A DNA stretch of 64,000 bases from a virus, in IMG/VR virus record IMGVR_UViG_3300008119_000006. One strand, given 5' to 3'. This document shows positions 1-64,000 of this stretch, piece after piece. Below the pieces are notes generated by a model. It was not told where the DNA came from and did no database searches. It saw nothing but the letters and a program-made list of their open reading frames with translations. The position numbers and the translations under genes were made by a program. Numbering within the stretch: the stretch's first letter is position 1; the number at the start of each line of letters is the position of its first letter.

Positions 1-228
1 GTTCTTTTACAAGCGTGCTCAATCACGCCGCTAAAGATACCGTTCCCAACACCACCACAGGAACTAATGGAACCGGTACCAAACCTACTAACTCTACCGG
101 AAGGTAAAGTAGAACTATCAACTGCTGAAACCATTATTGTTAAAAATTATGGTCTCTACCATGAATTGAAAGCCAAACATGAGGCATTTCAGAATTGGGC
201 TAGACAGCAGAAAGCTTTAAACCCATGA
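1..228 (+). CDS. o-spanin-like lipoprotein (5' partial)
   Basis: Frame 1 reads VLLQAC-SITPLKIPFPTPPQELM...NWARQQKALNP*: lipobox plus Pro-rich stretch, upstream of endolysin/holin. Confidence 0.6.
   Translation, partial: VLLQACSITPLKIPFPTPPQELMEPVPNLLTLPEGKVELSTAETIIVKNYGLYHELKAKHEAFQNWARQQKALNP
3..107 (+). CDS. C-terminus of i-spanin-like protein overlapping the o-spanin (partial)
   Basis: Frame 3 open: SFTSVLNHAAKDTVP...GR*; typical overlapped Rz/Rz1 layout. Confidence 0.4.
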   Translation, partial: SFTSVLNHAAKDTVPNTTTGTNGTGTKPTNSTGR

Positions 229-572
229 AAAAACTGTTAATTCTTTTATGCATGATACCTAATCTTGTATTTTCTCAAGAGGTAATGAACGAAACTCGCA
301 CAATTTCTTGTGTAAACAAAGAGAACATATACAATCTCGTAGGTGAGTTTGATGAAATTCCGTTTATTCGTGCATTGAATTCTCTTGTGTTAGGTGTTCC
401 AATTTTCAACTCACTGGTAATTTTTGTCAATTCAAAAACAGGATCATTTTCAGTTGTAGAAAAAGTAGAAGAACAAAAATATTGTATTTTGGCAGTAGGT
501 GTTCGTTTTGAACCTATGCCAGCAGAAGCACTAAAAGAATATAATGAATTTGTTGAGAAGAAGAAACTATGA
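225..572 (+). CDS. hypothetical secreted protein
   Basis: Signal-peptide-like N-terminus; ATGA overlap with neighbours. Confidence 0.6.
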   Translation: MKKLLILLCMIPNLVFSQEVMNETRTISCVNKENIYNLVGEFDEIPFIRALNSLVLGVPIFNSLVIFVNSKTGSFSVVEKVEEQKYCILAVGVRFEPMPAEALKEYNEFVEKKKL

Positions 573-946
573 AAAAATTATTAGTTATTTTATCTGTTAG
601 TTTAATAACAGGATGTTCAACACTACAAGATTTGTGGGTAGCCAGTTATGACACCAATGAATATGCTTTGGTTAATAAGATTAGAACTATTGCTCAAACA
701 TCAAAAATTTGTGATGAATCTACTGTAAAGAATTTATATCTCACCACGGTAGAATTAAAAAACTTCAGCCAGTATCTTCCAAGAAATCGACAGAATAATG
801 AGTTAAATGCTGATTTATTAAGACTAGTTACAGAATTATACGATAAAGAACCGCCTATAGGTCAAGTTTACTGCAAGGCAAAACTAAATATCATAGAGAA
901 AACGGCAGAACGAATTCAACAAGTTACCGGGAGTAAACCCAAATGA
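569..946 (+). CDS. putative lipoprotein
   Basis: Lipobox LITGC after hydrophobic stretch. Confidence 0.65.
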   Translation: MKKLLVILSVSLITGCSTLQDLWVASYDTNEYALVNKIRTIAQTSKICDESTVKNLYLTTVELKNFSQYLPRNRQNNELNADLLRLVTELYDKEPPIGQVYCKAKLNIIEKTAERIQQVTGSKPK

Positions 947-1152
947 ATGACTTATTACAAGTATCACAATTAGCACAATCATATCAACAACAATACGAGT
1001 TAGGTCAGCTTTCTGCAGCCGATTTTAAAGAATTGATTAATGATTTAAACATTGTTGGAAAAATAAACGAAAATGCAGCGGCCTTACAGAGAAATCAAGA
1101 CATTTATAAAACATTAGTTACTGCAGTTGAATTGGCCGGAGCCATAGCATAA
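943..1152 (+). CDS. hypothetical protein
   Basis: ORF coupled to both neighbours. Confidence 0.55.
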   Translation: MNDLLQVSQLAQSYQQQYELGQLSAADFKELINDLNIVGKINENAAALQRNQDIYKTLVTAVELAGAIA

Positions 1153-1739
1153 TGGAATTAACCAAAGAACAATTAAAGCAATTACTGCCAAATAACCCAT
1201 ATATTGACCAATGGTATGAGGCTCTCTCACAATTGTTGGCTTTCATTGCTCAATGTGCTCATGAATCTGGTGGGTTCACAGCTCTCAAAGAAAATTTGAA
1301 TTACAAGGCTGCCACATTACGCAAGATATTTGGTAAGTATTTCCCTAATGATGAGATTGCCAATCAATACGCAAGCCTTCCAAACAAACAGGAAGCGATT
1401 GCCAATAAGGTCTACGCTAATCGTATGGGTAATGGAGATGAAGCGTCTGGTGATGGTTTCCGTTACTGTGGTCGTGGTCTAATTCAACTGACCGGTAAGA
1501 GTAATTACCAATCGTTTGCAGATAGTCTGGAAATGAATGTTGAAGATGTGCCAGAATATCTACAAACATTTGAAGGTGCTGCACAATCAGCTTGCTGGTT
1601 TTGGGAATCAAATAATCTCAATCAATGGGCTGATAAAGAAGATATCTTAACATTAACTAAACGTATCAATGGTGGTACGATTGGACTTGATGATAGAATT
1701 AAACATTATGAACACGCTAAACATATTTTGGGGGCATAA
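1152..1739 (+). CDS. GH19 chitinase-like endolysin
   Basis: AFIAQCAHESGGF, ENLNY, YANRMGNG, YCGRGLIQLTG, TKRINGG motifs. Confidence 0.9.
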   Translation: MELTKEQLKQLLPNNPYIDQWYEALSQLLAFIAQCAHESGGFTALKENLNYKAATLRKIFGKYFPNDEIANQYASLPNKQEAIANKVYANRMGNGDEASGDGFRYCGRGLIQLTGKSNYQSFADSLEMNVEDVPEYLQTFEGAAQSACWFWESNNLNQWADKEDILTLTKRINGGTIGLDDRIKHYEHAKHILGA

Positions 1740-2125
1740 TGGCAGAAGATTGGATGCAAAAGCGCTGGCGTCCTGCCATGGGTTGGATGTATATGGTTGT
1801 CTGTATGTTTGATATGGTTATATTTCCTGTTTTATGGAGTATACTTCAAGCTGTAAATCATGGTCAGGTACACAACCAATGGCAACCACTAACATTACAA
1901 GGTGCAGGATTATTTCACCTTGCTATGGGTGCAGTTCTTGGTATTGCTGCTTTTGGTAGAACACAAGAGAAAGTGGCTAGTACTACTGCAAACAATATGC
2001 AGACGCCTGTACCAAGTTTTAGTGGTGTAACATCTCCTGCTTTTGTTGCAACACCACCTACACCAACGCCAACAACCATGGGTGGAAAATTTGCTCCACC
2101 ACCAGCATCACAACCTGAACTATAA
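1739..2125 (+). CDS. holin (3TM/GTA-holin-like)
   Basis: WRPAMGW...GAVLGIAAFGRTQEK motif, TM segments, next to endolysin. Confidence 0.75.
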   Translation: MAEDWMQKRWRPAMGWMYMVVCMFDMVIFPVLWSILQAVNHGQVHNQWQPLTLQGAGLFHLAMGAVLGIAAFGRTQEKVASTTANNMQTPVPSFSGVTSPAFVATPPTPTPTTMGGKFAPPPASQPEL

Positions 2126-2133
2126 GGACAATC

Positions 2134-2253
2134 ATGTTAGATACAATTTTTTGGATTGCAATCGGCGCATTTGTAGGTTGGAATTTTCCACAACCATTTT
2201 GGGCTAAAGCAATTCAAGCAAAAATCCAGGCTATGATAACCAAAGGAAAATAA
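2134..2253 (+). CDS. small membrane protein (39 aa)
   Basis: MLDTIFWIAIGAFVGWNFPQPFWAK..., AAGGA RBS. Confidence 0.6.
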   Translation: MLDTIFWIAIGAFVGWNFPQPFWAKAIQAKIQAMITKGK

Positions 2254-2254
2254 A

Positions 2255-2431
2255 ATGAAACAGTTATTAATTTCATTGGGTTTAGTGTTTTGTTTTTCAC
2301 AAGTTTCTTATGCTGAAGCCGTGGTAAAGAAAGTCTGCCGTGTAGATGAAAAAACCAAAAAGGAAGTGTGTAAGAATGTTAAAACACACAAGAAACTAGA
2401 AGGTACAAAAGTACCAGATAAGAAGAAATAA
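2255..2431 (+). CDS. small secreted basic protein (58 aa)
   Basis: Signal peptide, two Cys, Lys-rich; AAGGA RBS. Confidence 0.6.
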   Translation: MKQLLISLGLVFCFSQVSYAEAVVKKVCRVDEKTKKEVCKNVKTHKKLEGTKVPDKKK

Positions 2432-2432
2432 A

Positions 2433-2852
2433 ATGGCAGACGATATCTCAGAAATCAAAGTTGATGTTGGTGTTTTAAAGACACAAGTATTGACTTTATC
2501 TGCTCTTTGTAATAAAATGGATCAGGTCATAGAAAAACTGGTGGATCAACACGACCGCCATATTGCAAAGGTTTACACAAACATGGATAATCGTAGACTA
2601 GAAACGGAAGCCGATATCAAAGAGATACATCAGCGAATAGATACCGTTTTGGACAAAATGGAAACTTCCAACAAAGAAATTATGGAAGAATTCAAATCTC
2701 TCCGTAAAGATATGAGTGACCATAACAAACAAGAGAAGGATGCTCTAGATGCCTTACTCAAATGGAAGTGGATGTTAGCCGGTGGTATTATTGCTATCTC
2801 ATGGTTGATTTCACACGTAAATCCTGATACAATAGTCAAGTTTATTAAATAA
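2433..2852 (+). CDS. coiled-coil protein with C-terminal TM helix
   Basis: Heptad pattern, KWKWMLAGGIIAISWLI. Confidence 0.6.
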   Translation: MADDISEIKVDVGVLKTQVLTLSALCNKMDQVIEKLVDQHDRHIAKVYTNMDNRRLETEADIKEIHQRIDTVLDKMETSNKEIMEEFKSLRKDMSDHNKQEKDALDALLKWKWMLAGGIIAISWLISHVNPDTIVKFIK

Positions 2853-2870
2853 TTAATTGGTTTCTATATT

Positions 2871-3887
2871 ATGAGTGTTTTTATTGACAGGACTTTCCTG
2901 TTGCGCATGTCACCTAAGTTGCCAAGGTTCGCCAAGAAAAAAGACGACCTCTATAACTTCAGGTGTCCTTTGTGTGGCGATTCCCAAAAGAATAAAACTA
3001 AATCCCGTGGTTTTGTATACCGCAAACAAAATGACTATTTTTATATGTGTCATAATTGTGGCGTATCAACTACATTTTATAATTTTTTAAAATTAGTAGA
3101 CGAAAGCCTAGTAAAAGAGTATCAACTTGAAAGATATAAAAATGGAGAAACAGGAAACAACAACTATCCCAAGCCTGACTTTGAAGATTTCAAGACAGAG
3201 AAACCGTCATTTAAGAAAGCGTTGGAACTTCCATCAATCGACAGTTTACCAGAGGCGCATTTTGCTAAGGGCTATGTTCATGACAGACGGATTCCAAAGA
3301 CCTTTCACTCGCAACTATACTATGCGGAAGATTTCGCAGCCTTCATACAAAGTCTTGGGATTGAGAACACAAACCTTAAAGAGAAAGACCGCCGGCTCGT
3401 CATACCGTTTTATGATAAAGAAAAGAACTTGGTCGCACTTCAGGGGCGAGCGTTAGGCGAATCCAAGCTTAGATACATAACATTGAAGCTACATGATGAT
3501 AATAAAAAAGTGTTTGGCATGGATAGAGCTAACACAGAGTTAATGGTTTATGTTACTGAAGGTCCAATTGATTCAATGTTTTTAGATAACGCAATAGCAA
3601 CAGCAGACTCCAATTTAGAATCGGTCACCGATTGCGTGGACAAGTCCAATGTGGTTCTGGTGTTCGATAATGAACCTCGTAACAAAGAAATAGTCGCAAA
3701 GATGGAACACGCCATAGATAACCATTTTAATGTTGTTATATGGCCAGAATATATTAAAGAAAAAGATATTAACGATATGGTGTTGGACTCTGATTTTTCA
3801 TTGGATGAAATTCAAGATATTGTAAATAAAAATACCTTCATAAATCTTAGAGCAAAGATGGAATTCGTGAATTGGAAGAAAGTTTAG
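2871..3887 (+). CDS. gp61: DNA primase (T4 gp61-like)
   Basis: Zn finger CPLCGDS...CHNC, TOPRIM EGPIDSMF and DNEPRN, KDINDM. Confidence 0.95.
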   Translation: MSVFIDRTFLLRMSPKLPRFAKKKDDLYNFRCPLCGDSQKNKTKSRGFVYRKQNDYFYMCHNCGVSTTFYNFLKLVDESLVKEYQLERYKNGETGNNNYPKPDFEDFKTEKPSFKKALELPSIDSLPEAHFAKGYVHDRRIPKTFHSQLYYAEDFAAFIQSLGIENTNLKEKDRRLVIPFYDKEKNLVALQGRALGESKLRYITLKLHDDNKKVFGMDRANTELMVYVTEGPIDSMFLDNAIATADSNLESVTDCVDKSNVVLVFDNEPRNKEIVAKMEHAIDNHFNVVIWPEYIKEKDINDMVLDSDFSLDEIQDIVNKNTFINLRAKMEFVNWKKV

Positions 3888-3940
3888 CATATCACATCAG
3901 ATTTAGAATTAAATTCAACAACAATAACAACAAGGTGAAT

Positions 3941-5731
3941 ATGGAATATCTAGGAATTAAAATTGATTTAGAAAAAGATAAACTTTTTGACGAATTAGGC
4001 ATCAAACGATTAAAAGAAAGTTACATGAGGGAAGATGAAGAAAGTCCACAACACCGATTCGCCTTTGTATCAAAAACCTTTGGGAGCAATCCAGACCATG
4101 CACAAAGATTATATGAATACAGCAGTAAGCATTGGCTCAGTTATTCTACTCCCATTCTCAGTTTTGGTCGTAGTAAGCGTGGGATGCCTATATCATGTTT
4201 CCTTAATTATATTGAAGATACTGCAGAGGGATTAGTTGATAATCTATCAGAAACTAATTGGCTGTCTATGTTGGGTGGCGGAGTCGGTATCGGCTTTGGT
4301 ATTCGTTCTGCTGATGACAAGTCTACAGGTGTTATGCCACATCTCAAAATTTATGATGCGAGTTCTTTGGCATATCGGCAAGGCCGTACTCGCAGGGGTT
4401 CGTATGCTGCTTACTTAGATATAAGTCATCCAGATATTATATCTTTCCTCGAAATGCGAAAGCCGACAGGCGACCAAAATCAACGTTGTTTGAACTTACA
4501 CCATGGTATTAATATCACCGATGAGTTCATGCACATCATTGAACAATCTATGTTGGATCCCGAATTTGATGATTCTTGGAAGTTAGTTGATCCAGCATCA
4601 AACGAAGTTCGTGAAACTGTATCAGCGAAAATGTTATGGCAAATGATTCTCGAATTGCGTATGCACACAGGTGAACCATACATTCATTACATCGATACAA
4701 GCAACAATAAATTACCACAACACTTAAAAGATTTGGGATTAAAAGTACATCAATCAAATCTTTGTTCTGAAATTATTTTACCCACCAATGAACAGCGAAC
4801 AGCAGTATGTTGTTTATCGAGTTTAAATTTGGAGACATATGATGAATGGAAAGATAACAAACTATTTCTTAAAGACGTTGCTGAGATGCTTGATAACGTG
4901 CTCAATTACTTCATTGATAATGCTCCTGACAGTATCAGTCGTGCTAGATACTCCGCTCAACGAGAGCGCTCTATTGGCATTGGTGCTCTCGGGTTTCATG
5001 CTTATCTACAGCGTAACGGAATCGCTTTTGAAGGTGTTATGGCCAAAGTTGCCAACAACCGTATTTTCAAATCTATTCGAGAGGGACTAGATGTTGCGAA
5101 TAAAGAACTTGGACTGGAAAGAGGTGAGGCTCCTGATGCGGTGGGAACTGGCAATCGTTTTAGTCACCTTATGGCTATTGCACCAAACGCATCCTCTTCA
5201 ATTATCATGGGTAATACTAGCCCTAGCATTGAGCCTTACCGTGCTAACGCTTATCGACAAGATACTCTTTCGGGATCCTTCTTAAATAAGAATCGTTGGT
5301 TAAATGAATTAATTACTAAACTATCACATGATAAATCGGCCGAATGGTACGATGATGTTTGGTCATCCATTATTGCTAATGATGGTTCTGTTCAACATTT
5401 GGATTGGATGTCACAACACGATAAAGATGTATTTAAAACATCCATGGAAATTGACCAACGATGGGTTATTGAATTGGCTGGTGATAGACAACAATATATT
5501 GACCAAGCACAATCACTAAATCTATTCTTTAGGCCAGATGCACACATTAAATATATTCACGCCATTCATTTTATGGCATGGAAAAAAGGACTGAAAACAC
5601 TTTACTACTGCCGTTCTGAAAAGATTGGTAAGGCAGATAAAGTATCTAAGAAGATTGAGAGAAATGTTATCAAAGAGCTAGATATGACACAAATTGCTCA
5701 AGGTAACGATTGTATAGCTTGCGAAGGATAA
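3941..5731 (+). CDS. nrdA: ribonucleotide reductase class Ia alpha subunit (no ATP cone)
   Basis: ISCF, SNLCSEI, APNASSS, LYY, C-terminal CIACEG; AAGGTG RBS before ATG 3941. Confidence 0.95.
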   Translation: MEYLGIKIDLEKDKLFDELGIKRLKESYMREDEESPQHRFAFVSKTFGSNPDHAQRLYEYSSKHWLSYSTPILSFGRSKRGMPISCFLNYIEDTAEGLVDNLSETNWLSMLGGGVGIGFGIRSADDKSTGVMPHLKIYDASSLAYRQGRTRRGSYAAYLDISHPDIISFLEMRKPTGDQNQRCLNLHHGINITDEFMHIIEQSMLDPEFDDSWKLVDPASNEVRETVSAKMLWQMILELRMHTGEPYIHYIDTSNNKLPQHLKDLGLKVHQSNLCSEIILPTNEQRTAVCCLSSLNLETYDEWKDNKLFLKDVAEMLDNVLNYFIDNAPDSISRARYSAQRERSIGIGALGFHAYLQRNGIAFEGVMAKVANNRIFKSIREGLDVANKELGLERGEAPDAVGTGNRFSHLMAIAPNASSSIIMGNTSPSIEPYRANAYRQDTLSGSFLNKNRWLNELITKLSHDKSAEWYDDVWSSIIANDGSVQHLDWMSQHDKDVFKTSMEIDQRWVIELAGDRQQYIDQAQSLNLFFRPDAHIKYIHAIHFMAWKKGLKTLYYCRSEKIGKADKVSKKIERNVIKELDMTQIAQGNDCIACEG

Positions 5732-6115
5732 ATGGCATATTCAGAAAAAGTATTGGATCACTATGAGAATCCAAGAAATGTAGGTAAGATAGAAATAGAT
5801 GATACCGTAGGTACTGGTATGGTCGGTGCTCCTGCTTGTGGTGATGTGATGAAATTACAAATTAAGGTAATTGATGGTATCATCACAGATGCTAAATTTA
5901 AAACGTATGGTTGTGGTTCTGCTATTGCTAGTAGTTCACTTGTTACCGAATGGGTTAAAGGCAAAACACTTGAACAAGCTGGTCAAATTAAAAACTCCCA
6001 AATTGCTGAAGAGTTGGCTTTACCTCCCGTTAAAATACATTGTTCAATTCTTGCGGAAGATGCGATTAAAGCAGCAATAAAAGATTACGAACTTAAATGT
6101 TCATGTAAGGTATAA
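5732..6115 (+). CDS. iscU: Fe-S cluster scaffold IscU
   Basis: MAYSEKVLDHYENPRNVG, GAPACGD, GCGSAIAS, LPPVKIHC. Confidence 0.95.
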   Translation: MAYSEKVLDHYENPRNVGKIEIDDTVGTGMVGAPACGDVMKLQIKVIDGIITDAKFKTYGCGSAIASSSLVTEWVKGKTLEQAGQIKNSQIAEELALPPVKIHCSILAEDAIKAAIKDYELKCSCKV

Positions 6116-6116
6116 A

Positions 6117-6440
6117 ATGGTTAAAGTAACCGATAATGCATTTAGTAAAATAAAAGATTTGATTGTAGAAGAAAAGAATCCTAATATGGCATTAAGAATG
6201 TCTGTAAAAGGTGGAGGTTGTTCGGGGTTTCAATATGAGTTTAGTTTTGATGAAACCCAAGAAGAAGATGATTTTGTGATTGAAAAAGATGATGTTAAAG
6301 TATTTGTTGATTCTATGTCAGCACAATATTTAATGGAAGCAACATTAGATTATAAAGAAGAAAAATTTAATTCACAATTTGTTATAACAAACCCCGAAGT
6401 TAAAGGTACCTGCGGTTGCGGTTCCTCATTTAACATATAG
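6117..6440 (+). CDS. A-type Fe-S carrier (IscA/ErpA)
   Basis: GGGCSGFQY and C-terminal CGCGSSF. Confidence 0.92.
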   Translation: MVKVTDNAFSKIKDLIVEEKNPNMALRMSVKGGGCSGFQYEFSFDETQEEDDFVIEKDDVKVFVDSMSAQYLMEATLDYKEEKFNSQFVITNPEVKGTCGCGSSFNI

Positions 6441-6451
6441 TAGAGAGAAGA

Positions 6452-7438
6452 ATGATTAAGAAAACAGAATCAAGGATGACCGATGAACGTTCATATTTTA
6501 AACCTTTTAATTATGCTTGGGCTTATGATGCATGGCTTAAGCATGAGCAATCTCACTGGTTACACTCTGAAGTACCAATGCTCGAAGATGTTAAAGATTG
6601 GAAGAAAAAACTCACCAAAGAAGAAAAACAATTTCTCACACACATCTTCCGATTCTTTACCCAAGGAGACATTGACGTTGCTGGCGGTTATGTTAATAAT
6701 TATCTGCCTTATTTCCCTCAGCCTGAAATACGAATGATGTTGTTGGGCTTTGCTGCTCGTGAAGCACTTCATGTGGCCGCATATTCACATTTGATTGAAA
6801 CTCTTGGTTTACCAGAAACAACATACAATGAGTTTATGGAATATGCCGAGATGAAAGAGAAGCATGATTATGTATTGAATATTGCTGAACAAAATACAAC
6901 CAAAGAAAACACAGCAGCACACATTGCTACATTCTCTGCCTTCACCGAAGGTATGCAATTGTTCTCATCATTTATTATGTTGTTGAACTTCCCACGCCAC
7001 GGTAAGATGAAAGGTATGGGTCAAATTGTTACTTGGTCTATTGTTGACGAAACTCAACACACCGAGAATATGATTAAATTATTCCGCACATACATAGAAG
7101 AAAATCGTGAAATTTGGAACGATGAACTAAAAGGTCGTTTATATACCATTGCTGAACGCATGGTAGAATTAGAAGATAAGTTTATTGACTTGGCTTTTCA
7201 AATGGGGCCAATGGAAGATTTAACAGCAGAAGATGTTAAGAAGTATATTCGTTATATTGCCGACCGAAGATTAATTTCTTTGGGACTCAAAGGCCAGTTT
7301 AAAGTGAAAAGAAATCCACTACCATGGGTAGAAGAAATGATTAATGCACCAACACACACAAATTTCTTTGAGAACAGAGCAACCGATTATGCTAAAGGTT
7401 CTTTATCAGGAGATTGGGGTGATGTTTGGGCTCACTAA
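6452..7438 (+). CDS. nrdB: ribonucleotide reductase class Ia beta subunit
   Basis: FFTQGD, EALH..AY (radical Tyr), FTEG, DETQH, NFFE. Confidence 0.95.
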   Translation: MIKKTESRMTDERSYFKPFNYAWAYDAWLKHEQSHWLHSEVPMLEDVKDWKKKLTKEEKQFLTHIFRFFTQGDIDVAGGYVNNYLPYFPQPEIRMMLLGFAAREALHVAAYSHLIETLGLPETTYNEFMEYAEMKEKHDYVLNIAEQNTTKENTAAHIATFSAFTEGMQLFSSFIMLLNFPRHGKMKGMGQIVTWSIVDETQHTENMIKLFRTYIEENREIWNDELKGRLYTIAERMVELEDKFIDLAFQMGPMEDLTAEDVKKYIRYIADRRLISLGLKGQFKVKRNPLPWVEEMINAPTHTNFFENRATDYAKGSLSGDWGDVWAH

Positions 7439-7447
7439 AGGTTCAAC

Positions 7448-7633
7448 ATGACACAAAAACAACTATCAGGAGAATGCTTAAGTTGTGAATCAACTTATAG
7501 CGTAGCGTTTATGGAAGAAATGGTTTCCCAAGATTTACCAGAACATTGCCCATTCTGTGGTGAACAAATCGAAGAATTATCCGAGGACTATATAGAGGAT
7601 GATGACGATTTGGATAATGGAGAATGGGACTAA
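7448..7633 (+). CDS. small Zn-ribbon protein with acidic tail
   Basis: CLSC...CPFC. Confidence 0.7.
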   Translation: MTQKQLSGECLSCESTYSVAFMEEMVSQDLPEHCPFCGEQIEELSEDYIEDDDDLDNGEWD

Positions 7634-8061
7634 ACTGGCAATATAATAATACTGATTTTACGGAAGACTTGATTGGTAATAATTACGGATTCGTTTATTT
7701 AATTACAAATACCACGAATAACAAAAAATACATAGGTAAGAAATTCTTTTATTCTTCCAAAACCAAACAAGTCAAAGGTAAGAAAAAACGGTATAAAGCA
7801 TCAAGTGGATGGCAAACTTACTATGGAAGTAGTGCCGAACTGGCTAAAGATGTGTTACTATTGGGACATGAATCATTCACCCGTGAAATCTTACATCTTT
7901 GCCAGTCCAAAGGCGAATGTGGTTATCTCGAAGCAAAAGAGCAATTTATCCGTGGGGTCATGGAAACAGATGATTACTACAATTCATGGATAATGGTAAG
8001 AGTAAGAAAATCACACATCAAGGATTACAATGTTAGACTATCTCAAAAAACTCAAGGATGA
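7624..8061 (+). CDS. GIY-YIG nuclease-domain protein
   Basis: GFVYLITN...KYIGKK, YYGS, E...YYN. Confidence 0.75.
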   Translation: MGLNWQYNNTDFTEDLIGNNYGFVYLITNTTNNKKYIGKKFFYSSKTKQVKGKKKRYKASSGWQTYYGSSAELAKDVLLLGHESFTREILHLCQSKGECGYLEAKEQFIRGVMETDDYYNSWIMVRVRKSHIKDYNVRLSQKTQG

Positions 8062-8383
8062 TCCTGAAGGACCATTCGATGCAATCTTTTTTATGCCGAC
8101 TGAAGAAGAAGGCCAAGTTCACATTGAAGCAAATCAATTAAAAGATCCGGGTGAACCAATTGGTGGAAATTATTTGGGTCACACTTACGAAGTTATTTTA
8201 TTTAAAGATGATGCTGTTGAAGATAAGTTGTACAATATTGACCGATTCGAAGCAATCTTCTTGGACCCATATGAATATATCTCCAATCTCTTACCACAAG
8301 AATGGTTTGGTATGGTTGTGAGAAAGACTACCACTTCTGGTGCCTTTGTACAACGTATATTTGACAAACTGCAAGAATCGTGA
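8030..8383 (+). CDS. hypothetical protein
   Basis: ORF with AAGGA RBS. Confidence 0.6.
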   Translation: MLDYLKKLKDDPEGPFDAIFFMPTEEEGQVHIEANQLKDPGEPIGGNYLGHTYEVILFKDDAVEDKLYNIDRFEAIFLDPYEYISNLLPQEWFGMVVRKTTTSGAFVQRIFDKLQES

Positions 8384-8417
8384 TATAATATAATTTTGAA
8401 ACTATTGAAAGTTTGGT

Positions 8418-9257
8418 ATGATTCTCGTAGACTTAAATCAGGTATTACTTGCCGGCCTGATGGCACAAATTGCCAACCAAAAAGGTAAATTAGATGAGCA
8501 TTTAATCCGTCACATGGTATTAAATATCATCCGTAATCATGTGAAAAATTTTAGAGCAGAATATGGTGAAGTGGTATTGTGTTGTGACAACCGTAAATAT
8601 TGGCGCAAAGAATATTTCCCATTTTATAAAGCAAGCCGTAAGAAAAATCGTGATAAGTCCAACTTAGACTGGCATTTGATTTTTGATATGCTTGCCAAAT
8701 TTAAACAAGAACTCAAAGATAATTTCCCATACAAAGTGTTAGATGTTGAAGGCGCTGAAGCCGATGATATCATTGGTACATTGGCACCACGACAATCCGC
8801 ACATGAAAAAGTTTTGATTTTATCGAGTGATGGTGACTTCTTACAATTACAGAATTACCCAAATGTTAAACAATATAATCCATCACAGAAGAAATATGTG
8901 ATATCGGAGAAACCGATCCTAGAACTCAAGGAGAAGATTATTCGTGGAGATAAGGGTGACGGTATACCAAATGTACTTTCTTCTTCCGATTGTTTTGTCC
9001 GTGACCTCCGTCAAACTCCTATTACACAGAAGGTATTAGACAAATTAATGAGCGAGAGTTACCTAGAACAAAATGATACCGTCAAGGCTAACTTTATCCG
9101 TAATTCCACACTAATCGACCTCTCTTTTATCCCCACCGAGATTAGAGAGAAGATTATAAATACCTATGAAGAAACAAAGCCGGCTAAAGGCAAATTGCTA
9201 AATTATTTTATTGAGCATAAACTAAAGAACTTAATGGACGTAATTGAGGAATTCTGA
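8418..9257 (+). CDS. rnh: T4-type RNase H / 5'-3' exonuclease
   Basis: MILVDLNQ, YKASR, EADDIIG, SSDGDF, GDKGDGIPN. Confidence 0.93.
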   Translation: MILVDLNQVLLAGLMAQIANQKGKLDEHLIRHMVLNIIRNHVKNFRAEYGEVVLCCDNRKYWRKEYFPFYKASRKKNRDKSNLDWHLIFDMLAKFKQELKDNFPYKVLDVEGAEADDIIGTLAPRQSAHEKVLILSSDGDFLQLQNYPNVKQYNPSQKKYVISEKPILELKEKIIRGDKGDGIPNVLSSSDCFVRDLRQTPITQKVLDKLMSESYLEQNDTVKANFIRNSTLIDLSFIPTEIREKIINTYEETKPAKGKLLNYFIEHKLKNLMDVIEEF

Positions 9258-9682
9258 TGAAACACATCTATGAAGTTTTTGATGAATTTGAAATGGCTGA
9301 ATCCAAAAAAGAAAGAATGAATGTTATTGGAAGAAATTTGTCAAAACTGTTAGTAGAAGTTTTACAATTAACATATCATCCGGACTATCAATTCTTGATA
9401 AAAGAAATGCCAGAAAATTATGTTTTACCTACTGACCAATTACCGGGTTTAGGTAGAGTGCAATTATCAACCGAAATTCGTAAATTGTATTTGTTTAAAA
9501 AAGGCGATGATACTGCTGAGAGATTGACAGAAAGAAAGCGAAACGAATTATTAATACAATTATTAGAATCGCTTGAACCCCGTGAAGCAGAAGTTGTTAT
9601 TGGTATTTTTAGAAAAGACCAAGGTGTAAAAGGTCTTGATTATAAATTTGTAAAAGAGGCATTTCCACAACTATTACCTTAA
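9257..9682 (+). CDS. conserved T4-like hypothetical protein
   Basis: RNELLIQLLESL..EAE...VKEAFP, typical ORF downstream of rnh. Confidence 0.65.
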   Translation: MKHIYEVFDEFEMAESKKERMNVIGRNLSKLLVEVLQLTYHPDYQFLIKEMPENYVLPTDQLPGLGRVQLSTEIRKLYLFKKGDDTAERLTERKRNELLIQLLESLEPREAEVVIGIFRKDQGVKGLDYKFVKEAFPQLLP

Positions 9683-10050
9683 TGCAAAAAGATAGAATAA
9701 CTATAATTACAGGAACATTTGATCCTTTATCTGCTAATGATTTACTCTACATTAAAAAATGTCACCACAAAGGTGATTGGCTTGTTGTTGGTGTCCATAC
9801 TGATTGGTGGATGCAATGGGCTGAAGGTGGTTTTGTCCAGAACTATGAAACAAGAACAAATATTATTAAAGCAATTAAATATGTTGATGAAGTTTTTTCA
9901 TTCAATGATTCCGATGGTACAGTCTGTCAACTTCTCAAAATTGTTAAAATTTGTTATCCTAATGCCGATATTACCTATATTTCGCCAGAGGATATGCATA
10001 ATATGCCCGAAACTAAAATTAAAGGCATAACTTTTGAAACCATGAAATAG
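9682..10050 (+). CDS. cytidylyltransferase-like protein (degenerate HxGH)
   Basis: TGTFDPL, LVVGVHTD, YETR..I.AIKYVDEV. Confidence 0.7.
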   Translation: MQKDRITIITGTFDPLSANDLLYIKKCHHKGDWLVVGVHTDWWMQWAEGGFVQNYETRTNIIKAIKYVDEVFSFNDSDGTVCQLLKIVKICYPNADITYISPEDMHNMPETKIKGITFETMK

Positions 10051-10059
10051 GAGATAGTA

Positions 10060-10242
10060 GTGACCAAATTTGTAGCTAAGTTTCGTAAGAACCAAGACTA
10101 TAACGAAGATTACAGTTATATGCCAAAGCGAAAACACAAGAATGAACATTCAGAGATTAAAAAGATGAAGAATCGGAATGTAGAAGAACTGTTGAGTGAA
10201 CTTGAAGATACAAGTTTACCAAAAGAAAACAGAAAATATTAA
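10060..10242 (+). CDS. hypothetical protein
   Basis: AGGAG RBS, GTG start. Confidence 0.55.
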   Translation: MTKFVAKFRKNQDYNEDYSYMPKRKHKNEHSEIKKMKNRNVEELLSELEDTSLPKENRKY

Positions 10243-10292
10243 CTTTTACAGCATAAGTAAGTATGCTGCCGTTTTAAGAATAGGATTATATT

Positions 10293-10865
10293 ATGGAGTT
10301 ATGGGGTGATTATATTAATAATCAAGGTAAACACTTATCGAAGTGGACTTGGTATATTCCTGCCTATGAAAGACATTTCTCAAAGTTAAAAAATCAATCA
10401 AACACTTTTTTAGAAATCGGTGTTTGGCAAGGTGGTTCTCTCGAATTATGGAGAAACTATTTTGGTCCTTTAACTAAAGTTATTGGAATTGATATTGATT
10501 CGAATTGTGCTCACCTTGCAACTCAAGGAACCAATATTCGTATTGGCAGTCAATCAGATACAACCTTCTTACAATCAATCGTTAATGAATTTGGTGTGCC
10601 AGATATTATTTTAGATGATGGTAGTCACAAAGCAAAAGATATTATTGCTTCATTCGATTTCTTTTATCCTTTAATGCCAAAAAACGGTGTATATTTTATT
10701 GAAGATGTACACGGCAAATGGGACACCGCAGAACAGTCTGTTGTATTAAATCACATTTTGAAAAAATATGGATGGGACAATACTTTTGCCATTTCCTTAT
10801 ATGATAGCATGATTTGTGTTGAAAAATGTGAATATGGCTGGAAAGAAAATGTTGCCAGACCATAA
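10293..10865 (+). CDS. class I SAM-dependent methyltransferase
   Basis: LEIGVWQGGS, GIDID, DIILDDGSH, YFIED. Confidence 0.85.
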   Translation: MELWGDYINNQGKHLSKWTWYIPAYERHFSKLKNQSNTFLEIGVWQGGSLELWRNYFGPLTKVIGIDIDSNCAHLATQGTNIRIGSQSDTTFLQSIVNEFGVPDIILDDGSHKAKDIIASFDFFYPLMPKNGVYFIEDVHGKWDTAEQSVVLNHILKKYGWDNTFAISLYDSMICVEKCEYGWKENVARP

Positions 10866-10919
10866 TGTTGTTTAGGTACAACAAAACCGCTTGACATCCT
10901 CTTGAGTTTGTAGTACAAT
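10866..10919 (+). promoter_or_regulatory. sigma70-type early promoter with upstream TGTTG-N8-CAACA palindrome
   Basis: Palindrome 10866-10883; TTGACA 10891, 17 nt spacer, TACAAT 10914. Confidence 0.8.
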
Positions 10920-10946
10920 GGTTTCTTCCTCTGGAGAAATTCATTT

Positions 10947-11288
10947 ATGATATACGGCTACATTCCAAAATCTAAACCAAAGAAGTTGACTAAAGCTCAA
11001 CAAGACCAAAAAACAGCGTGGTTGGCTGTCATCAATAAATTATCGTCAAAACGATATTCCCACTCTCCCTCGATTAAAATAAGTTTGCCAGTTAAACAAA
11101 TGGCTACTTACCACAGAGAAACTCCAAAAGTTGCGTCCTTGGATACCGGATTTATCGCTTGTACAAAGAAATTCGGAAATTCATATACAGGCGATAAAAT
11201 GAAAGGTGTGGCTACGATGCACAAATCAAATGCTGTGCCGGTTTTCACAGATGCAGAAGCAAAAGAAATTTCCAGCATGCGGAGATGA
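10947..11288 (+). CDS. conserved phage hypothetical protein
   Basis: YTGDKMKGVATMHKSNAVPVF...EISSMRR motif common in T4-like phages. Confidence 0.7.
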   Translation: MIYGYIPKSKPKKLTKAQQDQKTAWLAVINKLSSKRYSHSPSIKISLPVKQMATYHRETPKVASLDTGFIACTKKFGNSYTGDKMKGVATMHKSNAVPVFTDAEAKEISSMRR

Positions 11289-11469
11289 TAAAAAATGAAT
11301 CCTAAAGGTTGGAGTGATGAAGATTGGGACGAATATGAGGAATATTTGCTCAGTTTGACTGCCAAAGAACTCGAAATTGAGTTAAAATTGCTTGAAACGC
11401 TCGGAAAAGCAAAAAAAGAAGGCAAAAATATTGTACCGAGCGAAACTTTTTATGAAATGTGAGTAAATT

Positions 11470-11658
11470 ATGTTGCAACAATGGGAAGAAACACAGATAC
11501 ATAGAGGAATTGATGAAATTATGCACAATTTGCGTCATATTCCAGCTGATGATGTTGCGTATTTCTTGGTAAAGTTCAATCCGAATCTTGCCGAAGAGCT
11601 TGTAGCTGCAATTGAGCAGCGAATTTTCGATAAAAACGAAGGAAAAAAATATGAATGA
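11470..11658 (+). CDS. hypothetical protein
   Basis: ORF on the operon strand. Confidence 0.5.
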   Translation: MLQQWEETQIHRGIDEIMHNLRHIPADDVAYFLVKFNPNLAEELVAAIEQRIFDKNEGKKYE

Positions 11659-11818
11659 TAAATCTTATTATATTTGGCTTGATGCCAAAGCAGATGATGA
11701 TGAAATTCCTGCGTGGAAACGTTTAGATATTGTAATTCGCAAGTGGGCTGTGATTTCTGGATTGGAAAAAGACCTTTCCGACTACCAAAAACGCAAGGAA
11801 TTATACGAATAATCATCA

Positions 11819-11881
11819 TGTTGCTAAAAAACAACGCTTTTCCTGAAACCACTTGACGGTAAGCGATATATAGCGTATAAT
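11819..11881 (+). promoter_or_regulatory. sigma70-type early promoter with palindrome
   Basis: TGTTG-N8-CAACG 11819-11836; TTGACG 11853, 17 nt spacer, TATAAT 11876. Confidence 0.8.
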
Positions 11882-11904
11882 GGTTCTATTAACTCGGAGA
11901 TTAT

Positions 11905-14064
11905 ATGGAACTTATTCAATCAAAATCATTACTTGCCAAACTTATGGCAACAGAAAATCTTATCGTTGAACAACGCAACGTATCAACTGCGTCATTCGAT
12001 GTCAAAAACCGTATATTGACGGTACCTGTATTAGACAAAAATATTTCTGGTTATCTTTATGACCTTTTCATGGGTCATGAGGTTGGCCATGCACTTTATA
12101 CTCCTCTCGATGGTTTAATCAAAGCCCACGAAGAAAAGATTCCAGCATCTGTAATGAATGTTTTGGAAGATGTTCGTATTGAGAAAAAAGTTAAAAACAA
12201 ATATCCTGGTATTCGTTCCAGCTTTGTTCGTGCATATCGTGAACTAATTGAAAAAGATTTCTTTGGTACCAACGGCACCGACCTTAATGATTTAAACTTT
12301 ATTGACCGTACCAATCTTTACACCAAAGGTGGTACAACACAAGGTATTAAATTTACCGACTATGAGCAAACCCTGATTCACCTTATTGAAGGAACCGAGA
12401 CCTATGATGATGTGATGAAGGTTGCTCGCCTTGTTTGCGACTATATGAAAAAGCAAGCCGAAGAACACAAGAAAAATCATCCTACCGAATTTGAAGAAGA
12501 TGAAGATGGTGACTATGAAGGTATCGATGCTGATGGTTATGATGATTCTGATGAATTTGATGAAGAAGAAGAAACTCGCAAAGATAATAAAAATTCTGGC
12601 GAAGAAAATCCTAACGCAAAAGAAGATGACCAAGATCCTGATGTAGATTCGGGCAATGAAGCTGGCGGCACTCAAGTTTCCGAAGAAGAATCTCTCGAAA
12701 TTAAATCCTATACTGATGAAGCATATCGTAAAAACGAAAGTAAACTATTTGCGACCGATGGCCGCACTCATTACTATGCCAATATTCCTAATATTAAATT
12801 AGAAGATGCAATTGTAAATCACAAATCTTTATGGAAACGTTTTCGTGAAGATGCCAAAAATGAATCAAAGCATTATAGAAGTGATGATTTTACCGGCCTC
12901 GACACAGAGAAATTTATGAAGTTGCGTAATGATTCCAAAAAAGTTGTTGGCTATCTTGCCAAAGAATTTGAATTGCGTAAAAATGCTGACCAATTGAAAC
13001 GTGCTTCTATTGCCAAAACTGGCGATTTGAACATGAGTAAGATTTATTCTTACCAGTTGACTGATGACATTTTCAAAAAGATGACAGTAGTGCCTGGTGC
13101 CAAATCACATGGTCTTGTAATGTTCCTCGATTGGTCTGGTTCTATGTCTGGCCACATGGAAAATACTGTAAAGCAATTAATTAATTTAGTAATGTTCTGT
13201 AAGAAAGTAAACATTCCTTATGATGTGTATGCTTTCTCTGCCGAACATGATGAACCATACAAACAAGCCTTAGTTGAAGGTGATGTTGTATTGCGTCAAT
13301 TTAAATTGTTGAATCTGTTATCAAGTAAGATGACTGCGGCTGAATTTACCTATGCCGGTTCTGCCTTAGTACAGATGTCAGAATATCGCTGTGGCTGGAG
13401 ACCAAACTGGTTGCAAAAAGGCGGCACACCATTGAATGAAGCCGTTATCTCTGCCATGAAGATTGTTCCTGAATTTCAAAAACAATATAAGTTACAAATT
13501 GTGAATACCGTATTCTTAACTGATGGTGAAGGCCATGGTCTTTCTGATGTTTTTTATAGAGATAACAAGGGTAATTTAAGAGATGGTTCAACCAATCAAG
13601 AAATTGATTATGATAGTATTAACTGGCGAGCAAAACGCCAAATGGTGTTGCGTGATCCAATTACCAAGAATCAAGAAATTATTGAGATTAACCGTGGTCG
13701 TGAATTAACTGCATCATATATAAAGATGTTGAAGTTGAGAACTAATTGTAACATTGTTGGTTTCTATGTATTGGCTGGTCGTGAGTTGGGTCGTGAACTG
13801 CATCATTTTTATCCTAATAACTATATGTTACATGATAAAATCAAAGCAGAGTTCCGTAAAAACAAATCATTGACTGTTACCAATGCCGGTTTCGATGAAT
13901 ACTATTTGTTGAAAACAGAAGCACTAGATACAGATGAAGATGTAACCTTTGAAGTGAAAGAGAATGCCACCACCCGTGGTCTGGTTTCAGCATTTAGTAA
14001 GTACGCTGGTAACCGTTTGAATAACCGTGTTGTATTAAATCGTTTTATAGGATTAATATCATGA
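11905..14064 (+). CDS. HExxH metallopeptidase-like + acidic linker + VWA (CobT-like) protein
   Basis: HEVGHALYT, NVLEDVRIE, D/E-rich linker, MIDAS DWSGSM, GTPL, LTDGEG. Confidence 0.85.
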   Translation: MELIQSKSLLAKLMATENLIVEQRNVSTASFDVKNRILTVPVLDKNISGYLYDLFMGHEVGHALYTPLDGLIKAHEEKIPASVMNVLEDVRIEKKVKNKYPGIRSSFVRAYRELIEKDFFGTNGTDLNDLNFIDRTNLYTKGGTTQGIKFTDYEQTLIHLIEGTETYDDVMKVARLVCDYMKKQAEEHKKNHPTEFEEDEDGDYEGIDADGYDDSDEFDEEEETRKDNKNSGEENPNAKEDDQDPDVDSGNEAGGTQVSEEESLEIKSYTDEAYRKNESKLFATDGRTHYYANIPNIKLEDAIVNHKSLWKRFREDAKNESKHYRSDDFTGLDTEKFMKLRNDSKKVVGYLAKEFELRKNADQLKRASIAKTGDLNMSKIYSYQLTDDIFKKMTVVPGAKSHGLVMFLDWSGSMSGHMENTVKQLINLVMFCKKVNIPYDVYAFSAEHDEPYKQALVEGDVVLRQFKLLNLLSSKMTAAEFTYAGSALVQMSEYRCGWRPNWLQKGGTPLNEAVISAMKIVPEFQKQYKLQIVNTVFLTDGEGHGLSDVFYRDNKGNLRDGSTNQEIDYDSINWRAKRQMVLRDPITKNQEIIEINRGRELTASYIKMLKLRTNCNIVGFYVLAGRELGRELHHFYPNNYMLHDKIKAEFRKNKSLTVTNAGFDEYYLLKTEALDTDEDVTFEVKENATTRGLVSAFSKYAGNRLNNRVVLNRFIGLIS

Positions 14065-14279
14065 AAGATATAGCAACTTTTGTTGGTGAAGCTGGTAAAA
14101 TTATGGCCGTGATTTATGAAGGCGAAGGCTTTTGGAAAGTAAATTATGGAACATCCGAAGCACCAGCTTCTTTCAGTAAAGTGTTTATGACGGAATCTGA
14201 AGCAACTCAGTTTGCAGCAGACTATACAAACAAAAATTCTAAACCTACCTTATTGAGTGAGCAAAATGGAACTATCTAA
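14061..14279 (+). CDS. hypothetical protein
   Basis: Coupled ORF. Confidence 0.55.
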   Translation: MKDIATFVGEAGKIMAVIYEGEGFWKVNYGTSEAPASFSKVFMTESEATQFAADYTNKNSKPTLLSEQNGTI

Positions 14280-14478
14280 ATTTATGAATGGCGATAAGAA
14301 AGCCATTGTAGAAAGGTCGGAGTATAATTATACTATTGTATATTATCTGAATGACAAGGTAATTAAAAAAGAAGTTACTGCTGATTATCAAAAAGCTGAA
14401 GATTTGGCAGAAGATTATGTTTTGGCCGAAGAAAAGAAGGGGCCAAGTTTTTTAGTGGAGAAATGGAACAATGTCTAA
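14266..14478 (+). CDS. hypothetical protein
   Basis: Coupled ORF, resembles the preceding small ORF. Confidence 0.5.
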   Translation: MELSKFMNGDKKAIVERSEYNYTIVYYLNDKVIKKEVTADYQKAEDLAEDYVLAEEKKGPSFLVEKWNNV

Positions 14479-14737
14479 TATGGTTGCTGAAGATGAGTTT
14501 AATCCTAAGAAGATTGCTGATGAAATGATTAAACGTTGCCTTGATGCCAGAGAATGGCACATCAAGTGTTATGTGCAAGAAGAATGGTTTATTAACGGCG
14601 TTGTACCGTTTACAATTAGTATGAAAGATGGCTTATATACTTGCAAAGTAATTGCTTCCACGAAATTGGCAGCACTTAAAAAAGTGGAAGAATATATGCC
14701 TGTAATTAAATTTATTGAAGATCCAAATGAACGATAA
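14471..14737 (+). CDS. hypothetical protein
   Basis: Coupled ORF. Confidence 0.55.
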   Translation: MSNMVAEDEFNPKKIADEMIKRCLDAREWHIKCYVQEEWFINGVVPFTISMKDGLYTCKVIASTKLAALKKVEEYMPVIKFIEDPNER

Positions 14738-15002
14738 AATTAAAGAAACATTAATTATAACTCAAGAGGAATGTGCCGAAGTTATTCAGGCAGTTTCTAA
14801 GGTAATGAGATTTGGTTTTGATTCTTGTTATCCAACTGAAGATTCTGCTTCTACTAAAGAGTGTTTGACAATGGAAATGGGACAATTACTTTGTATGATT
14901 GGTATTTTGGTAGAACAAGGTGTTATTGATGAAGAAGCCATGGTTGCAGCAATGGAACACAAAAGGATAAAGTTGGAAACTTGGTCAAGCATTTTTAAAT
15001 AA
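14715..15002 (+). CDS. MazG-like NTP pyrophosphohydrolase-fold protein
   Basis: QEECAEVIQAVSK..RFG...EMGQL pattern. Confidence 0.65.
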   Translation: MKIQMNDKIKETLIITQEECAEVIQAVSKVMRFGFDSCYPTEDSASTKECLTMEMGQLLCMIGILVEQGVIDEEAMVAAMEHKRIKLETWSSIFK

Positions 15003-15120
15003 TGGAAATTAAAGAATTAATAAACCGGTTACATACAATCAAAATGTGGACCAAACAAGATTCACAAGCTAGAATTTTATTAGATGAATTGATTAATCAT
15101 TTTAAATCGCAGTTACCTCA

Positions 15121-15972
15121 ATGACAAAAAAAATATTAGTAACTGGATCCGAAGGATATATCGGACAACACCTTTGTTCGCTTTTAGAACAACGTGATTT
15201 TGATGTACACAAATTAGATTCATATATTGAAGAACCTGGTGCTTATAAGTTTAAGGTAGATTTAAGAAAACCTCAGGACATTAAAAGTTCTGGTGTTATG
15301 TATAATGATTATGATACAATTATCCACTTGGCAGCTTTAGTGCAAGTAGGACAATCAGTAGAATATCCTACTGCTTACTATAATACAAATATCAATGGTA
15401 CAAATTGGTTGAGGAATATTGTATCACATAAGAAGTTTATTTTTGCCTCAACTGGTGCGGCTGAAGGTATGGCATCTCCTTATGCTATCTCAAAAAGAGT
15501 GGCAGAGCAGATGTTAATTGAACAAGAACCAAATTGTACTATCTTTCGATTCTACAATGTAATTGGTTCTGATGGTTTTGAACCTACTAATCCCGATGGA
15601 CTATTTTATAATTTAGTACAAGCAATAGAAACAGGTAAAATTACTATATATGGTGATGATTACGACACAAAAGATGGTACAGCAGTTCGTGAGTATGTTC
15701 ATGTAATGGATGTTTGCCGTGCTTTGATAGAAGCTATTGATAATCCATCTAAAAGTCGTTTTGAAAACTTGGCATACAATGATACAAGAACGGTCAAAGA
15801 GATTGTCCAAACTTTTATCAAAGTGAACAAAGTAAATTGTCAAGTTGAATATGCACCAAGACGGCCTGGTGATTTGGAATCTTGTTACTTAGAGAACCCG
15901 TCGCCGTTTATGAAAAGAAACTATACTTACGAAGAAATGCTAAAATGGAAACCCTTAAATTTACCGGAATGA
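15121..15972 (+). CDS. NAD-dependent epimerase (GalE-like)
   Basis: ILVTGSEGYIG, HLAA, YAISK, FRFYNV, RRPGD. Confidence 0.88.
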   Translation: MTKKILVTGSEGYIGQHLCSLLEQRDFDVHKLDSYIEEPGAYKFKVDLRKPQDIKSSGVMYNDYDTIIHLAALVQVGQSVEYPTAYYNTNINGTNWLRNIVSHKKFIFASTGAAEGMASPYAISKRVAEQMLIEQEPNCTIFRFYNVIGSDGFEPTNPDGLFYNLVQAIETGKITIYGDDYDTKDGTAVREYVHVMDVCRALIEAIDNPSKSRFENLAYNDTRTVKEIVQTFIKVNKVNCQVEYAPRRPGDLESCYLENPSPFMKRNYTYEEMLKWKPLNLPE

Positions 15973-16166
15973 TTATCTTCCTAGTAGGTGTTTATGCACT
16001 TATGAATGATGATGATTACCATAAAGAGTTTGACAAACCACACATAGTCCGTTATAATTGTGATAAGTTAATTGCTGGTTGGCATCCAGATGTTCCACCT
16101 GAAGTGATAAAAAAATGTCGTGACCCAAATGAAAGGACTGTCCGTGTTACAACCTATAAAGACTAA
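15945..16166 (+). CDS. small membrane-anchored protein
   Basis: N-terminal TM, YNC...WHPDVP...C. Confidence 0.55.
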   Translation: METLKFTGMIIFLVGVYALMNDDDYHKEFDKPHIVRYNCDKLIAGWHPDVPPEVIKKCRDPNERTVRVTTYKD

Positions 16167-16410
16167 AATTCTCATTCAATTGGAGAATATGGAAAAAGAA
16201 CAAGTACTAAATTCTGGTATCGTTTTGACTACAAAAGACCAACACGAAGCCCAGCGAGCAAAAGTGCTGGCTGTTGGTCCTGCTGTAGAATACGTTAAAG
16301 TTGGTGATAGTATTATTCCTAATTGGAATGCTGCAGAACCTACAAAATTTGAAAAAGAAGATTACTTCCTTGTTAAAGAGGAAGAAGTCGTAATGATTGT
16401 TGAGGAGTAA
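16144..16410 (+). CDS. groES: co-chaperonin GroES-like
   Basis: LQPIKTKILI, SGIVL, VLAVGP, VKVGD; GTG start after AAGGA. Confidence 0.85.
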   Translation: MLQPIKTKILIQLENMEKEQVLNSGIVLTTKDQHEAQRAKVLAVGPAVEYVKVGDSIIPNWNAAEPTKFEKEDYFLVKEEEVVMIVEE

Positions 16411-16412
16411 TT

Positions 16413-16598
16413 ATGGTAACCACTTATGATGAGATGTATATTGCCGTATTAAGAAAAGAACGTGAACACCTGTTGAGTTTACACGACCCGCACGCAGAAG
16501 GTACAGGTCATTTTAATACGGCAGCAGGTGTATTACTTCAACGAATTAAAGAAATTCAGGTCAAGAATGAAAAGTGGTCAGTTGAAGTTAATGATTAA
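16413..16598 (+). CDS. hypothetical protein
   Basis: GAGGAG RBS; GTGHFNTAAGVL. Confidence 0.6.
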   Translation: MVTTYDEMYIAVLRKEREHLLSLHDPHAEGTGHFNTAAGVLLQRIKEIQVKNEKWSVEVND

Positions 16599-16708
16599 CG
16601 ATACAAGGCTTGTGATTCTTTGATTTTACCATTGCGAGCTAAGTTAGCGGCATACTTGGCTTGACCAATTACACAGAGAAAAAAGTAGATAGATTTAAGT
16701 AGTTTCAT
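16595..16708 (-). CDS. small protein (37 aa) on the opposite strand
   Basis: MKLLKSIYFFLCVIGQAKYAANLARNGKIKESQALYR*, TAAGGA RBS. Confidence 0.55.
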   Translation of the reverse strand: MKLLKSIYFFLCVIGQAKYAANLARNGKIKESQALYR

Positions 16709-16784
16709 TTTAATTCCTTATTAGTAGTTTCACTATTAGTGTTTATACTAGTATATAGGACAATAAGTATGACAGGAGAATGAC

Positions 16785-16970
16785 ATGACCACATTTACTA
16801 GTGAAGATAGAGAAGAAGCAGAGAAGCGCCAAAAAATTATGAATGACCTTCAAAACAAAGACCAAATGGAATTACCATTGGATTGGGAAGAAACTTCCTC
16901 TGCATGGCCATTTAAAGAAGAAGATATTTTAGAAGAACACGAAGTGCCAGATTTCAAAACTGAAGAATAA
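16785..16970 (+). CDS. acidic hypothetical protein
   Basis: AGGAG RBS, MTTFTSEDRE. Confidence 0.6.
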   Translation: MTTFTSEDREEAEKRQKIMNDLQNKDQMELPLDWEETSSAWPFKEEDILEEHEVPDFKTEE

Positions 16971-16972
16971 AA

Positions 16973-17188
16973 ATGCGAAACGTAAAAACGAAACTTACCA
17001 TCCTAACCGCTCTCACGCTTCTGGTTTTTGCCAGCGCTTCCGGAGCTATTAGCCGTTATATTCCCACAATAACCGAGGATACGATTACTTGTCGGCCTCA
17101 AAAGGGTTCCTCTGAGGATCTGTGGACTTGCACAGACTATTATGGTAACCGATTTAAAAATTTACAAATCACTATTTTTATTAAATGA
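16973..17188 (+). CDS. hypothetical secreted protein
   Basis: Signal peptide, two Cys. Confidence 0.5.
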   Translation: MRNVKTKLTILTALTLLVFASASGAISRYIPTITEDTITCRPQKGSSEDLWTCTDYYGNRFKNLQITIFIK

Positions 17189-17385
17189 TATTCTATAATA
17201 TCCTCGGATTATTCTTCACGTTTATGTGGAATACTTCTATGCTCGGCGGAACAATCTATCTCATTACAAAAGAAGATTGGTCTCCGTGGACCTTAGTGGC
17301 CACTCTCTTTTTCTTTATTCGTTGGAAAGAATGGACTCCGAAAGAACCAAAACAACCTGAAGCTTCTAAGATAATCACTCTTTAA
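17185..17385 (+). CDS. small membrane protein
   Basis: Two hydrophobic segments. Confidence 0.55.
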   Translation: MIFYNILGLFFTFMWNTSMLGGTIYLITKEDWSPWTLVATLFFFIRWKEWTPKEPKQPEASKIITL

Positions 17386-17864
17386 TGACTGGAAAACCAG
17401 GTAAAAAATCGAATCTAGCCAAAGGCAGACATAGTTTCGATGCGGAGATAGGTGGAACTCTGGTACCTTTCCTTAACAGGAATATATCAGAATATCCCAC
17501 AGAGGCAGGCGCAGTTAAATTTGAACTGGTACCTGTAACTCAGCAAAAAGACATAATGATTAATCATGCTAGGATGTATGCCCAGCAAGAATATGATAGA
17601 ATTATGGAACTGGTTTCTGTATTACAAAAACAGGCTGATGATATTAAACGCAGATTGAATGTCACGGATGCTGTTCATGCCGCTGTGTACCAGTTTTCTC
17701 CAGTCATGGGTCATGTATATTGGTTAGTATGGGATAAGAGAAAACAACATATACTCTTAACACAGAATGGTCCAAAGGATTGGTCAAGTGGTGCTCCTGA
17801 AGATTATGAATATCAGACACAGGTGAAGTATATGGGTGACCACACATGGATGGAGATACAATAG
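17385..17864 (+). CDS. DUF2452-like protein
   Basis: YPTEAGAVKF, FSPVMGHVYWL, GDHTW. Confidence 0.6.
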   Translation: MTGKPGKKSNLAKGRHSFDAEIGGTLVPFLNRNISEYPTEAGAVKFELVPVTQQKDIMINHARMYAQQEYDRIMELVSVLQKQADDIKRRLNVTDAVHAAVYQFSPVMGHVYWLVWDKRKQHILLTQNGPKDWSSGAPEDYEYQTQVKYMGDHTWMEIQ

Positions 17865-17867
17865 AGT

Positions 17868-18050
17868 ATGGTTCTAAATAAGACATACAATAGAACCGCT
17901 AAGTGGGACGTAGAAAATAATCGGTGGCGGATCGGAGAAACCACTCTCTACCAATGGTACACTAATGAAGAAAAATCTGCCTCTCCAATCTACTCAAACC
18001 TTACCGAAGCCCTCCAATGGATCATCCAACACGATGAAAACCTATCGTAG
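17868..18050 (+). CDS. hypothetical protein
   Basis: Coupled ORF. Confidence 0.45.
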   Translation: MVLNKTYNRTAKWDVENNRWRIGETTLYQWYTNEEKSASPIYSNLTEALQWIIQHDENLS

Positions 18051-18789
18051 TATCTTTATCTCAGATGTACATTTAGGTACCAGAGATTGTCAGGCCGATA
18101 AACTGAATAATTTTCTTAAACATAATACCTGTGATACTCTCTACCTTATTGGTGATATCATTGATGCTTGGAAGATTACTCAAAACAAATGGCGGTGGCA
18201 ACAATCTCATTCCAATGTAGTTCGTAGAATCCTTGGTCATGCAAAGAGAGGTACCAGAGTAATCTATGTTGCTGGTAACCACGATGAATTTCTACGACCT
18301 ATGATACCCTATGGATTCTCTTTTGGTACCATAGAGATACACAATCAAACTGAACATATCGATGCCAATGGTAAACGCTTTCTGGTTACTCATGGTGACC
18401 TATTTGATGGTATCTCTAAGTTGGCTCCGTGGTTGACTTTCCTTGGTGATAAACTGTATGATATGATACTCGGATGGAACTCGAAATTCAATTCTTTTCG
18501 TAGACGCTTTGGATTAGGTTATTGGTCATTGAGTAAGTACCTCAAATATAAAGTAAAATCCTCCGTAGACTTTCTGTTAGGCTTTGAGAAGAATATCTCT
18601 GAATACTGTAAGAAACGTGGCTTTGACGGAGTTATCTGTGGACATATACACCATGCTGAGATAAAAGAGATAGACGGCATTCTCTATATGAATGACGGTG
18701 ATTGGGTAGAATCGTGTACCGCTCTGGTAGAACACCATGACGGGACATGGGAGATTATCCATTGGACTAAAGAACAGGACGCATCGTAA
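18034..18789 (+). CDS. LpxH-like metallophosphoesterase (UDP-2,3-diacylglucosamine hydrolase family)
   Basis: ISDVHLG, GDIID, GNHD, HGD, CGHIH, NDGDWVE. Confidence 0.85.
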   Translation: MKTYRSIFISDVHLGTRDCQADKLNNFLKHNTCDTLYLIGDIIDAWKITQNKWRWQQSHSNVVRRILGHAKRGTRVIYVAGNHDEFLRPMIPYGFSFGTIEIHNQTEHIDANGKRFLVTHGDLFDGISKLAPWLTFLGDKLYDMILGWNSKFNSFRRRFGLGYWSLSKYLKYKVKSSVDFLLGFEKNISEYCKKRGFDGVICGHIHHAEIKEIDGILYMNDGDWVESCTALVEHHDGTWEIIHWTKEQDAS

Positions 18790-18794
18790 TCCTT

Positions 18795-19060
18795 CTTGGC
18801 CGGTCCTAAAAAAAAATTTCGAAATACTGATTCCGGCCTAAAAAAAACTTTTTGGATTTAAAGTGTTTGACCTGGTACGGACTTTTTTTTACCTATACGG
18901 ATCAACTGCTTGCCGGCGCTTTCTCTCAGCGCCTCTCTGAGCTGCTCTATACCCCCTCTGCGTCTCCTGTCTGGTTTCCATGCGTCCTGCCTTATCCCCT
19001 GTACGCCTCGCCGTGCGTCCCGAAGCGTCCCAATAATACTTGACCACCCCGCTACAGTAT
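18795..19060. other. non-coding element: A/T-tract repeats plus GC-rich, pyrimidine-skewed tract
   Basis: CCGG(T)CCTAAAAAAAA twice, T-tracts, then ~150 nt of C/T-rich sequence unlike the rest of the window. Confidence 0.6.
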
Positions 19061-19104
19061 TATCCTCAATAAAATCAACCACTTACCGCATCAAAAATTA
19101 ACGG

Positions 19105-19132
19105 TTGACAATTTCGGTGGTTCGTGTATACT
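19105..19132 (+). promoter_or_regulatory. sigma70-type promoter opening the AT-rich early cluster
   Basis: TTGACA-N16-TATACT. Confidence 0.7.
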
Positions 19133-19200
19133 AGTAAAATCAAGTCTGCGCAACGATATTGCGCTTTATTATTATCTGAAAGTATTATATTATTATTATT

Positions 19201-19548
19201 ATGAATAACGATATTAAAGCATTATCCAATATGAGTATCGCTGAATTAAAGCAATTATTATCTTGCGTTAATCAAGATATTAAGTCCATTAAGCGTGCTG
19301 AGAAAATTGCTGCTGATAATGTACCTACTGAATTTGAAATATGTAACGATATTGCTAAACGATTTACTAATAAACAATATCCAAAACCAGTAGAAAATGC
19401 TAAACTAAAAGCAGATATTCAAATTCAGCAAGATATTCTAGAGTATCTCAATAGTGGTAATCATATTATCACTGCTCGACCAAGAAAATCGAGAAAATAT
19501 AGTAATAAACCATTTACAGTATCATTAACCAAAATCGTATCACTTTAA
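19201..19548 (+). CDS. hypothetical early protein
   Basis: First ORF after the promoter. Confidence 0.55.
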   Translation: MNNDIKALSNMSIAELKQLLSCVNQDIKSIKRAEKIAADNVPTEFEICNDIAKRFTNKQYPKPVENAKLKADIQIQQDILEYLNSGNHIITARPRKSRKYSNKPFTVSLTKIVSL

Positions 19549-19564
19549 ACTAAAAGGAAATTAT

Positions 19565-19783
19565 ATGTTATTAATCGACACTATTCAAGCATTATCATTA
19601 AAAGATAAAAGAGCATTAGTTAAAACAATCCGCTCTATTATCTCAGAAGAAGTAAAAGAGCAAAAAGTATTAAAAGTATTTTCTAAAGTAGCAAAAGAAA
19701 ATGCTAAGAAGGAAAAAGTATTAGCGCAGATTAAAGCGGCAGAAGATAAACTTGCCAAATTAACTGCAAAACTAGCAGTATAA
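19565..19783 (+). CDS. basic coiled-coil hypothetical protein
   Basis: AAGGA RBS. Confidence 0.6.
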   Translation: MLLIDTIQALSLKDKRALVKTIRSIISEEVKEQKVLKVFSKVAKENAKKEKVLAQIKAAEDKLAKLTAKLAV

Positions 19784-19830
19784 TGTTTATAATATGCTTT
19801 GAGAGTATCAGAGCATATTAGTAAGTATTA
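19781..19830 (+). other. intergenic RNA hairpin with bulged G (copy 1)
   Basis: ~22-bp stem, bulge at 19821. Confidence 0.65.
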
Positions 19831-19866
19831 TTACCACTTATAAACAATTAAACTAAAAAGGAAATT

Positions 19867-20124
19867 ATGTTAATAGAAAAAACTGATAATTATGTAGTAT
19901 TGCAATCGTTTGCGTCCCGTACTGAAAATGAATATGAAGTATATGATTTAAATGAGAATATGCTCGGGTATTTTGTAGAGCGCTCTGATAATGATTATGA
20001 AGTATATTCGTTAGATTGCGCAGAATTCGGAAATATATCGCATGAAGAATTCAACCAAATTGATTATGTTGATGATTTTGCTAATGCTGTTAATCTTATT
20101 GTGAGTAACGCTTATGCTGAATAA
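19867..20124 (+). CDS. highly acidic small early protein
   Basis: AAGGA RBS; 19 D/E vs 3 K/R in 85 aa. Confidence 0.65.
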   Translation: MLIEKTDNYVVLQSFASRTENEYEVYDLNENMLGYFVERSDNDYEVYSLDCAEFGNISHEEFNQIDYVDDFANAVNLIVSNAYAE

Positions 20125-20272
20125 TGCCTTAGATATTAAAATTGTTGCCATTCGCAATGATATTACACAATTAAAAGATGAGTTTTATATAGACCATCCA
20201 GAGTATGTTGCGATATTGAATACCGCTTATACTGCTCTAGATGATTTAGTTTACCTTAAAATAATAAAGTAA
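20114..20272 (+). CDS. hypothetical protein (52 aa)
   Basis: MLNNALDIKIVAIR...; overlaps the previous stop. Confidence 0.45.
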   Translation: MLNNALDIKIVAIRNDITQLKDEFYIDHPEYVAILNTAYTALDDLVYLKIIK

Positions 20273-20281
20273 TACCATATT

Positions 20282-20341
20282 GATGATTTATAATAATCAT
20301 TATGTCGCTCAGAGGTGCATAGTGATTATTAGTAAGTTATT
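20282..20341 (+). other. intergenic RNA hairpin with bulged G (copy 2)
   Basis: 14-bp + 9-bp stems, bulge at 20332. Confidence 0.65.
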
Positions 20342-20509
20342 GATTATATTGAATATTTTATTGTGATAATCTTAGATAGTGCTCGGATAATCTGTTTGGA
20401 TTAACTAGGACGCACTAGGATAATCTGGTATTCAAACTAAGACTTAATCGAAGCACTATACCGGCGACATTATGGCGACATATTATTAATTATTATAAAG
20501 GAAGTTATT

Positions 20510-20656
20510 ATGAGTAAAAAGCATTACATTATCGTAGCAAAATCATTATTTGAATCAAAAGCAGATTTTCTATTATGTTCTAATCTGGCAGTCCAGTTTA
20601 AGAATGATAATAGATTATTCGACATTAACCGTTTTCTAACAGCGTGTGGACATTAA
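20510..20656 (+). CDS. small conserved phage protein (48 aa)
   Basis: MSKKHY..VA...F.NDNRLFDINRFLTACG; AAGGA RBS. Confidence 0.6.
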   Translation: MSKKHYIIVAKSLFESKADFLLCSNLAVQFKNDNRLFDINRFLTACGH

Positions 20657-20860
20657 TATGATAAATGATATTGTAGTAAGCATTATTTGTATGTTATTAT
20701 CTCGTTTTTCTTATGATTTTACATGGGAACAGCGAGATAGAATCCAAGATATTCTATCAGAAAATCAACCAATTTAAGGTATCATTATGTCATGGGAAGA
20801 TAAGCAGTATATTAAGATTGTGTTATTAAGCAGTAGTTTATTATTATTAGGAGTATGTTT

Positions 20861-21034
20861 ATGAGTTTATCTAAAGCAGATATGGTAGCATTATTAGAAA
20901 AAGCGCAGGAGTTAATCGATACGGTCATTACTGAATATCCAGATGATAATGATTTGGACGATATGGATTCACCATTATCTTATCTGATTAACGCTTCTGG
21001 TGATATATCAGATGCACTTAATCTAATAGAATAG
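20861..21034 (+). CDS. highly acidic small protein (57 aa)
   Basis: AGGAG RBS; 14 D/E vs 2 K. Confidence 0.6.
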   Translation: MSLSKADMVALLEKAQELIDTVITEYPDDNDLDDMDSPLSYLINASGDISDALNLIE

Positions 21035-21080
21035 TGGTATTATAGTGGATATTGATTAGTATCCATTAGTAATATTATTA
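21032..21080 (+). other. intergenic RNA hairpin with bulged G (copy 3)
   Basis: 11-bp + 11-bp stems, bulge at 21069. Confidence 0.65.
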
Positions 21081-21370
21081 GGAGTTTGTTTATGAAATTT
21101 ATTGTATTGTGTTTGGTTATATCATTATCTTACCATTTTTCTGATATCAATAGTCAATTTATGGTAATGAGTGGTAATTTACATATTGAAAGGTCATTAT
21201 GAGTGGTACGAAGCGGTTAATCGAAGAATTTAATTATTACTTTGATAATAATAATAGTGGTGTGGAAATCTCTGGTATTAAGTATTCAGCATCGGAGATA
21301 TTGTTTAATCTTAATCCAAATGCGTATCAAAGTGAATTTGATACTTGGTTGGATATACAGGAGAGTAATA

Positions 21371-21577
21371 ATGAGTAAATTTATTGCAGATAATACACGG
21401 GTAATTGGTTTATTTCAAAATGAAGCGGTTATCGGTAAGGTAGAATCCAGTAGAATGTATGGTAAGCGTATTGTATATACGGTCAAACTGGATAATCCAA
21501 TATCATTAAGGTGGCGTACCGATCCAGTATATACTATAATGCTGGGTAAAGGTGAAATTAAGGCGGCGCCATTATGA
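21371..21577 (+). CDS. SH3-like hypothetical protein
   Basis: AGGAG RBS; GKVESSRMYG...YTVKLD.PI.LRW. Confidence 0.55.
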   Translation: MSKFIADNTRVIGLFQNEAVIGKVESSRMYGKRIVYTVKLDNPISLRWRTDPVYTIMLGKGEIKAAPL

Positions 21578-21686
21578 TAAGGAAATTATATTATCTTACC
21601 ATTTTATTTTGTTTGTGGGCATTAACATTATGTGCATTAAATTTATATTATTCGGTAATGTATTTTAATTATTATCTCAAATAGTC

Positions 21687-21780
21687 CGTTGTGCCCATAC
21701 AACACATTATGGTTTTTCGGCAGAGAAACCGTATTGGAATATGCCATATTGATTGTGGTCTATTCTAATGCCTGTATAAT
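21687..21780 (+). promoter_or_regulatory. palindrome + promoter (TTGTGG...TATAAT)
   Basis: CGTTG-N8-CAACA 21687-21704; CCTGTATAATGGT -10 region. Confidence 0.65.
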
Positions 21781-21829
21781 GGTTTTTTCAGTAGCAAATC
21801 TTGATTGAAATTTTTAAGAATAGGAAATT

Positions 21830-22606
21830 ATGAATTTATTATCAGTCGGTAATCCCAAGACTTTAAAGGGAATGGCACAAGGTTACAATACCTTTATTTT
21901 GCATCTTGCGCCATATACATTATCTGGACATAATACTTGTCCTAAGGCGTCAGCAGGTTGCGCTGCCGCTTGTTTGAATACGGCAGGCAGAGGTGGTATG
22001 TTTAAGCGTGGTGAGGTAACGAATACTATTCAGCAGGCGAGAATCCGTAAAACTAAAATGTTTTATGATAATCGTGAACAGTTTATGGCATTATTGGTAA
22101 AAGATATTGAATTGGCAATTAAACAATCTGCCAAAGCAGGTCTTATTCCAGTATTCCGTTTGAATGGTACTAGTGATTTATCATGGGAAAAGTATTCAGT
22201 AACCCGTAACGGTGTAGTATTTACTAACATATTTGCAGCTTTTGATAATGTCCAGTTTTATGATTATACTAAGGTGCTTGGTCGTAAAGTAAAACATATT
22301 CCTAATTATCACCTTACATTCTCTATGGCAGATGGTAATTACATGGATTGTAAACAGGCGGTTAATGAAGGTCTTAATATTGCTGTGGTATTTGGTATTA
22401 AGAAAGGCACAGCAATGCCAGAGAAATTCTTTAATTCTAACCTGACCGTATTTAATGGTGATGAAAGTGATTTACGCTTTCTTGATCCAAAAGGTTGTGT
22501 GGTTGGTTTATATGCCAAAGGCAAGGCAAAGAAGGATACTAGCGGTTTCGTAAAATATCCTGTTGGTGAGTATTCATTTACTATCAAATTAGATAAGGCG
22601 GCATAA
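21830..22606 (+). CDS. gp88-like protein (Cys-motif enzyme)
   Basis: CPKASAGCAAACLNTAGRG, RLNGTSD, FYDYTK, YHLTFS, GDESDLRFLDP. Confidence 0.7.
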   Translation: MNLLSVGNPKTLKGMAQGYNTFILHLAPYTLSGHNTCPKASAGCAAACLNTAGRGGMFKRGEVTNTIQQARIRKTKMFYDNREQFMALLVKDIELAIKQSAKAGLIPVFRLNGTSDLSWEKYSVTRNGVVFTNIFAAFDNVQFYDYTKVLGRKVKHIPNYHLTFSMADGNYMDCKQAVNEGLNIAVVFGIKKGTAMPEKFFNSNLTVFNGDESDLRFLDPKGCVVGLYAKGKAKKDTSGFVKYPVGEYSFTIKLDKAA

Positions 22607-22607
22607 T

Positions 22608-22904
22608 ATGAATTTATTTAAATTAATTGATGAAGTTACCGAATTGACCGAGAATTATATTGGTACAATGGAAAAAGTACCTGCTGTCAAATTAGGTCTT
22701 GATAATAGGTCAGGTAGTTTGTTTGTATCACCTGATTGTATTGCTGTATATAAAGGTAATGACCGTGCCTTACAGTATTATGGTGGTTTTGAATATGTTG
22801 ATACACAATATCGGCATGAAATGGGTGATTTTGTATTCTATTCAGCGGAAGATGATAGAGTCCAAGGTCATTTAGAAACTTATTTGAATGCTGAGGTAGA
22901 ATAA
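22608..22904 (+). CDS. hypothetical protein
   Basis: LGLDNR...LQYYGGFEYVD phage motif. Confidence 0.6.
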   Translation: MNLFKLIDEVTELTENYIGTMEKVPAVKLGLDNRSGSLFVSPDCIAVYKGNDRALQYYGGFEYVDTQYRHEMGDFVFYSAEDDRVQGHLETYLNAEVE

Positions 22905-23131
22905 TGGTAACTAGTTTTAGACCTGAATGGCGGGATAATGCCATTGAAGCATTGGTAAATGATGATTTAAATTCATTTATGACAATGCGTGAAGAATGTG
23001 GTGATGAATCGGTATTGGCACAAATACTATATTCTGGTTTCAAAGGTTATCAGAATTACTTTGATGAAGAATTAGAAACGGAATTGCGTGAGCGTGATAT
23101 CTCAACAGTATTTGGAGATAATGATGATTAG
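22904..23131 (+). CDS. acidic hypothetical protein
   Basis: Coupled ORF. Confidence 0.55.
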   Translation: MVTSFRPEWRDNAIEALVNDDLNSFMTMREECGDESVLAQILYSGFKGYQNYFDEELETELRERDISTVFGDNDD

Positions 23132-23321
23132 TCAAACTGTATTAATCGTATTATTTGCCTTAACTGGTACATTAACAGTAATTGCAGGCATTGGATTTAT
23201 TAAACTATTTAAGGAACCGATTAAATGAATACATGGGATTTTGTGGTAAGTGAATTAAAATCACTCCAACAAGGTTTTGAGGATCATCAGGCAATCACGG
23301 AATTGTTTGTGGAACAAAAAC

Positions 23322-23441
23322 TGTTGCGTGGATACAACATTGTTAAGAGTAAAACCAAGTAAAGCTTGACAAAAATTATTTTCGCTTTTCGTTGTTTCCA
23401 TACAACAAACCTATTGTGGTATTCATTGGTACCTGTATAAT
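23322..23441 (+). promoter_or_regulatory. two palindromes + promoter
   Basis: TGTTG-N8-CAACA 23322-23339 and CGTTG-N8-CAACA 23390-23407; TTGTGG 23414, TATAAT 23436. Confidence 0.7.
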
Positions 23442-23468
23442 GGTTTCATTAATTGATTAGGAGATATT

Positions 23469-23753
23469 ATGTTGAAATTTGAAGGAATTGCTACTGTTGG
23501 TGATATTATTCGTGCATATGATTTTAAACCATGTGCAGGTCGTGATGATGCATTTATTGAAGGTGTGGTGATTGATACCAATTCTTATGAGTCCGGTTTT
23601 AGTTCATACAAAATAAAAGTAACGGTTGATAAGTTTAAAAAATACGAAACCAAAGCTACTGCTAGAAACCGTGTTGAGCAGATTGCTTTTGTACCACATC
23701 AAACCAGTTTTAGCGAATTCGATTTTAGAGTAATTAATTTAAGTAAAGTTTAA
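23469..23753 (+). CDS. hypothetical protein
   Basis: AGGAG RBS; VGDIIRAYDF. Confidence 0.6.
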   Translation: MLKFEGIATVGDIIRAYDFKPCAGRDDAFIEGVVIDTNSYESGFSSYKIKVTVDKFKKYETKATARNRVEQIAFVPHQTSFSEFDFRVINLSKV

Positions 23754-23807
23754 TGTTAAATGAGGCATCCTGTCGGGTATAAGACCTCATCTTTTTGAAA
23801 GTATATT

Positions 23808-24128
23808 ATGAGTAATAATATGAATTATCGTTTAAAAGAAATTGCAATGTGCCAAGCATTAGAGAATTTTCAGGCACCAGCTAATTTTCGTTCTACTTAT
23901 AAGGCAGTACCAATTGCTTTGTATGAAGAAGTAAAACAATTTATTGATTTCACCAAGTATTATGTTTGCTTCCGTGGTCCTCGTTTTAATCGTAGTTATT
24001 CTACCCGTAAGCGTGATGCTAAGGCGTTTGATGTATATCAACGCAGTGACCGTGATACCAGAGAAATTCGTATTGAGCGTGATGCCTTTAATCGTGGTGT
24101 CCGTTGGGCAAACAATAGGAGCCATTAA
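23808..24128 (+). CDS. hypothetical protein
   Basis: FRGPR...A..FDVY motif. Confidence 0.55.
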   Translation: MSNNMNYRLKEIAMCQALENFQAPANFRSTYKAVPIALYEEVKQFIDFTKYYVCFRGPRFNRSYSTRKRDAKAFDVYQRSDRDTREIRIERDAFNRGVRWANNRSH

Positions 24129-24325
24129 TGAGTAATGTATATGTGGTGAGTTCTGGTCGTTTTGATGAAATGACAGGTAATACCAATTGGTTGACATTGC
24201 GAGCTTTTACTGTCTATGCAGATGCTGAGGCATGGATTGCTTCAGAGATTAAGCGTGACCCAAGCTTCAATGAAGATTTGGATTTTTATGACATTGATGG
24301 AGTATCATTATATGGTAGCTTATAA
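24128..24325 (+). CDS. hypothetical protein
   Basis: Coupled ORF. Confidence 0.5.
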   Translation: MSNVYVVSSGRFDEMTGNTNWLTLRAFTVYADAEAWIASEIKRDPSFNEDLDFYDIDGVSLYGSL

Positions 24326-24635
24326 AGATTTAGATACTGGTTTGCAAGAGTATGTGGCGCACCTACAGGCAGATTATGATAGTAAAGGTGGCAACCAGTT
24401 CATAGAGTTTTATTATGAGCGTGGTCGTAAATATGCTCATGTCATTATGAAGCATATTGGCCAGTTTAGTATTGGTCAACGCAGTTCACATTCTTGGATT
24501 ATGCTTGATAATGACAAACAGTTTAAGCAAGGTGAAATTCTAAAGTCAGCAAGTTGGAAAGCACCTGCTCGTAACTTTGGTCGTGGCAATGTATTAACTG
24601 GTGAATTTAAACATATTAGATGGGCGGGTGTATGA
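24312..24635 (+). CDS. conserved phage early protein
   Basis: GRKY...S.H...GEILKSASWKAPARNF.RGNV...W.G motif. Confidence 0.7.
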   Translation: MVAYKDLDTGLQEYVAHLQADYDSKGGNQFIEFYYERGRKYAHVIMKHIGQFSIGQRSSHSWIMLDNDKQFKQGEILKSASWKAPARNFGRGNVLTGEFKHIRWAGV

Positions 24636-24871
24636 GTGATTTTGATGATATGAATGTTGAAGAATTACAATCGTATTTCTCTGATTTTCATAAAGATTAT
24701 TATGGTTTTCGTCCTCGTTTTGCAACACCAGAACAATGGCGTAACCGTGATTGGTTGATTGAAAGTATTAATGGCATACATGATGCTTTTGATGCTATGA
24801 AGAAAACACCAGAAGGCCGTGCTCAGTTGCGTGCTGAAGGTTGGGTTATTGAAGAAAGTGAGATTGTATAA
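24632..24871 (+). CDS. conserved phage hypothetical protein
   Basis: SDFHKDYYGFRPR motif. Confidence 0.65.
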   Translation: MSDFDDMNVEELQSYFSDFHKDYYGFRPRFATPEQWRNRDWLIESINGIHDAFDAMKKTPEGRAQLRAEGWVIEESEIV

Positions 24872-25320
24872 TGGGTACTAGGTCATTAACATTTGTATAT
24901 GAAGAATATAATCATGTGCAGAAACCAGTTTGCAATATGTACCGACAATATGATGGTTATCCAACCGGTCATGGTGCTGAGTTGGCAGAGTTTTTGAGTG
25001 GTGGTCGTTTAGTAAATGGTTTGATTGAAACCAAAACTGTTGAAGAAGTTGTTTTTAATGGTATGAGTTGTTTAGCAGCATCGATGGTTGCTTATTTCAA
25101 GCAAACACCTGGTGGTTTCTACATTTACCCTACTGATATGACCGATTGTGGTCAAGATTATGAATATCACATCTATGATAGTGGTAAAGGTTTGTATATT
25201 GAAGTGGTTGATTGTGGTTGTAATATGTTTGGTGTCACCATGAGTGATAAACATGATTTTGTATTCAAAGGCAATCTAAAAGAGTTTACTGAATTTTGTA
25301 AAGAAAAGGAATTAGCATGA
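24871..25320 (+). CDS. conserved phage hypothetical protein
   Basis: MGTRSLT...YRQYDGYPTGHG. Confidence 0.65.
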   Translation: MGTRSLTFVYEEYNHVQKPVCNMYRQYDGYPTGHGAELAEFLSGGRLVNGLIETKTVEEVVFNGMSCLAASMVAYFKQTPGGFYIYPTDMTDCGQDYEYHIYDSGKGLYIEVVDCGCNMFGVTMSDKHDFVFKGNLKEFTEFCKEKELA

Positions 25321-25661
25321 GTTATGATTCAGATTTTGAAAGAATTTACATGGTTGAATTTCAATCAGGTAGAATTATTCATGTTGGCCAATATACAGTT
25401 GAAGATGTAAAAGAATATTGTGCTGATGAGCATGAGGGTGAAGTTATTAAATCCATCTATGAAGAAGTTTATACTAATGATGGTGAAGATGAATAAAAGC
25501 AATTATCAAATCGATTGGGAAAGATTGGCAAAGTATAATATTGTGGTCAATACACAGCCAAAAAACCCATTAGATGATGTTGTGAAGAATGATGAGTTGG
25601 TTTTATGGATGAAAGAATATCCTGATGCCATGGAAGCCATTAATAAAATAAAGGATAGAAA

Positions 25662-25850
25662 ATGAATTATTATCTTGTTGAATTTATGGATGATTCGGTT
25701 CATCCTCAATATGAAGAAGTGTCCGCTATTTCAGCAGAGGAAGCAGTTCATTCAATTAAATTAGGTTGGCCTAACGCCAAGATTTGGAATGTTTGGACTG
25801 AAACTGGTGAAAACGACCAATGGAAAGATGATGATGACGGGAGATGTTAA
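25662..25850 (+). CDS. hypothetical protein
   Basis: Coupled ORF, AAGGA RBS. Confidence 0.5.
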   Translation: MNYYLVEFMDDSVHPQYEEVSAISAEEAVHSIKLGWPNAKIWNVWTETGENDQWKDDDDGRC

Positions 25851-26182
25851 TGAGTGATTATACGCCTGATAGATGGCTTGTAGTAAAGATTACAACCGAT
25901 AAAGAAATGCTATATAAGGTATTTGCTTGTTGGTATGGCGGACTTGGTGGCTCTGATTCGTGGCAATTCAATAGCGGTATTGTTAAAGTTGAATTGGCAG
26001 ATAACTATTATGAATTTCATGGTCACTCTGGATCGGTATATCGTTGTCATAAGAATTGTTATGGCACCAATGGTTATGGCGGCAGTGTGTTAGCGAACTT
26101 TATTGATAAGGCAGATTATAAAATTGAAATACTGCCTGAGAATACAAATTGGAAAGAATTAAAATATGCCCGTGAGGTATAG
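25850..26182 (+). CDS. conserved phage hypothetical protein
   Basis: YTPDRW...W.GG..GSDSW..NSGI...GHSGSVYRC. Confidence 0.65.
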   Translation: MSDYTPDRWLVVKITTDKEMLYKVFACWYGGLGGSDSWQFNSGIVKVELADNYYEFHGHSGSVYRCHKNCYGTNGYGGSVLANFIDKADYKIEILPENTNWKELKYAREV

Positions 26183-26456
26183 TACCAACTGGATGGGACC
26201 AATTAATAAGCAATGGTATGAAGAGCGAGGCCTTGAGCTTTGGACTTATGCTGCCGGTCGTATTGATTGTCGTGGTGAAGATTTAGGACCATACGGTGAT
26301 GAAATTGGCTTATCACCAATGCTTGTTGAAGATTGGGGTAGATTTAGTGACTGGTTGAATACCTTTGAGACCGATTTTATGTGGTCATTGGAAGAATTGG
26401 TTGAGTTGTATGAAAGAGAAAATCCAAAAATTACTTGGGCTGAAGGATATGAATAA
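26166..26456 (+). CDS. hypothetical protein
   Basis: YSTNWMGP..W. Confidence 0.55.
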   Translation: MPVRYSTNWMGPINKQWYEERGLELWTYAAGRIDCRGEDLGPYGDEIGLSPMLVEDWGRFSDWLNTFETDFMWSLEELVELYERENPKITWAEGYE

Positions 26457-26863
26457 TGAGTATTAGTGCATATAAAGAAGTAACAGAGTGGGACAATTCA
26501 GAGTTTGTGGTGCCGAACCATACTTACCTATTTGATGGTAAGTCCAATATTTTGGCATATGCGAAGGCGAGCAATAATGAATTGGTGATATTACATAAAC
26601 CATTACCAATGGATACCCGTAGGCGTAAGTTTATCAAGGTGAAACATGAGGCATTGGACTCATATGGCGCAACGGTGGTGCTTGATGTGCCTAACCTTGA
26701 GAATACGCCTCATTGGTCAGTTAAAAGCGATTCAGGCAAGACCTATACGGTCACCTTAGAATCTGGTAAGTATCAATGTAATTGTATCGGGTATGCCTAT
26801 CGTGGTAAATGTAAGCATTCGGAAAGTGTTGCTTCGGCACAACAGCCAGCAGATATTACTTGA
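26456..26863 (+). CDS. SWIM-type Zn-finger protein
   Basis: Y.V......CNCIGYAYRGKCKH. Confidence 0.75.
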   Translation: MSISAYKEVTEWDNSEFVVPNHTYLFDGKSNILAYAKASNNELVILHKPLPMDTRRRKFIKVKHEALDSYGATVVLDVPNLENTPHWSVKSDSGKTYTVTLESGKYQCNCIGYAYRGKCKHSESVASAQQPADIT

Positions 26864-26887
26864 CATATAATGTGGTACCTGTATAAT
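26827..26887 (+). promoter_or_regulatory. palindrome + sigma70-type promoter for the tRNA
   Basis: TGTTG-N8-CAACA 26827-26844; TTGACA 26860, TATAAT 26882. Confidence 0.8.
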
Positions 26888-26900
26888 GGTTGATTAAATT

Positions 26901-26986
26901 GGGTAAGCGGTAAAGTTGGAGAGTTACAGCAGACTGTAAATCTGTTGCCTATGGCTGAGTTGGTTCGAATCCATCCTTACCCACCA
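26901..26986 (+). tRNA. tRNA-Tyr(GTA)
   Basis: GGGTAAG/CTTACCC acceptor stem, GCAGA-CTGTAAA-TCTGT anticodon arm, long variable arm, TTCGAAT, encoded CCA. Confidence 0.92.
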
Positions 26987-27014
26987 GTATTTGTTATGTT
27001 TAATTGGAGAGTGT

Positions 27015-27203
27015 ATGAAAAAAATTAAACTAAAAACTGCTATTGATGCCATTGTTGATTCAGAAATGACAACAATTCGTAAACTAAAAAAGCGTGACTT
27101 ACTTGGCTTATGCCGTGATTTACTTGAAGAGCGTTGTTTGGAAATGTCAGACGATGCATTGATTGATTTTTATAATGAGGTGACTAATGAAATTGCCGTA
27201 TAA
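27015..27203 (+). CDS. hypothetical protein
   Basis: GGAG RBS before MKKIKLK. Confidence 0.5.
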   Translation: MKKIKLKTAIDAIVDSEMTTIRKLKKRDLLGLCRDLLEERCLEMSDDALIDFYNEVTNEIAV

Positions 27204-27402
27204 AGATATATTTGTTGGTGAAGTTGATGAGTTCATTACTAATCCATTTTCAGGCGAAGGCATTATGCTGACAGCCGAAGAAGTTGCCGTGTATGACACA
27301 TTAAAAGGTTGTGAGTTGTTTGGTGATTACGATGGTGTAAGAAAAGGCATCAATTGGTTTATTGAGAATAACGCAGAAGCGTATATGGTTTTATTGGATT
27401 AA
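27187..27402 (+). CDS. conserved phage hypothetical protein
   Basis: NPFSGE...EVAVYD...NAEAYMVLLD. Confidence 0.65.
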   Translation: MKLPYKDIFVGEVDEFITNPFSGEGIMLTAEEVAVYDTLKGCELFGDYDGVRKGINWFIENNAEAYMVLLD

Positions 27403-27414
27403 TTTTGTTATTAT

Positions 27415-27489
27415 GCACCCATCGTCTAACGGTTAGGACATCGCCCTTTCACGGCGGGAATAAGAGTTCGATTCTCCTTGGGTGTACCA
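27415..27489 (+). tRNA. tRNA-Glu(TTC)
   Basis: GCACCCA/TGGGTGT acceptor, TCGCC-CTTTCAC-GGCGG, TTCGATT, CCA. Confidence 0.92.
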
Positions 27490-27506
27490 TATTTTGAAAG
27501 GTAGTT

Positions 27507-28670
27507 ATGAATAAAAATGCAAAGCAGTTTATCGTAGCGTGTGAGCAAGTGTTTGGTAGTGAAACAATTATTACCCGTGACGGCATTACACAGATTTGTA
27601 ATGAATCTGGTGCACCGTATCCCTATTGGTTGGTTACTAAGGCACAATATCGTTATGACCGTGGTCAATACAAAGTACCACCATCAGGTGAAAAGATTGT
27701 AAAGAAATCTGAAACTATTGTAAAGAATCCTGAACCTGAAGTTGAAATGGCATATCAGACCAACACAGCACAAGTGCTAGAGTTTCGTCAGCCAAAACTG
27801 ATTGATGATTCTGAACCTGCTGTGCCACAAAAATGGCCTGATTATGTACCATTTGGTTTCTACAAAGATATGAAGAATATCATTAGTAGCAAATCATTCT
27901 ATCCGATATTCGTTACTGGTTTGTCAGGCAACGGCAAGACCTTGATGGTCGAGCAAGTGTGTGCTGAATTAAATAGGGAGTGTATTCGTGTTAATATTTC
28001 AGTTGAAACTGATGAGAGCGACCTACTTGGTGGTCCTACCTTGGTCAATGGTAATGTGGTCAATCGTGATGGTCCTGTTCTTATTGCAATGAAGCGTGGC
28101 GCAGTATTGTTGATTGACGAAGTAGACCGTGGTTCTAATAAGTTGATGTGTTTGCAAGGCATCATGGAAGGCAAACCACACTACAATAAGAAATCTGGTG
28201 AGATGGTATATCCAAAGAATGGCTTTACTATCATCGCAACGGCAAACACCAAAGGTCGTGGTAGTGACGAAGGCAAATATCTGTCCCAAATCCTTGACGA
28301 TGCTTTCTTAGAAAGATTCCCAATTACGGTAGAACAGGAATATCCTGATGCCAAAACTGAGAAGAAAATTCTATCACCATTGCTTGATGATAAAGATTTT
28401 GTTGAGAACCTATGCCAATGGGCTGATGTGGTTCGTAAATCGTACCAAGAAGGTGCTACTGATGAGATTATCTCCACTCGCCGATTGGTACATATTGCCA
28501 AGGCATATGGTATCTTTAAAGATAGAATGAAAGCCATTACATTGTGTGTGAATCGTTTTGACGAAGAAACCAAAATGGCATTCTTAGACCTGTATTCTAA
28601 GGTCGATAGTTCGGTAGAATCACCTGCTAATACAGCATTCAATTCTACCACAACCGAGGTTGCCAATTAA
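27507..28670 (+). CDS. MoxR/CobS-like AAA+ ATPase
   Basis: Walker A GLSGNGKT, Walker B LLIDEVD, ATANTKG, AFLERF, ISTRRL. Confidence 0.9.
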   Translation: MNKNAKQFIVACEQVFGSETIITRDGITQICNESGAPYPYWLVTKAQYRYDRGQYKVPPSGEKIVKKSETIVKNPEPEVEMAYQTNTAQVLEFRQPKLIDDSEPAVPQKWPDYVPFGFYKDMKNIISSKSFYPIFVTGLSGNGKTLMVEQVCAELNRECIRVNISVETDESDLLGGPTLVNGNVVNRDGPVLIAMKRGAVLLIDEVDRGSNKLMCLQGIMEGKPHYNKKSGEMVYPKNGFTIIATANTKGRGSDEGKYLSQILDDAFLERFPITVEQEYPDAKTEKKILSPLLDDKDFVENLCQWADVVRKSYQEGATDEIISTRRLVHIAKAYGIFKDRMKAITLCVNRFDEETKMAFLDLYSKVDSSVESPANTAFNSTTTEVAN

Positions 28671-28757
28671 CCACAGATGTGATACCATGGTTAAAATGGT
28701 AAGGGTGTTGCCATCCTTCGGGTACCATGAACCCCGTAAAACTCGCAGTCTACTTTT

Positions 28758-28793
28758 GCTGGTTTTTGACTATAAAATAAAACCAGCTTTTTA
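28758..28793 (+). terminator. putative intrinsic terminator/attenuator
   Basis: GCTGGTTT...AAACCAGC followed by a T-run. Confidence 0.45.
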
Positions 28794-28820
28794 TTATGTT
28801 TAATTTGAAGGAGTATTACA

Positions 28821-29159
28821 ATGGCTTTAACAGTTCGCAAGGGTAAGATTAATCGTCATGAGAAAATCACCCAAGTATTATTAAGTGGCAAACCAGTATC
28901 ACCTCAGGAAATTGCTGATGTATTCAAAGGCACAAACCAAGAGGCAGTATTGTATCGCCTATCAACCAACATTTACAATATTCGTAAAGACGGTGGTATT
29001 GTAAAAGTTATCAAACAAGGCCGTAAAGTTACCGGTTATCAATTGGTTAATAATGACCAGTTCGATGCCAATGGTCGTTTCAAAAGCAATCAACAGTTAC
29101 AGACCAAAGCATCACCTGTAAAACCTGTTGTAGTCCAACAACCAACAGTAACGGCTTAA
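28821..29159 (+). CDS. winged-HTH-like DNA-binding protein
   Basis: ITQVLLSGKPVSPQEIA...LSTNIYNIRKDG..VKVIKQGRKVTGYQL pattern; AAGGAG RBS. Confidence 0.55.
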   Translation: MALTVRKGKINRHEKITQVLLSGKPVSPQEIADVFKGTNQEAVLYRLSTNIYNIRKDGGIVKVIKQGRKVTGYQLVNNDQFDANGRFKSNQQLQTKASPVKPVVVQQPTVTA

Positions 29160-29167
29160 TAGTTTTA

Positions 29168-29331
29168 TGCCATTGCAGCTCGCTGTGAAGCGCCGTAAGT
29201 CGGTGGCACCTTATTAAAGCATATTGTAAGCCATGGGTAATGCAAAGCCTGAGTAACTACCGCAATAGTCTGGTTAATCCGGATGACTCCAGTGAGTGGT
29301 AGCAAATAGTGCAGTATGCTTTAATGAGGTG
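29168..29331 (+). ncRNA. candidate structured RNA
   Basis: Hairpin 29168-29208, then a 20-bp stem 29207-29226/29312-29331 enclosing nested helices. Confidence 0.45.
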
Positions 29332-29508
29332 AGGATATAATATGAAAATTGAAATTGAAGTAATTGAAGAAAATGAAGATGGTTCGGCTGATGCTACTAT
29401 TAACTTTGATAAAGAAGCACTCGCATTGTTGATTCAATGGGGTTTGGTTGCCATGTTAAAAGAATCAGTTAATAATGATTTTTACAATCCAAAGAAAAAG
29501 GTAAAAAA

Positions 29509-29790
29509 ATGAGTGATAGATTTGATTTTGAACAACAGATTCAAAAGTGTTGGTTGGTTACTGATGACATCTATGATTTGTCTGAGGCCATTCTCGAGCG
29601 TGATTTAAGCCATGACCAGATTACCAATGTATTATTTGGTCTGAAAGAAATCAACGAAATTAGATTCAACAAGTTGTGGGAATTATTTGAAGATGTACAT
29701 ATGTCGTTGGTTCGTGAGAATCGTATGTTGAATGAAGAATGTGCTGCATTGCGAGAGCAATTATTAGAAAAAGAAAAGAAGAAAAAATGA
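29509..29790 (+). CDS. hypothetical protein
   Basis: DRFDFEQQI..CW.VTDD motif. Confidence 0.6.
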   Translation: MSDRFDFEQQIQKCWLVTDDIYDLSEAILERDLSHDQITNVLFGLKEINEIRFNKLWELFEDVHMSLVRENRMLNEECAALREQLLEKEKKKK

Positions 29791-30005
29791 AATACATTGC
29801 CAAGCCAAAGTTATTTAATAATACAGGCATGAAAGAATTTGATGATGCTCGTGAGGCAGTCCTATACTTGAACCAGGTGCTGTCTGATAGTGTCGTGAAG
29901 CCTGAGTTGGACTATGTGTTCATTGCACCTAAGGCGTCACCTAAGCAGTTGAAACACGCTATTGAGGAGTATGTTGGTATTGGTAAGTTAATTTGTGTTG
30001 CTTAG
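29787..30005 (+). CDS. hypothetical protein
   Basis: Coupled ORF (ATGA). Confidence 0.5.
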   Translation: MKYIAKPKLFNNTGMKEFDDAREAVLYLNQVLSDSVVKPELDYVFIAPKASPKQLKHAIEEYVGIGKLICVA

Positions 30006-30047
30006 GAACAACATACCACTTGACACCATCCGTGGTTGTGTTACAAT
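29996..30047 (+). promoter_or_regulatory. palindrome + sigma70-type promoter
   Basis: TGTTG-N8-CAACA 29996-30013; TTGACA 30020, TACAAT 30042. Confidence 0.8.
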
Positions 30048-30344
30048 GGTATTTTAGTTGATTAGGAAAATTTATGGATTCTATTTCAAGAAGTGATATT
30101 ATTTTGATGTTATCAGTAAAAGGTTATTTTACTACTGATTCATTAATGAAGAAGTCCGATGAAGAATTGGATAATTTGTATATTGAATATATTGTATTAG
30201 AGGAAGATTATATATGATTAATGTAATTATTGGATTTGTTTTAGGTTTCTTTGTTGCTACAATCGGATTTAGTGGTCTAGCACAAGCATTAGATGAAGGC
30301 ATTGAAACATTAAAAACTATATCAGTTAAAGTGGATACAGGCAA

Positions 30345-30545
30345 ATGACAAATAAGATTGCCGTAAGAATGAACGGTTATCCGTTTGCTTTCTTTAATAC
30401 CGAACAAGAAGCAAATAGGTTTGTTGAAATATTTAAAGTTGAACAGGCTATTAAACTGTCGCAACTTGATTATATTGACCATTCCGTTGCTGTATCAGAG
30501 TTACATGAAGCAAGAGAAGTAATTAACCATATTATGGAGTTATGA
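30345..30545 (+). CDS. hypothetical protein
   Basis: Coupled ORF. Confidence 0.5.
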   Translation: MTNKIAVRMNGYPFAFFNTEQEANRFVEIFKVEQAIKLSQLDYIDHSVAVSELHEAREVINHIMEL

Positions 30546-30772
30546 TGAAAAAAACATTAGTAGTATTATCTTTGTTATCGTTGACCGCTTGTGGTACAAC
30601 ATACACAATTAAAGGTTATACAGGTCCTGAAGTTATGGGTCGAAATGAAGTTATTAATGCTGCAAGAGAATGTGTTCGTGCCAAGATGCGGCCTACAACC
30701 GAATATGTAACACAAAAGGTTGATGGTAGCAAAGTGTTGGTACCCGTTGATGTTCGTTGCGATGCTTATTGA
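30542..30772 (+). CDS. putative lipoprotein
   Basis: Lipobox LTAC. Confidence 0.65.
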   Translation: MMKKTLVVLSLLSLTACGTTYTIKGYTGPEVMGRNEVINAARECVRAKMRPTTEYVTQKVDGSKVLVPVDVRCDAY

Positions 30773-30780
30773 GATTAAAC

Positions 30781-31095
30781 ATGGAATTATTTGAGAATTT
30801 ATCTTCTATTGGTATTACTACCAGAGTATTACAGTTTGCTATTTTGGCAGGCATTATAATCTTTTTGGTCGGTATGTATTGGCGTTTTGTTGTGACTGGC
30901 GTAGGCATTTTGTTTTGCGTTACTGTATTTGCCATGTCATCAGGAAATAGTTCTACTGAATCAAAGCCTGCGGTCATTGCACCAGAAGATGTTGTGCCAG
31001 CAGAGTTTATTGAAGATTGTATTAAATACAATTTAAATGCAACCAAATCAAGTTGTGAAAATCATTGGCGGGAGAATGGCAATGGCAAAGATTGA
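30781..31095 (+). CDS. membrane protein
   Basis: Two TM helices, C-terminal Cys pair. Confidence 0.55.
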   Translation: MELFENLSSIGITTRVLQFAILAGIIIFLVGMYWRFVVTGVGILFCVTVFAMSSGNSSTESKPAVIAPEDVVPAEFIEDCIKYNLNATKSSCENHWRENGNGKD

Positions 31096-31312
31096 TGATG
31101 GTATGTTAGAACATTTATCTGAAGATATTGATAATGCTTTAATTAAATGGCTGACTACATATGAAGTGCCTGGATTAAATTTAACTGCCGTTATGCTGGC
31201 AAGATTAACACACTTGGCCAAACAAGGAAATTATACTGATGATTTTCTTAGATTATTAGAAGCACCTAAAGATATTGTTGAAAACGAAAAAATAAAACCA
31301 CAGGTACATTAA
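31076..31312 (+). CDS. hypothetical protein
   Basis: GGGAG RBS. Confidence 0.5.
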   Translation: MAMAKIDDGMLEHLSEDIDNALIKWLTTYEVPGLNLTAVMLARLTHLAKQGNYTDDFLRLLEAPKDIVENEKIKPQVH

Positions 31313-32187
31313 TGAAAATTGCATTAGCCTCAGATATCCATTTAGAATTTGGGGACCTTTTCTTAAAGAATGAGGAAAATGCTGACGTTCTTGTTTTGAG
31401 TGGTGATATTTGCACAGCAAAACAATTTAAACACAAGCCAAAAGAAAGAATGATGGTTAAAGATTTCTTTAAGCGGTGTGCATTTCAATTTCCTCATGTT
31501 GTGTATATCATGGGTAATCACGAGCACTATAATTTTGATATTGCTAACACCTACGATAGGTTAAAAGCTGAATTGGCCGATTTGCCAAACATTCATTTGC
31601 TTGAGAAAGAAACATGGGAACACAATAGTGTGACCTTTGTTGCTGGTACATTATGGACTGATATGAACAAAGATGATCCATTGACCTTGTGGCATTGCGG
31701 CAAAGGTATGAGTGATTTTAGTGTGATTACAAATAGTAATCGTATGGTTCAACACAAGAGAAATGTTTACCATGAGAGTGAGCGAAATGAAGATGGTACT
31801 TTAATTGTTAAAGCTGTGGATCATTATCAATCGCCGTCTAAGTGGTCAGTAGAAGATTCTGTGGAAGACCATAAGAAAATGTTAGACTTCATTAACATTG
31901 TAACACAAGATAAGACAAAATGTTATGTAGCAGTAACACATCATGCGCCATCACCAATTAGTATTGCTGAGTGTTACAAAGGTGATACACTAATGAATGG
32001 TGCCTTTGCATCTGATTTATCCGATTTTATTTTAGATAGACCACAGATTAAATTGTGGACTCACGGTCATATGCACAATGTATCGGATTATATGGTTGGT
32101 GACACCAGAGTTGTTTGTAATCCAAGAGGTTATGTGAAGCACGAACAAAGAGCAAAAGACTTTGAATTAAAATATATGGAGATTTAA
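31312..32187 (+). CDS. calcineurin-like metallophosphoesterase
   Basis: SDIHLE, GDI, GNHEH, THHAP, HGHMH, NPRGY. Confidence 0.88.
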   Translation: MKIALASDIHLEFGDLFLKNEENADVLVLSGDICTAKQFKHKPKERMMVKDFFKRCAFQFPHVVYIMGNHEHYNFDIANTYDRLKAELADLPNIHLLEKETWEHNSVTFVAGTLWTDMNKDDPLTLWHCGKGMSDFSVITNSNRMVQHKRNVYHESERNEDGTLIVKAVDHYQSPSKWSVEDSVEDHKKMLDFINIVTQDKTKCYVAVTHHAPSPISIAECYKGDTLMNGAFASDLSDFILDRPQIKLWTHGHMHNVSDYMVGDTRVVCNPRGYVKHEQRAKDFELKYMEI

Positions 32188-32850
32188 ATGAAAGTATACA
32201 TGAATGGTTATCCAGACACTTGGTTGTCACCATACACCATTATTGACTATGTGTTCTTTTGGACAAATTGGTCAAAGTGTTCACGCAACAAACAAATTAT
32301 TGCTGATGAAAAATGGATTGACCATCCTGCATGGGTTGAAAAGGTCGTACCACTATTGAATCCATTTTGTAATGCATTACAAAAGGTTCGTGAGGTAATC
32401 AGTCCACAAATTCGTTATGTGAAGATTGACCGATACGATACATGGTCAATGGATCATACCTTGGCTTACATCATTCACCCTATGTTAGTTCAATTAAATG
32501 AAACTAAACACGGCGCACCTTATACTGATGATGAAGATGTACCAGAACACCTGCGTAGTCATATGGCAGAACCAAAAGAGAATGAATGGGACACCGATAG
32601 TTTGCATTTCATGCGTTGGGATTGGATTCTCAATGAAATGATTTGGGCATTTGAACAAGAACTTAAAGACGATGATGAACACCAATTCTTTGACCATTCT
32701 GAATGTGGTGATGAAAAATTCCCATGGAATGAAAATGGTCAATATGTAAGTAAAGTTAAAGTAGACCGTGAAGGTTTAGAAGCACATCAAAAGCGTAAAG
32801 CAAACGGCTTTAAGTTATTTGGTAGTTATTACAAAAATTTGTGGGACTAA
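32188..32850 (+). CDS. conserved phage hypothetical protein
   Basis: IDRYDTWSMDHTLA...WDWILNEMIWAF...LFG.YY..LWD. Confidence 0.7.
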   Translation: MKVYMNGYPDTWLSPYTIIDYVFFWTNWSKCSRNKQIIADEKWIDHPAWVEKVVPLLNPFCNALQKVREVISPQIRYVKIDRYDTWSMDHTLAYIIHPMLVQLNETKHGAPYTDDEDVPEHLRSHMAEPKENEWDTDSLHFMRWDWILNEMIWAFEQELKDDDEHQFFDHSECGDEKFPWNENGQYVSKVKVDREGLEAHQKRKANGFKLFGSYYKNLWD

Positions 32851-32851
32851 T

Positions 32852-33103
32852 ATGATACCTTATTATTATCTCTGGCAGGCCAAGAAGTCATTGGAAGGTG
32901 CCAAGAAAACTATTGAATTGATGGGTGATTCTTCCAATTATATGTTAGAGGCACAGAAAGATATGCTCGAGTTAGAAGTGGAACATTTCCGTGAAACATC
33001 AAGAAAGTTTACCGTTTTTCTGTTGACTTTATTGGTATTCTGTGTTAGCCTAGGTTACTCAATTAATAAGGGGTTTATTGATGTTTACAAAATTATTGGA
33101 TAA
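32852..33103 (+). CDS. hypothetical membrane protein
   Basis: C-terminal TM. Confidence 0.5.
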   Translation: MIPYYYLWQAKKSLEGAKKTIELMGDSSNYMLEAQKDMLELEVEHFRETSRKFTVFLLTLLVFCVSLGYSINKGFIDVYKIIG

Positions 33104-33329
33104 AATCAAATCAATTAATGTTGCTGGTTATTTCATTGGCATAATTATTGGTTCATTTATAATTGCTGGTGTTTCTTTCTTTGTGGAGAATCCACCATTA
33201 CAAGAATATAAAGATGGTATTCAAAACCGTTTAGTTTGGAATATTAAAGGTGAGTGTTACTTTGTAAGACCTGCCACCAATACAGTATATTTAATTCGTG
33301 TTCAAGATTGTGATAAAGGAATCAAGTAA
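33081..33329 (+). CDS. hypothetical membrane protein
   Basis: N-terminal TM; LVW..KGECYFVRP. Confidence 0.55.
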   Translation: MFTKLLDKIKSINVAGYFIGIIIGSFIIAGVSFFVENPPLQEYKDGIQNRLVWNIKGECYFVRPATNTVYLIRVQDCDKGIK

Positions 33330-33504
33330 TGACTAATAAAGATTTTTGCCTAAGTAAAGAGTCCAAAAGGATCCTATCAGGCCTACCTACTGATAAGCGA
33401 GGTCATTGGAAGAAGATGTTGATTGAAGCAGAAGTATCCGAAAAACGAGCCAAGATGGCTAAATTAAGTGGGACGAAATCCCAATCAAACCAAGGAGATG
33501 AGTG

Positions 33505-33783
33505 ATGGCATTATTTGTTGAAGTTACATCGAAAGAAAAGATGTGTAAAGTTATTATTAATTTGGATCAAATTGTAGAAGTTGCTCCTTTAAAGAGTGGT
33601 GGTTGTGATTTGTTCTTTAATGATGCGGCCGCAGTTGGTGGTACCCGTGTTATGAAGGTAGAAGATTCATATACACAGTTCCAACAATTTGCTATGCAGA
33701 CAGTATCGAGTGAAGATATTGCCGCACGTCTAAAATCTTTAAAGAAAAATATTGCAGTTGACTTGGATATTCCAAAACTATGA
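33505..33783 (+). CDS. hypothetical protein
   Basis: AAGGAG RBS. Confidence 0.55.
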   Translation: MALFVEVTSKEKMCKVIINLDQIVEVAPLKSGGCDLFFNDAAAVGGTRVMKVEDSYTQFQQFAMQTVSSEDIAARLKSLKKNIAVDLDIPKL

Positions 33784-34031
33784 GCAAGTTTACATTTATC
33801 TGTGAAGATGAACCAATGCCATTTGCTGATGCAATCGTCACCAAAAAAACATTTGAGTTTAATGCTGACTGTTTAGATAGTGTCATTGGTGAATTTGAAA
33901 CCTTTTTACGTGGTTGTGGTTTTCACCTTGAAGGTAATTTAGAATTTGTAGGTGAACCTCTCGGTAAAAAATATTCAAATGGTCGTGATGACTTGGACAT
34001 GTATACCGAAAGTATATTTGACAAGAAGTGA
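33780..34031 (+). CDS. hypothetical protein
   Basis: FETFLRGCGF motif. Confidence 0.6.
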   Translation: MSKFTFICEDEPMPFADAIVTKKTFEFNADCLDSVIGEFETFLRGCGFHLEGNLEFVGEPLGKKYSNGRDDLDMYTESIFDKK

Positions 34032-34312
34032 ACGATTTATTTTATAATGTGTTTGGTTGGATAAGTGACGATTGGAAATCAAATAAACTCCGCTTTGTTG
34101 TGGAGTTATTGGCATGGGCAATTAGCATTGGTTGTGCTCTCGCAATGGCTCTTACAGTACCCAACCCACCGTTACTCATATTATATCCAATTTGGATTCT
34201 TGGTTGCGCCATGTATGCTTGGGCTGCTTATACTAGGAAATCAGTTGGTATGTTGGCTAACTATCTTCTGCTCGTAACTATTGATATTGTCGGCTTAATG
34301 AGAATGTTATAA
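34028..34312 (+). CDS. small multi-TM membrane protein
   Basis: Three hydrophobic helices. Confidence 0.65.
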   Translation: MNDLFYNVFGWISDDWKSNKLRFVVELLAWAISIGCALAMALTVPNPPLLILYPIWILGCAMYAWAAYTRKSVGMLANYLLLVTIDIVGLMRML

Positions 34313-34327
34313 TATATTGGAATAATT

Positions 34328-34993
34328 ATGGTAAAAAAAGCAAAAGTAGTTGGTGAAGTTTCTGAAAACACCAACGAATTAAAAAGTGAGCAAGTACAAC
34401 TTTACGGCGCCAATTATTTTTGTAGTAGCATCTACTCTTTGATTGAACCAAAGTTTCTTGATACACTAAGAAAAGTATCTAAACTATATCTTGATGAATC
34501 AAAGAAAAAAGTTAAACTAGATAAAACTTTTCCTATTGCTCAAGGTGACAATATGTTTACTGATCCAAGGATTAGTGACTTTGTTGGTTTTGTGAGTGGT
34601 GCTGCACATCAAGTATTGCTCTCGCAAGGTTACAATGTAACCGGTTTTAAAATGGTATATACTGAAATGTGGGCTCAAGAACACCACACAGGTTCTGGCC
34701 ACGAAGAACACATTCACGGCATGGGTAATCAAATATCTGGATTTTATTTCCTTGATACCCCAAAAGATGGACCGAGAGTTGTGTTTCATGATCCAAGACC
34801 TGCTAAAGTTTATGCCAATTTACCTGAAATGGATATTACTCAAGCAACGATTGCAAGCAACATGATAAACTATACGCCTGAACCTGGTTTGATGATTCTA
34901 ACTAATTCTTGGTTGCCACACACCATTCAAAGAAATCCAAGTAAACAACCATTAAGATTAATTCATTTTAATTTGGCCATAACAAACGCATGA
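34328..34993 (+). CDS. putative 2OG-Fe(II) oxygenase (TIGR02466-like)
   Basis: W.Q..., HEEHIH, ISGFYFL, F.DPRP, SWLPH, R.LIHFN. Confidence 0.8.
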   Translation: MVKKAKVVGEVSENTNELKSEQVQLYGANYFCSSIYSLIEPKFLDTLRKVSKLYLDESKKKVKLDKTFPIAQGDNMFTDPRISDFVGFVSGAAHQVLLSQGYNVTGFKMVYTEMWAQEHHTGSGHEEHIHGMGNQISGFYFLDTPKDGPRVVFHDPRPAKVYANLPEMDITQATIASNMINYTPEPGLMILTNSWLPHTIQRNPSKQPLRLIHFNLAITNA

Positions 34994-35235
34994 ACAAATA
35001 TCATATTCGTTTTAACAAATCAAAAGGCCAACCAGGTCGTGGCGGTAAAGACCATGCGTGGCGTGTATTTGAAAATGGTGATGAGTTTATTTTTAAAAAT
35101 GTAAAGATTAATGTGCCATCACAATCAGAACGATCCGGCAATGAATTTGGTGATGACTGGAATATTGCTTGTGAAGGTTATATGACAATAGATGAAAAAA
35201 CATCTACTGCAACTATTAATAAGGTGAAGAAGTGA
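34990..35235 (+). CDS. hypothetical protein
   Basis: IRFNKSKGQPGRG..DH.WRVFE. Confidence 0.6.
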   Translation: MNKYHIRFNKSKGQPGRGGKDHAWRVFENGDEFIFKNVKINVPSQSERSGNEFGDDWNIACEGYMTIDEKTSTATINKVKK

Positions 35236-35822
35236 ATATATTTTATCTAGATAATGATCCTGTGAAGTGTGCTCAAATGCACGTTGATAAGCACGTTTGC
35301 AAAATGGTAATTGAGTATGCTCAGTTGCTTTCCACAACACATCGTGTACTTGACGGTGAAGAATACCGTAGACTTTCTGCCAATAACCGTTCAATCAAGG
35401 CATGGCGACTACCTGATGGTCGTGAAGAACGCCTCATGAAGCCTACAATGATGAACCACCCATCCGCCATATGGTTACGCCAATCTGATAAGAACTATGT
35501 ATGGTTATACAATATGTGGTGCGAACTACTAAAAGAATTCACCTATCGTTATGGCAAAACTCATGCTTGTGCTCGATTAATACCAGACCTTGCGGTACTG
35601 CCTACAAATATTCCACATAAACCGTTTACTGGTCCTACACCTGCTATGCCTGATGAATGTAAAGTACCAGGCAATTCATTACAATCTTACCATAACTATT
35701 ACAATATGAGCAAAGGTCATTTGTGGTCATGGAAAGGTAAGATAAATAGTAGGCCAGTACCAAAATGGTTGATTAATATGAGAATGAAGGATTTGCCAGT
35801 ATGCCGACCTACACCTTTGTAA
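35232..35822 (+). CDS. pyrimidine-dimer DNA glycosylase / DenV-like protein
   Basis: MNIFYLD..P..CAQ.H.DKHV.KM..EYAQLLST, NHPSAIW, YRYGKTH. Confidence 0.8.
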   Translation: MNIFYLDNDPVKCAQMHVDKHVCKMVIEYAQLLSTTHRVLDGEEYRRLSANNRSIKAWRLPDGREERLMKPTMMNHPSAIWLRQSDKNYVWLYNMWCELLKEFTYRYGKTHACARLIPDLAVLPTNIPHKPFTGPTPAMPDECKVPGNSLQSYHNYYNMSKGHLWSWKGKINSRPVPKWLINMRMKDLPVCRPTPL

Positions 35823-36079
35823 ATAAAGAAACAAATGAACGTGAAGAACACCGTATGTCCTATACCGTGTTGGACCAATTCAAGGTCGACAATCCCCAAC
35901 TAGAACAGCATATCTTTCTTGAAAACTTTCCTGTGTACTCCGATGGTAACCGTTTGTCTGTACCAGGTATTGGTAAACCAGAATCGGCGTTTGAGAAGTA
36001 TGTTATCAACCGTATGAAAGAAACTATTCCTGGTAATACAATGGGTGGTCATAAAACAAAGACACCTAGAGAATGGTAA
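35801..36079 (+). CDS. FmdB-like small regulatory protein
   Basis: MPTYTF.NKET.E..E..MS....D.F...NP. Confidence 0.6.
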   Translation: MPTYTFVNKETNEREEHRMSYTVLDQFKVDNPQLEQHIFLENFPVYSDGNRLSVPGIGKPESAFEKYVINRMKETIPGNTMGGHKTKTPREW

Positions 36080-36190
36080 TCAATAATCTTCCTGTTTTAC
36101 TCACCTACAAAGGAGTCAAATTTGATAACAAAATTGCCCCCGTAGTAAAAGCTCAAAACCTATCCGATAACAATAACAATGGGGATTACA

Positions 36191-36340
36191 ATGAGCAAAA
36201 AAAGAGGAATGTCCAAACAACAGCGGCTGTATTACGAATATCAAAACAAGGACAGAGTAAAGCAAGAACTAATTGAATATGTCAAACAAGTAAAAGAGTT
36301 TGAAAACCGTAAAGAACCACAATTTAGGTATAGAGAATAA
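36191..36340 (+). CDS. small basic protein (49 aa)
   Basis: MSKKRGMSKQQRLYYEY...; GGGGA RBS. Confidence 0.45.
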   Translation: MSKKRGMSKQQRLYYEYQNKDRVKQELIEYVKQVKEFENRKEPQFRYRE

Positions 36341-36937
36341 ATGATACCCGATATATTATGTGTCAACAATTTCTTTGATGACCCACACAAAATTGTTGAA
36401 TTGGCCAAAAAACAAAAATATTATCTAACAAAAGATAACCCATCGATGACCAATCCAAAGTTTGGTTATAGTGGTATAAGAACATTACACATTTCTGATA
36501 TATTAAGTGAAGAATTGTGTTATGAATTAAATAATAAGATAGTATCCAAACTCTTTAAAGACAGCGTACCGTCCAAAATTAAATTACAATCCATATGTTT
36601 GTTTCATTGTTTATTTGATACCCATATACCAAATAATTCTTGGGTACACAAAGACACCTCTTTATATTCTGGTTTAATTTATTTAAATGAAAACTTTGTG
36701 GATAAATTTAATAATCATGGAACAAAAATATACAGAAATGGTGAAGAAACCAACATTAGTTATGAATTCAATAAAATGATATTGTATCGTGGAGATTATT
36801 TTCATTCTCCCAATTTTGGTTTTGGCCAAAGCATTGATGATTGTAGATTAAGCCTTAATTTTTTCATTAATGAAATTAATATTGATATGAAAAATTTGAA
36901 TCGTGTGAAAGAAAAACATTATGATTACGAAACATGA
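36341..36937 (+). CDS. putative 2OG-Fe(II) oxygenase (DUF6445-like)
   Basis: NNFFDDP, WVHKD (HxD), GLIYL, FNKMILY, YFHS, RLSLNFF. Confidence 0.75.
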   Translation: MIPDILCVNNFFDDPHKIVELAKKQKYYLTKDNPSMTNPKFGYSGIRTLHISDILSEELCYELNNKIVSKLFKDSVPSKIKLQSICLFHCLFDTHIPNNSWVHKDTSLYSGLIYLNENFVDKFNNHGTKIYRNGEETNISYEFNKMILYRGDYFHSPNFGFGQSIDDCRLSLNFFINEINIDMKNLNRVKEKHYDYET

Positions 36938-37493
36938 GTGGTGGTCAACTCCCGTTTGGGAAATAGACACTGGTTTAAACTATCTTTTTAATGATAAATT
37001 ATTGGAAGAATTGAATGGTACGATACCAAAAAATTCACGCACTAACCTATGGGAATATTCAACTCCGTGCTTGAATATTTTAAAAGATAAAATATTTGAA
37101 TCTTTGGATAACACGGTAACTGAATACTTTCCAGACTTTTACCCTTACAATCCATGTATTATGTTTGGCTGGATTAATGAAAATCTTAAAGGTGTGGGTA
37201 ACCCACTACATGACCATGGAGGTTCATTATTAACCTGTACTTACTATGTTAAATCTCCGGCCGATTGTGGTGATTTGTTATTGGTTGACCCTAGAGGTGG
37301 TGTAAATTGGGAATGGTTGGAAGATGGTGGTATTCGTGGCATTAAATACAAAAGAGTTAAGCCGAAAGAGGGTAAATTGGTGTTATTTCCGGCATATGTT
37401 TTACATGAGGTTGAGAAAAATATGTCGGATGACAAAAGGATTAGTATTACTACAAATATACATAATGGATCAGTATCAAATATTAGTAGATAA
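36921..37493 (+). CDS. putative 2OG-Fe(II) oxygenase (TIGR02466-like)
   Basis: HDH, YYV, DPRG, LFPAYVLHEV, RISITTN. Confidence 0.82.
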   Translation: MITKHEWWSTPVWEIDTGLNYLFNDKLLEELNGTIPKNSRTNLWEYSTPCLNILKDKIFESLDNTVTEYFPDFYPYNPCIMFGWINENLKGVGNPLHDHGGSLLTCTYYVKSPADCGDLLLVDPRGGVNWEWLEDGGIRGIKYKRVKPKEGKLVLFPAYVLHEVEKNMSDDKRISITTNIHNGSVSNISR

Positions 37494-37496
37494 ATA
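37490..37496 (+). promoter_or_regulatory. putative T4-type late promoter
   Basis: ATAAATA 24 nt upstream of ATG 37521 (AAGGA RBS). Confidence 0.5.
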
Positions 37497-37520
37497 CCTC
37501 ATTAATTTAAGGAATTGTAA

Positions 37521-38003
37521 ATGACATTACCAGCCTCGGGACCCATAACCATATCCAATATCAATACGGAAATTGGCCAAGCGCCTACTTTTTCCTCATC
37601 TTTAAACTTTTTGAATGGGTTATTGAAATCGGCGCCAGCATCTCCTAATATGGCGGCCTTTTACAGTAAGGCATATTATCAAAGCAACAATGAAGGTAAT
37701 TGTAACAATGGTAATTGCTCTGAATCTGGCGGTCCAAACGGTAATTGTACAAGTAACTGTAATTGTGGGGACACAAATTGTAGCAATTGCTTAATTGCAG
37801 GTCCATCAGATTGTTCGAATTGTTCAAATTGTAATGCAATTAATTGTGCAAACTGTGATAGCCAACCATTTTTGCAAAATAATTGTAATTGTGCTTGTTC
37901 ATATAATTGTACACAAAACGCTCCGTCTTATAATTGCACCACCTCCACCGTAAGTTTTAACTGTGCGTGTGCTTGTTGGATTTGTGCTTGTGCTTGTTGG
38001 TAA
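37521..38003 (+). CDS. Cys/Asn-rich putative rSAM substrate (RiPP-like precursor or modified virion protein)
   Basis: Cys-free residues 1-60, then 23 Cys in residues 61-160, ending CACACWICACACW; directly upstream of rSAM/SPASM. Confidence 0.75.
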   Translation: MTLPASGPITISNINTEIGQAPTFSSSLNFLNGLLKSAPASPNMAAFYSKAYYQSNNEGNCNNGNCSESGGPNGNCTSNCNCGDTNCSNCLIAGPSDCSNCSNCNAINCANCDSQPFLQNNCNCACSYNCTQNAPSYNCTTSTVSFNCACACWICACACW

Positions 38004-38019
38004 ATAAAAAAGGATTATT

Positions 38020-39459
38020 ATGATATTTGAAATATATGCTGAAAAAAATTCTACTGATGGTAAGAAGTTTTACTATGATAATGTAAATTCAATTTTGAAA
38101 GATGAAACTGGTTTTGTTTATGAATATCCAGAAATAAAAAAACCTAATCTAAAAGAAACTGTACCTTTTTCGAAAGAAAATCCACTTAAAAAATCAAAAA
38201 ATATTGATTTGATTAAAATTCAATTAGGTTTATCTTGCAATTACACCTGTGACTATTGCAGTCAAAGATTTGTTGAAAGGCCACCAGAAACAAGCAAAAA
38301 AGATATTGAAGAATTTATGCGTAAACTGGACGCATTAAACATTACTGAAGAATCTGGTTTAAGAGTAGAATTTTGGGGTGGCGAACCATTAGTATATTGG
38401 AAAACTTTAAAACCTTTGGCCGAAGCTTTTGCTGAAAGATATAGCCATTGGAAAAAGAAAGTTAATTTCAGTATGGTAACCAATGGATCACTATTAACAA
38501 GAGAGATTTGTTCTTGGATCTACTACATGGGATTTAGTGTTGGCATCAGTCACGATGGTCCTGGCCAATATGTTCGTGGTCCTGATCCGTTTGATGACGC
38601 TGAGAAGAAAAAGATTATCTTGGAGTTTTATAACATCATGAGGCCACAAGGCAGAATTAGTTTTAATGCCATGTTGAATAATAAAAATATTGACCGTAAA
38701 GCAATTTATGATTTCTTTGCTGAGTTGACTGGTGATCCATCAGTTCCAATTGGTGAAGGTGGATTCATTGATGCGTATGATGATGCAGCAGTAAATAATT
38801 CATTAATTACATTAGACGAACACTTTAATTACAGAAGAAAATCTTTTGGCGATATTTACGCCTCCCAAGGCAGTATTAATTTTGGTATGGTCTTTACCAA
38901 AATTGATAATTTTATTAAAGGCACATTGGCTCATGTTGAAAACAAATATGTTGGCCAAAAGTGTGGTATGGAAGAACCAACAACAGTTGCACTTGATTTA
39001 AAAGGTAATATTGTAACTTGTCAGAACGTTTCTATCGTTGAGAATAGTAAGAATGGTGAACCACATTATGGTGGTAATCTAGATGATTATGATAATGTTA
39101 GCTTAACATCTGCCACACATTGGATGAATCGTGTGAGTTGTTCGGATTGTCCAGTTCTACATATCTGTAAAGGTTCTTGTATGTATTTGGACGGAAAACA
39201 TTGGGATGTAACTTGTGATAATGCTTATTCGGATGCCATTAGTTTATTTGCTTTGGCATTAGAAAAAATAACAGGTGGTTATATTCCTGTTACGATTAAA
39301 GGTGAAGGTTTACCTTTATCACGCCAAGATATTTTTGGAACAGTATATAAACATGAAGAAAAACCCACAAGAAAAATTATACCAATTAAAGTTGTTGCAG
39401 AAAAAATTGGTGAATTGAATGATGTGGAAATTTATGGAAAATCTAGAGTAGAGGTATAA
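38020..39459 (+). CDS. radical SAM/SPASM-domain maturase
   Basis: CNYTCDYC, FWGGEP, TNGS, SHDG; SPASM KCG...VTC...CSDCPVLHICKGSC...C. Confidence 0.92.
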   Translation: MIFEIYAEKNSTDGKKFYYDNVNSILKDETGFVYEYPEIKKPNLKETVPFSKENPLKKSKNIDLIKIQLGLSCNYTCDYCSQRFVERPPETSKKDIEEFMRKLDALNITEESGLRVEFWGGEPLVYWKTLKPLAEAFAERYSHWKKKVNFSMVTNGSLLTREICSWIYYMGFSVGISHDGPGQYVRGPDPFDDAEKKKIILEFYNIMRPQGRISFNAMLNNKNIDRKAIYDFFAELTGDPSVPIGEGGFIDAYDDAAVNNSLITLDEHFNYRRKSFGDIYASQGSINFGMVFTKIDNFIKGTLAHVENKYVGQKCGMEEPTTVALDLKGNIVTCQNVSIVENSKNGEPHYGGNLDDYDNVSLTSATHWMNRVSCSDCPVLHICKGSCMYLDGKHWDVTCDNAYSDAISLFALALEKITGGYIPVTIKGEGLPLSRQDIFGTVYKHEEKPTRKIIPIKVVAEKIGELNDVEIYGKSRVEV

Positions 39460-40131
39460 ATGTCGGTAACAATAACACCAAATTTACAAGAAAAAATTGA
39501 TTTTTTTGATAGTATGGTAAATATCACTAGTGTTGAGATTTATAATAATCCAATTGAATACAAACAATTGATTGGTGGTGTTGAGTGTTTTATGTTTAAG
39601 TTATTTAAAAATGAACATTTTATTGAATTGGTTATACCAAAAATATTTTGTTCAGAACCTCTTCCACAAGAAGTTATACAAAATAAAAGTCAAATTGATA
39701 TGTTGATGGAAGGTTATTTTGATAGAAAGTCTTGTACAGATAATGATTGTACATTGTGTATCAATACCGATTATTTGGATTCTTTTTATTATTTAAATCC
39801 AGAGACCGATATCATTGAACAAATTCATAAGGCCACAGCCATAACGGAAATTAGTGTGATACAAGCTCAATTGTTGGAAAAAATTAATGAATTTGAGTTT
39901 GTGGAAAATATTAAGTTATATAACAATAGTATCTCAAATTATATTGTTATTAATTGTGATATGAAACATTCAAACGATACAAATATCTTTACAAAATATT
40001 CAGGTACATTTCCAATTGAAGTTTGTGAAGATGTTGAACAACACCCCAATATAGTTGAAAAAATAAAAGAATATTATAATAATACTATGCCAAAAACTTT
40101 AGAAGAACACACCAACATTTTACCACTATGA
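39460..40131 (+). CDS. hypothetical protein within the modification cluster
   Basis: Coupled to both neighbours; CTDNDCTLC. Confidence 0.6.
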   Translation: MSVTITPNLQEKIDFFDSMVNITSVEIYNNPIEYKQLIGGVECFMFKLFKNEHFIELVIPKIFCSEPLPQEVIQNKSQIDMLMEGYFDRKSCTDNDCTLCINTDYLDSFYYLNPETDIIEQIHKATAITEISVIQAQLLEKINEFEFVENIKLYNNSISNYIVINCDMKHSNDTNIFTKYSGTFPIEVCEDVEQHPNIVEKIKEYYNNTMPKTLEEHTNILPL

Positions 40132-41651
40132 AATATACAATTATTGGTGGAGGTACGGCAGGATGGTTAACAGCTCTTTATGTTAGACATATTTGTCCAA
40201 AAGATGAAGTGGTTGTAGTTGCAAGTAGTGAGATAGGAATATTGGGTGCAGGCGAAGGTACTACACCACAATTCGTTGAACTGATGAACGAAATGAATAT
40301 TCCAATCTCTGATATCATTAAAAACGCCAAAGGTACATTTAAAAACGGTATTAAATTTACTAATTGGAATGGAGATGGTAGCCATTATTATCACGGGTTT
40401 CAAGATTACTTTAAGAATACCGATGAGCGAGCAAATGCCGATTTTAAACCATACTACTTGAATAAGATTTCATCTGGCGATTCATTCAATGATATCAATC
40501 TAACATCATATATTTCAGAAAAAAATCAAGTAAAAATACACAAAGAAAATTACGAATCATACGGAGCATATGCGTTACATTTTGATGCCAATCTATTGGC
40601 AAAACATTTACAGTCCGTTGGTCTAAAAAGAAATATTAAATTAATTGATGATGAAGTAATTTCTATTAATAATGATTCTGAAGGTTTTATTAAAAGTTTT
40701 GATTTAAAATCACAAGGATTAATGACAACCGATTTTGTGTTCGATTGCACAGGATTTAAAAGATTAATTATTGGTCAACATTATGGTTCTAAATGGAAAT
40801 CATACAAAGAGCATTTACCATTGAACCGAGCACTTCCTTTTTTCATTGATAATGATGGCGAAGAATTGCCACCATATACAGAATCAATTGCAATGAAACA
40901 TGGATGGGTGTGGAAAATTCCCGTGCAAGGTCGTCATGGGTGTGGTTATGTTTTCGATTCTAATTTTGTTTCAGATGAAGATATTATTAAAGAATTAGAA
41001 GAATATTTTGGCCACAAAATAACAAGCCCAAGAGCATTTAATTTTGATCCCGGTTGTTTTGAGGAGGTTTGTGTAAAAAATTGTGTTGCTATGGGTTTAA
41101 GTTCGAGCTTTGTTGAACCTCTAGAAGCAACAAGCATATGGGTAACTATTCTAATGTTAAAGAGTTGGGGAAACAACAAAGAAAAAATATTAGAAAAAGA
41201 CTTAAATATAATTAAAGACTTTAATGATTCTATGAAACGGACAAATTTAGATGTTTTAAATTTTATACACTTCCACTATAAAACAAAGAGAAACGATAGT
41301 GAATTTTGGATAAATTTTTCTACAAAAAATAAAATTCTACCATTTATTGAAGATTTAAATTTAATAATAAAAGATAATATAATTGAAAAACACAATTTAA
41401 CCTATCTAAATGATTTGGAAACAAACAGAATCAATCCAAGCATAAAACATATACCAATGTTTTCAGAAAGTAGTTGGTTACAAGTTGGATCTGGTATAAA
41501 GTATTATAGTTCTGAGATGGCTAAAAAAATATTAAACCGAGATTTTAAAGATTTTACAAAAACTGAAAATGATTTGACCGAATTATTTGAGTTAGAAAGT
41601 AGTTTTATGTTTCACCATAATGATTATATTGAGGAACTTAAAAATACATAA
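40128..41651 (+). CDS. flavin-dependent tryptophan halogenase family protein
   Basis: GGGTAG, GAGEGT, FKNGIKF (catalytic Lys), DCTGF, WVWKIP, FVEPLEAT. Confidence 0.9.
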   Translation: MKYTIIGGGTAGWLTALYVRHICPKDEVVVVASSEIGILGAGEGTTPQFVELMNEMNIPISDIIKNAKGTFKNGIKFTNWNGDGSHYYHGFQDYFKNTDERANADFKPYYLNKISSGDSFNDINLTSYISEKNQVKIHKENYESYGAYALHFDANLLAKHLQSVGLKRNIKLIDDEVISINNDSEGFIKSFDLKSQGLMTTDFVFDCTGFKRLIIGQHYGSKWKSYKEHLPLNRALPFFIDNDGEELPPYTESIAMKHGWVWKIPVQGRHGCGYVFDSNFVSDEDIIKELEEYFGHKITSPRAFNFDPGCFEEVCVKNCVAMGLSSSFVEPLEATSIWVTILMLKSWGNNKEKILEKDLNIIKDFNDSMKRTNLDVLNFIHFHYKTKRNDSEFWINFSTKNKILPFIEDLNLIIKDNIIEKHNLTYLNDLETNRINPSIKHIPMFSESSWLQVGSGIKYYSSEMAKKILNRDFKDFTKTENDLTELFELESSFMFHHNDYIEELKNT

Positions 41652-42307
41652 TGATTATTGAAAATGTTTTTGATAGTACAATCGTAAGAATACAATGTCA
41701 AAATGAAGAACTTTATCGTAATGAAGATTTAACAAAAAGTGTTGACCACGTTTTGAATATGCCTACGGTGAAAAACAGAAAACGAAATGACAAAGGCGAT
41801 TCACATAAGGGTAACGGTTTAACTTCTGTTGGTCAGTCATACTTAGATTTAATTCACTTACCTGGTGCTTCAAACTTAACCAATTGGATTACAGAACAAT
41901 TTCTTTTGGTACACAAACAATTAGGTGTTGACAAAGAAGTAAAATCGGTGTATTATAAAAGAAGTTGGGCAAATAGACTATTTCGTGATGGCCAAGGATT
42001 ATGCCATAATCATGTTAAACTGGATGAGTATATGTCTGAAATGACCCAATACTCACCAGAGAATTTTAGACCAGATGCCGTTGGAATTTTTTATGTTGAT
42101 GTACCAGAAGGCAGTTCAGATTTAGTTTTTATACGCAACGGTAAAGCAGATACATATATTCATGAATATGATGAATGTGATAGGTACTATTTAAAACCAA
42201 AACAAGGAGAATTAGTAATACATTCACCAGAAGTATATCATGCTGTTAGTGTCCATAATAGTGATTTGCCTCGTAATGTATTTGTATTCGATATAGATTA
42301 TGTTTAA
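41651..42307 (+). CDS. putative 2OG-Fe(II) oxygenase
   Basis: SWAN, HNH, GIFYV, YHAVS, RNVFVFD. Confidence 0.72.
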   Translation: MIIENVFDSTIVRIQCQNEELYRNEDLTKSVDHVLNMPTVKNRKRNDKGDSHKGNGLTSVGQSYLDLIHLPGASNLTNWITEQFLLVHKQLGVDKEVKSVYYKRSWANRLFRDGQGLCHNHVKLDEYMSEMTQYSPENFRPDAVGIFYVDVPEGSSDLVFIRNGKADTYIHEYDECDRYYLKPKQGELVIHSPEVYHAVSVHNSDLPRNVFVFDIDYV

Positions 42308-42953
42308 TTATTGTCCACCAAAAGTCCTTGCTGACTTAAAATCTGAAACCTTTCCTGATGGAAAGCGTTACTATACACTAGAAGATGGTACCAAATTACC
42401 TTCTGTAACTACTGTGCTTGGTGCCCAAAAGAAACAGGCCATTATGGAGTGGCGTAAGAGAGTTGGTGAAGAAGAAGCCAATCGTGTATCAAAGAAGGCA
42501 ACTAGTCGTGGTACCAATGTTCACACACTCTGTGAACGATATCTCAATAATGAATCATTGGGTGATATTATGCCTGATGCCAAAGAAATGTTTGTATCAT
42601 TGAAACCATTACTTAATCGAATCGACAATATTCATTACCAAGAGTGTGCCTTATGGTCCAAACAATTAGAAATGGCAGGTCGTGTAGACTGTATTGGTGA
42701 ATTCGATGGTGAACTATCTGTAATTGATTTTAAAACATCCAAGAAGATTAAATCAAGCGCAAACATTGAAGATTACTATTGGCAAACAGCTGCATACGCT
42801 TTGATGTATGAAGAAATGATTGGTACACCTATAAATAATCTTGTAATTATAATGGCGGTAGAAAATGAACAACCGTTGTTATTTAAACAACGGACACAAG
42901 ACCATATTCCTGGTTTGGTGAAGGCGATTAAATTTTACAAGGAACAAAGATGA
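42300..42953 (+). CDS. Cas4-like PD-(D/E)xK exonuclease
   Basis: PSVTTVL, RGTNVH, AGRVDC, IDFKTS, QTAAY. Confidence 0.88.
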   Translation: MFNYCPPKVLADLKSETFPDGKRYYTLEDGTKLPSVTTVLGAQKKQAIMEWRKRVGEEEANRVSKKATSRGTNVHTLCERYLNNESLGDIMPDAKEMFVSLKPLLNRIDNIHYQECALWSKQLEMAGRVDCIGEFDGELSVIDFKTSKKIKSSANIEDYYWQTAAYALMYEEMIGTPINNLVIIMAVENEQPLLFKQRTQDHIPGLVKAIKFYKEQR

Positions 42954-43387
42954 AAAACATTTTGATTGCATTATTATTGGTTACTTCAACAACAGTATTT
43001 GCACAGAAACAAAAAGAAGGCGTAACATATACTGCAACCATTACCAGAGTTATTGATGGTGATACTGTGGCATTTCAAGCACTATGGTTACCAGATCCAT
43101 TAAAGAAAGAATTATCAATTCGTGTATTTGGTGTGGACACTCCAGAAAAAGGCCATCGTGCGCAATGTCCCTCTGAAAATGAAAGAGGTCAAGCGGCCAC
43201 GGCATTTACCAAAAGCACTATCAATGCAGCCAAAACTCGCCAAGTGGTATTAATGGATTGGGACAAGTATGGTGGTCGTGTCCTAGGTGATGTATTGTTA
43301 GATGGTAAATCGTTGCGTTCCATGTTGATCCAACAAGGATATGCACGGGAATACTATGGTGGAGCTAAGGTCGGTTGGTGCCAATAA
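42950..43387 (+). CDS. thermonuclease (SNase-like), secreted
   Basis: Signal peptide, RVIDGDT, RVFGVDTPE, DKYGGRVLG. Confidence 0.88.
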   Translation: MKNILIALLLVTSTTVFAQKQKEGVTYTATITRVIDGDTVAFQALWLPDPLKKELSIRVFGVDTPEKGHRAQCPSENERGQAATAFTKSTINAAKTRQVVLMDWDKYGGRVLGDVLLDGKSLRSMLIQQGYAREYYGGAKVGWCQ

Positions 43388-43477
43388 AACGGTAATAATG
43401 CCAACGATGGTTGACATCTAAATAGTTTTATGTTACAATAGTTTCTTATTTCGTTAAAATAAGTGGTGGGTCGGAAA

Positions 43478-43609
43478 ATGAAAGTTAAAGAGTTAATTAA
43501 AAATTTATATGAGGCTGAAATTAAGCATGATACGCCATTGATTAAAAAACTATGGTTTAAATTGTTAAAGAAAAGCCTTAAGCATAAACATACCGAAGCG
43601 GTAAAGTAA
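43478..43609 (+). CDS. small basic protein (43 aa)
   Basis: ORF between a TTGACA...TACAAT promoter (43412) and the tmRNA. Confidence 0.45.
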   Translation: MKVKELIKNLYEAEIKHDTPLIKKLWFKLLKKSLKHKHTEAVK

Positions 43610-43900
43610 TTCGTAGAAGTTGTTTGAACGTTGTTGTGGACGTGGGTGCGATTCCCACCACCTCCACCAAAAGTATATTGACGAACCGAGTTATCGGTAG
43701 CAAACACACAATATAGTTGTGGCAATATACTTCTGATGGGGGTGCCTAGATTCGACATGGCAATAATTAGAACAATGGAGAATCGGCAGAGAAGCCGTAA
43801 AAACTATTTAAATTAAACGCAAACGATAATAAGTATGCACTTGCTGCCTGATAGGTAAGCGGAGTTTCGCCAGGTGAACTTAGCAACAGAATCACCTGGA
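43610..43900 (+). ncRNA. ssrA: circularly permuted (two-piece) tmRNA
   Basis: Acceptor piece ...GTGGG-TGCGATT-CCCAC-CACCTCC-ACCA (ends 43669) precedes GGGGGTG..TTCGAC (43738); G3.U70; tag ANDNKYALAA* at 43819-43851. Confidence 0.9.
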
Positions 43901-43966
43901 TAAATAAAACACCAGCAACACACAAACCGCTGGTAATACACATAAACACACACAAGGAGTAACAAT

Positions 43967-44239
43967 ATGACACCCTATGAAATTCGCCTAGAATTATTAA
44001 AGATGGCGCAAGGTTTAGTATCTGATGAGTATTCATACAACAGAAGCGCTAAACTAGAACAATGGCACACACAGGTCGAGGCAGCAAAGATTGCCGGTTT
44101 AGAGTCACCTGATATCCCCGAGTTGCCACCATTCCCCACAGAAACAGACATAGTTAAGAAGGCGGAAGCCCTCAATCTATTCGTTTCTCAAACCCCTCCA
44201 CAACCTGAAGTTAAAATAAAATCGAAATCAAATTCGTAA
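43967..44239 (+). CDS. conserved phage hypothetical protein
   Basis: MTPYEIRLELLKMA...P.E.DI..KA..L..FVS; AAGGAG RBS. Confidence 0.7.
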   Translation: MTPYEIRLELLKMAQGLVSDEYSYNRSAKLEQWHTQVEAAKIAGLESPDIPELPPFPTETDIVKKAEALNLFVSQTPPQPEVKIKSKSNS

Positions 44240-44289
44240 TTGGAGATGTTCGACCTGGTTCGCCAGGTCGGCCTTAACAAGGAGATATA

Positions 44290-44796
44290 ATGTTTCATCA
44301 CATTAAACAAGTGCTGGTCGGAATTTTGGCCGCCTCACTACTAATTTCAATACCTTCTATTTCACAAGAAATTAAGGATAATAATATCAAACAAGAAGTC
44401 AATGAGGACTTCAACAAACAATTAGACTGCTTAGCTAAAAATATTTACTTTGAGGCAGCCGGAGAATCTTACGAAGGCAAACTGGCAGTAGCACAAGTTA
44501 CCATCAATCGTGTTAATGATTCTAGATTTCCATCTACCATTTGTGGTGTGGTATATCAAAGAACATTAGGTACCTGCCAATTTAGTTGGACTTGTTTAAA
44601 GAATTTGGCAGTAAGAAACAAATACGCTTGGGAAGAATCGGAAATAGTAGCACGCAAAGCATTGACAGAACCAATATTACATGATAAAATAGCAAGCACA
44701 AATGCACAATTCTATCATGCAGTATATGTAAATCCTGGTTGGAAAAACCGAGTAGTGGCCAAGATAGGTAACCATGTATTCTATGCAAGAAACTAA
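44290..44796 (+). CDS. SleB/Hydrolase_2 cell wall hydrolase
   Basis: CLAKNIYFEA.GE, NRV, ICGVVYQ, QFSW, IGNHVFY. Confidence 0.88.
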   Translation: MFHHIKQVLVGILAASLLISIPSISQEIKDNNIKQEVNEDFNKQLDCLAKNIYFEAAGESYEGKLAVAQVTINRVNDSRFPSTICGVVYQRTLGTCQFSWTCLKNLAVRNKYAWEESEIVARKALTEPILHDKIASTNAQFYHAVYVNPGWKNRVVAKIGNHVFYARN

Positions 44797-44815
44797 TAAT
44801 TGAAAGTATAACATA

Positions 44816-45037
44816 ATGCCTACTAAAGATGAAATAAAACATTTTAGTGATTTGATTGAACAGGTTGCTAAGACAGAAAAATTGACCTTGATGGATGCAA
44901 TATGCCATCATTGTAAAGAAAGTGGTTTAGAAATCGAGGTGTCTGCCACATTAATCTCTGCCGCATTAAAGGCTAAGATTAAATTGGAAGCACAAGACTT
45001 AAATCTACTAAAGAAAACTTCTAAGCTACCAATATGA
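44816..45037 (+). CDS. gp33: late transcription co-activator gp33
   Basis: IE........MDAI.H.C....IE.....IS..LK.KI..EA..LN.L....LPI; before gp59. Confidence 0.8.
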   Translation: MPTKDEIKHFSDLIEQVAKTEKLTLMDAICHHCKESGLEIEVSATLISAALKAKIKLEAQDLNLLKKTSKLPI

Positions 45038-45654
45038 CCGAGAATACCGGTTTTGAAGCATACGCATTATGGAATGCCTTGAAGCTTCATTTTACTTCCG
45101 ATTCATACAACTACTTTAAATACAGCGGCAAGACCAATGTATCAAAGCAGTCGTTTACCACAAATAAATCCAAATACCAATTCTACAAGTTATCTCGCAA
45201 GTATGATTTGGAAGAATTGAAATCATTCTATGTGGCAAACTTCATAGAAGGTAAAGGTGATTGGGTTGGTGAATTACTACAAGATGGTGATGAGAACTAT
45301 GCCAAGTGGCAAAAACGGCAACAAAGCTTGACTTATACCTTTGAGAATGATATAATGTATTTGTTTGATTTGGTGGATGGTGCTGAATTTGTTAACCGTG
45401 ATGATATACTAAAGCCCATCGATGGCGGATGGCCAATGATTATCACAAAATTGATGAAGAATCAGGTATCGTTGGAATCAGTTTGTATATTGGTTGATTT
45501 GGTGGGTTGTATGCCAAGATGGGAAAAACAAATCACCGAAGATATTATTTGGCCAACACACAAACGATTAATACAAAGATATACACCATTTATACAATAC
45601 GATAAAGAAAAGTTTTTACATATTTTAAAGAAAAAGATACATGAACAGGCCTAA
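45034..45654 (+). CDS. gp59: helicase loader gp59
   Basis: ALKLHFT..YNYFKY.GK, KLSRKY, Y.F.ND; synteny gp33-gp59-gp32. Confidence 0.88.
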   Translation: MTENTGFEAYALWNALKLHFTSDSYNYFKYSGKTNVSKQSFTTNKSKYQFYKLSRKYDLEELKSFYVANFIEGKGDWVGELLQDGDENYAKWQKRQQSLTYTFENDIMYLFDLVDGAEFVNRDDILKPIDGGWPMIITKLMKNQVSLESVCILVDLVGCMPRWEKQITEDIIWPTHKRLIQRYTPFIQYDKEKFLHILKKKIHEQA

Positions 45655-46132
45655 CATTAAATGTGTTTATTTGGACATGGATGGAGTTATTGCTGATTTT
45701 GATAAGCGATATAGAGAACTCTATAACATGGCACCAAAAGATGCAGAGAAACACAAACAATTTGATAAGTTTTTTAGTGAGTTTATTGCTACACAACAGT
45801 TTGCTAGCCTAGATTTAATGCCAGGCGCAGCAGAAGGTTTGGAATATTTGAGAAAATCCAATGTACTTACTCAGATGCTTACCTCATCGTCAAGCGAAAA
45901 ACGCCATGATGATGTTTCTAAACAAAAAATGTTGTGGTTGGAAAAACACGGCATTACGTTTTACCCTATTATAGTACCAGGTAAAAGGTTGAAACAGAAC
46001 TATGCAGAACCAGATTGCATTCTTATTGATGATACTGAAATAAACATCACTCAATGGACAGCAAAAGGTGGTATTGGTATTCTACATAAAGACTGGCACA
46101 GTACTATGGCAATATTGCATATGTACATTTGA
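45641..46132 (+). CDS. HAD-family 5'(3')-deoxyribonucleotidase-like protein
   Basis: YLDMDGVIADF, ILIDD, W...GGIGILH. Confidence 0.82.
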   Translation: MNRPNIKCVYLDMDGVIADFDKRYRELYNMAPKDAEKHKQFDKFFSEFIATQQFASLDLMPGAAEGLEYLRKSNVLTQMLTSSSSEKRHDDVSKQKMLWLEKHGITFYPIIVPGKRLKQNYAEPDCILIDDTEINITQWTAKGGIGILHKDWHSTMAILHMYI

Positions 46133-46158
46133 CAAACGCCTAAATACTATGATATACT
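46129..46158 (+). promoter_or_regulatory. gp32 promoter (sigma70 + embedded late box)
   Basis: TTGACA-N18-TATACT with CTAAATA inside. Confidence 0.6.
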
Positions 46159-46225
46159 AGCAGTTGATTATGAGAAGTAATTTGATATATTCCGTTTATA
46201 CTCCGTTAATACGAAAGGTAATACT

Positions 46226-47107
46226 ATGAGTTTCGCAAATCTAAAACGCCAATCCGGCAACCTCGACAAACTTGCTAAAGCAGTTGAGGCACTCTCCCAA
46301 ACATCCGAAGGTTCTGAAAAGTCCGATAACTATTGGAAACCAGAAGTTGATAAAGCAGGTAATGGCATGGCCACTATCCGTTTCTTACCAGCATCTGAAG
46401 CCGATGGTGAAGATGGTCTGCCTTGGGTTAAAATCTTCTCCCATGGTTTTCAAGGACCTGGTGGTTGGTTAATTGATAATTGTTTGACCACAAAGAATCA
46501 ACAATGTCCAGTATGTGAACACAATTCTACATTATGGAATTCTGGCATTGAAGCGAATAAAGATGTTGTTCGCAAACAGAAACGTAAGTTAAATTATGTT
46601 GCCAATGTGTATATCGTTTCGGATCCTAAACATCCAGAAAATGAAGGCAAAGTGAAATTGTTCCGCTTTGGTAAGAAAATCTTTGATAAGATTACTGAAG
46701 CAATGAATCCACAGTTTGAAGATGAATCACCAATCAATCCATTTGATATGTGGAAAGGTGCTAACTTCAAGTTGAAGATTCGTAAGGTAGAAGGTTATCA
46801 GAACTATGATAAGTCAGAGTTTGATTCACCAACTGCTCTATTAGATGATGATGCAGCATTAGAGAAAATCTGGAAGTCAGAGTTCTCTTTGAATGAATTG
46901 ACTGCTGGTAAAGAGTTTAAATCTTATGATGAGTTGAAGCAACGCCTCGACAAAGTTCTTGGTTTGAATGGTGAAGTAGTTGCACCAAAGACAACCGTAG
47001 AAACTATTAAAGAGCAAGTTCGTACTGCTCCTAAGTCAGTTGAACCAAAGATTCATGAAGATGATGATGATATGTCTTATTTTGCCAAGTTGGCAGAAGA
47101 AGATTAA
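46226..47107 (+). CDS. gp32: single-stranded DNA-binding protein gp32
   Basis: WKPEVDKAGNG.A.IRFLP, HGFQG, CPVCE, YDKSEF, acidic tail YFAKLAEED. Confidence 0.96.
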   Translation: MSFANLKRQSGNLDKLAKAVEALSQTSEGSEKSDNYWKPEVDKAGNGMATIRFLPASEADGEDGLPWVKIFSHGFQGPGGWLIDNCLTTKNQQCPVCEHNSTLWNSGIEANKDVVRKQKRKLNYVANVYIVSDPKHPENEGKVKLFRFGKKIFDKITEAMNPQFEDESPINPFDMWKGANFKLKIRKVEGYQNYDKSEFDSPTALLDDDAALEKIWKSEFSLNELTAGKEFKSYDELKQRLDKVLGLNGEVVAPKTTVETIKEQVRTAPKSVEPKIHEDDDDMSYFAKLAEED

Positions 47108-47126
47108 GTTTTCCCATGTGTGTACG

Positions 47127-47150
47127 AACCCCGCTACGGCGGGGTTTTTT
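47127..47150 (+). terminator. intrinsic terminator between convergent operons
   Basis: AACCCCGC-TACG-GCGGGGTTTTTT. Confidence 0.88.
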
Positions 47151-47155
47151 ATTGG

Positions 47156-48598
47156 TTAAGTCGGTCTAAGATTTTGTTTAAGAATTTTTTGAAGTGTGGG
47201 GTCATCAGTACGAACATTTACCGTTGTATCAAGTAGTACGCCTCGGCCTCCAGCACCAACACTATTGACTTTCGTAGAAGCATCTACCACAACATTATGC
47301 ATACCAGCAAACTCAGCATTTTCTAAATTAACATTTTCATCAATCGCTGATTGTACTCTGCTGGTAATAGGATTGGCTTGTGGTGCCTCGGGTGTTGCGG
47401 TTGGAACTGACTGTGATTGACTAGATTCTGGCGAGGTAGACTTAGATATATCTCTACCCATGCTTACCGCACCAATAGCAGTAGATAATGCAGTGCCAAC
47501 AAATGGTACTATTGCAGCTGCACCTTCAGCAAGTTCTAAACCAGCACCAACAACATCACCTTCTTTTAATCTATCATAAGCGAAGTATCCTGCGGCACCA
47601 AGGCCTAATCCAAAAGGAAGTTTTTTAAGTATGGACTTACCGGCGGACTTAGCAGCACCTTTAACACCTGCTTTCTCGGTTTTTTTCTCTATTTCTTTTT
47701 CGGTGGCCTTTTCAACTTTTTTACCGTATTCTTTATCTAAAGCTTTTTCTTGTTCTTTGGTAAATTTTTCTGTTCCTTTTTTAGGTTTTTGTACTTCTTT
47801 ACCTTTTTGGCCAAGTTGACCTATTGCTTTTTCAGCCAGTTTTTTAAGACCTAACATTCCAGCAACAGTAGCTAAACCATTAGTAAGAAATTTGATAGCA
47901 CCCCAAAGTGCTTCTGCAATAGAAGTTATAACTTTTTCAACCATTGCGGCCACATTTTTAAATATATTACCAATAAAATCTAAAAGGTTAAATCCTTCTT
48001 TTTGTTCTTTTATTGGGGTTGCTGTACCACCTCGTTTAGATAAAGCATCCAATAGTTCTTTATGCCATTTTTCTTTTTCTCTATCTTTTTCTTTTTTAAA
48101 GTTTTTTTCAATTTTAAGTTTTTTGCTTTCAGCAATGTACTCAGCCTTCATTAGGTTGTATAACCTTGCCAACACATCAGCAACACCATCACCTTTTCTC
48201 AGTTTTTGTTTTTGGCCATCTGAAACATTGGTGTATAAAGCCGGTTCAATACTGCTTAGTTTACTACCACTAGTTCTTTCATTAATTTGATTCGCTCGGC
48301 CTTGTTTATTTTTCACACCTTTGTTGGCAAAATATTCAATATCTTCTCTTTTGCGGCCAGTTGCACTACCAACTATCGATGACATTGTATTACCCATTAA
48401 CATTCTAACAATGTTTAAGTAATCAAATTTTTCTTTGAATCCCTTACTTCTGGCGGCCATTTTATCTGATATGGCACCAGTAATCGATTTCATTGCGCCA
48501 AATTCTCCACTACTAGCTTTCTCACGAATGAGTTCACCTAATGATTTTTTGTTTACTCTAGAAGCTTGTTGATATGAATTAATGGCCATGTTATGCAC
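47156..48598 (-). CDS. tail-associated (tape-measure/hub-like) protein, paralog 2
   Basis: Helical K/A/G-rich sequence with TM-like segments, downstream of gp26/51. Confidence 0.55.
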   Translation of the reverse strand: MHNMAINSYQQASRVNKKSLGELIREKASSGEFGAMKSITGAISDKMAARSKGFKEKFDYLNIVRMLMGNTMSSIVGSATGRKREDIEYFANKGVKNKQGRANQINERTSGSKLSSIEPALYTNVSDGQKQKLRKGDGVADVLARLYNLMKAEYIAESKKLKIEKNFKKEKDREKEKWHKELLDALSKRGGTATPIKEQKEGFNLLDFIGNIFKNVAAMVEKVITSIAEALWGAIKFLTNGLATVAGMLGLKKLAEKAIGQLGQKGKEVQKPKKGTEKFTKEQEKALDKEYGKKVEKATEKEIEKKTEKAGVKGAAKSAGKSILKKLPFGLGLGAAGYFAYDRLKEGDVVGAGLELAEGAAAIVPFVGTALSTAIGAVSMGRDISKSTSPESSQSQSVPTATPEAPQANPITSRVQSAIDENVNLENAEFAGMHNVVVDASTKVNSVGAGGRGVLLDTTVNVRTDDPTLQKILKQNLRPT

Positions 48599-50051
48599 CC
48601 ATAAAAAGTGGTAAATCTAAATCGCTGCCTGTATGTAATACTTGTGTGGAGGGTCCTGCACCCACATTGTTTATTGTTTGGCTAGTATTTAGAACAATGT
48701 TGTTTGGTTTGGATGTGCCTTTTAAATCTTTGTTTTGAACTGATTGGTTGTTCAATACGGCACCACTTTGTGGAATTGGTGCTACTGTTGATATAGGTGA
48801 GTTGGAAAGAAATAAATCCGCTTCACGGGCTCGTCTGGCTTTTAATACAGGATGAGGCCTGCCTTGTTCGGTAGCAATACCATTTCTAATAATTTCTGAA
48901 GCTTTATTTGTATCTCCCGAATCGATTGCGGTTTTCAAACCTTTTAAACCTTTTAAAGATCCTACATTATAGGCGTAACTAGTTAGTGCAGCTTTTTGAT
49001 TATCATTAAGTTTACTCCAAGTAGAATCACCTAAATCTTTTTTTGCTTGTCCTTCATACTTTGGCATATCCATTTTTAATAATTTTTGTGCCTGCTCTTT
49101 AGTAATGATAGTGTCTATTCCTTTATTACCCAAAATTGGAATTTGTTCGTCACCCGCTTGTATAAAACCTTGTTTGTATTCATCATCTTTAATTTGGTGA
49201 CCATAACCAATTGAAATTTTTCCACCATCAGGATAGGCTTTCTTAGCAAAACCTTCCTCTTTAATAATAAGAGCCATACTACCACCAGCAGCAACTGCAC
49301 CACCTACTGCTAAACTACCAGCACTAAGTGGTCCAGATTTAGATGCTGATGTGCTTGGTGTTTGAATTGTAGGTGTTTCTTTGGTACTTGTTGCTGGTTT
49401 AGTTTCTTCTTTTGGTATTTTATCTACTGTTTCTTTTTTAGGAGAAACCTTAGGTTCTTTTTTAATTTTAATTTTACCTAATTTTGTAGTTTGACTTTTT
49501 TTAATTTGTTCAATTAATTGTTTGTGGCGTCTTTCTTCTTCTTCATGTAATTCTTGCTCAAAGTTTTTTTCTAATTCATAATTAAGTTTATTTTTTTCAT
49601 TATGAGTTTTTACTAAATTAAACAGTTTACCTGCCACATCGGCTACAGAGTTACCTTTACGGAGACCTTCTCTTTGGCCAGATGTTACTGTGGTATAAAA
49701 TGATAAAGACATTGAAGATTTTTTATCGCCTAAGAAATACTTCATAGTATCTTTATTGGCACCAAATGTTTTGCCAAGTAAAGATGCGCCTGTTTTACCA
49801 ACAAGCGATTTAGCGATGTTTAATGGATTGAATTTTTCTTTGATGCCAACTACTTTGGCTTTGAAATTTTCTGATATAGTTTGTTTAAGAGGTTTGCCCT
49901 CTATCGCACCATTTCTGATGTTGGCAAGAAAACCTCTTTCTCGTATTTCTTTAAGGCGCTGACGGTCTGTACCAGTAAGTGGTCGCTTTTGTGCAATTAA
50001 AGCATCCACTTCTTGAAGTTCTTGTAATAGTTCTTCGCTACTCTTTTTCAT
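48591..50051 (-). CDS. tail-associated protein with GH24 lysozyme domain, paralog 1
   Basis: EEGF...AYPD...IGYGH, Q.AAL.S.AYNVG, L..RR..EA.LF. Confidence 0.75.
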   Translation of the reverse strand: MKKSSEELLQELQEVDALIAQKRPLTGTDRQRLKEIRERGFLANIRNGAIEGKPLKQTISENFKAKVVGIKEKFNPLNIAKSLVGKTGASLLGKTFGANKDTMKYFLGDKKSSMSLSFYTTVTSGQREGLRKGNSVADVAGKLFNLVKTHNEKNKLNYELEKNFEQELHEEEERRHKQLIEQIKKSQTTKLGKIKIKKEPKVSPKKETVDKIPKEETKPATSTKETPTIQTPSTSASKSGPLSAGSLAVGGAVAAGGSMALIIKEEGFAKKAYPDGGKISIGYGHQIKDDEYKQGFIQAGDEQIPILGNKGIDTIITKEQAQKLLKMDMPKYEGQAKKDLGDSTWSKLNDNQKAALTSYAYNVGSLKGLKGLKTAIDSGDTNKASEIIRNGIATEQGRPHPVLKARRAREADLFLSNSPISTVAPIPQSGAVLNNQSVQNKDLKGTSKPNNIVLNTSQTINNVGAGPSTQVLHTGSDLDLPLFMGA

Positions 50052-50245
50052 TTACCTTTTTGTCTTTGCTTAATTTTTTCGTTTTCTTGTTCAATATATT
50101 GTATAAGCATAGTAACGTAAATATCTCTTTCCCACGGAATCATATTTTCAAGTTCCGTAAGACTATATTTGTGGTGTTGCATCAAACTAAAATTAGTAGT
50201 GTAGTAATTCTTCAGATTGTCATAACGAAATGTTAGTCGAAAAAA
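50048..50245 (-). CDS. gp51: gp51-like baseplate hub assembly domain (probably expressed by -1 frameshift from gp26)
   Basis: DNLKNYYTTNFSLMQHHKYSLTELENMIPWERDIY...; first in-frame ATG only at 50182. Confidence 0.75.
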   Translation of the reverse strand, partial: FFRLTFRYDNLKNYYTTNFSLMQHHKYSLTELENMIPWERDIYVTMLIQYIEQENEKIKQRQKGK

Positions 50246-50973
50246 CTGTCTAAGCCTTCGACTTCAATGGAATGGTCATAACCACACTTGCCACACTTCA
50301 TTTCAATCTTTTTGTTTAACTTTGGCAAATTCTCAAAAAATTGTTCAATCTGTGCAAACTGTTCCTGATTCAATGATTCCAAAAAATCATTCAATTCTTT
50401 TTTGGTACTCTCTTTGGCATAATAGTATTGTTGGCCATCATAGATATGTTCGATACTATTAATAATCATATCAAATGCCATATCAGTTACATTATTGGTT
50501 TTTGCAACCGATTCCAACACAGAGAACTCTGGATACTTTAATTTGATACTAATTGTGTTGGTTAAATTAATAATCTCTTTTGTGGCCCCCATCTCAACTT
50601 GAATATCCAAAAGATTAATTTTGGTTTTCATAGAATTACCACATGGTGTTGGGTCTGTGCGATCCTCTAATTGAACCATGTTCTCACAACGATAGTTGCT
50701 TTCTACAATTTCACCAACAGAACGGGCTCTCAAATTTAAGAAATAAAACTCAACATCAATAATTGGTAACGAATCAATATCAACATTTTCAGTCAAAGTA
50801 CAATTGTGTAACACTTGACGAATATTTTTTTCAATAGTTTGTCTATCGTCTGATTCCAAAGCCATCATTAAGTTACGTTGTTCTTTAACCAAAAACGGTC
50901 TAAATCGAATGTGTTTCTTGGATAATGGTAAATCTATTTCATACACTGGTGCATCAATTTTTGGTAAAGCCAT
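50233..50973 (-). CDS. gp26: baseplate hub assembly protein gp26-like
   Basis: MALPKI..P.Y...LP, RPFLVKE, LRARSVGE, CGKCG, EGLDSFF. Confidence 0.88.
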   Translation of the reverse strand: MALPKIDAPVYEIDLPLSKKHIRFRPFLVKEQRNLMMALESDDRQTIEKNIRQVLHNCTLTENVDIDSLPIIDVEFYFLNLRARSVGEIVESNYRCENMVQLEDRTDPTPCGNSMKTKINLLDIQVEMGATKEIINLTNTISIKLKYPEFSVLESVAKTNNVTDMAFDMIINSIEHIYDGQQYYYAKESTKKELNDFLESLNQEQFAQIEQFFENLPKLNKKIEMKCGKCGYDHSIEVEGLDSFFD

Positions 50974-50997
50974 TTTATTTTCACTCCATATTAAAAA

Positions 50998-51681
50998 TTA
51001 ATCAAAATCTCTGTTAGCTTGGCTGCCATTCAAACTATTTCTATCTCTAAAAACATTTGTCAAATCAGCTCTATTTGGAATTTGTGTTGTAAAATCATTA
51101 ACTCCGGCAGCAATTTCCGATGTAATAGATTGCAACAAACTGGAACCCAATGCTTGAATTGAATTGTTTTGCCAGTATGTGTAAGCAAACACCACGGTTA
51201 ATTTATGGTACGCATCTGATGACCAATCCAAATCTAATTGATTTACTGAAATAGGAAATGCATCAATCAAATTAACAGAATATATTTTTTTATTCTGCTG
51301 GTCGTACTGATTAACTTGTAGTGTTGATATGTAATCTGATTTGTATCTAAAGTCAAACTTGTAAGACGGATTGATATATTCCATCCAAGCATCAAAGAAT
51401 AACTTTTCTTCCATACTTTCTGAAACAATGAATGTCATGGTGATATCATTGTATTGAGATTGATATGGATGTTTTTCGGTTGGATTGGTACCAAACTTTT
51501 GTTCCGTTGTGGCAAATGTTCTACTTGGTAATTCGGTAGATTCACAGCGCAATGATAAAGTTCTGCCAGTATTTCGGTAAGGAAACAAAGTTAGTGGTAC
51601 GGGAATGTTTACATCAAACCGATTGGGTTTGGCCAAATCTTTTACAAAACTGGCACGAAAATCGTTTAAGCTACTAGGCAT
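50998..51681 (-). CDS. tail tube initiator / tube-like protein (gp54/gp19 family)
   Basis: LAKPNRF.V, CE...LP, FFD.W, L.DAFPIS...LDW, V.FAY.YW. Confidence 0.75.
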   Translation of the reverse strand: MPSSLNDFRASFVKDLAKPNRFDVNIPVPLTLFPYRNTGRTLSLRCESTELPSRTFATTEQKFGTNPTEKHPYQSQYNDITMTFIVSESMEEKLFFDAWMEYINPSYKFDFRYKSDYISTLQVNQYDQQNKKIYSVNLIDAFPISVNQLDLDWSSDAYHKLTVVFAYTYWQNNSIQALGSSLLQSITSEIAAGVNDFTTQIPNRADLTNVFRDRNSLNGSQANRDFD

Positions 51682-52277
51682 TAACTTTTCCTTATTTCAT
51701 TTACTGATTCTTGCCATACTTTCTGTGGTTTAGCACCTTTAAACAGTTGAGTAGGTAAGAAAATTGCCACTTCCCACTCTTGTGGTTCAATGGTAAGTAT
51801 TTTTGACCTTATTTGGCTAAATAAGTATCTTTTAATACACGGCCTAAACTCTCTAAACCGTCTGGAGGCCGTCAATATATCATAGGTGATGCGTAACCTT
51901 GCTGGATTATCTTCATCGTCTAGGATGGCGTAATTTAACAGTTTGTCTAAAAATGCCACTCTGTACTTAATTGGTAAATAATGTAGGTTTAATCCTAAAA
52001 ATCCATCATCATATTTTTCCAATATTAATACCAAAGGAAAACGGTCATAATAAGGCATATCTGCCTTACCTTTTGGATCGTAAAAAAATTGGTATAATCT
52101 ACCTTTAAATAATCTTCTAGTTTGTCTAAACCTTTCATTAGCAATAGTTCTTGGAATTAATGAAGGATTTCGTAATTCATTAATTTTTTTCAAGAGCCAT
52201 TGATATGATTCTCTGGACATCTTTTGCATTTGAGCTGCAGATAGTTGTTGTGTGAGCAGTGTAAGTTTAGAGGCCAT
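51681..52277 (-). CDS. gp2: DNA end protector gp2
   Basis: YDPK....PYYDRFPL, GLNLHYLP, CIKRYL, VW.ES. Confidence 0.9.
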   Translation of the reverse strand: MASKLTLLTQQLSAAQMQKMSRESYQWLLKKINELRNPSLIPRTIANERFRQTRRLFKGRLYQFFYDPKGKADMPYYDRFPLVLILEKYDDGFLGLNLHYLPIKYRVAFLDKLLNYAILDDEDNPARLRITYDILTASRRFREFRPCIKRYLFSQIRSKILTIEPQEWEVAIFLPTQLFKGAKPQKVWQESVNEIRKS

Positions 52278-52285
52278 AACGTTAT

Positions 52286-52723
52286 TTAGTTGATTCCTAG
52301 GTGATGTTCAGTAAGAATTTTAAACTCCCAACCACGGTCAGCACAGAATTCTTCAGCCGCCTTCCATTTGGCTTGGTTCACCCCCCACGCCACCACTTCG
52401 TTTATGTATTGTTTAGTGATACGTTTTTTTTGTTGTGGTTCTTTGGTTTGTTTGTCTGGTTTAACTTCAATCATCATTGTTTTGAATTTATTGTCTTTGG
52501 TTCTTACTTTAGCAATAAAGTCTGGAAAGTAACGGTGCCATTTGCCATCAACAGGAGATTTGTAAGGAACAATGAGTTCTTCTGATTGCCATGATATAAC
52601 ATCGGAATTACGGTCAAGCCAATCCATCACCTTTACTTCCCATGAAGAACGGTAGATGATGTTGGTGTGGTCTCCAACATATTTTTGAGGGTATTTTGGT
52701 GTGAATCGTCCTGAATAAGCCAT
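52286..52723 (-). CDS. gp4: head completion nuclease gp4
   Basis: KY.GD..NIIYRSSWE, HRYFPDF, EVKP, NQAKWKAA, ILTE. Confidence 0.92.
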   Translation of the reverse strand: MAYSGRFTPKYPQKYVGDHTNIIYRSSWEVKVMDWLDRNSDVISWQSEELIVPYKSPVDGKWHRYFPDFIAKVRTKDNKFKTMMIEVKPDKQTKEPQQKKRITKQYINEVVAWGVNQAKWKAAEEFCADRGWEFKILTEHHLGIN

Positions 52724-52730
52724 ATAAATA
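52723..52730 (+). promoter_or_regulatory. T4 late promoter
   Basis: Perfect TATAAATA upstream of gp48. Confidence 0.75.
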
Positions 52731-52761
52731 CTATGTATATTTCAATTTAAAGAGTTAATCA

Positions 52762-53919
52762 ATGGCCGTAATCTCCATACCAACATCAGTCGCTGGCGTT
52801 TCTCTACCTGGCCCCCTAGGTCAAATTGCTAAAGGTCCACTTGCCGCTTTGTATGGTGGCAAAGGAGTACAAACCTTAAAGTATCCTTCTGACCTTGCTA
52901 CTGATGCCACTAAAAATCATTATGTACAATTTTCAATTAAAGAAGTTATACCCGCTGGGTATTCAACAACAGGACCAACAACTCCTGGCCAAAGCATCAA
53001 TCTTAATGGTATTGCTCAGGCAACAGGAGCTATTGGTGAAGCAATAAGTAATGGAATTAAAAGTGCCGCTAGTGGTTCTTCTGAAACTACACAAGAATTA
53101 ATTGGACGAGCCACAGAGGGAATTGGTGATGGTTATAAAAAAATTGGTGAATATATTCCCACCTCATTACAAATTTCACCCACAACAACACAAGCGAAAG
53201 CATATATTTCTTTATATATGCCAGATACATTAATGGCACAGTATTCAGCCGACTGGCAAGAAATGAGTTTAGGTGATATGGGCACAGGAATATCTACATT
53301 AAGGATGATTGACCAATTAGCCACTAATGCAGGACAACAAGGAACTTTTACCTCTGGAGATTTAGGAAAAAGTTTAGGTAATTTAGCATCAACAGATCCA
53401 GCAGTTACAGCAACAGTTGCAAACTTATTGGGTGCGAGTGGTATTGGTAGTAATTTAATTGATGCTAAAGTGATTGGTGACGTTATATTAAAAGGCCAAG
53501 GTTATGCAATTAACCCACAATTGCAGATGATTTTTAGAGGTGTTGGTTTTCGTAGTTTTCAATTATCTTTTATGTTTACTCCAAAATCTTTGGAAGAATC
53601 TACTGAAGTTGACGATATTATTAAAACATTTAAATATCATTTTTCGCCTGGATTTGAAGCCGGCAAAACCGATTCAACACAAAGTATGTTTTTGACTTCG
53701 CCTTCAATATTTAATGTACAATTCAAAATTGGCCAAAACGAAAATCAGTATACACCAAAATATGGTGATTGTGTTTTAACTGATATTGACGTTAATTATG
53801 CACCAAATGGTTTTGCTGTACATGAAAACGGTGCGCCAGTACAAACAACACTCAATTTAACATTTAAAGAAATTGTTATTGTTGATAGAGATAAAATTGC
53901 TAAAGGAACTTTAAGATAA
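52762..53919 (+). CDS. gp48: baseplate tail-tube cap gp48
   Basis: L.YP.DL, I.LYMP, NPQ....F.G..FRSF...F.F.PKS..E, LTF.E. Confidence 0.82.
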   Translation: MAVISIPTSVAGVSLPGPLGQIAKGPLAALYGGKGVQTLKYPSDLATDATKNHYVQFSIKEVIPAGYSTTGPTTPGQSINLNGIAQATGAIGEAISNGIKSAASGSSETTQELIGRATEGIGDGYKKIGEYIPTSLQISPTTTQAKAYISLYMPDTLMAQYSADWQEMSLGDMGTGISTLRMIDQLATNAGQQGTFTSGDLGKSLGNLASTDPAVTATVANLLGASGIGSNLIDAKVIGDVILKGQGYAINPQLQMIFRGVGFRSFQLSFMFTPKSLEESTEVDDIIKTFKYHFSPGFEAGKTDSTQSMFLTSPSIFNVQFKIGQNENQYTPKYGDCVLTDIDVNYAPNGFAVHENGAPVQTTLNLTFKEIVIVDRDKIAKGTLR

Positions 53920-54285
53920 TGTTATATTTTAATACCTTACCAAAAATTCTAACTAACGACAATAAAAATAATGCTATTGTTTTAACTAATCTTTTGGCAA
54001 GAGCGGAACTTGTACAAAATTTAATGACAAACCCTCTAATGTTTTATGAATATAATATACAAGATGGTGATACACCAGACATTGTTGCTTCCAAATATTA
54101 TGGCGATTCATATCGTTATTGGTTGGTTTTGTTTTCAAATCAAATATTAGATCCTTACAAAAGAGGCTGTTAACATATATGATTGGGAAGTTGAACAAAA
54201 TGAATCAAAAAGAACTATTAAATTAATAAATGCAATTTATGCACCGCAATTTGAAAGTCAACTTAAATCATTAATGGGTACATAA
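53919..54285 (+). pseudogene. gp53: baseplate wedge gp53, frameshifted/internally deleted
   Basis: N-half (DGDTPD.VA.KYYGD..RYWLVL..N.I.DP) stops at 54173; C-terminal IYDWE.E.NESKR.IKL in another frame 54157-54285. Confidence 0.75.
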
Positions 54286-54286
54286 A

Positions 54287-55660
54287 GTGGCGGACATATC
54301 TTCTTCAGCACCAACGCCAGCTGGTGTATCTTATCCAAAAGACTATGCGTTAATAAATCTTACCTTACTATCAGCATCCAATAGTATGGACATGAAAAAT
54401 TTATTGACCGAATTATCATATCAAGAAGATTTGTTTAATAATACAGCGTCAGGTTATCTGATGGTTGTTGATTCTATGGGTTACATTGAAACATTAAACC
54501 TTACCGGTAATGAATATCTGCGGATGACATTTGGTAAAACCAATCAAAATTCTAACTGGATTGATAAAATATTCCGTGTTTATAAAGTAGACAAAAGGCG
54601 ACCAGAAGGTAAAGGCGATACAGAATCTTATTCTTTGTATTTTTGTTCTGAAGAAATGTTATTGTCTGAACAATATAAAGTAAGTAAATCATATCGTGCC
54701 AAATCTATTTCAGATAATGTTATTGATATTTTAGAAAATTATTTAAAAGTACCAAACAAAAAAATTGCTCAAATTGATTCAACCTATGGCATATATGATT
54801 TTGTTATACCAACAATAAAACCATTTGATGCAATTAATTATATGGCGGGGTATGCCAGACCACAACCAGACAAACCTGGTGCTGATATGTTGTTTTATGA
54901 AAATAAGTTTGGTTTTAATTTTAGGTCAATTCAATCTATGATGAAAGAACCTGTTTTTTATAATTACAGTTATGATCCAAAAAATATAGATAATGCCACA
55001 TATGATTTAAATAAACGAATACATAATGTTACGACATATGAAATTTTAAATTCTTACGATTCATTGGGAGCAATTAATTCTGGTATATTTGCCAATAAAT
55101 TAATATCTGTGGATCCAGTCACAAGACGTTATAAAGAAACTAACTTTGATTATGCTGGTTATATTCAGGAAGCCACGATGTTAAACGAACATCCAATCAC
55201 CAATACATTTAAAAATAGATTTGGTGAAGGAGTTAACCAAACTCCAGAAGCAGTAACAAAATTAATATTCTCAAATTTTGAACAAAATTTAGTACCTTAC
55301 ATTGCTGAGCAAGGACCTGATTCTGTTGGTAAAGACATTTATGCTGAAACTTACATACCATATAGAACAGCACAGTTAGCATTGGCAAATTATACAAGAG
55401 TTAAAATTTCTGTACCTGGAGATCCTGGTCTTACTATTGGTACAAACCTTAACTTGTCTTTATTATCTAAAAATCCTAACAACAAAGAACCTGATCCGTT
55501 TTATTCAGGAAAATATTTAATTACAGCAGTTCGTCACATGATTACAATGAATGAATACAAAACTGTGCTTGAAATTACAAAAGAAAGCACAACTAAACAA
55601 TATGCTTCACCAGATAACAATTCTGCTCTGTGGCAGAATACGGTTAAAGGAATTGCATAA
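54287..55660 (+). CDS. baseplate hub protein (gp27-like)
   Basis: ED.F.....G, L.G.E, FYEN..GF.F.S, VPGD, SGKYLITAVRH; between gp53 and gp5. Confidence 0.7.
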   Translation: MADISSSAPTPAGVSYPKDYALINLTLLSASNSMDMKNLLTELSYQEDLFNNTASGYLMVVDSMGYIETLNLTGNEYLRMTFGKTNQNSNWIDKIFRVYKVDKRRPEGKGDTESYSLYFCSEEMLLSEQYKVSKSYRAKSISDNVIDILENYLKVPNKKIAQIDSTYGIYDFVIPTIKPFDAINYMAGYARPQPDKPGADMLFYENKFGFNFRSIQSMMKEPVFYNYSYDPKNIDNATYDLNKRIHNVTTYEILNSYDSLGAINSGIFANKLISVDPVTRRYKETNFDYAGYIQEATMLNEHPITNTFKNRFGEGVNQTPEAVTKLIFSNFEQNLVPYIAEQGPDSVGKDIYAETYIPYRTAQLALANYTRVKISVPGDPGLTIGTNLNLSLLSKNPNNKEPDPFYSGKYLITAVRHMITMNEYKTVLEITKESTTKQYASPDNNSALWQNTVKGIA

Positions 55661-55965
55661 TGTCTAAAATGATTAACAACTTTGCCGGCCTAAATGGTTT
55701 TGTTTGGTGGGTTGGAGAAGTAGAAAATAGAATTGATCCGTTAGGATTGGGTCGTTGTCAAGTTCGTATCTTTGGTTGGCATACACAAAATAAAGAATTA
55801 ATTCCATCTGAAGATTTACCTTTTGCGCATCCGTTATACCCAATAAATAATTCGAAATCGTTTTCTGCACCAATGGTAGGAGATTGGGTTGTTGGATTCT
55901 TTATGGATGGAGAATCAGGACAATTTCCTATAATGTTTGGTGTAATGCCTGGACTTAAACAATAG
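55660..55965 (+). CDS. gp5: gp5 N-terminal OB-fold module
   Basis: WWVGEVENRIDPL.LGRCQVRIFG.H, LPFA, G.WVVGFF.DGE..Q.PI.FG. Confidence 0.85.
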   Translation: MSKMINNFAGLNGFVWWVGEVENRIDPLGLGRCQVRIFGWHTQNKELIPSEDLPFAHPLYPINNSKSFSAPMVGDWVVGFFMDGESGQFPIMFGVMPGLKQ

Positions 55966-55973
55966 GAATTAAA

Positions 55974-56657
55974 ATGAAACCAAATCTTGGAACTGCCGAA
56001 AATCCACCTTTTAGTCCTTATACAGGAATATTCAATACTGCTGGACAACCTACCACTCCCGCCCTCGGTATAGGGCAGGTTGCCAATACTGCTATTAGCT
56101 TTACCAATAGTACATTATCACACAATTGTGATTTTAGTTTGGATATTATTAAAAATAATGCATTAAAAAGATTTTTAAATTCTCAAGCAATTAATATTAG
56201 AAATGCGATTCGTGACGTAATGAGAGCGTTAGGTTTTTCTGATGCAACAGGAGAAAGTCAATGGTTGTATAATAAACTTAAATCAATCACTAAAGAGTTA
56301 AAGTATATACAAAAAAATATAATACAACCTATTCTTGATTTTGAAGCTCTTGTTGTTCAATATATTAAAAAAATACAAGACATGATTGCTTATATTTTAA
56401 GTTTGCCTGGAAGATTGTTAGCTATGTTACAGGATTGTTTAAAAAATCTTTATGCTGCAGTAGGTAATGCTCTAACTGATATTACTGGTGGTGCAAGTGG
56501 TGGGTTTGGTGATGAACTTAAAGCTGCCAAAGAGGCCGCACAAACATTTAATCAGACCGTTTCTATGGCTGCCACAGCGGCCGCTGGTGCCGTAGCAATT
56601 TCTAGTGCAGTTACTCAATTACCCAATGTTGCAACGCAGTTTAAAAAAGGTATATAA
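55974..56657 (+). CDS. hypothetical helical baseplate-region protein
   Basis: Between the gp5 N- and C-modules. Confidence 0.6.
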   Translation: MKPNLGTAENPPFSPYTGIFNTAGQPTTPALGIGQVANTAISFTNSTLSHNCDFSLDIIKNNALKRFLNSQAINIRNAIRDVMRALGFSDATGESQWLYNKLKSITKELKYIQKNIIQPILDFEALVVQYIKKIQDMIAYILSLPGRLLAMLQDCLKNLYAAVGNALTDITGGASGGFGDELKAAKEAAQTFNQTVSMAATAAAGAVAISSAVTQLPNVATQFKKGI

Positions 56658-57427
56658 TGGATAATCCGTCATCTGTTTTATGGACACAACCTGAATCAGC
56701 AGCTAATGCAGACACTCAGCCAGAATATCCATATAACAATATACAACAAAGTGAATCTGGTCATTCGTTTGAGATGGATGACACACCAACCCGTGAGAGG
56801 GTTCGTTTATCTCATCGTTCAGGCACTTTTATTGAAATGCAGCCTAATGGCGATGAGGTACACAAAGTATATGGTACTGGTTATGAAATTACGGTTAAAG
56901 GTAAAAATGTAGAAATTAATGGTACTTGTAACATTACCATTAATGGCGATTCAAACATCCATGTTTTAGGTAATAAGAGTGAAAAGATTGATGGCAACTA
57001 TAATCTTCAAGTGGTGGGTGACATGGTTGCCAGAGCTGCAGGAACCAATGGTATGCAGTTAATCTCGGATAACGATATGAGTATTCAATCTTCTTCAAGT
57101 TCGACTGGTGCGATGTACCTGTCTGCTGGAGACCATATATACATAGCGTCAGACTTGGAAGTTGGAGGTTCAGTTTCGGCTGACGTTGTTTCTGCCGAAT
57201 CCAGAGTTAATGCTGGTGTGGGAGTATATGCTGGTATTAATGGAATGTATTCTCAAGGCCCAATAACTTCTTTGGTATTGGTACAATCACCACTTGGTGA
57301 ATTTGGTATTATGGAGGCCACTTTGATGACTGATACTATTAATAGTAACATCTATAATACTCATGTGCATATTGGTAATAGAGGATTTCCAACCAGTAAA
57401 CCTTTGACCGGTTTCTTCGGAGTTTAA
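56657..57427 (+). CDS. gp5 C-terminal beta-helix/spike module
   Basis: YPYN....SESGH.FE.DDTP..ER....HRSGTF.E; V.G repeats; C-terminal HVH. Confidence 0.82.
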   Translation: MDNPSSVLWTQPESAANADTQPEYPYNNIQQSESGHSFEMDDTPTRERVRLSHRSGTFIEMQPNGDEVHKVYGTGYEITVKGKNVEINGTCNITINGDSNIHVLGNKSEKIDGNYNLQVVGDMVARAAGTNGMQLISDNDMSIQSSSSSTGAMYLSAGDHIYIASDLEVGGSVSADVVSAESRVNAGVGVYAGINGMYSQGPITSLVLVQSPLGEFGIMEATLMTDTINSNIYNTHVHIGNRGFPTSKPLTGFFGV

Positions 57428-57429
57428 TT

Positions 57430-58245
57430 ATGTCAACAGTTAATAATGCAACAGGGGTATATGCAACACTAGGTTATAGTTTTAGTGACCCGAATGGTTA
57501 TGTGGAACCACTTTCAACTGATGCTGTTAATCATTTAGAAAAGCAACCTGCTTTTATTCAAACATGGCAAGCACAAGATATTGCAAATAATGCTGTGAGT
57601 GGTTATTTTCAAAATCCTGTATTAACTTATGTAAATACAATTCTTACAACCGCCAATACAATTGCGGCCAATATTGCTGTGTCCAATTGTGCGGCTTTAG
57701 CAACTGCGCAAACGGCGTGTAGAACTTTGTCTACGACATCGGTAGCTTTTAATGCTCACACTAATAGATTGTCTGGAATAACTCCGTTTAATGGTGAAGA
57801 TGTAACCAACCCCTATTATGAAACAGCAATTTCTTTTGGAAAAACAGCACTATATATCACCAATCAAACGGATAACATAACCAATACATCACCTATCTTG
57901 GGTAGTTTTGGTAGTATTTTGATTGGACCGCAAATTAGTAATCAATCCAACACAATTTACCCATACATTGCTTTGATTGCCAATAGTATTAGTGGTGATC
58001 CTGAGGTTGGTCAAAACACATCATTAACAGCGGCACAAATTAACCAGATTGTATCGGACATATCAAATACCAACACTTTACTGTCATCTCAGAGAAGTGC
58101 AGACGTAGCATTTTATGGTAACTTAAAAACATTTTCCGACAAGTATAACACAGTAAGACAATTTTCAAGTATGGGCGAAACTCAAACTTATCTGTGTAAC
58201 AACTTTATTGGCACCGACAAGTTAATTACACGAATTAATTCATAG
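57430..58245 (+). CDS. hypothetical virion protein
   Basis: N/T/S/A-rich, in the baseplate operon. Confidence 0.55.
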   Translation: MSTVNNATGVYATLGYSFSDPNGYVEPLSTDAVNHLEKQPAFIQTWQAQDIANNAVSGYFQNPVLTYVNTILTTANTIAANIAVSNCAALATAQTACRTLSTTSVAFNAHTNRLSGITPFNGEDVTNPYYETAISFGKTALYITNQTDNITNTSPILGSFGSILIGPQISNQSNTIYPYIALIANSISGDPEVGQNTSLTAAQINQIVSDISNTNTLLSSQRSADVAFYGNLKTFSDKYNTVRQFSSMGETQTYLCNNFIGTDKLITRINS

Positions 58246-58264
58246 GAAGCATCATAAATAATAA

Positions 58265-58657
58265 ATGGCAACACTAACCAATCTTTATTCCGATTTAGAC
58301 TTCACATTTAACCTTGTTCCTGGTTCGAAAGATGTTGCTCGAAGCTTTGATGACCAAGCGGTTATTCGTTCGGTTCGTAATCTTTTATTGACCAATTTCT
58401 ATGAAAGACCGTTTCAACCAGATATTGGTGGAAATATCGACAAACTTTTATTTGAACCGGCCACCACTTTGACGGCCAGTTTAATTAAAACCGAAATTGA
58501 AAATGTTATAACAAATTATGAACCTAGAGTACAAATAGAAGATATTACGGTTACCGGTAATATTGATGAAAACTCATTTACGATTAATCTAACATTTTAC
58601 ATAGGAAATAATACCTTGCCAACATCGGTAAATATACTTCTTGAAAGGTCCAGATAA
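58265..58657 (+). CDS. gp25: baseplate wedge gp25
   Basis: YSDLD..F, AV..SVRNL.LT..YERPF.P, NYEPRV. Confidence 0.92.
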   Translation: MATLTNLYSDLDFTFNLVPGSKDVARSFDDQAVIRSVRNLLLTNFYERPFQPDIGGNIDKLLFEPATTLTASLIKTEIENVITNYEPRVQIEDITVTGNIDENSFTINLTFYIGNNTLPTSVNILLERSR

Positions 58658-60732
58658 TGGCATCTTCAAACAACAATATACAATTAACTGAATTAGATTT
58701 CAGTAATATCAAAAACAATTTTATTGCTTATTTGCAATCACAAGATGCCTTTAAAGATTATAACTTTCAAGGTTCTGCCATGTCTGTTCTTTTGGACATT
58801 TTGGCATATAATACACAATACAATGCTTATTATTTAAACATGGTAGCCAACGAGATGTTTTTGGATTCTGCCTTACAAAGAAGCTCGGTTGTTTCCCATG
58901 CAAAATTATTAAACTACACTCCAAAATCTTCTATTGCACCAACAGCATATATCAATGTTGCGTTTACTGGTGTTACATCTAGTTCTTTTACTTTGCCACG
59001 TTATAGTAATTTTATATCCGAATCAGTACAAGGCGTAAATTATAATTTTGTTTCTACTGACGCAACGACTGTTGCAACTTCTGGTGGTACTGCCAATTTT
59101 ACCAATTTACAAATTAAACAAGGCATTCCAGCAGCATACACCTATACAGTCGATTCAACAATCAATCCAAAATATGTTTTTGAAATTCCTGATTCAAAAA
59201 TTGATACAACATCAATTCAAGTTACTGTACAAGAAAATTCATCAAATAACTCTTATACAACTTATCAACCTGCCGGTAGTTTTTTAACTTTAACACCAAC
59301 TGACCAAGTATACTTCTTGCAAGAATCACTAAATGGCAATTATCAAATTAGTTTTGGTGATGGTGTATTGGGTTATGAATTACAAGACGGAAATATTGTT
59401 GTGGTGACCTACATTTCAACTGATGGTACGTTGGCTACAGGTGCGAATAGTTTTGTTTTGATGGATAATATTGGAGGATTTACAAGTTCTTCTGTAACAG
59501 GAGTTATTCCTGCATCGCAAGGTGGCGACAAAGAGTCCATCGATTCAATTAAATTTCAAGCACCTAAAGCTTATGCAGCACAAAATCGTGCGGTAACTAA
59601 AGAAGATTATATTACTGCTATTCAGCAAAACAATTTAGGTTTTGCTTTTGATTCTGTTTCTGTATGGGGCGGACAAGAAAATGAATCGCCAGTTTTTGGC
59701 CAAGTGTTTATCTCCATGAAGCCAGAAGGTTCTTTTCTTTTAAATGATGCCCAAAAACAAAGCATTATTACTAATATTATAGACCCAATTAGTGTATTAA
59801 CAGTAACTCCTACTATTGTAGATCCAGATTTTACTTTTATAAATGTTTCTGTTAATGTTATTTACAATCCAAATAAAACAACAAAAACAGCGTTACAAAT
59901 AGAAAATGGTGTAAAAGCAGCAATTGTAGCTTTTGCAAATACTTCCTTAAATACTTTTAATTCAACATTTAATGGATACGATTTATTGAATGCTGTTCAA
60001 AGTTATGACCCTTCAATTGTTAATAGTGAATATTCTTTAAAATTACAAAAAAGAATACTTCCGAGTTTAACCGATTCATCAACATATAATTTATACTATA
60101 ATACTCCATTGCAAAAAGGTGTTTTATTAAGCGGCGTTTCTAGTTCTCCTGGTCTACAATTTGTTAATCCAGCAAACACAGAAAACATTATTGATGGCGT
60201 ATTTTATGAAGAAGTGCCAGCAACAACCTATGGTGTTGATACTATATCTGTATTGAATCCAGGATATGGTTATCAATCTGCACCAATTATTACTATTTTA
60301 GGTGATGGACAAGGTGCAACGGCTCATGCGGAAATTGCTGGCGGAACAATACAAAAAATTGTTGTAGATACTTCAGGTAACAATTATACTACTGCTATTG
60401 CAACAATCACTCCAGTCAACGGCGACACAACAGGTCAATTAGGTGCAGTTGTTGTTAACCTACAAGGACGTTTTGGTACATTAAGAACATATTATAATAA
60501 TGTCACAAATGTTAAAACTGTACTTAATAATAATGCAGGAACAATTGATTATTCAAAAGGTATTATTTCGTTAGTATCTCTTGCGCCAGTTGATGTTAAC
60601 AATGATTTAGGTGAACTTTCTGTTGATGCGACACCAGTATCGTCTTTAATATCTTCTTCGTACAATACCATTTTAACATTGGATAGCAGTAGTCCTACAG
60701 CAATTACCGTAAATGTTATTGCTCAAAGTTAA
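58657..60732 (+). CDS. gp6: baseplate wedge gp6
   Basis: LDF..IK, FKDYNF.GS, LAYNT.YN, EMFLDSA..RSSVVS.AK, FGDG..G, QNRAVT..DY. Confidence 0.92.
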   Translation: MASSNNNIQLTELDFSNIKNNFIAYLQSQDAFKDYNFQGSAMSVLLDILAYNTQYNAYYLNMVANEMFLDSALQRSSVVSHAKLLNYTPKSSIAPTAYINVAFTGVTSSSFTLPRYSNFISESVQGVNYNFVSTDATTVATSGGTANFTNLQIKQGIPAAYTYTVDSTINPKYVFEIPDSKIDTTSIQVTVQENSSNNSYTTYQPAGSFLTLTPTDQVYFLQESLNGNYQISFGDGVLGYELQDGNIVVVTYISTDGTLATGANSFVLMDNIGGFTSSSVTGVIPASQGGDKESIDSIKFQAPKAYAAQNRAVTKEDYITAIQQNNLGFAFDSVSVWGGQENESPVFGQVFISMKPEGSFLLNDAQKQSIITNIIDPISVLTVTPTIVDPDFTFINVSVNVIYNPNKTTKTALQIENGVKAAIVAFANTSLNTFNSTFNGYDLLNAVQSYDPSIVNSEYSLKLQKRILPSLTDSSTYNLYYNTPLQKGVLLSGVSSSPGLQFVNPANTENIIDGVFYEEVPATTYGVDTISVLNPGYGYQSAPIITILGDGQGATAHAEIAGGTIQKIVVDTSGNNYTTAIATITPVNGDTTGQLGAVVVNLQGRFGTLRTYYNNVTNVKTVLNNNAGTIDYSKGIISLVSLAPVDVNNDLGELSVDATPVSSLISSSYNTILTLDSSSPTAITVNVIAQS

Positions 60733-60735
60733 TAA

Positions 60736-63418
60736 ATGATTCCAAATAATCAAAAAACATCTTTATTAATACCTCAACAATTACCCGCATTTATTCGGGA
60801 AGATTCGTCATACGCCAACTTTCTTGCTTTCTTAGAAGCATACTATGAATGGTTGGAACAAACCAATAATGTTACAGACCGTTCAAAAAATATATTAAAT
60901 TATGCTGATATTGATAACACAACAGAAGAATTTATTAATTATTTTACTGAAGAATATCTTTCATATTTTCCTCAAGAAATACTTGCAAATAAACCTGCAG
61001 TTATTAAAATAGCAAAACAGTTATACCAATCAAAAGGAACTACTGCATCATACAAATTTCTTTTTAGAATTCTTTTTAATTCTGATGTTGATTTCTTTTT
61101 CACAAAAGACGCTGTATTAAAAGCATCTTCTGGTGTTTGGTATGTGGCTAAAAATCTTAATGTTGATACCTCAGACCAAAACTGGTTATTACTTAATAAT
61201 TTACCGTCAGGCAGTCTAAGGGTGTTTGGAGAAACAACCAAATCATTTGCAACAATTGAAAATGTAATATTTACTGGCACAAAAATGCAAGTTTATATTT
61301 CTAATCCAGTAAGACAATTTAGTTCTGGTGAATTTGTTCGTGTTGTAGATTCAAATAATAAAGATTATATTATTAATATAAATGGGGCAAATTACATACT
61401 TAGAGGTCCAATTGTTGGCCAAGTTAACCAAATAATTATTGATCCAAACAACCAAGGATTATTATATCAACCTGGAGATCCTTTAGTTTTTTATGGCGGG
61501 TTAGATCCAGGATCAACTGATAGTGCTGCAGCAGAAGTTGCTACAACATCAAAAGGTTCATTTGCTTCTATCGGTCTTGTTAACGGTGGTTATGGTTACA
61601 GATTTAGTCCTAATACAGTAATTACCGTAAATGCAGATGCTCAAGTATTACCTAATGCAGTAGTTGGAACTGTTAATGCGGATCCAAGCCAACAAGCAAA
61701 TGTATATTTTGTGCCAACAGATATTATTGCTACTGTAGCTAATTCATATATTGGAAATACTGCGGCAGGTTTTGGACCTCCACCATTAGGAAATAGTGTT
61801 TATAATTTTTCTATTAATCAAAGTGCTAACGCAAATACAACTCTAGCTAATGCATTTAGCTTTATAGAATTTACCACTTTTCCTATATCTTCGGTTTTAT
61901 TAACATCTTCAGGTACAGGAATTTCAACTGTAAGAGAAATTTTTGCTTCGTCATATTATCCAGTTCAAAGTGGCGGCCAAGGAAATTTGGCCAATTTAGG
62001 TATTCTTGCACCTATTCAAATTCAAAGTGGTGGCCAAGGGTATCGTGCAAATGACCAAATTGTATTTACTGGTGGATCCGGTTACGGAGCTCTTGCAAAC
62101 GTAGCTTCAGTTAATATTGCAAACGGAAATACAATCAGTTACTATTACGGATCCTGGACAAGATTATAGTTCAACACCAAATATTTCATTGGCGGTACAA
62201 GACCTTTCAGTAGTTGTACCATCTACATTATTTTTACCAAATAAAGGTGATATTTTATTTCAAGGATCCAGTTTTGCGGCCGCTACTTATACGGCAACAG
62301 TAGATTCTTATTCCATTTTGTCCTTTAGTGGTAATTCTTCTCAAATAATTTACAATGTTCGAGTTTATAATTACTCGTCTAAACCAATTTATGATTTGCC
62401 TTTAAAATTAAATTCAAACAATCAACAATTTATAACACTAACAAATTCATATAATACAATTAATACTGCTAGTAGATATGATTCTGGTGGTGTTTTAACA
62501 TACGGTGATGGTACTGCTAAAGCTACCGCAGTTTTTGTAAACGGTTTAAATAGTAGTTCTGGCCAATATTTAAATACTCAAGGTCAACCAAGCGGATTTT
62601 CAGTTTTACAAAATCAAGAATATAATAATTTTACTTACCAACTTACGTCAGGTGTAGAAATTGCCAAGTATCGTAAAGTACTATTGGATTTATTACATCC
62701 AACAGGTTTAAAAGTTCTTGGAAGATATACAATTGAATCGTTGGCCGAAACTGATTTTTCAACTTCTACTGGTTTTCATTCAGGATTCCCGTTGGCCTAT
62801 TATACTGGTGCGCCATCGTTTGCCACAATGGTTGCAAACACTAGCTACCCAAGTACCAATACCGTTGCTTTCACCTTTTTATATGGTGCAAACTTACAAC
62901 AAATTCTGGCAGTTGGCAACGAACTTTTAATGACCACCGCCAACGGTTTTGCAATTCAGTCTGAAATTGAATCGGTTAATGTGAGTTCTAATACAGTTAC
63001 TTTGGTGGATCATTCTTGGTTATCATTTGCGAATGTTGCTTATGTAACCGCAAATGCTGGAAGTAATCGAATAAATATATCATCATTGACTGGTTCTTAC
63101 AATATTGTAAATAATGGTACTTATAGTAATCCGACACAACCATTAAGGGATATTGTATTTACTGGTGATACTGTTGTAATTTCAAACAATTCAGTTAGAA
63201 CAGTATCCAATGTTGATTACCAGAATAATGTTGTTTATTTGACCAGTAATTTGTCGGCATACGCAAATTCTGGTTCGTTAATGACGGTCAATCGAACATT
63301 TGTTACAAGTAATGTCTATGATTTTGGTGCAGTAGGAGTTCAATATTTCCCTGTAATTACTACTGACGATGGAAATATAATTATAACGGAGAATGGTTTA
63401 GAAATTCTATTAGGTTAA
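60736..63418 (+). CDS. baseplate wedge gp7-like protein, split by a frameshift near 62125-62130
   Basis: QLP.FIRE, FLEAYYEWLE, Y.SKGT..S..FLFR.LF; second part YNNFTY...HPTG. Confidence 0.7.
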
Positions 63419-63422
63419 AAAA

Positions 63423-64000
63423 ATGTCAACAATAAAAATATCGCAATTACCTCTGGTAACAACTTTTACCGCAAATACTCAAAATACCGTTTTTGTGGGT
63501 GTAGATTTGGACGCAGACTTGACAGGTCAATTTACTGCTCAGGCAATTGCTAGAAACTTATATTTAAATAATACTCTTATTGTTGGAAATAATGTTGTAC
63601 AATTTGATAATGTTATAGGCCAATTTTCAGGTAGTAGTCCAACATATTTACAAATCAATAATCAAAACTTTAATGCCAATGGTTCAGCAGATTATGTAGC
63701 ATCTACTAGCGATTCTGACAACACCTTTGGTTTTGTTGACATGGGTATCGAAAGTGCAAGTTATAACGGTGTTGCTGCTGGTTATCCAGCATTTAAACCA
63801 TATGATGGTTACCTTTACATGGTGGGTAAAACAACTACTAGTCCAACAGGTAATTTGATTATTGGTACACAAAATAAAGCAAATACTGTATTCATTAATG
63901 GCGGTGTTACTAATCAAGACATTGTTGCTTTAATGACTGCCAACGGATTGGTATTAAACACTCAATCCTACATTACTTTTGCTGATGGTACAAGACAAAT
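63423..64000 (+). CDS. tail fibre-like virion protein (3' partial)
   Basis: MSTIKISQLP..., open to the window end, G/N/T-rich. Confidence 0.6.
   Translation, partial: MSTIKISQLPLVTTFTANTQNTVFVGVDLDADLTGQFTAQAIARNLYLNNTLIVGNNVVQFDNVIGQFSGSSPTYLQINNQNFNANGSADYVASTSDSDNTFGFVDMGIESASYNGVAAGYPAFKPYDGYLYMVGKTTTSPTGNLIIGTQNKANTVFINGGVTNQDIVALMTANGLVLNTQSYITFADGTRQ

Follow-up and report, generated by a model that had tools for sequence, protein, structure and literature searches.

The window analyzed here, a 64-kb stretch of viral DNA, carries on its plus strand a tmRNA (ssrA) gene whose parts lie in permuted order. The gene sits in a block that reads PD-(D/E)XK nuclease, small ORF, tmRNA, orf90, cell-wall hydrolase, gp33, gp59, and gp32. 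Along the strand, the CCA end (43669) comes first, followed by the start of the 5' strand (43738) and then by the start of the tag (43819). ARAGORN reports a permuted tmRNA at 43577 to 43942 with the tag ANDNKYALAA. The Rfam model RF04321 (tmRNA_permuted) matches 43609 to 43851 over its full length (model positions 1 to 213) at 115.5 bits against a gathering score of 47 (E = 8e-22), and RF01850 (beta_tmRNA) matches at 85.2 bits against a gathering score of 84. A single-sequence fold of 43609 to 43950 gives z = -5.85, and none of 100 shuffles folds equally well. The detection and fold signals are far beyond chance, and the locus certainly holds a back-to-front (circularly permuted) two-piece tmRNA gene carried by a freshwater T4-like phage.

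An earlier note had read the same gene from the bare sequence as a permuted two-piece phage tmRNA and had proposed ARAGORN and covariance models as checks. ARAGORN returns the permuted call with the very tag that it named, both Rfam models exceed their cut-offs on the window gene, and the T4-like context and the RNAalifold architecture described below point the same way. Its span of 43610 to 43900 holds at the start and falls short at the end: among relatives, conservation begins at 43608/43609 and runs to approximately 43950, which places the 3' end of the gene beyond 43900 and sets the conserved limits at roughly 43609 to 43950. The ARAGORN 5' end at 43577 was rejected as the gene start, since it extends into an unrelated small ORF.

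The acceptor piece (43609 to 43669) is defined by sequence, RF04321, and RNAalifold, and its pairs are kept in all seven distinct clade sequences. It opens with the 5' strand of helix P2 (43609 to 43638; RF04321 and RNAalifold), continues with a T-arm of 5 bp, GTGGG/CCCAC, around the 7-nt loop TGCGATT (43642 to 43658; sequence and RNAalifold), and closes with the 3' acceptor strand CACCTCC (43659 to 43665), the discriminator A (43666), and an encoded CCA (43667 to 43669). An intervening segment of 68 nt follows (43670 to 43737), which would be removed at maturation. This spacer is closed by a perfect 10-bp stem formed by AAGTATATTG (43671 to 43680) and CAATATACTT (43723 to 43732) and contains inner hairpins besides. 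Such a closing stem adjoins the acceptor stem in 42 of 61 distinct viral spacers among the matches listed.

The coding piece starts at 43738 to 43783, as supported by sequence, RF04321, and RNAalifold, with the 5' acceptor strand GGGGGTG (43738 to 43744), a D-loop analogue CCTAGATTCGAC (43745 to 43756), and the 3' strand of helix P2 (43756 to 43783). The two acceptor strands form a stem of 7 bp in which G3 (G43740) pairs with T43663, giving the G3:U70 identity element for alanine, and all seven pairs stand in all seven distinct clade sequences. A hairpin with a CGGC/GCCG stem occupies the position of pseudoknot 1 (43784 to 43797; RF04321 and RNAalifold); a search by eye found no second strand for this pseudoknot. 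The tag frame (43819 to 43854) opens with the resume codon GCA at 43819, runs from GCA to GCC (43819 to 43848) to spell ANDNKYALAA, and ends in the stops TGA TAG (43849 to 43854), the first of which lies inside a hairpin at 43841 to 43862. The tag aligns gap-free, codon for codon, with the 10-codon tag of the beta consensus. Its C-terminal Ala-Leu-Ala-Ala is the kind of end recognized by ClpXP-type proteases. The 3' domain (43863 to 43950), delimited by clade conservation and RNAalifold, has two hairpins (43870 to 43877 with 43892 to 43899, and 43911 to 43916 with 43929 to 43934) and a conserved A/C-rich tail that reaches the ribosome-binding site of the next ORF and ends near 43950. The earlier note had described the T-arm with its CCA end, the GGGGGTG strand, the 68-nt stem-closed segment, the alanine acceptor stem with G3:U70, and the tag; each is found in the sequence, and the coordinates that it gave are all correct.

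A motif scan of IMG/VR recovered at least 119 loci; of the 119 listed, 84 received a permuted call from ARAGORN, 5 were called as standard tmRNAs, and 30 received no call. Among the matches listed, the gene of the window recurs nearly full length in nine loci at 83.5 to 95.2% nucleotide identity, and the next-best loci are partial matches of at most 79% identity. One more locus (L140), the tenth, matches it with 100% identity along 342 nt. Upstream of the RNA the contigs are unrelated in sequence, and the conserved stretch coincides with the extent of the RNA itself, within which the tRNA-like domain is the best-conserved portion. Neighboring proteins in the same loci have drifted much further apart, with 52 to 99% amino acid identity (orf90, 61 to 99%; cell-wall hydrolase, 52 to 59%). 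Four tags occur in the clade, ANDNKYALAA, ANDNKFALAA, ANDNMYALAA, and ANDKYALAA, the last arising from an in-frame 3-nt deletion that is the sole indel of the tag frame. The frame is kept in every variant, as are A-N-D at the N terminus and A-L-A-A at the C terminus, and no member has lost the resume codon or the stop.

RNAalifold on the seven distinct clade sequences predicts 90 pairs, 5 of them with compensatory changes, and recovers P2, the T-arm, the acceptor stem, the spacer stem, the hairpin at the pseudoknot 1 position, and the 3' hairpins. The compensatory changes fall in the spacer closing stem, the inner spacer hairpin, the hairpin at the pseudoknot 1 position, and both 3' hairpins. 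Pair 72:115 of the closing stem changes from G:C to A:U in two of the seven sequences, pair 179:191 at the pseudoknot 1 position appears as C:G (four sequences), U:A (two), and G:C (one), and pairs 292:315 and 334:355 change in the 3' hairpins. The P2 pairs are invariant within the clade, so that support for P2 comes from the Rfam model.

The clade is an uncultured one, without a full-length match in 50,697 deposited phage records. A blastn search of 43400 to 44100 against these records returned no match at E = 1e-5; at E = 10 it returned 90 records, of which none reached 80% coverage of the gene and the best spanned 16% of it, in the T-arm only. The 26-nt T-arm/acceptor string, sought in 185,579 cellular species representatives, occurs in one contig only, which has the length and range of an IMG/VR viral locus (L021). 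That contig, which bears a Verrucomicrobiales metagenome-assembled genome (MAG) label, is likely a phage contig. The MAG in question yields four permuted tmRNA matches on four contigs, the one that corresponds to L021 among them, and the bin probably holds several phage contigs.

We examined the neighborhood of the gene for signs of how it is held in these genomes. A candidate early promoter lies upstream on the plus strand at 43411 to 43439, with a sigma-70-like TTGACA-17-TACAAT arrangement, a TG before the -10 element, and 11 of 12 consensus positions; it is a consensus match only, in a region with 9 such sites versus 8.3 expected from shuffles. No terminator-like site was found downstream of the gene on the plus strand. 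A match to the wcaG RNA at 43421 to 43477 reached 21.2 bits against a threshold of 42 and was dropped. Between promoter and tmRNA, a small ORF (43478 to 43609, plus strand) encodes a basic product of 43 amino acids that matches no PHROG or Pfam family; the stop codon of this ORF directly adjoins the tmRNA gene at its first base. A homologue is present in three loci (L003, L128, and L140), and other relatives have a different small, hydrophobic ORF in its place. The small ORF is a variable cassette and not part of the RNA. In L003 it is flanked by a 22-nt direct repeat (995 to 1016 and 1157 to 1178) that duplicates the first bases of the tmRNA gene, and the 5' border of the gene looks like an insertion point for small gene cassettes.

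The tmRNA gene itself is a dispensable accessory cassette. The upstream nuclease has relatives in 378 viral loci, from which the best 80 (77 to 99% identity) were taken. Sixty of these extend at least 2.5 kb downstream, and at least 27 of the 60 carry a permuted tmRNA as found by ARAGORN, by a structure-aware detector, or, on a subset, by Rfam. The other 33 show none, a result that is confirmed by Rfam in 6 and rests on ARAGORN and the structure-aware detector in the others. ARAGORN was silent in six loci (L161, L169, L171, L181, L182, and L197) where RF04321 scores 93.6 to 102.9 bits, which makes 27 a lower bound and indicates that counts of phage tmRNAs from ARAGORN alone are underestimates. 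In L145, L147, and L162, orf90 begins approximately 80 to 90 nt after the SNase gene; in the window this interval measures 580 nt and contains the promoter match, the small ORF, and the tmRNA.

The window belongs to a T4-like myophage. Its T4-like homologues include a gp61-type primase, NrdA/B, gp32, gp59, gp33, gp2, gp4, gp48, gp5, gp25, and gp6, and its accessory genes are those of aquatic phages: 2OG-Fe(II) oxygenases, a tryptophan halogenase, a radical SAM enzyme, a CobS-like ATPase, IscU/IscA, and Cpn10. The IscU-like (NifU_N, 175 bits), IscA-like (Fe-S_biosyn, 72 bits), and Cpn10/GroES genes, at 5732 to 6440 and 16120 to 16410, are auxiliary genes that concern the assembly of Fe-S clusters and the folding of proteins. 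The phage also has two tRNA genes, Tyr(GTA) and Glu(TTC), at 26901 to 26986 and 27415 to 27489. The G+C content is 0.30 to 0.39, and the 64-kb contig of a close relative is estimated to be 38% complete. The nearest isolates by gp32 are cyanomyophages at approximately 58% identity, with Melnitz at 54%, which indicates a separate lineage within the same broad group. No integrase was found among the 131 ORF translations of the window (45 compared with PHROGs and 86 with Pfam), and the gene is thus not an attachment-site remnant.

Mismatch-free pieces of the locus, 151 to 271 nt in length, occur in RNA-library contigs from two lake studies and one river study, indicating that the phage lives in fresh water. 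These lake and river libraries contain pieces of the gene and mismatch-free pieces of the adjacent ORF, which document presence and are not proof of transcription. Four RNA runs have no contig over approximately 43686 to 43750, and in two runs contigs stop at 43751/43752; all of these contigs are assemblies, and neither the gap nor the ends weigh for or against processing.

To place the gene among known tmRNA subtypes, we compared the lineage-specific models on the window gene and five relatives. The relatives score 99.4, 97.4, 94.7, 71.6, and 64.9 bits on the beta model (three above and two below the cut-off of 84) and 67.8, 60.0, 76.2, 60.8, and 54.6 bits on the alpha model (RF01849; cut-off 50), the alpha score of each relative being always below its own beta score. 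On the cyano model (RF01851) all five, at 34.2 to 40.5 bits, stay below the cut-off of 70. Typical beta-type viral genes reach 112 to 166 bits on the beta model, and the terminal 9-bp hairpin of that model is deleted in the alignment of the window gene. In a maximum-likelihood tree built on 61 distinct rows and 141 columns of the tRNA-like domain, the seven-row clade of the window (support 99/98) falls outside the core beta clade (20 rows, 100/97). It takes the Mosig side, where other alpha-type genes also lie, at 92/84, a value short of the starred level. A union of the window clade with the core beta clade is not rejected by an AU test (p = 0.29). The lineage of the gene is ambiguous, and its host cannot be read from the permutation subtype; the scores and the tree give no clear answer to the idea in the earlier note that this type carries information on host or ancestry.

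The T-loop departs from the Rfam consensus in having G instead of U at position 55. Among the matches listed, this G is found in 27 of 28 alpha-type genes and 12 of 26 beta-type genes, and it has been reported in the Caulobacter tmRNA (PMC1168896), which means that it is not specific to phages. In the window, position 55 is nucleotide 43647 and its partner in the D-loop analogue is 43748. Across 85 permuted genes (84 loci listed plus the window), we observed a perfect tertiary-type co-variation between the two loops. Genes with the T-loop TGCGATT have NAG before N-(A/T)TCGAC in 58 of 58 instances, and those with TTCGATT have NGG in all 24 that could be scored, 3 more being unparsed. This amounts to a change from G18:U55 to A18:G55, both states of which occur among beta-type genes. 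We found no description of this co-variation in the portions of the literature that we consulted.

Two-piece tmRNAs of phages have been described before, and the window gene thus adds a further example to a known kind. According to Buchholz et al. (2022; PMC9004378), the OM43 phage Melnitz has a two-piece tmRNA immediately before its late-transcription coactivator, and 53 two-piece structures occur in 18,146 phage genomes, 50 of them aquatic. The tmRNA database (PMC11915505) lists 79 phage tmRNAs and describes RF04321 as a merger of the alpha, beta, and cyano models. Like the window, Melnitz (MZ577097, a Methylophilales phage) and Mosig (MT647606, a Pelagibacter phage), of the family Kyanoviridae, represent aquatic T4-like myophages with a permuted ssrA. 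Melnitz and Mosig share with the window the slot itself (PD-(D/E)XK nuclease, small ORF or ORFs, ssrA, gp33, gp59, and gp32), a stem-closed spacer directly after the CCA, G at T-loop position 55 with A in the D-loop analogue, and a tag that ends in ALAA. Patchy presence among relatives is a further likeness, with 17 of 47 Melnitz-like contigs (PMC9004378) compared to at least 27 of 60 loci here.

Several features set the window apart from these marine phages. Sequence similarity does not extend past approximately 36 nt of the T-arm, and the alpha type is clear for Melnitz (106.7 bits) and Mosig (67.6 bits), whereas it is the beta model that gives the window clade its higher scores. The Melnitz tmRNA carries a glutamine riboswitch (52.8 bits) at its 3' end, in contrast to the window, where none was found in 43300 to 44400 at E values up to 10. 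The spacer of the window measures 68 nt, compared to approximately 145 nt in Melnitz; the latter spacer (L121, 6085 to 6261) lies inside a 58-codon open frame that runs into the coding piece. Only the window has orf90 and the cell-wall hydrolase between tmRNA and gp33, its phage is freshwater rather than marine, and its backbone shares 26 to 57% amino acid identity with Melnitz (gp32, 54%; gp4, 57%). Relative to bacterial two-piece tmRNAs (RF04321, and RF01849 for the alpha or Caulobacter type), the window gene has all shared pairs of the tRNA-like domain, the encoded CCA, G3:U70, the resume codon, and the tag, but it is carried by a lytic-type phage and does not fit cleanly into one subtype. 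The one-piece tmRNAs of large phages, such as the cluster C1 mycobacteriophages, are, as far as the available descriptions go, likewise phage-borne rescue RNAs dependent on host SmpB, but they have the standard unpermuted order and belong to soil actinobacteriophages.

One conceivable, if doubtful, origin for the clade is a mosaic that evolved in phages, combining an alpha-like tRNA domain (A18/G55, the state of Mosig, Melnitz, and Caulobacter) with a beta-like 10-codon tag and 3' domain and exchanged in cassette form between T4-like phages of fresh water at a recombination hot spot. Variation in the small ORFs and the duplication of the 5' end of the gene in the 22-nt repeat of L003 could be marks of such a hot spot. 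If this were true, phage tmRNAs would form an evolving pool of their own and would not be copies of the gene of the current host. A hybrid could also suit the SmpB and proteases of several host classes, for example freshwater SAR11 and Methylophilaceae, and so ease host jumps.

We place a probability of about three in four on the window gene being a functional two-piece tmRNA encoded by the phage. By analogy with characterized systems, it would very likely serve ordinary phage-borne trans-translation that relies on host factors. Transcription would be early, probably from the promoter at 43411 to 43439, on a longer message shared with the small ORF and the downstream genes; the sigma-70-like site and the lack of a plus-strand terminator suggest this arrangement, and early transcription within a longer message has likewise been proposed for Melnitz. 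As in the Caulobacter two-piece tmRNA (cited in PMC9004378 and PMC11915505), host RNase P may cut the 5' end at G43738, and other host nucleases may free the CCA end at 43669 and remove the stem-closed 68-nt spacer. Cleavage into two pieces is obligatory, since a CCA end inside a transcript cannot be charged. The pieces would be held together by the 7-bp acceptor stem and by the helix P2 of approximately 20 bp.

Once processed, the RNA would presumably be charged by host alanyl-tRNA synthetase via G3:U70 and delivered by host SmpB and EF-Tu, as in bacteria, to ribosomes stalled on broken or stop-less mRNAs. Translation would resume at GCA (43819) and add ANDNKYALAA, the Ala-Leu-Ala-Ala end of which would target the product to host proteases. 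A search of the window ORFs (45 compared with PHROGs and 86 with Pfam) found no SmpB, so the RNA must rely on host SmpB, and its function depends on that protein accepting it. The likely benefit to the phage is more free ribosomes and recycled amino acids, which could matter in a small, ribosome-poor host while host nucleic acids are being degraded. Counted against a functional tmRNA are the lack of an SmpB gene in the window, the presence of the gene in only part of the loci, the marginal lineage-specific scores, the T-loop that is off consensus, the missing second pseudoknot strand, and promoter matches that are not enriched.

It is clearly less probable that a working tmRNA serves a mainly selective end, either by replacing or out-competing host tmRNA after a defense nuclease has attacked host tmRNA or tRNAs, or by directing host nascent proteins to tagging and destruction early in infection. 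This proposal, which is stated as a hypothesis in PMC9004378, takes in both the idea in the earlier note of protection against RNase toxins, which is a guess, and the amino acid recycling idea of that paper. It accords with the candidate early promoter directly upstream, with an accessory distribution (at least 27 of 60 related loci) typical of genes of conditional benefit, and with a tag that retains a degradation-type C terminus. However, the sequence offers nothing to separate it from general rescue, and no toxin, antitoxin, or defense-related gene adjoins the locus; a comparison of 45 ORFs with PHROGs and 86 with Pfam found no toxin-antitoxin family.

A decoy or inhibitor, in which the tRNA-like domain soaks up host SmpB or alanyl-tRNA synthetase or distracts nucleases that target tRNAs and tagging is irrelevant, is very improbable. 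Such a role has been reported for a tag-less tmRNA-like RNA of mycobacteriophage DS6A (PMC11915505), and both the superior conservation of the tRNA-like domain and the unusual co-varying pair of T-loop and D-loop would suit it. However, every clade member retains an intact and constrained tag frame, resume codon, and stop, the sole indel is in frame, and the 3' domain is also conserved, with compensatory changes. Least probable of all is a passenger or relic, namely, a host gene acquired recently, or a fragment of an attachment site, that does nothing for the phage: the gene is absent from about half of the related loci and ssrA fragments are known in temperate phages (PMC9004378), but this gene is complete and shows compensatory changes, the 64 kb encodes no integrase among its 131 ORF translations, the RNA is 83 to 100% identical across contigs whose flanking genes have diverged, and the T-arm/acceptor 26-mer is absent from the 185,579 cellular representatives save for the one contig that is also an IMG/VR viral locus.

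A functional phage tmRNA that depends on its host, the reading preferred here, bears on a question already asked in the literature, namely, what leads phages of streamlined bacteria to carry a tmRNA and from which organism its SmpB comes. For annotation, the window clade indicates that host and ancestry are poorly predicted by subtype models alone. To the marine cases already in print (Melnitz, pelagimyophages, and cyanophages) the finding adds an abundant, uncultured freshwater lineage of T4-like phages, in which the ssrA slot before gp33, gp59, and gp32 is an exchange point where the gene is gained and lost.
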